A DNA stretch of 63,276 bases, counting the filler, from Collodictyon triciliatum (taxonomy: Eukaryota), in assembly GCA_043381765.1 (NCBI GenBank). It is 12 parts of 12 records of this genome, joined end to end, with 100 filler letters (N's around TTAATTAATTAA, not from the genome) between each part and the next. Parts side by side here need not be neighbours in the genome. Positions count along the whole stretch, not along the records: positions 28,264 to 33,812 come from JBHJMP010005121.1; 11 more parts are not named here. The stretch is one strand, 5' to 3'. Below the pieces are notes generated by a model. It did no database searches. It saw nothing but the letters and a program-made list of their open reading frames with translations, and was not told the DNA's origin. This document shows, piece after piece, positions 1 to 63,276 of the stretch (within the stretch, counting starts at the first letter, position 1; each line of letters begins with the position of its first letter). The position numbers were made by a program, and so were the translations under genes.

Positions 1-21442: not shown

Positions 21443-21793
21443 TTAGCTAGGAACAGACCAGTTCAGTAGAGACTCATCACCCAATTGCCTGGAAGAAGGG
21501 ACAAATAGGAGGGTTAGCATAAAGGACTAGCTAATATATTCGGCAGATAAACCCAAAGGCGTAAATAGCTGTTAGTAGGCAACATTTAGATGGATAAGCA
21601 AAAAATATAAAAAAAAAATGATGGACCAACCTCTTTTTCACAACAGACAAGACCAAAAAGAAGATGCCAAAGCAAAAGAACATGATGGACATTCCTATGT
21701 AAGCCCATCCCAGGAAGTAATTCTTTCCACCAATCCAGTCGGTAGTGGATAAAACAACGGCCTTCTTGCCTTCGAACGAGTTCACATCGAAGA
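21443..21793 (-). CDS. CDC50/LEM3/ALIS family P4-ATPase flippase beta subunit, last two exons
   Basis: FDVNSFEGKKAVVLSTTDWIGGKNYFLGWAYIGMS followed by a TM helix, spliced to RQLGDESLLNWSVPS*. This is the CDC50 C-terminal signature. The upstream part falls in the N-gap 21805-22013. Confidence 0.9.
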
Positions 21794-22839
21794 CTACAAT
21801 TTAANNNNNNNNNNNNNNNNNNNNNNNNNNNNNNNNNNNNNNNNNNNNNNNNNNNNNNNNNNNNNNNNNNNNNNNNNNNNNNNNNNNNNNNNNNNNNNNN
21901 NNNNNNNNNNNNNNNNNNNNNNNNNNNNNNNNNNNNNNNNNNNNNNNNNNNNNNNNNNNNNNNNNNNNNNNNNNNNNNNNNNNNNNNNNNNNNNNNNNNN
22001 NNNNNNNNNNNNNAAAGTCAGCCCAGAGAAAAAGCAACGGTGAAAACGCCTCGGCACAGGGTTACTCGCCAAATCATGTAAGATAAGCAAAGAGGGGACT
22101 GACCGCTTGGAAAAGCATGACGATGACGGTTTTTTTGATCAGGTTCTGCAAGGCAAGAGGGAAGGAGTGTATCACGCCTATGCGGGAGGCTGGGTTTAGG
22201 CGTGTGTGCTCGCCCGCAGAGACCGATCCAGCAACAGAGTCAATCTCATCAACAGCCTCCTCGTCATAACCGCGCGGAACTTGCGACATACTGCGAACCT
22301 GTATAAGAGCGCACGTAACTTATTGCTTGTCCATGGATTTCCCCTTCACTATGCCATTGATTTGATTCTCAGCAAGACATCTTGACTCGCTGGTTATTGG
22401 CATAGCCGCAAGTCAGATCGAGATCGTTAGAGTTATTTGGAGGTTTTTTTTTTTTGCGACGAAAACCTCATCCTTGAATAAAACCAAAAAAAAAAAAAAA
22501 ACAAAAAAAAAANNNNNNNNNNNNNNNNNNNNNNNNNNNNNNNNNNNNNNNNNNNNTTAATTAATTAANNNNNNNNNNNNNNNNNNNNNNNNNNNNNNNN
22601 NNNNNNNNNNNNAAGTAAAAATAAAAAAAAAGTAATATTAATATATATATGATGTCAAATTTGTAGATTACTTTTTTTTTTTTTTTTTTGATAAACGAGT
22701 GTAATGCATTCTGGCTCAATAATCTTTACATGAAGCTGTGTTTTTTTTTTTTTTACTTTATTTAATTTCTGATATTATTGGCTACGGTATTTTCGTTACA
22801 CCGGGGAAAATTTCTTGGCATATTTTAGTGAGTGTGCTA

Positions 22840-24869
22840 TCAACCAATTATGTTAATTTTGTTGTGTTTAGGTAATCGCTGGGCATTTGTTTGATTTTGA
22901 CTGGCAGATACACCAGATGTCGTTGTTCCTGCTAAGATTGTGGCATCTAAACTACAATCAGGTGGTATAACTTGTGGGACAGATTCAACTTCGTAGCCAT
23001 GGGCTATGAGCCAGTCGTGATAGTGATAATTGAGACAGTCGATTTGTGGCCTTGTGAGATGCTTTTTGTAACCAAGTGGCGACGGGTCGGATGAAATATG
23101 GTCATTTGTGACGAAAAAATACGGATTGGTGTGGTCGTGTAACATGTTACTACGACTTACAGTTAGGTCCCTTGATATTTTAATTATTTTTAATACACAA
23201 TTTTTTATATCCTTATGTTATAAAACATATTTCATATATTTCCTTACTTCTTCAGTGTATATATGTTTTGTTTTGTTTTTTTTTGGATAAATAGAGCATT
23301 ATCATAATTCAATCAAGAATATGAAACATTTTTAATGTTTTTTTTTTGTTCTTCTTTTCCATTGTGTTCATTTAACGATTTTTCAATTTTATTTTATTTT
23401 CTGTCATCTCAATCACATGAAATCAACCAGTAGGGAAAGTTGAGGGGGGGGGTTCGGTTACCTTTGAATACCAGCCATTATTTTCGATATGCGGCCAGGG
23501 TCCGGTATTATCCCAAGCGTTTTAATAATGTCAGAGAGGGTCTCGTTAGGGGTCTGAACAAAATTTTCATACTTGAATGAATAATGAGCCTTTTGGTTCC
23601 AGATTCTCTGTAAAACAGTCGCACGTTGTATGATAGTAGATTAATAAAATGGTCATGAATGATAAAATACCAAATCCAAATGTCATAGTTTATTAATAAT
23701 GTCTTTGATTAGTCAACATGTATAATTCGAATCGCGTCAAGTTTAAGTCTAAAATTAGTAGAAAATCTTATTAAGAATACTTGATGTTCGAAAGAAGTAT
23801 GTAAAATTTGTCGACAGTTGCGGTATATCCTATTAGGCGAATTAAAATTTATGTCCTATTTTATTTGTATGAGATTGTGCACTTTTTTTCCCTCCGTATG
23901 GACATAACAATTGTTTTCCAACCCAACAAAATCTTACCCTTCTGGATAATTAGCACACCCTCGCATGTTTTTCCGAATCAACGAGGCGAACTCGTCTCTC
24001 ATGTCCCGATACGATGAAAATATATACGTGCCCTATTGTATGTACGAGGAGTAGATGACTTTTTTTTTTTTTTTTGTAAGAAGAATGAAGAAACAGAACA
24101 GCCAAGAGAGGAAGAAAAAAAAAGTGTCGCTACTTAGGACTTTCTTATAACTTCATACAAGAAATCAATGTTAGGCTCATAAAAAGTACGCTGACATGTA
24201 AATGTCTCCCAAAAATTCTATAATTCGATTACATTCTAATCGAACATATATACTTACCATCAACTCTAGACGGACGTCATAAATATGGGTTTTAAGAATC
24301 ACATTTTGTTTCCCTTCGACCATTTCTCTGGTTGGGAAATTACCCATTGGATTTTTTTCGTCGTCATATAAACAAACAGCTCTGTGTTGTATTCCATACT
24401 CTCTTGCAATATTGATAAGAGCAGAGTATTCCCACGTGCTACCTTTTGATTTTACAGGGAAAAAAATTAATTTTTTTATAAACTTAAAAAAAACGACTAA
24501 CAAAAAATAATTCAAAGACAAACTATCTTATTATTTATACCGGTTCTTCTAGCACCCACTGCAATAACTACAGTTTTTTCTGTCAAATACCTCGATTTTG
24601 GTTGTTGTTCGCAAGTGTACTTATCTTGTAACTTGTTGTTATGTAATACATCTAATAATAGATGCAGGTGAGTCTCCTCCACAAGTAAAAAGACATGTAA
24701 TCGTTGTAAGTTATGGATATGTTGATTTTGACGTACCTTTGGTATAGTATTTAGTGACATATGGGGGTTCTTTTTCAACATACATCACCATACAGCAAAA
24801 TATAGCAGCAGATACTAAAACACCCAGTAAAGCAGAAATGCCTTCTTTCAGATTTGAATAAATCGCCAT
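22840..24869 (-). CDS. Sulfotransferase-fold protein B, type II membrane-anchored, 7 exons
   Basis: ATG at 24869 (MAIYSNLKEGISALLGVLVSAAIFCCMVMY, a signal anchor). 5'-PSB-like motif AVGARRTG|STW, then LKTH, 3'-PB motif SSYRDMRDEFAS, FKYENF and C-terminal HISSDPSPLGYKKHLT...DWLIAHGY. Confidence 0.8.
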
Positions 24870-25936
24870 TTGAAGCTGTTAGGAGGAATATGTCTTTTTT
24901 TTCTTCTTTTCCTTCTTCTTCTTCAATGGGCTGGGTCTGCGAATGCCTCCAGCCATATGTGTTTTATATATCGAGAAATTAATAGCGAAAAATAGTACAG
25001 AAAAAGAAAAGTGTACATTTTAAGCCTTAATAACCACAGCCAGTCACAGTTATTTCGGATCTGTGCTATAACCCCCATCGGATTTACAGAAATCAAGCAA
25101 AGTATTCGATGAACCACTAAACTGCAAAAAAACACTAAAAAGGATGCGGAAGCTGAATAAGAAAAACAGAGGGACGTACTATTAAGGTTGATGACGGTCA
25201 TGTTCTAGTTAAGGAACATTATAAAAATAAACCTTTCGCATAAATATGTATCTGCGAGTAGAATAATAACCACCAACGCTGAACTCAAATTTAGAAGTGT
25301 CACTGATTTACTTTCTTCCGGGTCATTGCAGAGCGTTTTGGAAATAGATGGCAACAACGAGTCATTTATTTGTTTTGATAAATTGCTGACATGACAAGAT
25401 AGCTAAAGGGGATTTATTGTCTTTCCTTCGTAGTGTTTAAAGTCTAGACGTAAAAAAAAAATAAATTAAAAATTAAAATTGTAATTAACATGACCTCGCA
25501 ACATTCGCCACTGTGACAGCGAGCAGAGAGAAGTGAGGGTAATCGCAATGATAACTTTGATATTGCTTATTCAGCTTCCATTACACTCATGGTCAATCAA
25601 CTAGTTATATTATTCTCTTGGTCGGCTTATTATCACTGATTTCTCTTTGATAAAATCATCGCAATAAAATAAAATAAAAAAATCCCTTAAGCTACATGCA
25701 TCCCCATTCAGACATATGGGCTTTTTTTTTCGAACTTTTTTCGACTCATACTAATAATAATAATAATCATAATAATAAATTGAACCCGATACAGAAATTT
25801 TGATTTATTCACACTCTAAACCCAGGGCCATTGTTGGTGATTTTTCTTAAACCGCGGTCATTTGAAATGGTGATTAACGTCCGCCACTTCGCTCACAGGG
25901 GCAAATCTCTTTCATTTATTTCAGTTCGTATGGGTT

Positions 25937-27882
25937 TTAAAGGGAACATTTCGGTGACTTAGCGTCAGGTAAAAGAATGACAGAATAATTCCTTGATAGG
26001 AGCCATCGGTGGTAGTGAGAGTTAACACATTTAATTAACGTATGTGATAGTTTAGACCGGTAATTCCCAGGCTTCGTTGTTATGATATTTTTATGGCTGA
26101 TAGTAATGGTATTGTTGAATTCTTTCGACAAGTTTGATTTCCATTTAGCGATATCCCTGCATGCATATATATATATATGGAATTCCATGTTAAGGATATA
26201 CTCTTTAAAGAAAACCAAATGTAAAAGTGACGCCTGAAATGTAGTTTTAAAAAGAGGGATATGAATCGCCTTACTGAATGGTTTTTTGGAGTATTAAATT
26301 TTTTTGTTTGCCATCGAATTTTATTCCAAGGATTTTCATCATTTCGGATATGACAACAATCGGCTTCGATATCATCTTTTCGGCCCTTGCATCATATGAA
26401 GAAATTTTACTCCAAAGAAGCTGTAATAAAAGAATAAATGAGTCTTTGTCTTGATACTGGTTAGGTGGATATTTCACCTTCGGCATATGTCTGATTACTT
26501 TGAATCAAATCAAGGAAAAAGAAAAGAAAGAGGATATGTCTGGTTCACCCGATTACATTTTTTTTCAAAAGATGATATTATTTCCATACAAAGTTTGTTA
26601 TTATGTCTTCGTAGCTTACAAGGTAATCGATAAAGAAATTTTACTTGGTTTTGGTGGTAGGTATTCAACAACCGACGACAATCACGAAAGAGACTAGTAA
26701 TTATTATATTGATTAATATTTGTGTGTTTCTGGGAAGAAAAATTCTTCACTTTCATGTATTATTAGATCAATTCTATGCATATTGTTTAATACCCTGAAG
26801 GACTTTGATTGCAATTTCTGATATTGTGGCTCATGATAGATAAAAGCTGGTCTCTTAAGTCTCGATGGGATGTAAATACATAACTCGCCTTTAATCGTTT
26901 TAGGAAAAATGATTACTAAGTTATTTGTTAGAAAAAAGAATAAAAGAAATTAGTTGTATACCCCTTCTAGTATAAAGTAATAATGAGTGCATTATCATTT
27001 TCGAAAACAAAAATGACACCGAGATACATTTTCGTATCTTGTTCATTTGCCAACATACCATCAGCTCATACTTGGAATTGTAGTTGTGACTCTTCAACAA
27101 CAGCACCTTATTATCTCCGATGGTATCTGCTGTAGGGAAATTACCCATTTGATGGAATCTGGGTTCTTCTAGAATGATGTCTAATCCTGGCAACCCCGCT
27201 TGTCTAATGATGTTTTTTAGAGCAAAAAACTGCCACATACTTCCTGTATGGTTTAAAATATCATTAAATGGATTAATATGTTTTTAACTTCGGAAATGGT
27301 TTGCTAATTCATTCTAGCATATACCCAAATAAGAGTTAACGAGAGGAATCAGACTGATTTTTCTATTCTATCAATTTCGTTTTTCTTATTCAACTAATTT
27401 TTTTATACATTCATTTTTGATTCATGCAAGATGATAGGTTACCCTTGTGGTAATAATTTTTTTTTTTTTTTTGTCATGAACCTGCCTGGCGACCCCCTGC
27501 TGCGAATATTACGAGCTGTTTGTTGGGATCAGCAGCGAGAAGCCCGAAAACGCCTCCGGTGCAAGAGTTCTCTCTCGTCAAGCCGATTTCTGAAGCACCT
27601 TTAGCAATATTGCATTGCATTATTGTTAGCAAACATACCAAGACCAGCTATTGGAATATCTCTAATGATACATAATATATATAATCATTACAAAGACAAT
27701 TCGAGGTGTGTGTTGTGTGGCGTTCAGGAATGTCCTGGAATAGAAAATAACCTCAAACCTATCTTGTTGGGCGCATGTATCGTTATGTTTGTGGGTTTAA
27801 ATAGACTGGGCTCCCTCCAAAGTTGCGTGGGCGCTATGAAAACCAGGGCAACAAGAGGAACGGCCAGCCTCCAATGCGTCAT
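25937..27882 (-). CDS. Sulfotransferase-fold protein A, tandem paralog of B, 7 exons
   Basis: ATG at 27882 (MTHWRLAVPLVALVFIAPTQLW), then AAGGRQAG|SMWQFFAL, MGNFPT, LKSH, TSHRDLRDQLLS, GLFRDCRRLL and PGNYRSKLS...RWLLSRNY. Intron phases match paralog B. Confidence 0.75.
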
Positions 27883-28263
27883 CCCTGGTTTCTGGTGCGC
27901 TGCGAATCAAGCGAAACACACACTTCCAGCCGAGAGGTACATAATGGCAACAGATCGGTTAAGATGTGCCCTGAGGAGATCCGGCAAAAAAGCTGAACCC
28001 AATCAGTTCTCGTTTACCTTTCAATCTTCCAGGACTTTTTTCTTCTTCTTTTCCTTTTCCTTTCTCTTTCTTTTTCTCTTTCTCTTTCTCTTTCTCTTTC
28101 TCTTTCTCTTTCTCTTTCTCTTTCTCTTTCTCTTTCTCTTTCTCTTTCTCTTTCTCTTTCTCTNNNNNNNNNNNNNNNNNNNNNNNNNNNNNNNNNNNNN
28201 NNNNNNNTTAATTAATTAANNNNNNNNNNNNNNNNNNNNNNNNNNNNNNNNNNNNNNNNNNNN

Positions 28264-31200
28264 AAGGCAGAAATTCGTGTCATTTGTTGGTTTGTATGAG
28301 CCAAGTCTGCATGGAACACATTCACTTCCATCCTCAAACTGTCCCGGAGGGCATGTGCAAGCACCATTGAATGATATATAGGAATAAATGCATTTGCACT
28401 GATCGATTGATTGAGAGCCTTCTTTAGTTGTAGTTGAGCGTGTGGGACATGAATTGCAAGAAGAGCTTCTCTCTGAGCTGTAACTCCCTTTTGGACATGA
28501 AATGCATGATGACTGATTTAATGAACCAGTTTTATTGTTGAATGTGCCAGCTGAACACGATGTGCATGATGCTTGGCCATTTCTATCATTCCAAGTGCCT
28601 TGTGGACATTCAATGCATGATATGTTTCCATATGAGCCAGAGTTTGAGTTGAATGTGCCTTTTGGACAAGCAAAGCATGAGCTTGAGTTTTTTGGGAAGT
28701 CTTCTTCTTGATAATATCCTGGTGAACATAGGCTGCATGATGCGCTTCTTTCTGAGCTGTAGCTTCCATTGTGACATGAAACACATGATGTTTGGTTGAA
28801 TGAACCAGTTATGTTGTTGAATGTACCCGCTGGACATGATAAACATTCATCTCTTTGTTCATTACCATACGTTCCTTTCGGGCATTTAGCACATGATGAG
28901 TGGCTTGTTGATCCAAATCGTGGATTGAAAGTTCCGTCAGTACAATTAGTGCACCCAGTCTGACCAAGGTTTGCATTGTAAGAACCAGCTGGACAAAGTT
29001 CACATGTTGATTCGCCAGACTTTGATGAATATCTTCCTTTTGGACATGGTTGGCAACTGCTTACACTTGCTGACGCAACATCTGGGTTGTATGAACCGGC
29101 TGGACACTTTTCGCAAACGGTTGCTTTAGTAGAGTTTGAGTAAGTTCCTGGTTGACAGGGAGATGTTATAGATGCTCCTTTTTCTGGGGAATAAAATCCT
29201 GGTTTACTTTCTTGGCATCTCGATTGACCTTCGACTCCGCTGTAAGTACCTGGCTCACATTCTATGCATGAAGAATTTGAGGTTGCCATCAAATCCACTC
29301 CATAAGTTCCTGAAGGACACAAAGTGCAAGACTCCAATCCAAATTTGTCCCCATAAGAACCTGAAAAACATTTAATACAAGCATTGTAAAGAGAACTTGA
29401 CCTCCTGCTCGGGTTATATGTTCCAGGTACACAACTTCTACAAAATGATTGGCCTGAAAAAGGATTGTATGTACCAGCGTCGCATTCAAGACAGTCAGAT
29501 TCACTAATAGAGCTATTTTTGGTGGTATAAGTTCCAGACGGACACAAAGAACATGAATTTAGATCGTTTATATTGTAATATGTTCCCTCTGGACATGGTT
29601 TGCATTTATTCGAGAGCCAATCGAAGTATCCATATCCACAAAGATTCCAGATTTTGACAGTATTATCACCACCTCCAGAAACAATTTTTGAGCCATCCGG
29701 AGTAACAGCAACACTGTAAACATGACTAGTATGGCCGGTCAATGTGCGAATTAAAGCTCCATCAGAAAGATTCCAGATTTTGATTTTTATATCAGCACTT
29801 CCAGAAACGATTTTTGAACCATCAGGAGTGATAGCAACACTGCGAACATAATGAGTATGGTCGGTCAATGTGCGAATTAAAGCTCCATCAGAAATATTCC
29901 AAATTCTGATTGTATTATCGTAACTTCCAGACACAATTTTTGAACCATCAGGAGTAACAGCAACACTGGAAACATCGTCAGTATGACCAGTCAATGTGCG
30001 AATCAAAGCTCCATCAGAAAGATTCCAAATTTTGATTGTTTTATCCAAACTTCCAGAAACAATTTTTGAGCCATCAGGAGTAACAGCAACACTGAGAACA
30101 TCACCAGTATGACCAGTCAATGTGCGGATTAAAGTTCCATCAGAAAGATTCCATATTTTGATTGTTTTATCCAAACTTCCAGACACAATTTTTGAGCCAT
30201 CAGGAGTAACAGCAACACTGTTAACATCACTAGTATGACCAGTCAATGTGCGAATCAAAGCTCCATCAGAAAGGTTCCAAATTTTGATTGTATTATCCTC
30301 GCTTCCAGAAACAATTTTAGAGCCATCCGGAGTAACAGCAACACTGTTAACATCACTAGTATGACCAGTCAATGTGCGAATCAAAGCTCCATCAGAAAGG
30401 TTCCAAATTTTGATTGTATTATCATAGTATCCACCACCACCAGAAACAATTTTTGAGCCATCAGGAGTAACAGCAACACTGGAAACATCGTCAGTATGAC
30501 CAGTCAATGTACGAATCAAAGCTCCATCAGAAAGATTCCAGATTTTGATTTCATTATAGCTTCCAGACACAATTTTTGAGCCATCTGGAGTAACAGCAAC
30601 ATTATCAACACTAAAAGTATGACCAGTCAATGTGCGAATTAAAGCTCCATCAGAAAGATTCCAAATTTTGACAGTATTATCCCAGCTTCCAGAAACAATT
30701 TTTGAGCCATCAGGAGTAACAACAACACTGGAAATACCATGAGTATGACCTGTCAATGTGCGAATCAAAGCTCCATCAGAAAGGTTCCAAATTTTGATTG
30801 TATTATCCAAACTTCCAGACACAATTTTTGAGCCATCAGGAGTAACAGCAACACTCAAAACGGTACCAGTATGACCAGTCAATGTGCGAATCAAAGCTCC
30901 ATTTGAAATCTTCCAAATTTTGATTGTTCTATCATTACTTCCAGAAACAATTTTTGAGCCATCAGGAGTAACAGTAACACTGAAAACCCTATCAGTATGA
31001 CCATTCAATGTGCGAATCAAAGCTCCATCAGAAACATTCCAGATTTTGATTGTTCCACCTTCATAATAATCACCACTTCCAGAAACAATTTTTGAGCCAT
31101 CAGGAGTAACAGCAACGCTTTCAACACCATAGCCATGGCCGTACAATGTGCGGATTAAAGCTCCATCAGAAAGATTCCAAATTTTGATTGTATTATCAGC

Positions 31201-31713
31201 ACTTCCAGAAACAATTTTTGAGCCATCAGGAGTAACAGTAACACTGGAAACACCATCAGTATGACCAGTCAATGTGCGAATCAAAGCTCCATCAGAAAGA
31301 TTCCAGATTTTGATTGTATTATCAGCACTTCCAGAGACAATTTTGGAGCCATCAGGAGTAACAGCAACATTGTAAACATCACTATTATGACCAGTCAATG
31401 TGCGAATCAAAGCTCCATCAGAAAGGTTCCAAATTTTGATTGTATAATCTGGCCAATCATCATGGCTTCCAGAAACAATTTTTGTGCCATCAGGAGTAAC
31501 AGCAACACTGTTAACGTTACCAGGATTAGCGATGGTGTAAACTTGGTCATCTTGCCCTTCAACAAGACACAATTGGCAGTGGAGCATCAATCCTAAAGAT
31601 ATATCAATTAAAATCCTATGTAATTTGAATTTATAAAATCAGAAAAATTAAAATATCATAAATGACTAACCCAACAGCAACACAGCTGCAAACGACTTTG
31701 AGTTCAATCTCAT
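28264..31713 (-). CDS. Secreted or cell-surface protein: signal peptide + 15 highly similar WD40 repeats + Cys-rich GCC2/GCC3 (ephrin-receptor-like/TNFR-like) repeats; 3' end missing
   Basis: Exon 1 (31713-31671, MRLNSKSFAAVLLL-G) splices over a 78-nt GTTAGT...TTTAG intron (31670-31593) in frame to GLMLHCQLCLVEG-QDD. WD40 array is at about 31545-29641, followed by about 23 CxxCxxG[T/S][Y/F] modules that run to the scaffold end with no stop codon. Confidence 0.9.
29641..31545 (-). repeat. Coding tandem repeat with a roughly 126-bp unit, 15 copies (WD40)
   Basis: The DNA unit ...ATGACCAGTCAATGTGCGAATCAAAGCTCCATCAGAAAG... recurs about every 126 nt. Protein consensus: ALIRTLTGHxxxVxSVAVTPDGSKIVSGSxDxTIKIWNLSDG. 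Confidence 0.95.
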
Positions 31714-45476: not shown

Positions 45477-47947
45477 CAATATCCAATCTACTCCAATATG
45501 GTATCTTCAATATTGTGCCGACATTCTTTGAAGTTTCTCTTGTGATTGGAGTGCTGTGGTACAAGTATAATCCTTGGTATGGGATTATGACCTTCATGAG
45601 TCTGCTCTTTTATGTGGTATGAGCCAAATAAAGTCTCTTTTTTTTATTTTATTTTTTTATCTTCCTAGGGATATTGTTGATTGTAAGACATTTATAAGTC
45701 AACGTTAATTTTAATATTTAGTTTTTTACATTCTCGATGACTGAGTACCGCAAAAAACTAAGGCGTGAAGCCAATAAGAAGGAAAACGAAGCCAACAACC
45801 AGTATTTTTATACTATAGTTCGATTAACCATTCTATTACCTTTACTTCATGTGTTTACTTTCCATGTACTCATTTAATTCCCCCATTACTGCAAACGATA
45901 CACATTTTTTTAAATTACTAATGACGCATGGAATGTTTCCAGAGCAGTCGATGGTTTGTTGAATTTTGAAACGGTCAAGTATTTTAACAACGAAAGGCAT
46001 GAGGTTTCCCGATACGATAAATCTCTTGAAGTTTATGTGGATTCATCAGTTCGCTCACAGGTGTTCCAGTTTATTCCTATTTTTTTGTTTATTTATTTTC
46101 TAAGTCCTCGATTTAATTGCACATTTTTTTAGTCCTCATCCCACATTTAATAACAATAATAAAATATAAAACCAAAGCAATACATAAATTTGACTCTATC
46201 TACCTGCAACAGTCTTTCCTGTGTGGGCTACGGCAATATTAACGTCTTAATCACACATTTTTAATAACAGGTCAGCTTATCGATGTTGAATATTGGACAG
46301 CAGACATTCATAGCGGCTGGTCTGGCATCTGTTCTGCTTCTGGCTGGGAAGGAGGTTCGTGAGGGACGCCTTAGTGTCGGAGATTTTGTCCTCTTAAACA
46401 GGTTATTTCTCTCCGCCGCACCACTCAAAAAATTATAGAAATCAAAATCATACATCTTGAATTTAATATATCATTCATTTGATGTTTATTTCTGTTTATT
46501 TTTGCCATCCCAAGAGTTTTCTTCAATCCAGCTAACAAAAATATTATCAGTTACATGATACAGATTTTCATCCCATTGAATTTCTTGGGGTCTTCTTACA
46601 GTGTCTTGAAGCAATCGCAGGTAAACTATTTTATTTTATTTTTTGCAGACGTAATTCAATCCGAGAATCACTACATCGTCGATTTTTAACCATTGCTTAA
46701 CTATAGGTCGACTTGGAGAACATGTTTTCTCTCCTACGTGTGAATAAAGAAGTAATTCAAATAATCTAGCATGCCCACCATCACAAAGTCTAGGATTTAT
46801 ATTTTTCGGATATAAATATTTCCTTTTCTTTTTCTCTCTCTTTCTTTTGGGTAGATACAAGATAACCCAGACGCCGTTCTATTTCACCCAGGTAGAATTC
46901 AATGCATTGTACATTCCTTTTCATTCAGTAACGATACATGATAATCGAAATTAGTCATTGCACCGGATATAACACCAGCTTTTTTCTGCAAAGAAATGGA
47001 CTGTTCACTATTTTATTACTGAAAAAAATATAGGTGGCGGGGAAATTGTTTTCGATAATGTCCACTTCAGCTACAACAAAGTACTTGAATTCATTAGACG
47101 TAGATTTTATCCACATGGTTTTTTCGTGTGTAATTTTACACAATACATATCATAAAAAATTAGGAAACGCCAATTCTGAAAGGGGTTTCATTCCGTATCC
47201 CTGCTGGAAAGTCTCTTGGTAATCAGTGTTTTCAAAGAAAAATTTGGAAGCAAAAATATAAGTGAACTATGTGCCACCGATTCTACTGAAATTGATACAC
47301 TAGATTATGTGTTTATTTACTTTTTATTATTAAAAAAAATTGCTTTTGTTTTATATATTGTTTTGGTTTGGTTTGTTTGCTGTTGCAGCTATCGTGGGTC
47401 CAACTGGCAGCGGGAAAACTACAATTTCGAGGTTGCTGTATCGTTTCTACGATGTTACAGATGGAGCTATTCGCGTTGATGGACAGGTTAACATATGAAC
47501 ATGAATTATGGTTGAAATACAAAATCCATGAGATGATATATCTGTTTCTCGCTTATTCATCTGCCCATATTCGTTTTACGATTCAATCTGAATTTATTGT
47601 TCAAAAAATCGGTAGGATATCCGAGAAATCACACAATCTTCTTATAGAAAGTCCATCGGTATTGTCCCGCAAGATACAGTGTTATTTAATGTTTGTAATT
47701 ATTTCCCCGCAGTAATAAACCCTATTATTCATTTTTTGCATTCCCGTTTTAAATTGTGGTAGAAAAGGTGGGTTTAAGTTTGTTTCAACAAATCGGTTCT
47801 CTTTCTTTCTTATTCTCCTTATAGGATACAATTGCCTACAATATCGCCTACGGAGCTATAGGTATTCAGATATTAAACGCCTGCCTTTTTAGCGATTGTC
47901 AGTATCACACTTCGGGGATTGCGGACTCATTCATAGATTCATTCTCT

Positions 47948-48020
<73 letters not shown>

Positions 48021-49334
48021 GATATCGCATAGTTATATTTCGATTGGTGTGCATTCTCATAAGTGGCTTTTTCTCGGGATATTTCGCACTCCATCATTTT
48101 GCTTTACTCAACTCAAACTAACGCACTGAATTGTTACAAGGATGCGCACAAGCCGATGTTGAAAATGCAGCACGAAGAGCAGAAATACATGACTTTATAG
48201 CCAAACTCCCTGAAGGTTACCAAACCAAAGTCGGAGAGCGAGGGCTGCGGTTGAGCGGTATCATGATATCAAGCATCTCCATATCACATATCTAAAAACT
48301 GGACAATATGTCAATATCTGTGGTTAAAGTTGAAATATACATACTTACGTAACGTCCTCTTATGTTTAATGTTTGATTACCCGAAATACGTGCCGATTAC
48401 TTGTGCATATGCCATCACCGCAGGAGGAGAAAAGCAGCGCGTGTCCATCGCCAGACTTCTGCTTAAGAACCCACTCATCATGATATTCGACGAGGCCACA
48501 TCTGCCTTGGATTCCAAGACGGAGGCCAATATCCAAGTAAGACCAATTGAAACCCGCATCTCGCTTCGGATAGATAATTTCTTTGTTATTAGTCGGTCAT
48601 TCCTCTATTAATTTGATTTTGTGTGTGTTGTGTTTTTTTTTTTAAAAAAAATCTTTATTTTTTTTTATCTTTGGTTTACCACGATTCACTATCTAGTTTC
48701 CATGTCAGTTAATTGCCCAGTGATATAGGAGCGCCATTCCACTTTTTTTTTTTTATTGCATTAATGCCAGTCGATCTATCATATTCTTATCTTGTACTAT
48801 ACCGCGTACAGAAATCCCTCTCTGAAATGTCGTCCGGTCGCACAACCATCGCAATCGCGCATCGCCTTTCCACCGTGGTCAACTCAGACGAGATTATCGT
48901 ACGAACGGAATCAAATACATACATCATTTGCATCCATTTATTTATCCTCCTAGAGACCAAATGGATTGCTAATAAGCAAATCAACAAAATCCCGTCCAAG
49001 GTTTTGAAATTCGGCGTCATTGCGGAGAGAGGAACGCACCAGCAGCTTCTCCAGCTCAAGGGAGAATACTATCAAATGTGGACTCGGCAGGTAAAAGCGA
49101 ATATGTTTTGTAATCATAACAACAACATTTTAATTTTTTTTATTATTATTATGTAAAGGATTGCTGGCAGTTTTTCAGTTCAAATTAAATGTTAATATCA
49201 GAAAGAGAAAAGAATATGAAAAGAAAAAAAAAATTCTTTTGCTGTTTCGCTCTAAACATTTTCTTTTCTACAAGGCGGAGGAGGCGCTGACCCAATCTCA
49301 GGGTGAGTCAAGCAAAAAGGATTCGACAAAATAA
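45477..49334 (+). CDS. ABC transporter subfamily B half-transporter, ABCB6/HMT1/ATM1 group; 5' end missing, about 17 exons
   Basis: Spliced exons give [48 protein letters not shown], Walker [29 protein letters not shown], signature [20 protein letters not shown], Walker [11 protein letters not shown] and IAHRLST. Stop TAA is at 49332-49334. Confidence 0.93.
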
Positions 49335-49617
49335 AAGGATTTTCCATGAAATAAAAAAAAAGAAAAGAAAAAAGAAAAAGACTAGAATCGTGAAAAAACC
49401 TTCTGGGTGGTTTTGCTTTCAATAAAAAAATAAATAAAAAGAAATTAAACAAACAAACAAACAAACAAACAAACAAACAAACAAACAAACAAACAAACAA
49501 ACAAACAAATGTGTCCTCGTCATTATTTTGGTCATGCGCAGTCTGCAAAGGGTAAATGAAAAATGACTTTTCTTTTTTATTGTTGAAAAGTCAGTGGCCG
49601 GAAGAGTCAGGACGGTA

Positions 49618-50576
49618 TCATTCTTGGGATAAGTTTTGAATGGCACGGCGAGGGTGCTTGTGAGAAAGTCTATGAAAATGCGTGTTTTTGAGTTAAAGTG
49701 GAACAAAAGGCACCACAAAATGCGACGTGATAATTTATTTATTTATTTTTTTTCTTTAAAAAAAAAAAGCAATAATGATAAAGAGAGGAGATGAGATGAT
49801 AAAAATACAAATAAAATAGCACAAAGTAGAATCAATAACCTGTTGACGACCGAGCGCAAGTATACAATCATGATGGAAATGTTGTCTCCGCTCTTTCTTC
49901 GGTATGCTTCAAAGCAAGTTCATTGGCAATGTCGTTTAATGGTCTCTGTAAGATTTCATTAAGTTTGATTTGGTCACCTTATCTTTAACTAATTATCTTC
50001 TTTCATGTTTTATAAAGCAGATGATATTTTGACTTTTTTTTTTTTTGTCCTTGTATATATATAAAGTACCCTCTTCAGAATATGAAGGCGAACAAAGTCC
50101 ACCGCTTCCTACACATTTAATTGTCATTTTTTCACTATTGTCAGCCATCACGAGAATCAAAGTCAACTTAGACAAATTGACGATTATGCCATAAATAATC
50201 CGGCGATGCCCCGAAAAAAAAATTACACGAGATTTATACAACCGTAAATAAACAACACCTGATTACTATAAACGTCCCAAAGACCATCGGTAGCGATAAT
50301 CAAAAATTGATCTCCTGGAAGAAGTTCTGCGCTGCGAACTTCGGGGATGGCAATAACATACTGATAAGAGAATATGTGGAGCCAAATGTGAGGGAATTTT
50401 CAATATCTCTATCACAGATATAATTAACGCGACTCTTTGAATAATTATTTAGTTACGTCTTTAAATGTGCGGTCTCCTATGGCTCGTGTCAGAGCAAGAA
50501 TCCCACCAACTCTCCAAGTCGTGCCCATTTGAATTCTGCCCCCTGCACGCTCCACGCGAGTTTTCTCGTCGTTGCG
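49618..50576 (-). CDS. Protein phosphatase 2C (PPM family), C-terminal half, with an apparent 1-nt frameshift near 49911-49913; not in the ORF track
   Basis: Exons give [13 protein letters not shown]...[23 protein letters not shown]...[29 protein letters not shown] and [11 protein letters not shown] / [18 protein letters not shown]. These contain the PP2C motifs RAxGD, DGLWD and DN. Confidence 0.88.
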
Positions 50577-50842
50577 CTGGCAATACATTAAGGTACAATG
50601 TAATATTAGTAAAAAAGAAGATAAAAAAAGAAGATAAAAAAAGAAGATAAAAAAAGAAGATAAAAAAAGAAGATAAAAAAAGAAGATAAAAAAAGAAGAT
50701 AAAAAAAGAAGATAAAAAAAGAAGATAAAAAAAGAAGATAAANNNNNNNNNNNNNNNNNNNNNNNNNNNNNNNNNNNNNNNNNNNNTTAATTAATTAANN
50801 NNNNNNNNNNNNNNNNNNNNNNNNNNNNNNNNNNNNNNNNNN

Positions 50843-50962
<120 letters not shown>

Positions 50963-51230
50963 TCATTTATTGAAAGTAGCTTGCTTTTCTTTTATCTTCA
51001 ATTTTGTTAGATGCATCACAACAGCCCAATTAAAGTTGTCTTTTTTATCACTTTTAACTATAGAATCGCATCAGGTATGAGTTCAAAATTTATGCGCGTT
51101 TACACAAACGTATCGGAAGGTCGACATGAAAATTCATATTCACTTAAGATAGCTTTATTCTTAAATGCTTTGTATCCCTTCTTCATCACTGTAGAAAAAT
51201 TAAACAATTTCATTCGTAACTCCCACGACA

Positions 51231-54200
51231 TCATAGAGTGTGACTAGGAGTTTCAAAAATTCGGGTGATTTCGCATTTGTAATTCAACTCGCACAAGACA
51301 ATCCCCTTCATTTTGATTCTATAGAAAAGAAACATCGACACTTGTGAAAACTCAATAACATAATTAAAAGTCAACGATTCATGTGTAAGTTGCTTATTGA
51401 TAGGTCTCACTTTTTTTGTTTATCTATTGTGTAAGAAACGTTTCCGACTTGAACTTCACGGATTTGCGATGTGGTTGATTTCTATTATTTTTTTTTATTT
51501 TTTTTACAAAAATTATTAAAAAAATAAACTTGAATAATCTGGCGAAAGAGAGAAAACCAGAGTACCGAAGCATGGTGGGTACATAATGGCAAACAGTTAC
51601 TCTGTGCATCAGTTGCACGACGCCACGGAGCTCTAAGGAGTATTCTTTGCAAAGAAAGTAATCCACAAGATGTTTTCCCACATAGTGATCTACGTAATAA
51701 GAATTTCAATCTGAATAGGCTGGCTTCAACCAAGGAATTAATTTGAATTATAGTAGTTCTTTAAAGAGTGCCTTTTTTTTTCCATAAATTTTGTGTCTTG
51801 GACAAAATTGAGAGAATTTGTTGAAAGATAAATAGTCTGAAAACACAATAATTATAGTTACCATCTTCAACGGATGCATGTTTCTTTCGAAGGAAAGTGA
51901 ACGACAACCTTTCCTTCACGTACTCGATTACAAATGATTTCTGCCTAAAATTGATCTTTCTGAATATTCGAAGTAACCCTTTCTACAGATATTGTAAAAT
52001 TAATCGAAAGAATGCCATCGTACGCCTCAGAAAGTTGAAGCAATTCCCATGCATTGGCTCCATCAAGGTACAAAAGGCCTTCGGCTGTTCCATCCTCGAC
52101 CAGCACCGTAATGCTGATCGAAACGCTGCTGGACGTGTGTTTTAAAATATTGAAATATTGTGCAGAAATGGCGATGAATTTAATCAAACAATCAAATGGT
52201 GATGTAAATTTATGCACCTGGAGAAGTCCTTGCCTGTTTCTCTTTCAGTAGCGACTCTGGTTAAAAAAATCGACAAAGAGGTTATTCTAGAAGAATAATG
52301 TGGGCCAGAAGCGAAACCAAACCTAGCCTTTATGTCAATAACCATGATTTTCAATACTGAAAATCGTGTCCAGTACACTTGCCTCCACCCAGGGGCTACT
52401 AACATTTCCGCAAAAGAGGAAAATCGGATGGATTCTAGTCCCCTAAATATTTGAATGAACATTCACTTATCAAGTGAATACCTGAGAAACGTTAATTTTC
52501 ATATGGAAGAATGTTTACTATCATAATCTTAAGTACCATAAAAGGATCATGTTGTTGGGATTCGCTCGAATGTGTGCAGGGTCGATGGCATGAATTCTAG
52601 ATTTTTCAGTATTCCAGAATTCGATCTGTCCATTTTTCTGGGGAAATACTTATAATTAGACCTTAATTTTTTAATCCACAGGGCGAATATAATTACTGGT
52701 TCCTTCAAATTAAAGTTCTCGAAGCAGACAAGGGACCCGACTATGAGGCCAGATATGTAATCAGTCGACTTCAGCCAAATAGCTAATGAAAAGTATATTT
52801 TCATTACTCATTATTCTCTTGAAAGGTACATCTCAAAACACTTCAACACACTTGCACGACAAAAGTCCTCTTCATCTTGAACCAGTAGCCTCCAAGTAAA
52901 CTCCGTTCTATTGTAAATTAATTGGTTTCTGAATAAACGACACATCATATATAGAACGAAAAATTACTGGTCAAATTTTTGAAGTGTGCTAGTCAGAGTA
53001 AACTTCAGTATAACAGCGCGAAAGGAACTTTGAATCCTCTCATGGTTACGAATCCTGGCAGAGACAATTTCGTATCCTCGATGAGTTGCAACTTGGTTCT
53101 CGGCGCGTGCATGACGAGAAAATATGGTATCCAGCGCAAGTGACAACCGACTCCTTGGTTTTGATTGAGATTGGTTGTTGGTCTTTTCTTTCAAAATCCT
53201 TACATGTTCTTTACATTGAAGCAATACATTCTTACTTGGTCGCAGATTCTAGGTTTATCGCATAAGCGGAATTTAAATGATTTCTTATCAAAAGCAGAAG
53301 ATGAATTCAGATATATTGAAAGATTATTATCACCTTCCCCTTTATCTTCTCTGGATTCACCATCAGTGCCTTCCTAAAATAAAAAGGATTCATTTTAAAA
53401 TACAGATAAACTCGATGAATATCATACATTTAGCAGAAGGCAAATATGATTACTAGCTCCATTATCCCGTCTGGGCTTGTTCTCAAATACGATATCATGG
53501 AACAGCCTTTTGCATCATAAATTCTGCAATTACTCATATTTTAGGATTGTGTTCCTCACGAGACTGACAAGGGAAAATGTACGATCAAACACTACAATTA
53601 TAGTTTGTAAGAGTTTTCATACCAAAATTAAATTAAATAAAGTAACAGGAACCTCTCGATTATAAGGTGAAAGTTACGTAACAAATATGCCCCATTTGAC
53701 TTGAATACCTTAACAGGAGAGTGTTGTAGGTTAGACAACCATAGCTTATAGCATAATGTGTTAAAAAAAAAAACAGGTATATCTCCAAAAATCCAGCCAA
53801 TAATCGGTATATAATTTTAAAAACTTCCTACATAGGATGAATATATCTTAATAGGCCCTTTCGAAGTCCTCAAAGAAGCACCTAATCCCTTCACATTGGT
53901 AAAAATATGTCTGTCGTAAATCATTTATTCATACGATAGTCCAGTGAGAAATTTGATGATGAACCCAAAAAGACGATTTTTGCTTAAAAAAACAAATGAA
54001 CCTTTTCCTGTAAGTCGGTTTGGATGATTCCGTACATATAATCCACTCCTATTTCGGTGGATGATAATGAAACTACAGATTTTGGTGCGTAAATACGTTA
54101 AAGATTTGAAGATAAAGCTACAGGCAGATTATGGAGAACACATAAACATCAAGACAAACTTATTCTTTGGTTCGCATCCCAATCGGAGCATTTTTCATCA

Positions 54201-56203
54201 ACCATATCAGGAATCTGGTCATAATATGTTAAACTGAATATTGCAGAGATGATGGTGAAGAATGAATATAATATATATTACATCTTCGAATTTTTTCAAC
54301 GTGAGCAGGCTTGGTCTGGAGAAACTATGATGCTTAGGGGTAAATATGGAAGATGAAAAGAAAATTGATGTCATGGAATATGATTTTAATCAGAACAATA
54401 CTTGATGAGACATTTGTCATGGCTGAAGAATGCCGTCCTTAGGTTGATAACATTGCATATGTCCATATTTTCAGATACTATCTGTTTTCTCATAGTTAGA
54501 GCAATTTCAATCATCGAATCAACTGTTTTGAAAGCGAATGTGATTGCAAATTATAACCTTGTCGATAACAATTTCAGCCACCTGAAAAGAATGAAAATAA
54601 GAGTTCATTTAGCCTTAATTGTCTCAAAAAATATAAAAAATTCTCACTTCTAGTAGTTTTTTTTTTTGGAATCTAAAATATTACCATTCGATTGCGCACT
54701 TGGTCTTTACTGACTGATATTTGCTTATATTGATTTATGGCCCTGTGACGGAAATCTTAATTGAATGTAAAAAGGACCTGAATATATCAAAAATATTATC
54801 TGTGAAGCGATTTACCAGATGTACAATGCTGCAGAAACATGCGACAGGTATCTAGCAAACAGTATTGTTTGGTGCGAAGTCAAAACAGCCTGTATGAATG
54901 AAGTAATTAGATTCGAAAAATTGACATTCATCAGATATTTCATTCTATTGTATTTTGTTTATCAGACCTCGTTCACATAGGGAGAAAAATCAATTACATC
55001 GACTTTACTTCTTGAACAGCAAACGAATCCCTTCATAGGAGTGAAATCATGAATATGTTAGTAGAAATAACACTGTATGAATATTCAAAATGATTCAAAC
55101 CTTGACTGTGTATTTATCGATGAAGGTATGACAATTATGTACCTAAAAATTTCGGCAATCGATGTTAAAAATGATATCTTCAATTAAATATTTCAAAAAG
55201 GGTCGCACCAATATTGTTGCCCCTATACGCAGACCTAATCCATAATTCCACAGCGGAGTGTGAACTGTGATCAAAAAATACGCCTGAATGTGCGCAAGTT
55301 TTTTTTAATTCTTATAGCATTTTACAAATTTAAAACTCTGGTGCTAAAATATACTTGGTATGATTAATTCTAAAGTTCTATTGTTTAAGTAAGGAAATTA
55401 ACAAATACTCTATCAATTTCAAAAACTCCTGGCGAAATTATGTCCGTAATCCTTCCTGTGTATGATATTGTGTGCAGGTATGACTCATCAATCAGATTGG
55501 TGAGGAATGGGGGTAGTATCGTGTGGTAGTGGCAACGCCCATGAAATGGTGATGTATCACTACTCTTTCTTGTGCTGAGTGAGAATGCTTGGCCAGACAA
55601 AGGAAGATTACTTGCATGAGTGATTGATATTGCTTCGGCACACGGGAAGAATTCGTCAGAGAGAAGTAAAATTGAGCATTTTAAATCATGGTCCCATGGT
55701 AGTTGCTCAAAATTCTGTATTCTCAAAACATCTCCGCATGACATGGTAGGGTATATTCTTTCATAGGAGGAGCCTTGGCACATTATTTTAACGAATTTGC
55801 TTTTCTCTGTGTGAATTTCAAGAAAGAAAAAGGACTTTTCGCGAGCCTTTCTAATCAAAGGTCCTACAGCAACAAGCCTTCCAACAATACTTTGAATATG
55901 TGACGGCCTTATTGGAGTAAATAATCGGCTATCTGTGGTACTGAATTGCTGAATTGACATTTCCTCTACTTCGATGTAAGAATGCGCTGCTTTAATCCAG
56001 TTCCACCGCAATAAGTGCACCACTTTTCCATGGTTGGACGGGTGGAGATGCGTTCGGTCCAAACAAACGATGGGAATTGAGTACTTTCCATGTACAATCT
56101 TGGGAAGGTAGTTTGCCCAGCTCTTGGATGGATTTTTAGACATGAATTGGTATTTTACTTTCTTTCGTGAACTGCCATCACTTTGCATTAGTTCCCTATC
56201 CAC
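51231..56203 (-). CDS. CTC1: CST complex subunit CTC1-like telomere OB-fold protein; multi-exon, 5' end probably missing
   Basis: Spliced exons give ISYTGRITDIISPGVFEIDR, GLGLRIGATIL|VHNCH and GFVCCSRSKVDVIDFSP, and near the C-terminus VLVEDGTAEGLLYL. These recall conserved vertebrate and plant CTC1 blocks in the same order. Confidence 0.75.
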
Positions 56204-56266
56204 TATGTTCTACACAAAAGGTTGATTTAAAAATTGTATCCATGAAACAAAGAAATACTGAGACAA

Positions 56267-56582
56267 AAAACTATAAAACTATAAAACTATAAAACTATAA
56301 AACTATAAAACTATAAAACTATAAAACTATAAAACTATAAAACTATAAAACTATAAAACTATAAAACTATAAAACTATAAAANNNNNNNNNNNNNNNNNN
56401 NNNNNNNNNNNNNNNNNNNNNNNNNNTTAATTAATTAANNNNNNNNNNNNNNNNNNNNNNNNNNNNNNNNNNNNNNNNNNNNTAAAAAACCAATAAAAAA
56501 CCAATAAAAAACCAATAAAAAACCAATAAAAAACCAATAAAAAACCAATAAAAAACCAATAAAAAACCAATAAAAACCAAAA
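56267..56582. repeat. Scaffold-terminal microsatellites (AAAACTAT)n and (TAAAAAACCAA)n on either side of a linker
   Basis: Direct reading of the sequence. Confidence 0.9.
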
Positions 56583-56601
56583 ACTTCAGAACAATTACTT
56601 A

Positions 56602-57837
56602 CGTGACTGGACCCACGGTGTCAATCAAGACAAAGTTACTTAGATTGAAGAACAAAGCCAAGATTGATGATATGATAATAAGAGTCTGTACAAATAAACA
56701 TAGCTCATTATAGTGCGCCCACACTAAGATACGATCGATATTTTTAAAGGGTAGCAACATCCCGCCCAATAAAAAAAAACTTTATTTTTCAAGGTAGCCA
56801 TTACTCACGCATATATCAAAATCCAGAAATCTGATATCATCCACCGAACTCAAAAACTTCAGGTCATCCATAATCAAAGTTATGAATAGCATATAGAAGG
56901 TTGACCACGAGGCTTGGGAGCTCAACAGCTGAAGAGAATTCACCCCTAGCTCTTTGTGCTTCTGACCAGTCATCTATATTGATTTTTTTTTTTTTTTAGC
57001 TTTTATTGCTGTTAAGAGATATCACCGTAAAAGAATTTTAAAGAGACATTAAGAAAGAAAATACAAAAAAAAAAAGGAAGAAATTAATATGATAGAAATA
57101 AATTTACGAAACACGTTCAGTTGGTGTTTTTTCCTTTTTCCTTTTTTAAAAAAAATAAGGTTTCTTATTGTGATTATGATATGGTGAGGTATATGAAAAT
57201 ATTCTTACCACTTGGCTAACTGCCTTTGCAATTTCACCAAGAATTGCAACAATTACGCCAAAGGAATTAAGCTGAACATCATGGGTTGTGGCCAATAATA
57301 TGCCAATACATGTCGTTGCAAGGGAAGCTTTAATGGCCAAACTAGTAGACTTGCCGTATATCAAAAACTGAAGGAACACAACCATTGGTATTGTAAATGC
57401 CTTCATCACTTGGTAGAATCCCATCGAGTTATACTGGAGGCTAATGTTATTCAAAGTCACAAAAGCCACGTGTGATAAAGAAAGCGGGATGATGTCTTTT
57501 GCCTGGATATTTTTTTGGGAAACCATTCCTAGTTTTGTGGCTATCCCCAGAAACAATGCACTCGTCAAGTAGTGGACAAACGTTAACAGTGCACCTGAGT
57601 GATGGTGGAGTTTCATTTTAGTGTGAAAGTTTTTTCATATATCATCTATACAGTTTGATGTTTTATGAACGGTATTCTGCATTTACCGTAGTGAAATTCT
57701 TCGTAATAGAAGATATATTTGTTTACAGATACAAGTAGTACTGAAACCACTAAGTTGAAGAGTACACATAGAAATACTGTCGCATATGTTCTGAGCGTCT
57801 GAATACAACATGTATCATCGTTTGCGTAGCTATTCAT
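56602..57837 (-). CDS. Nucleotide-sugar/triose-phosphate transporter family member (SLC35E3-like); 3' end missing
   Basis: ATG at 57837. FNLVVSVLLVSVNKYIF, LLTFVHYLTS, VTLNNISLQYNSMGFYQVMKAFTIP, HKELGVNSLQLL and LSNFVLIDTVGPVT match the TPT/SLC35E pattern. Confidence 0.85.
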
Positions 57838-58261
57838 CCTAAAATTAGGTGTTTGATATTTCCAATATTGATGTTAGCGCTAGTGTATGTATCTAGGGAC
57901 AAATGATATCCTATATGACCACGCTTAAGAAAATCCAAAATAAATAAATAAATTACGATAGTTATATAGTAAAACCCTGCGTTCCTCAACTAGGTTTACA
58001 AATAAATAGTGACCCAATCCAGAGACAGACTTATCAAAATGAATGTGCAGAAATCACGCAGAGCGAATAAGGAAACTGCCGTAATCCATTCTCAATATTC
58101 GCAGAGAGGGATGGCAGTCGCGATGACTATTCGAACTGGCATTCCCTCTCAGAGTCTGAATACTTTCAAAATAACTGGGATACTGTACGCGCTTATCGCT
58201 GAGTAACTGAATCAATATCGAGATGTCTAACTGAACTATTGAGTACAAATTATCTTTGAGG

Positions 58262-58363
58262 AAAAAAACAAAAAACCCAAAAACCCAAAAACCCAAAAAC
58301 CCAAAAAACCAAAAAACCAAAAAACCAAAAAACCAAAAAACCAAAAAACCAAAAAACCAAAAA
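58262..58363. repeat. (AAAAACCC)n grading into (AAAAAACC)n
   Basis: Direct reading of the sequence. Confidence 0.9.
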
Positions 58364-58999
58364 GCATGTCACATCCCAAAGAAGGCCGTGTCGATCAAAT
58401 CTCGTGAGCTGCAGCGCATTTATCTAGTCATCTATCTTCTTGCCATATATCGACTTATTTTCAGTTTCTGGGGTAGTAGGCATAAAATTCTGGCCTGATG
58501 ATCACACTGCGACTGTCACAAAAGACTCCCGACACAAAGTGAGGATAAGCACTGATCTTTCCGTCTCGTCCTCTGTATCTTGCCTATTCAATGATCGAAA
58601 CACTCAGCACCTGAGTTTTTTTTCTTTTTGCGATGAAATTGAATAATCAGTAAGGGACAACACGGTCTATTTATGCTAAATAACTTGGTGTTAGCGGGCC
58701 CACTCTGAAGAGGAGGGTTGACAGCCTGAGTTCGTCCAGCCCAATCCTGAAGGAGTTCGTCACACACGACTTTGGTGACACATCGTTTATCATTTGCACC
58801 TATTGTATACACCTTTCTCATCTTTTTGTAACTACTTTGTCGTCACTCTATCTGTCCGTGTATAATTCTAATATTTTTGATTAATGAATCATATCAACCA
58901 TACAATATGGAAGATATAAGAACATTTTTTCCCCCAAACCGACTTCACATCTTGCAATTCGGATACTTTAATTTTATTTTATTGTGTAACCTCGTCCTG

Positions 59000-59074
<75 letters not shown>

Positions 59075-59463
59075 TATTAATCTGCGATTTTTTGTTTCTG
59101 AAAAACTTTGGCACGGAATAATCCACCAACACGGTTTCATGAGAATACATAAAATTTATATATGAATGAGCCTTTACTTCCATATGAAAACTTTTCATAT
59201 TTTTTTAACCATACACAATCTCTCCAATTTGAAACTATGATGTAGCTGCTGGTCCTCCTCGAAAACTGAGGACACACTTGCTCCCAGAAATTTCAAATAC
59301 TTCGTTGGATTTCAATAATGTAAAAACTGGAAAACTATTTCATACCATCGGAGTCATCAATATTATCCCTCATTTCCCCCTTTTCTACGTTTCCTTTTCT
59401 TTTCGATATATTGAAATATATCATACTAAGCAGCACATTTCAATATTGAATCCTCTCGAATAG

Positions 59464-63276: not shown

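Follow-up and report, generated by a model that had tools for sequence, protein, structure and literature searches.

A WD40 array joined to a cysteine-rich stalk: a candidate secretory-pathway binding protein of Collodictyon triciliatum

Analysis of a 63,276-nucleotide stretch of DNA (the window) from the AT-rich genome of the microbial eukaryote Collodictyon triciliatum points to a gene, encoded on the minus strand and cut at its 3' end, whose predicted product combines a hydrophobic leader, 15 WD40 repeats that vary at a few positions, and a long stalk of cysteine-rich modules. The gene is probably real, and its sequence features suggest that the product is probably a surface or secreted protein. 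It appears fairly likely that this gene encodes a secretory-pathway glycoprotein that carries a WD40 head on a stalk and acts as a binding receptor or adhesin. Canonical eukaryotic WD40 propellers are regarded as cytosolic or nuclear scaffolds, and WD40 arrays that combine internal conservation with hypervariable positions are known from intracellular NLR-type proteins, where they form the sensor end. If such an array is also made in the secretory pathway, on a receptor-type stalk, extracellular recognition would be a further use to which this sensor module has been put.

Gene model, leader peptide and predicted topology

The gene model (Table 1) includes a short first exon that, as proposed in the first-pass annotation, supplies the first part of a hydrophobic, signal-peptide-like leader and joins the second exon in frame across a putative GT..AG intron, so that the spliced product comprises 1124 codons without a stop. 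An in-frame TAG is located 9 nt upstream of the exon 1 ATG. At the other end, the frame enters the N44-TTAATTAATTAA-N44 linker, that is, the end of the contig, and the 3' part of the gene is therefore absent; there are 11 such linkers across the window, at ~5.6-kb spacing.

Table 1. Features of the WD40-stalk gene and of the adjacent contig end (positions in the window)
Feature	Coordinates	Strand	Description and basis
Exon 1	31671..31713	-	43 nt; ATG at 31713 and first 14.3 leader codons; read directly, spliced CDS translated
Putative intron	31593..31670	-	78 nt; GTTAGT...TTTAG; GT..AG; phase 1; sequence only
Exon 2	28264..31592	-	~3.3 kb; rest of leader, WD40 array and Cys-rich stalk; stop-free to contig end
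Exon-2 part of leader	31555..31592	-	ends at predicted cleavage site VEG/QDD; hydropathy and -3/-1 rule by hand
15 WD40 repeats	29614..31533	-	42-aa units; spliced residues 35-674; Pfam, TRF, unit alignment, AF2, Foldseek, phmmer
Cys-rich stalk	28264..29613	-	spliced residues 675-1124, incomplete; Pfam PF07699, module and Cys spacing, 8tx1 match
Artificial contig joiner	28164..28263	.	N44-TTAATTAATTAA-N44; outside the gene; marks the gene cut

The leader starts with two basic residues (R2 and K6) that are followed by the core FAAVLLLGLML, with a 9-residue Kyte-Doolittle maximum of 2.9, and cleavage is predicted before QDD, the residues at -3 and -1 being V and G, respectively; by hand analysis, the n-region, the h-region and the -3/-1 residues of a cleavable ER signal peptide are all present. 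Given the length of the hydrophobic stretch (19-residue mean of 2.13), a signal anchor is possible as well. The first WD unit is preceded by 34 residues, 27 of which belong to the leader, and no second TM-like segment was detected in the 1124 available residues. The combination of a leader, a stalk of disulfide modules and no internal TM segment implies that the WD40 array, for which an extracellular location had been proposed, is indeed extracytoplasmic, provided that the gene model is correct.

A tblastn search with the spliced product within the window produced no match outside the gene, the other contigs there being unrelated. Metagenome scans with the last WD unit and the stalk yielded 89 pattern matches, none of which was confirmed, and a scan with a degenerate 29-nt pattern of the conserved WD-unit DNA yielded 0 matches. 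Four sequencing runs, none of which is on record as RNA, were aligned, all with small shares (0.10, 0.07, 0.05 and 0.00). The 31670/31593 joint is seen in none of the run contigs, which also leave positions 29189-29743, at the WD-to-Cys junction, and 31779-32703 uncovered; these observations are neutral as evidence. Three further observations are weak hints. Run X1 shows loose ends at 31665 and 31721, where a contig appears to match exon 1 and a few flanking bases and to differ from the gene on both sides; this contig could represent a second copy of the leader exon. A 1295-nt contig from the same run aligns to 28264-28469 with 14 differences, contains a skip of 285 nt (side of only 27) and continues for about 1 kb beyond the end of the gene fragment, where it would cover the C-terminal part of a paralogue or an allele. 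Finally, joints that go back inside the WD array were seen in X1 and X2 and may reflect paralogues, alleles or graph artefacts.

The WD40 array, its variable positions and its sequons

The presence of fifteen WD40 repeats, as previously annotated, is supported by the match to Pfam PF00400 (E 2.9e-163, 523.9 bits against a cut-off of 27, 15 stretches) and by the alignment, in which we delimited 15 units of 41-46 aa each; the number and order of these units, as well as the WD-to-Cys junction, are read from one contig, which belongs to a fragmented short-read assembly of the kind in which internally conserved arrays readily collapse. The units are not nearly identical at the DNA level, as had been stated: nucleotide identity between pairs of units averages 0.838 (range 0.66-0.94), and Tandem Repeats Finder reports a period of 126 and 14.7 copies with 84% matches. 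The mean amino-acid identity among units 2-14 is 82% (range 69-95%), so that some pairs are above 85%, while the array as a whole averages slightly less than the threshold of high internal conservation (HiC), that is, >85% identity over at least 100 aa (Dyrka 2014, PMC4986451).

The AF2 model of the WD region, obtained with a 31-row alignment in place of a single-sequence run (pLDDT 38.3), has a pLDDT of 87.2 and contains 59 strands, with the N-terminal 24 and the last 9 residues unplaced. Foldseek aligns this model to 2ymu (TM 0.72/0.81) and also to other tandem double propellers, and 2ymu is the best solved match of the WD region in a phmmer search (E 7.4e-180). On the strength of the model, the 15 repeats are predicted to form a tandem double beta-propeller. 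A role of the N-terminal QVYTI segment as a velcro strand is unsupported, given that the model leaves residues 1-24 unplaced. The search of the ESM Atlas retrieved WD40 clusters only, all with scores of at most 0.83, under the level that counts. Hydrophobic leaders are present at the N-terminus of 34 of the 120 best WD40 matches, several of them bacterial, judging by source naming.

Variation among the units is concentrated at unit positions 5, 6, 8, 24 and 26, each with 5-8 residue types, and takes the form of two residue pairs that flank a conserved V and a conserved D within a conserved scaffold. There are 13 distinct combinations of variable residues among 14 units, and the pN/pS ratio, calculated between the units of one allele, is 1.49 at the 5 variable codons compared to 0.25 at the other 37 of the 42. 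In HET-E, positive selection has been reported at repeat positions 7/9 and 25/27 (Paoletti 2007, PMC1805685), to which the variable positions here correspond, offset by one. The HET-E-like hypervariability claimed for this array is thus upheld by the location of the variable codons and by the contrast in pN/pS. The synonymous difference between the repeats is about 20% (pS 0.196), and therefore homogenisation of the array is not recent.

As noted at first pass, nearly every repeat contains a sequon: the W-N-x-S/T motif, at W+1, is found in 13 of the 15 units, and these are copies of one motif rather than 13 independent events. Across 218 related arrays, the W+1 sequon is present in only 80 of the 3257 repeats (2.5%), and not one of these arrays has it in half of its repeats. 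With a leader in front of the array and a sequon motif that is rare in cytosolic and bacterial relatives, the WD part looks secretory even if the stalk is disregarded. The claim that the stalk is rich in sequons did not hold: its 12 sequons compare to 8.1 +/- 2.4 when the composition is shuffled, with 12 or more in 175 of the 2000 shuffles, so that their number is explained by composition alone.

The cysteine-rich stalk, the domain junction and alternative readings

The stalk matches the Ephrin_rec_like (GCC2/GCC3) family, Pfam PF07699, over 11 stretches (E 4.8e-66, 218.8 bits against a cut-off of 23.1). It contains 18 modules of the strict C..C..G[TS][YFW] pattern, or 19 by a relaxed pattern, and 49 cysteines (none in the WD region) arranged in about 24 pairs, with spacings alternating between 3 and 13-18; accordingly, the original count of about 23 modules is a fair one. 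The best solved match is MST1, the extracellular filament protein of Chlamydomonas mastigonemes (8tx1, E 1.1e-31), in which the tandem Cys domains build a disulfide ladder (PMC10602792); the next is ELAPOR1, an endosome/lysosome-associated protein, going by the entry name. By analogy with these solved proteins and with relatives that possess leaders and TM segments, we infer that the stalk modules are extracytoplasmic and contain disulfides.

These two matches also fit, instead of a membrane receptor, a secreted protein with a structural or coat function, for example in a hair, scale, test or matrix filament, or the cargo of a secretory organelle; its stalk would polymerise or cross-link, and its WD40 head would serve as an adhesive or assembly module. 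Many of the 150 best representative matches are giant proteins of 2000-7900 aa made of such modules, which is compatible with a structural role; the lack of a TM segment within the 1124 available residues would be as well but carries no weight given that the C-terminus is missing. Against this possibility, in 43 of the 120 best relatives, the stalk is followed by TM-like segments (30 with one such segment and 13 with at least five; an N-terminal leader is present in 34), and the blade-specific variable residues suit recognition better than self-assembly. Among the six stalk relatives that were scanned, P0221 and P0232 combine an RCC1-like propeller with a stalk and a TM-like segment near the C-terminus, P0224 combines an NHL repeat match with a stalk, P0238 contains a stalk along with Kelch and F5/8C domains, and in P0248, a TM-like segment separates the stalk from a kinase; the closest stalk relatives also include a 7TM-like region. 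We therefore consider a structural or cargo role rather unlikely and favor a binding receptor or adhesin.

No protein with both WD40 (PF00400) and Ephrin_rec_like was found among the 473 database matches, and no description of WD40 with Ephrin_rec_like or GCC2_GCC3 in one protein was found in the literature, main texts being the scope of this search. The sole paper mentioning both terms (PMC6594006) concerns thyroid cancer fusions. Homology searches with the whole protein and with a query centered on the junction were dominated by WD-only proteins and are uninformative on the architecture. The suggestion that the architecture is undescribed is thus valid for the specific WD40 and Ephrin_rec_like pairing, which is unprecedented among the proteins found, but not for the general design of a propeller on a stalk, which is already known from the RCC1-like, Kelch and NHL relatives and from CRINKLY4; leaders, too, are frequent on WD40 arrays of bacteria.

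A pairing that is found in no other database protein could also result from an assembly chimera, in which a short-read assembler joined a gene for Cys modules to a WD40 array that belongs elsewhere, for instance to a cytosolic or NLR-like gene. Indeed, the window strings together ~5.5-kb contigs, many with microsatellite ends, and internally conserved WD arrays are reported to defeat short-read assembly (PMC12222747). However, the open frame of 1124 codons spans the junction, where the DNA is complex and unique and the two parts share no repeat that would allow an assembler jump, and unit 15 is complete, with divergence confined to its last nine residues. The GC3 values of the WD and stalk halves are alike (0.23 and 0.28, respectively); a point on the other side is that their codon fractions correlate at no more than r = 0.52. 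The leader located directly before the WD array and the sequon motif that is lacking in cytosolic and bacterial relatives likewise argue against an origin of the array from a cytosolic gene, and we judge a chimera to be improbable. Slightly less probable still is that the upstream exon is unused and the gene either starts at the ATG 6 nt inside exon 2, yielding a cytosolic protein, or is a decaying pseudogene: the intron is read from the DNA alone, but a start in exon 2 would leave half of the hydrophobic core, which the 43-nt exon completes exactly, in frame and over a canonical GT..AG intron, the 49 regularly spaced cysteines would not fold in the cytosol (to our knowledge, Ephrin_rec_like-type Cys modules are known only from extracytoplasmic proteins), the ORF is intact for 3.4 kb, and the scaffold codons show the low pN/pS given above.

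Possible function and comparison with known systems

Under the preferred reading, a secretory-pathway glycoprotein with a WD40 head on a stalk, the leader would direct the protein into the ER, where the Cys modules could oxidise to form a rigid rod, as in MST1, and with no membrane segment between head and rod, the WD40 head would be displayed at the rod tip, outside the cell or in a lumen. The five variable residues of each blade would map to the top face of the propeller and could form the ligand-contact surface; the W-N-x-S sequon is presumably on the C-D loop side, opposite to this face, as we assume from WD40 topology. By analogy with its nearest stalk relatives, the gene most probably continues beyond the cut into a single-pass anchor, a 7TM-like region or a kinase. 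In that case, the product would be a putative receptor or adhesin that binds an external macromolecule, for example from prey, a microbe, a mate or kin, and the WD40 member of a broader class of protist surface proteins in which a beta-propeller is paired with an Ephrin_rec_like stalk.

A more far-reaching possibility, which we regard as doubtful, is that NLR-type diversification, with a homogenised WD40 scaffold, few hypervariable contacts and reshuffling among repeats or paralogues, is used on the cell exterior in the form of a stalked receptor family. If so, such a family would discriminate kin, mates, prey or microbes and would be the propeller counterpart of the variable LRR and Ig surface receptors, and the first eukaryotic extracellular WD40 recognition repertoire with high internal conservation. 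A family whose paralogues and alleles differed at the five variable positions would provide a tractable model of how recognition diversity arises in unicellular eukaryotes; a single invariant copy or a chimera would be merely an unusual domain fusion or an artefact. After the RCC1-like, Kelch and NHL types, the WD40 propeller of this gene would moreover be the fourth one in the large and essentially undescribed protist surface class with Ephrin_rec_like stalks.

The description of the array as an NLR-style sensor domain captures its variation pattern, which is of the HET-E type, but does not extend to the protein: no NTPase (NACHT/NB-ARC) model was found among the best 25 of the 56 Pfam families (E <= 0.01), which include WD40/beta-propeller and Ephrin_rec_like models only, and without a NOD/NACHT module, the protein is not an NLR. 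The HET-E, HET-D and NWD arrays (PMC1805685, PMC4986451) likewise consist of 42-aa units in which the scaffold is conserved and the variable residue pairs of the D-A loop and the B-C turn flank a conserved residue. In contrast to the HET-E/NWD NLRs, which have an N-terminal effector module, the array described here directly follows a leader, is fused to a Cys stalk of the extracellular type and contains the W-N-x-S sequon in most of its units.

Among solved structures, the best match, as indicated above, is 2ymu, from the bacterial WRAP branch (Pereira and Lupas 2022, PMC9218822), and the identity between blades in the C. triciliatum protein is well over the 60% that defines 'highly symmetric' propellers. 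The WD40 region of Apaf-1 (3sfz) aligns to residues 208-634 of the 660-residue WD query (phmmer E 3e-64). Apaf-1 similarly contains 15 WD40 repeats, organized as a sensor pair of 7-blade and 8-blade propellers. It is, however, a cytosolic STAND ATPase with divergent blades, and the global Foldseek TM is only 0.39.

On the stalk side, MST1 has the same tandem Ephrin_rec_like-type Cys modules and is an extracellular glycoprotein with a signal peptide, but differs in its Ig-like domains and polyproline helix, in the lack of a propeller and in its polymerisation into hairs (8tx1; PMC10602792); the best aligned stretch covers only 195 stalk residues. The ectodomain of CRINKLY4 (ACR4/PpCR4) likewise starts with a seven-bladed propeller and continues with a disulfide-rich domain, and its propeller is described as the functionally important part with a putative ligand groove (bioRxiv 10.1101/2020.08.10.245050). 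In CR4, each blade of the RCC1/BLIP-II/UVR8-like propeller contains one disulfide, and a single CRD of ~90 aa follows, whereas the protein described here has 15 canonical WD40 blades devoid of Cys and a stalk of at least 450 aa, and is outside the CR4 family, which consists of plant-specific receptor kinases.

The closest overall counterparts are protist and metagenome proteins that combine a propeller with Ephrin_rec_like modules (for example, P0221, P0232, P0224 and P0238). These proteins share the leader, the N-terminal beta-propeller and the long Ephrin_rec_like/NCD3G/TNFR-like stalk, which in P0221 and P0232 comprises 10-13 Ephrin_rec_like stretches followed by a C-terminal TM segment, and their stalk identity to the C. 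triciliatum protein is 31-39% over 84-100% of the query stalk. The C-termini of these proteins are known whereas that of the C. triciliatum protein is missing, and their propellers are RCC1-like, Kelch or NHL, compared to the PF00400 WD40 array described here.

Gene model and contig setting

The predicted gene starts with an ATG, 9 nt ahead of which lies an in-frame TAG, and consists of a short first exon, a putative intron and a stop-free second exon in frame with the first; the predicted spliced product comprises 1124 residues, with the 3' end cut at the contig end. Exon 2 alone would open with half of a hydrophobic core that the first exon completes exactly, which favors the spliced model. 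The leader proposed in the first-pass annotation is present at the start of this product and combines two basic residues with a hydrophobic core (9-residue Kyte-Doolittle maximum of 2.9) and a predicted cleavage site ahead of QDD (V at -3, G at -1); elsewhere in the 1124 residues, no TM-like segment was detected. Some 30 nt ahead of the start codon lies a TATAAA motif, which would imply a very short 5' UTR if functional, and a chance occurrence is possible in DNA this AT-rich (36-38% GC in the gene and 23% in the upstream DNA).

In the window, ~5.5-kb contigs are strung together artificially by N44-TTAATTAATTAA-N44 linkers, with no continuous locus, and the WD40-stalk gene is confined to one contig. 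Adjacency of genes on different contigs is therefore meaningless, and neighbors provide no genomic context. Perfect or near-perfect microsatellites at many contig ends indicate that simple repeats are where the assembly breaks; the WD40-stalk gene is cut at an end within Cys-module coding repeats, without a microsatellite. An ankyrin-repeat ORF on another contig ends in a TTTC-type microsatellite at the contig end, and its repeats are divergent, without high internal conservation. No Pfam match at E <= 0.001 was found for five ORFs of 272-937 codons in the window, the longest of which crosses an N gap and so is partly artificial.

Coordinates of the gene and of other features in the window
Feature	Position	Strand	Details
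Contig carrying the gene	28264-33812
TATAAA motif	31743-31748	-
Exon 1	from 31713 (start codon)	-	43 nt
Putative intron	31670-31593	-	78 nt, GTTAGT...TTTAG; sequence only
Exon 2	to contig end 28264	-	3329 nt
WD-to-Cys junction	29520-29760
Ankyrin-repeat ORF	42886-45100	+	Pfam Ank_2, E 9.3e-96
ORFs without Pfam match	2923-5097, 55385-56203	-
ORFs without Pfam match	1055-2215, 35234-38047 (937 codons), 38092-39108	+
Linkers	5557-5656, 11209-11308, 16861-16960, 22513-22612, 28164-28263, 33813-33912, 39459-39558, 45101-45200, 50743-50842, 56383-56482, 62022-62121
Further N runs	21805-22013, 37423-38007, 61100-61272		ordinary scaffold gaps
Microsatellite contig ends (examples)	5657-5952, 28056-28163, 39358-39458, 44941-45100, 45201-45398, 50611-50742, 56267-56382, 62147-62667

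Conservation and variation in the WD40 array

The fifteen WD40 repeats noted initially were recovered by Pfam (PF00400, E 2.9e-163, 15 stretches) and delimited as units of 41-46 residues; Tandem Repeats Finder reports a period of 126 with 14.7 copies and 84% matches. The repeats had also been described as nearly identical at the DNA level, which is not the case, the mean pairwise nucleotide identity being 0.838 (range 0.66-0.94); amino-acid identity among units 2-14 averages 0.82 (0.69-0.95). Judged by these identities, the array is one of high internal conservation, well above the 60% that defines 'highly symmetric' propellers (PMC9218822) and slightly under the 85% high internal conservation (HiC) criterion of Dyrka 2014 (PMC4986451). 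The scaffold pS of 0.196 implies that the units are not freshly amplified.

Variation is clustered at unit positions 5, 6, 8, 24 and 26, in pairs on either side of two conserved residues, V and D. Summed over 78 pairs among units 2-14, pN/pS is 1.49 in these five codons compared to 0.25 in the other 37, and 13 distinct five-residue combinations occur across 14 units. In HET-E, codons 7/9 (D-A loop) and 25/27 (B-C turn), located on the top face of the propeller, are positively selected (PMC1805685); the WD40-stalk array varies at the equivalent structural positions, bearing out the HET-E-like hypervariable pattern suggested earlier.

The motif W-N-x-S is present in 13 of the 15 units, whereas a sequon at the equivalent place was found in 80 of 3257 repeats (2.5%) in 218 WD-array relatives, none of which carries it in half of its repeats (maximum 4 of 11). 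By this comparison, W-N-x-S is a distinctive trait of the array; the 13 copies represent one homogenized motif, not 13 independent events. From WD40 topology, we take the motif to lie in the C-D loop, opposite the face that bears the variable residues. Sequons thus occur in nearly every unit, as claimed, but the claimed enrichment in the stalk falls away: its 12 sequons are within composition expectation (8.1 +/- 2.4 in composition shuffles, with 175 of 2000 reaching 12).

The top phmmer match among PDB sequences is 2ymu, a 'highly repetitive propeller' from Nostoc (E 7.4e-180); Apaf-1 was also matched. AF2 modeling of the WD region gave a pLDDT of 38.3 from the single sequence and 87.2 with a 31-row alignment (pTM 0.57, 59 strands), with lower confidence at residues 321-400 (~units 8-9), where length changes also are located. 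Foldseek matched tandem double propellers, among them 2ymu (TM 0.72/0.81), Pwp2 and Aip1. Given the model and these matches, a head of two propellers is the best reading, for which we infer a 7+8 division of blades.

The stalk, the junction and the predicted role of the protein

Residues 675-1124 contain 49 Cys (~24 pairs), 18 strict or 19 relaxed CxxCxxG[TS][YFW] modules, and 11 stretches matching PF07699 (Ephrin_rec_like, formerly GCC2_GCC3; E 4.8e-66). Among solved structures, the Chlamydomonas mastigoneme protein MST1 is the top match (8tx1, E 1.1e-31), with ELAPOR1 next. MST1 has a cleaved ER signal and forms an extracellular filament with a disulfide ladder of tandem Cys domains (PMC10602792); by analogy, this match supports a rigid rod outside the cytoplasm.

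Taken together, the gene probably encodes a secretory-pathway glycoprotein with a two-propeller WD40 head on a disulfide rod, a predicted binding receptor or adhesin. The rod would display the blade-specific variable contact residues of the head, and the protein would function in binding while anchored, probably, by a missing C-terminal TM or signaling part. That it is a component of a secreted filament or coat seems to us unlikely. Less plausible still is an assembly chimera of a WD40 array and a Cys-module gene: the junction DNA is unique and complex, unit 15 is full-length with the last nine residues alone replaced, the reading frame stays open across the junction, GC3 is similar in both halves (0.23 and 0.28), and the WD part, with its leader and sequon, looks secretory by itself. 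The codon-fraction correlation between the halves is low (r of 0.52), and contigs from sequencing runs gave no independent cover of the junction. The least probable option is that the leader is unused or the gene is a pseudogene.

Relatives and known systems

Cys modules were absent from the 120 best WD-side matches, and two or more such modules from all 218 WD-side matches. Conversely, no WD-region match (blastp E <= 1e-3) was detected in the 120 best word-index matches of the stalk or in 135 further representative ones (150 listed, 15 shared with the 120); these screens cover the best-ranked matches only and are not proof of absence. Metagenome scans produced no confirmed relative of the gene, the ESM Atlas only weak WD40 clusters, and a literature search no description of the WD40 plus Ephrin_rec_like architecture. 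A hydrophobic N-terminal leader is present in 34 of the 120 best WD matches, some of them labeled by their sources as Poribacteria or Gemmataceae, indicating that exported WD40 arrays are ordinary in bacteria.

Identity to the nearest stalk relatives is 26-39%; most of these are unnamed proteins from metagenomes, MMETSP or EukProt, with Anaeramoeba, Percolomonas and Andalucia as named sources of a few. Many of them join the stalk to other types of beta-propellers: in P0221 and P0232, which represent 274 and 302 clustered sequences, respectively, 10-13 Ephrin_rec_like stretches are combined with a leader, an RCC1-like propeller and a TM-like segment at the C-terminus. An NHL repeat match was obtained for P0224, Kelch and F5/8C for P0238, and a protein kinase together with a TM segment for P0248. 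Among the best 120 stalk relatives, 34 have a leader, 30 one later TM-like segment and 13 five or more. Proteins of the P0221/P0232 type, from protists and metagenomes, form a large class that is apparently undescribed and would merit separate study; they share a leader, a propeller of the RCC1-like (or Kelch or NHL) type, an extended Ephrin_rec_like/NCD3G/TNFR-like stalk and a TM segment at the C-terminus.

The NLR-style sensor domain envisaged in the first-pass annotation survives as an internally conserved array of the sensor type, but NLR identity itself is ruled out because the protein lacks an NTPase. The ectodomain of plant CRINKLY4 consists of a seven-bladed propeller, RCC1/BLIP-II-like although termed WD40 by the authors of the study, and a Cys-rich domain (bioRxiv 10.1101/2020.08.10.245050). 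The WD40-stalk protein has a similar layout; membership in the CRINKLY4 family was rejected. The protein unites two known kinds, the internally conserved WD40 sensor array and the surface protein with a propeller on an Ephrin_rec_like stalk, in a new combination.

What the first reader, a model, noticed from the sequence alone, without database searches (positions are those of the whole stretch)
29641..31420. Variation in the WD40 repeats is confined to two surface patches, the positions known to be hypervariable in HET-E/HET-D
Seen in sequence: the framework ALIRTLTGH...SVAVTPDGSKIVSG...TIKIWNLSDG is almost invariant. Residues after GH vary widely (NSDVY, TDGVS, GYGVE, TDRVF, TGTVL, THGIS, TFSVD, TDDVS, TSDVN, TGDVL, THYVR, TSHVY). 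Residues flanking the structural Asp also vary (ADN, NDR, LDN, WDN, EDN, LDK, YDN, ADI, GDN). Established: in HET-E/HET-D WD40 repeats the positively selected codons lie just after the GH dipeptide and around SGSxDx, on the propeller top face. Fifteen blades fit a 7+8 double propeller as in Apaf-1. Inference: the framework evolves concertedly while the ligand-binding surface is under diversifying selection.
Basis: partly seen in the sequence, partly recalled or inferred. Interest (0 to 1): 0.75.

Follow-up and report, generated by a model that had tools for sequence, protein, structure and literature searches.

The report
Hypervariable WD40 propellers on a secreted stalk
A gene from an unidentified eukaryote, probably a protist, encodes fifteen near-identical WD40 blades that differ almost only at binding-face residues, a pattern known from fungal and bacterial immune-type receptors, but here the blades appear to sit on a secreted, cysteine-rich stalk.

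Summary
On the minus strand, 14 full 42-codon WD40 units plus one degenerate N-terminal unit share a framework with 20 of 42 columns invariant. High diversity is confined to codons 13, 14, 16 and 32, with 34 next.

- My own codon models reject neutrality (M2a/M1a p=1e-7; M8/M7 p=7e-9; three trees). Only codons 16 and 32 fall in the omega>1 class; 13, 14 and 34 are compatible with neutrality.
- In the AlphaFold model the variable codons lie in the d-a loop, at the start of strand a and in the b-c turn.
- Fold matches suggest 8+7 blades, not 7+8.
- The same columns vary most in 29 bacterial and fungal repetitive WD40 proteins, so the pattern is typical of the family and already published (PMC1805685, PMC5587647). 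This scan had noted it before in bacterial arrays.

The new element is context. There is no NACHT. A putative signal-peptide exon lies upstream, 13 of 15 blades carry an N-x-S sequon, and at least 11 Ephrin_rec_like repeats follow in the same frame. I found no protein with this architecture. The window concatenates unplaced contigs, and the gene is cut off at its contig end.

The parts
28264..33812 (.). The contig that carries the gene (5549 bp, GC 0.335). The window is a chain of 12 unplaced contigs sorted by size and joined by N44-TTAATTAATTAA-N44 linkers, so genes outside 28264-33812 are not neighbours.
31671..31713 (-). Putative exon 1: ATG plus 14 codons and 1 base. It encodes two basic residues followed by a hydrophobic run (start of a signal-peptide-like segment).
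   Evidence: Read by eye. In the enumeration of 28 in-frame ATG..GT/AG models this one has the best donor (GTTAGT) and acceptor (TTTAG). No RNA support.
31593..31670 (-). Putative 78-nt GT..AG intron, phase 1
   Evidence: inferred from sequence only
28264..31592 (-). Exon 2: an open frame of 1109 codons that runs off the contig end, so the C-terminus is missing
31420..31545 (-). U00, a degenerate first WD40 unit with a shortened d strand and d-a loop and a +4 insertion in the b-c turn
29638..31419 (-). U01-U14, fourteen full 42-codon WD40 units with mean pairwise amino-acid identity 0.817. Hypervariable codons 13, 14, 16, 32 (and 34) of each unit. N-x-S/T sequon at codons 40-42 in 13 of the 15 units (U00 included).
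30526..31533 (-). Predicted N-terminal 8-bladed propeller (model residues 19-354; U00-U07 plus the d strand of U08)
   Evidence: AlphaFold model. Eight-bladed chains 5naf_B, 6g6m, 5nnz_A and 7t1z_B align 312-326 residues to model 19..351/354 at rmsd 1.2-1.6.
29632..30498 (-). Predicted C-terminal 7-bladed propeller (model residues 364-652; U08-U14)
   Evidence: Seven-bladed 7bie_A aligns 280 residues to model 364..652 at rmsd 1.0
28264..29628 (-). At least 11 Ephrin_rec_like (PF07699) cysteine-rich repeats, the predicted extracellular stalk, truncated by the contig end
   Evidence: Pfam E 4.8e-66, 11 stretches. Closest solved chain is 8tx1_A, mastigoneme protein Mst1, E 1.8e-31.
31714..33812 (-). 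2.1 kb of AT-rich upstream DNA without a long ORF or Pfam match: no NACHT, NB-ARC or HET exon
   Evidence: Longest stop-to-stop frame is 69 codons. The 11 frames of 35-69 codons I submitted (8 minus-strand, 3 plus-strand) have no real Pfam match at E<=1; the only hit is a chance-level viral E7R at E 0.07, 13.7 bits against a cut-off of 27.

Best explanation
This is a eukaryotic gene, probably from a protist, for a secreted or surface-anchored recognition protein.

Predicted architecture: a signal peptide (putative 43-nt first exon plus the hydrophobic start of exon 2), then two WD40 propellers built from 15 recently amplified, near-identical blades (8+7 in the model), then a stalk of at least 11 Ephrin_rec_like cysteine-rich repeats. 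The rest is lost at the contig end.

Proposed mechanism: each blade keeps the folding framework (H11, S29, D33, W39 and the four strands) under purifying selection. The residues that line the top face differ from blade to blade: d-a loop codons 13 and 14, the second residue of strand a (codon 16), and b-c turn codons 32 and 34 together with the length of that turn. At least codons 16 and 32 are driven apart by diversifying selection. Exchange of segments between units reshuffles framework variants. The per-blade N-x-S sequon lies at the end of strand c and the c-d loop, which I assign to the bottom face, so glycans would leave the binding face free.

Proposed function: binding of variable external ligands, such as prey, microbes, kin or mates.

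Shown: the repeats, the variable columns, the omega>1 signal, the strand and loop placement, and the continuous frame into the stalk.

Inferred: the splice and signal peptide, secretion, glycosylation, the 8+7 split, and ligand binding.
For: Repeats and variable columns.

Selection:
- Framework pS 0.201 and pN 0.050; pN at the four variable codons 0.606.
- M1a -704.85 against M2a -688.96: LRT 31.8, p=1.3e-7, omega2=10, 4.8% of sites.
- M7 -712.35 against M8 -693.54: LRT 37.6, p=6.8e-9.
- Same result on a framework-only tree (LRT 72.7) and a star tree (LRT 73.9).
- Codons 16 and 32 have posterior >=0.99 every time.
- Tree-free minimum-change count: 24 amino-acid changes per 9.8 non-synonymous sites against 25 synonymous changes per 30.4 synonymous sites, p=1.6e-4.
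- 13 distinct four-residue combinations in 14 units.

Structure:
- AlphaFold mean pLDDT 88.6.
- DSSP puts codons 13 and 14 in the d-a loop (0-1 of 15 units in strand), codon 16 in strand a (15 of 15), and codons 32 and 34 in the b-c turn (0-1 of 15).
- Paoletti 2007, section 10, places these two loops on the top interaction face.
- Best fold match is 2ymu_A (E 2.7e-60, 44% identity). Sequence match to 2ymu_A is E 2.9e-194.
- The 8+7 split rests.

Family-wide pattern: of the 29 homologues with internal identity >=0.6, columns 32, 14, 16, 13 and 34 are among the five most variable in 29, 28, 24, 23 and 18 proteins.

Extracellular reading:
- In-frame ATG exon with a GTTAGT...TTTAG intron.
- No Pfam domain in the upstream 2.1 kb.
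- The stalk matches PF07699 and the extracellular mastigoneme protein Mst1.
- Relatives of the stalk carry other propellers (RCC1, Kelch, NHL) or lectin-type domains in front of it.
- The sequon at codons 40-42 occurs in 13 of 15 units here against 16 of 747 homologue units.

Weak hint that the gene or a close copy is expressed: one freshwater metatranscriptome holds 43 contigs laid on 28264-29700. Five are >=99% alike and one 151-nt piece has no differences. DNA carry-over in that library is not excluded.
Against: - Only 2 of the 5 variable codons pass as omega>1. Codons 13, 14 and 34 fit near-neutral change.
- The data set is 14 units of one gene. Trees of 126 nt are poorly resolved (bootstraps 13-86). 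Synonymous homoplasy (alpha up to 90 at codons 28, 40, 22; 24 of 66 incompatible site pairs) shows that a single tree is violated, and that is known to inflate site-model tests.
- My codon-model code is home-made, with branch lengths fixed from M0 apart from one scale factor. It is not PAML or HyPhy.
- Model coordinates could not be read, so 'top face' rests on loop identity plus published topology, not on measured exposure.
- The signal peptide depends on an unverified splice. 28 in-frame models exist, and the unspliced ATG at 31587 gives no signal peptide. No signal-peptide predictor was available.
- WD40 domains are overwhelmingly cytoplasmic (from my own knowledge), and these blades have no disulfides.
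- The contig is a 5.5-kb unplaced piece. A 126-bp array at 84% identity may be collapsed or mis-ordered by assembly, so the count of 15 and the 8+7 split are uncertain.
- The C-terminus is missing, so anchor and signalling parts are unknown.
- No paralogue or orthologue was found: best 61% identity among 515 metagenome relatives and at most 64% among the listed best hits of three protein searches.
Confidence: 0.6

Rival explanations
1. Recent amplification with relaxed constraint only. The propellers were amplified from one blade not long ago. The loop residues are simply the least constrained positions of any WD40 blade and drift neutrally, while the framework is held by folding. On this reading there is no adaptive diversification and no recognition repertoire.
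For: - The same columns are the most variable in 29 unrelated repetitive WD40 proteins. Hu 2017 (PMC5587647, section 11 read) reads repetitive WD40s as young proteins.
- Codons 13, 14 and 34 have beta 0.8-2.2, not or barely different from 1.
- Recombination among units can inflate site-model tests.
Against: - Codons 16 and 32 have beta 11.7 (p=4e-9) and 6.6 (p=6e-4) against the gene-wide synonymous rate.
- The omega>1 class is kept on three different trees, including a star tree.
- pN at the four variable codons is three times the framework pS.
- 8 and 7 different residues occur in 14 units at these codons.
Confidence: 0.25
2. A cytoplasmic HET-E/Apaf-1-like NLR sensor whose NTPase part lies outside this contig. 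The apparent signal exon would be spurious.
For: - The nearest WD40 relatives include fungal NACHT-WD proteins and bacterial STAND-type proteins, and a Reticulomyxa filosa NB-ARC protein at 59% identity.
- The contig ends 2.2 kb upstream of the repeats.
- The splice is unverified.
Against: - The repeats continue, in the same open frame and without a stop, into 11 Ephrin_rec_like repeats. The closest solved relative of that part is an extracellular ciliary hair protein. NLR sensors end with their repeats (from my own knowledge).
- The 2.1 kb upstream has no frame longer than 69 codons, and none of the 11 frames of 35-69 codons I submitted has a real Pfam match; the only hit at E<=1 is a chance-level viral E7R at E 0.07.
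- A sequon on 13 of 15 blades is rare in cytoplasmic homologues: 16 of 747 units.
Confidence: 0.05
3. Assembly artefact or pseudogene. The array is a collapsed or chimeric reconstruction of reads from several paralogous genes (or from a contaminant), so the set of 15 units never exists in one protein.
For: - The window is a chain of small unplaced contigs whose ends mostly break in simple repeats.
- The metatranscriptome holds many contigs 85-95% alike to the stalk, so related copies exist.
- There is no adjacency signal among units (Mantel p=0.24).
Against: - The frame is open for 1109 codons through all 15 units and the stalk.
- AlphaFold folds the whole array with pLDDT 88.6.
- Units differ by 2.7-15% in the framework, which is enough for unique placement of reads longer than a unit.
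- Even if the order were wrong, the column pattern would stand.
Confidence: 0.1

Closest known systems
WRAP, the highly repetitive WD40 double propeller of Nostoc punctiforme (PDB 2YMU), and designed WRAP-T propellers (7BIE, 7BIG)
   Same: Best structural and sequence match: Foldseek E 2.7e-60, 44% identity; VIA Z 48.4 over 569 residues; phmmer E 2.9e-194. Same 42-residue unit, near-identical blades and tandem propellers.
   Different: WRAP has 14 blades and belongs to a bacterial STAND-ATPase context (Pereira and Lupas 2022, PMC9218822, passages read). Here there are 15 blades, a eukaryotic intron-bearing gene model, no NTPase, a predicted signal peptide, a cysteine-rich stalk and a sequon on each blade.
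HET-E / HET-D / NWD NACHT-WD40 proteins of Podospora anserina
   Same: Highly conserved 42-residue WD units. Four hypervariable codons in two pairs around a conserved residue, in the d-a loop and the b-c turn. Positive selection and repeat exchange (PMC1805685 sections 9 and 10 read; PMC4986451 passages read). Columns 14/16 and 32/34 here correspond; 13 distinct combinations occur in 14 units.
   Different: No HET or NACHT domain. Only codons 16 and 32 are significant here. The protein is predicted extracellular. The organism is not shown to be a fungus. No family of paralogues or allelic repeat-number variation could be examined.
CRINKLY4 receptor-kinase ectodomain (plant)
   Same: An extracellular beta-propeller followed directly by a cysteine-rich TNFR-like domain (bioRxiv 10.1101/2020.08.10.245050, abstract and passages read). 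The order of parts resembles the one predicted here.
   Different: The CR4 propeller is BLIP-II-like with one disulfide per blade and is not internally repetitive. Here it is a true PF00400 WD40 without cysteines, doubled and hypervariable. A transmembrane helix and kinase cannot be checked because the contig ends.
Protist proteins with an N-terminal binding domain on an Ephrin_rec_like stalk (for example Chlamydomonas mastigoneme protein Mst1, PDB 8TX1; RCC1-, Kelch- or NHL-Ephrin_rec_like proteins of Percolomonas, Anaeramoeba and metagenomes)
   Same: The stalk is 31-39% identical over 80-99% of its length. It matches Mst1 at E 1.8e-31. The layout is the same: a propeller or lectin-like head in front of many PF07699 repeats.
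   Different: None of the 120 listed relatives of the stalk carries PF00400. Among the 120 longer proteins listed, the rows are WD-only or stalk-only by query coverage and by the (cut-off) Pfam lists. Of the best 150 of 366,983 representatives, only P0264 spans the WD-stalk junction, and it has no Pfam WD40.
Apaf-1 WD40 region (PDB 3SFZ)
   Same: Fifteen WD40 blades in two propellers. Foldseek rank 19, E 2.5e-37; phmmer E 8.8e-65.
   Different: TMq is only 0.39. The order here is 8 then 7; the Apaf-1 order of 7 then 8 is recalled, not tested. There is no NB-ARC, and Apaf-1 blades are not near-identical.

Membership tests
WD40 repeat beta-propeller (PF00400) | Pfam profile match above the gathering score, in repeated units | tested here: met
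   523.9 bits against a cut-off of 27, 15 stretches
WD40 repeat beta-propeller (PF00400) | Four-stranded blades closing into propellers | tested here: met
   AlphaFold pLDDT 88.6, 59 strands. Z 44-49 to WDR5, G-beta and WRAP-T.
WD40 repeat beta-propeller (PF00400) | D-H-S/T-W hydrogen-bond tetrad residues (Hu 2017 introduction) | tested here: met
   H11, S29 and W39 in 14 of 14 full units; D33 in 13 of 14
Highly repetitive (recently amplified) WD40 proteins, WRAP type | High internal identity of the repeats (Hu 2017 used 0.7; Pereira and Lupas 2022 used 60%) | tested here: met
   Mean 0.817 among 14 units. Their measures may be computed differently.
Highly repetitive (recently amplified) WD40 proteins, WRAP type | Diversity concentrated at top-face hotspot positions | tested here: met
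HET-E/NWD fungal NLRs | NACHT NTPase (and HET or another effector domain) N-terminal to the repeats | tested here: not met
   No such Pfam match in the ORF or in the 11 upstream frames of 35-69 codons that I submitted. A short hydrophobic exon lies directly upstream. Limit: the contig ends 2.2 kb upstream.
HET-E/NWD fungal NLRs | Positive selection at the two codon pairs flanking V and D | tested here: inconclusive
   Codons 16 and 32 significant; 14 and 34 not
HET-E/NWD fungal NLRs | Concerted evolution across a gene family and repeat-number polymorphism between strains | not testable with these tools
   No genome is held. No paralogue was found.
Apaf-1-type apoptosome sensor | NB-ARC domain followed by a 7-bladed then an 8-bladed propeller | tested here: not met
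   No NB-ARC. Fold matches put 8 blades first and 7 second. The blade order is inferred from aligned ranges, not from coordinates.
Ephrin_rec_like stalk proteins of the cell surface (Mst1-like) | Tandem PF07699 cysteine-rich repeats | tested here: met
   11 stretches, E 4.8e-66; 8tx1_A E 1.8e-31
Ephrin_rec_like stalk proteins of the cell surface (Mst1-like) | Entry into the secretory pathway (signal peptide) | tested here: inconclusive
   A hydrophobic N-terminus appears only with an unverified 78-nt intron. No predictor and no RNA reads at the 5' end.
CRINKLY4-type ectodomain | Disulfide-stabilised BLIP-II-like propeller plus CRD, transmembrane helix and kinase | tested here: not met
   The blades are true WD40. 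Within the repeat units the only cysteine is the last residue of U14. The transmembrane helix and kinase cannot be tested because the contig ends at 28264.

The most novel reading that the evidence does not exclude
A protist has taken the self-diversifying WD40 recognition module, so far described only in cytoplasmic NLR-type receptors of fungi and bacteria, and mounted it outside the cell on a glycosylated cysteine-rich stalk. Its 15 blades would act as a cassette set, reshuffled by exchange within and between genes and selected for new binding faces. The gene would belong to a family of such variable surface receptors used to tell prey, microbes, kin or mates apart. That would make it a WD40-based counterpart of variable surface receptor repertoires built from other repeat types.
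Probability: 0.3. Interest if true: 0.75.

Novelty: new variant of a known kind. Interest (0 to 1): 0.55.

Why it matters
Near-identical WD40 blades with hypervariable contact residues are the hallmark of fungal allorecognition NLRs and of bacterial STAND/NLR-like proteins. In all described cases the module sits at the C-terminal end of a cytoplasmic NTPase switch. Here the same module, with the same variable columns and a signal of diversifying selection, appears in a eukaryote without any NTPase. It lies behind a likely signal peptide and in front of an extracellular-type stalk.

If the gene model holds, this recognition module works in a different cell compartment and signalling logic. It would also give a tractable case of an extracellular true WD40 propeller, which is rare. 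A sequon on nearly every blade is a concrete, testable adaptation.

If the gene model fails, the finding reduces to one more member of a published class.

Tried and rejected
- **Whole-genome context.** No genome is held for this window, so paralogues could not be collected. tblastn of the window with two units and the stalk found nothing outside the gene: 15 of 15 hits lie inside it.
- **Neighbouring genes.** I set them aside once the window proved to be a chain of separate contigs. The ankyrin, carrier and transporter ORFs are on other contigs.
- **Paralogues or orthologues for a larger dN/dS set.**
  - Three protein searches. The best 120 of each are listed, and only the roughly 8000 candidates sharing most words were scored: 7841 hits, best 60% identity; 1704 hits to the stalk, best 39%; 701 longer proteins, best 64% over three units.
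  - One metagenome scan: 515 relatives, best 61%.
  - One exhaustive representative search.
  - None is close enough to count as the same repeat family. No self-hit appeared.
- **ESM Atlas.** Only generic WD40 clusters at 0.82, below the level taken as evidence.
- **Sequencing runs.** One run was listed, with a 0.06 share of words. I laid it only on 28264-29700, because the tool turns away long repeats and I did not send the array. The 5' exon and the splice therefore remain untested. Bins 28792-29223 had no cover, which proves nothing.
- **Distance-dependent incompatibility (PHI-like) and adjacency of similar units (Mantel).** Neither was significant (p=0.80 and 0.24). Recombination is therefore suggested only by the amount of homoplasy, not by its spatial pattern.
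- **FEL with a free per-site synonymous rate.** Only codon 16 was significant (p=7e-4). Codon 32 lost significance (p=0.52) because its own alpha was fitted high.
- **First FEL script.** It crashed on a numerical overflow and was rerun with bounds.
- **Model coordinates.** They are not available to scripts, so exposure and face clustering were not measured.
- **Literature searches for the architecture.**
  - 'Ephrin_rec_like' with 'WD40' gave one irrelevant paper.
  - 'extracellular WD40', 'secreted WD40', 'WD40 ectodomain' and 'signal peptide WD40' gave two papers: CRINKLY4 and a cyanobacterial review.
  - These two searches are my only basis for saying I found the fusion nowhere in print. 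Supplements of the cited papers were not read, including the data sets of Hu 2017, which may list protist repetitive WD40 proteins.


Full report
**What is in the window**

The window is not one stretch of a chromosome. It holds 11 linkers of the form N44-TTAATTAATTAA-N44, spaced 5639-5652 bases apart. They separate 12 pieces whose lengths fall steadily from 5556 to 5539 bases, with the last piece cut at 1155. Most pieces end in microsatellites. This is a chain of unplaced contigs.

The finding lies on the piece 28264-33812 (5549 bp, GC 0.335). Only that piece is its context. The ankyrin, mitochondrial-carrier and transporter ORFs elsewhere in the window are not neighbours. No whole genome is held.

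**The observation**

A minus-strand frame is open from 31638 to the contig end at 28264. Tandem Repeats Finder reports one array at 29640-31515, period 126, 14.7 copies, 84% matches. Pfam finds WD40 in 15 stretches (E 2.9e-163), followed by Ephrin_rec_like in 11 stretches (E 4.8e-66).

Splitting the translation gives 14 full 42-residue units (U01-U14, 31419-29638) and a degenerate first unit U00.

Across the 14 full units:
- 20 of 42 columns are invariant.
- 17 columns carry 2-3 residues.
- Five columns carry 5-8 residues: 13, 14, 16, 32, 34.
- Entropies are 2.38, 2.36, 2.81, 2.65 and 1.70 bits for those five, against at most 0.95 elsewhere.

Four columns hold 313 of 696 amino-acid-different pairs. 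They also hold 24 of 50 minimum amino-acid changes. All four length changes sit in the b-c turn.

**Is it selection?**

Nei-Gojobori counts give framework pS 0.201 and pN 0.050, and pN 0.606 at codons 13, 14, 16 and 32. That is three times the framework synonymous divergence.

PAML and HyPhy are not installed, so I wrote a Goldman-Yang codon model (F3x4). Branch lengths were fitted under M0 on an IQ-TREE topology and then scaled.
- M0 omega is 0.31.
- M2a beats M1a by LRT 31.8 (p=1.3e-7), with 4.8% of sites at omega 10.
- M8 beats M7 by LRT 37.6 (p=6.8e-9).
- A tree built from framework columns only gives LRT 72.7, and a star tree gives 73.9.

In every run only codons 16 and 32 enter the omega>1 class (posterior >=0.99). 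Per-site fits against the gene-wide synonymous rate:

| Codon | beta | p |
|---|---|---|
| 16 | 11.7 | 4e-9 |
| 32 | 6.6 | 6e-4 |
| 13 | 2.2 | 0.048 |
| 14 | 1.8 | 0.11 |
| 34 | 0.8 | 0.67 |

With a free per-site synonymous rate only codon 16 stays significant. A tree-free count gives 24 changes per 9.8 non-synonymous sites at the four codons against 25 per 30.4 synonymous sites (p=1.6e-4).

Caveats:
- The data are 14 short units from one gene.
- Tree support is poor.
- Some synonymous sites need very high rates on the tree (alpha 16-90 at codons 22, 40, 28), and 24 of 66 pairs of informative framework sites show all four gametes. The units are therefore mosaics, and a single tree is wrong, which is known to inflate such tests.

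My reading is that diversifying selection is well supported at one codon in each patch and is open for the rest.

**Concerted evolution**

Framework dS of 0.23 with dN/dS near 0.25 shows purifying selection. The homoplasy suggests exchange between units. I found no distance dependence (PHI-like p=0.80) and no tendency of neighbouring units to be more alike (Mantel p=0.24). Without paralogues or orthologues, conversion cannot be told apart from a recent burst of duplication.

**Where the variable residues sit**

I made an AlphaFold2 model of the 666 residues from the ATG at 31587, using 43 homologues as the alignment. Mean pLDDT is 88.6. Values are low only at residues 1-22 and 652-666, and dip to 68-84 at 320-400.

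DSSP on the model places the parts of each unit as follows:

| Element | Columns |
|---|---|
| strand d | 4-9 |
| d-a loop | 10-14 |
| strand a | 15-20 |
| strand b | 26-31 |
| b-c turn | 32-35 |
| strand c | 36-40 |

So columns 13 and 14 lie in the d-a loop, column 16 is the second residue of strand a, and columns 32 and 34 lie in the b-c turn, in essentially all 15 units. Paoletti 2007 (PMC1805685, section 10 read) states that exactly these two loops carry the selected pairs (their codons 7/9 and 25/27) on the top interaction platform. Their conserved codons 8 and 26 match V15 and D33 here; that mapping is my inference. I could not read coordinates, so exposure was not measured.

**Blade arrangement**

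The best fold match is 2YMU, the 'highly repetitive propeller' of Nostoc (Foldseek E 2.7e-60). In the VIA-align second look:
- Eight-bladed chains (TBLR1 5naf_B, Tako8 6g6m, ODA16 5nnz_A, Fbw7 7t1z_B) align 312-326 residues to model 19..351/354.
- The seven-bladed nvWRAP-T (7bie_A) aligns 280 residues to model 364..652.

This indicates 8 blades followed by 7, with the boundary at U07/U08, the two units with a deletion and an insertion and with lower pLDDT. Several seven-bladed chains span 14..650 with about 290 aligned residues. That would fit the N-terminal strand closing the last blade, but that strand has pLDDT under 50, so I leave it open. Apaf-1 matches only loosely (TMq 0.39).

**The pattern is typical of the family**

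I built a 42-column HMM from the 14 units and cut the 120 best protein hits into units. That gave 747 clean units from 102 proteins; 56 proteins have at least 7 units, and 29 have internal identity >=0.6. In those 29 proteins, columns 32, 14, 16, 13 and 34 are among the five most variable in 29, 28, 24, 23 and 18 proteins; no other column exceeds 5.

Published accounts agree:
- Hu 2017 (PMC5587647, section 11 read) reports that repetitive WD40 proteins are conserved except at predicted hotspot sites. Of 305 such proteins, half come from bacteria, 36% from fungi, and none from animals or plants.
- Dyrka 2014 (PMC4986451, passages read) describes the same for fungal NLRs.
- Earlier notes of this scan describe the pattern in bacterial NLR-like arrays (not re-tested here).

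So the hypervariability itself is known.

**What differs: the context**

*No NTPase.* The ORF has only WD40 and Ephrin_rec_like matches. The 2.1 kb upstream has no frame over 69 codons, and the 11 frames of 35-69 codons I submitted give no real Pfam match at E<=1; the only hit is a chance-level viral E7R at E 0.07.

*A likely signal peptide.* An ATG at 31713 opens 14 codons and one base. It is followed by GTTAGT and, 78 bases on, TTTAG at 31593, which joins in phase to the long frame. Of 28 in-frame ATG..GT/AG models, the three most hydrophobic all start at this ATG, and this one has the best splice signals. The unspliced start at 31587 gives no hydrophobic N-terminus. The joined N-terminus has two basic residues, about 19 mostly hydrophobic residues, and small residues at -3 and -1 before the first blade. 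It looks like a signal peptide, but I had no predictor and no RNA reads there.

*A sequon on nearly every blade.* The usual W-D at the end of strand c is W-N here, followed by x-S, which gives an N-x-S sequon in 13 of 15 units. It occurs in 16 of 747 homologue units.

*An extracellular-type stalk.*
- The stalk's nearest solved relative is the mastigoneme protein Mst1 (8tx1_A, E 1.8e-31).
- Its nearest sequence relatives (31-39% identity) are protist and some bivalve proteins that put RCC1, Kelch, NHL, discoidin or TIG domains in front of the same repeats.
- None of the 120 listed stalk relatives has PF00400.
- Among the 120 longer proteins listed, coverage is either about 33% (three WD units) or 61-97% (stalk), so each row looks like WD only or stalk only; the Pfam lists of the WD-type rows are cut off in the output.
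- In an exhaustive search of 1.84 billion representatives with a query spanning the junction, the best 150 of 366,983 hits match one side only. The exception is P0264, which has no Pfam WD40 and only a weak WD-like segment before a similar C-x-Y-G junction.
- Two literature searches found no description of the fusion.
- The nearest published arrangement is the CRINKLY4 ectodomain, a propeller plus a cysteine-rich domain, but its propeller is BLIP-II-like and disulfide-stabilised (bioRxiv 10.1101/2020.08.10.245050, passages read).

**Expression and relatives**

One public run, a freshwater metatranscriptome, shares 6% of the sampled words. Laid on 28264-29700 it gives 43 contigs: 5 at >=99% likeness (one 151-nt piece, 29402-29552, without a difference), 9 at 95-99%, 16 at 90-95% and 13 below 90%. 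This hints that the gene or a very close copy is present in an RNA library, and that related copies exist. DNA carry-over is not excluded.

**Verdict**

The interpretation needs four changes:
- Selection is shown at two codons, not at all variable ones.
- Concerted evolution is not shown.
- The blade split is 8+7.
- The protein is not an NLR.

My best explanation is a secreted or surface recognition protein whose double WD40 head carries a diversified binding face. I hold the variable-face part with high confidence and the extracellular part with moderate confidence. It is a new variant of a known kind. The main risks are the unverified splice, possible mis-assembly of the array on a small unplaced contig, and the missing C-terminus.

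Noticed in passing
whole window; linkers at 5557-5656, 11209-11308, 16861-16960, 22513-22612, 28164-28263, 33813-33912, 39459-39558, 45101-45200, 50743-50842, 56383-56482, 62022-62121: The window is a chain of 12 unplaced contigs in descending size order, joined by N44-TTAATTAATTAA-N44 (a six-frame stop linker). Any first-stage finding that relies on gene neighbourhood across these points is invalid.
   Followed up: yes
contig ends, e.g. 28056-28163 (TTTCTC x18), 33913-33990 (GTTTTT repeats), 5657-5952 (TTCTTCTTTT x31), 62147-62667: Most contigs begin or end in long AT-rich microsatellites with periods of 3-15. The assembly evidently breaks at simple repeats, and the genome seems very rich in them.
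   Followed up: partly
window 42886-45100 (+), on another contig: An ORF of about 738 codons made almost entirely of ankyrin repeats (Ank_2 E 7e-96). It runs into the contig end. Tandem Repeats Finder at score >=300 does not report it as a DNA-level array, so it is not as internally conserved as the WD40 array.
   Followed up: partly
window 31407-31586 (-), frame +1 relative to the WD40 frame: The shifted frame over the first blades reads as a Met followed by a leucine-rich hydrophobic run that also looks like a signal peptide. It is a by-product of the repeat's codons (GTT GCT GTT ACT CCT GAT read one base off) and was not used in the gene model.
   Followed up: partly
P0264 residues 302-400 (4107-aa metagenome protein): In front of its 37 Ephrin_rec_like repeats it has a weakly WD-like segment and the same C-x-Y-G-aromatic junction as the window's protein. 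It may be a divergent propeller-on-stalk relative. Pfam sees no WD40 in it.
   Followed up: partly
P0246 (Reticulomyxa filosa NB-ARC protein) and P0306 (Stentor coeruleus): Protists also carry repetitive WD40 arrays up to 59% identical to this one, in at least one case with an NB-ARC domain. So the classical NLR-type context exists in protists alongside the stalk context seen here.
   Followed up: no
window 35231-38047 (+), on another contig: A 938-codon frame rich in Ser, Gln and Pro with (QS)n runs, no Pfam match, interrupted by a 585-N gap at 37423-38007.
   Followed up: no
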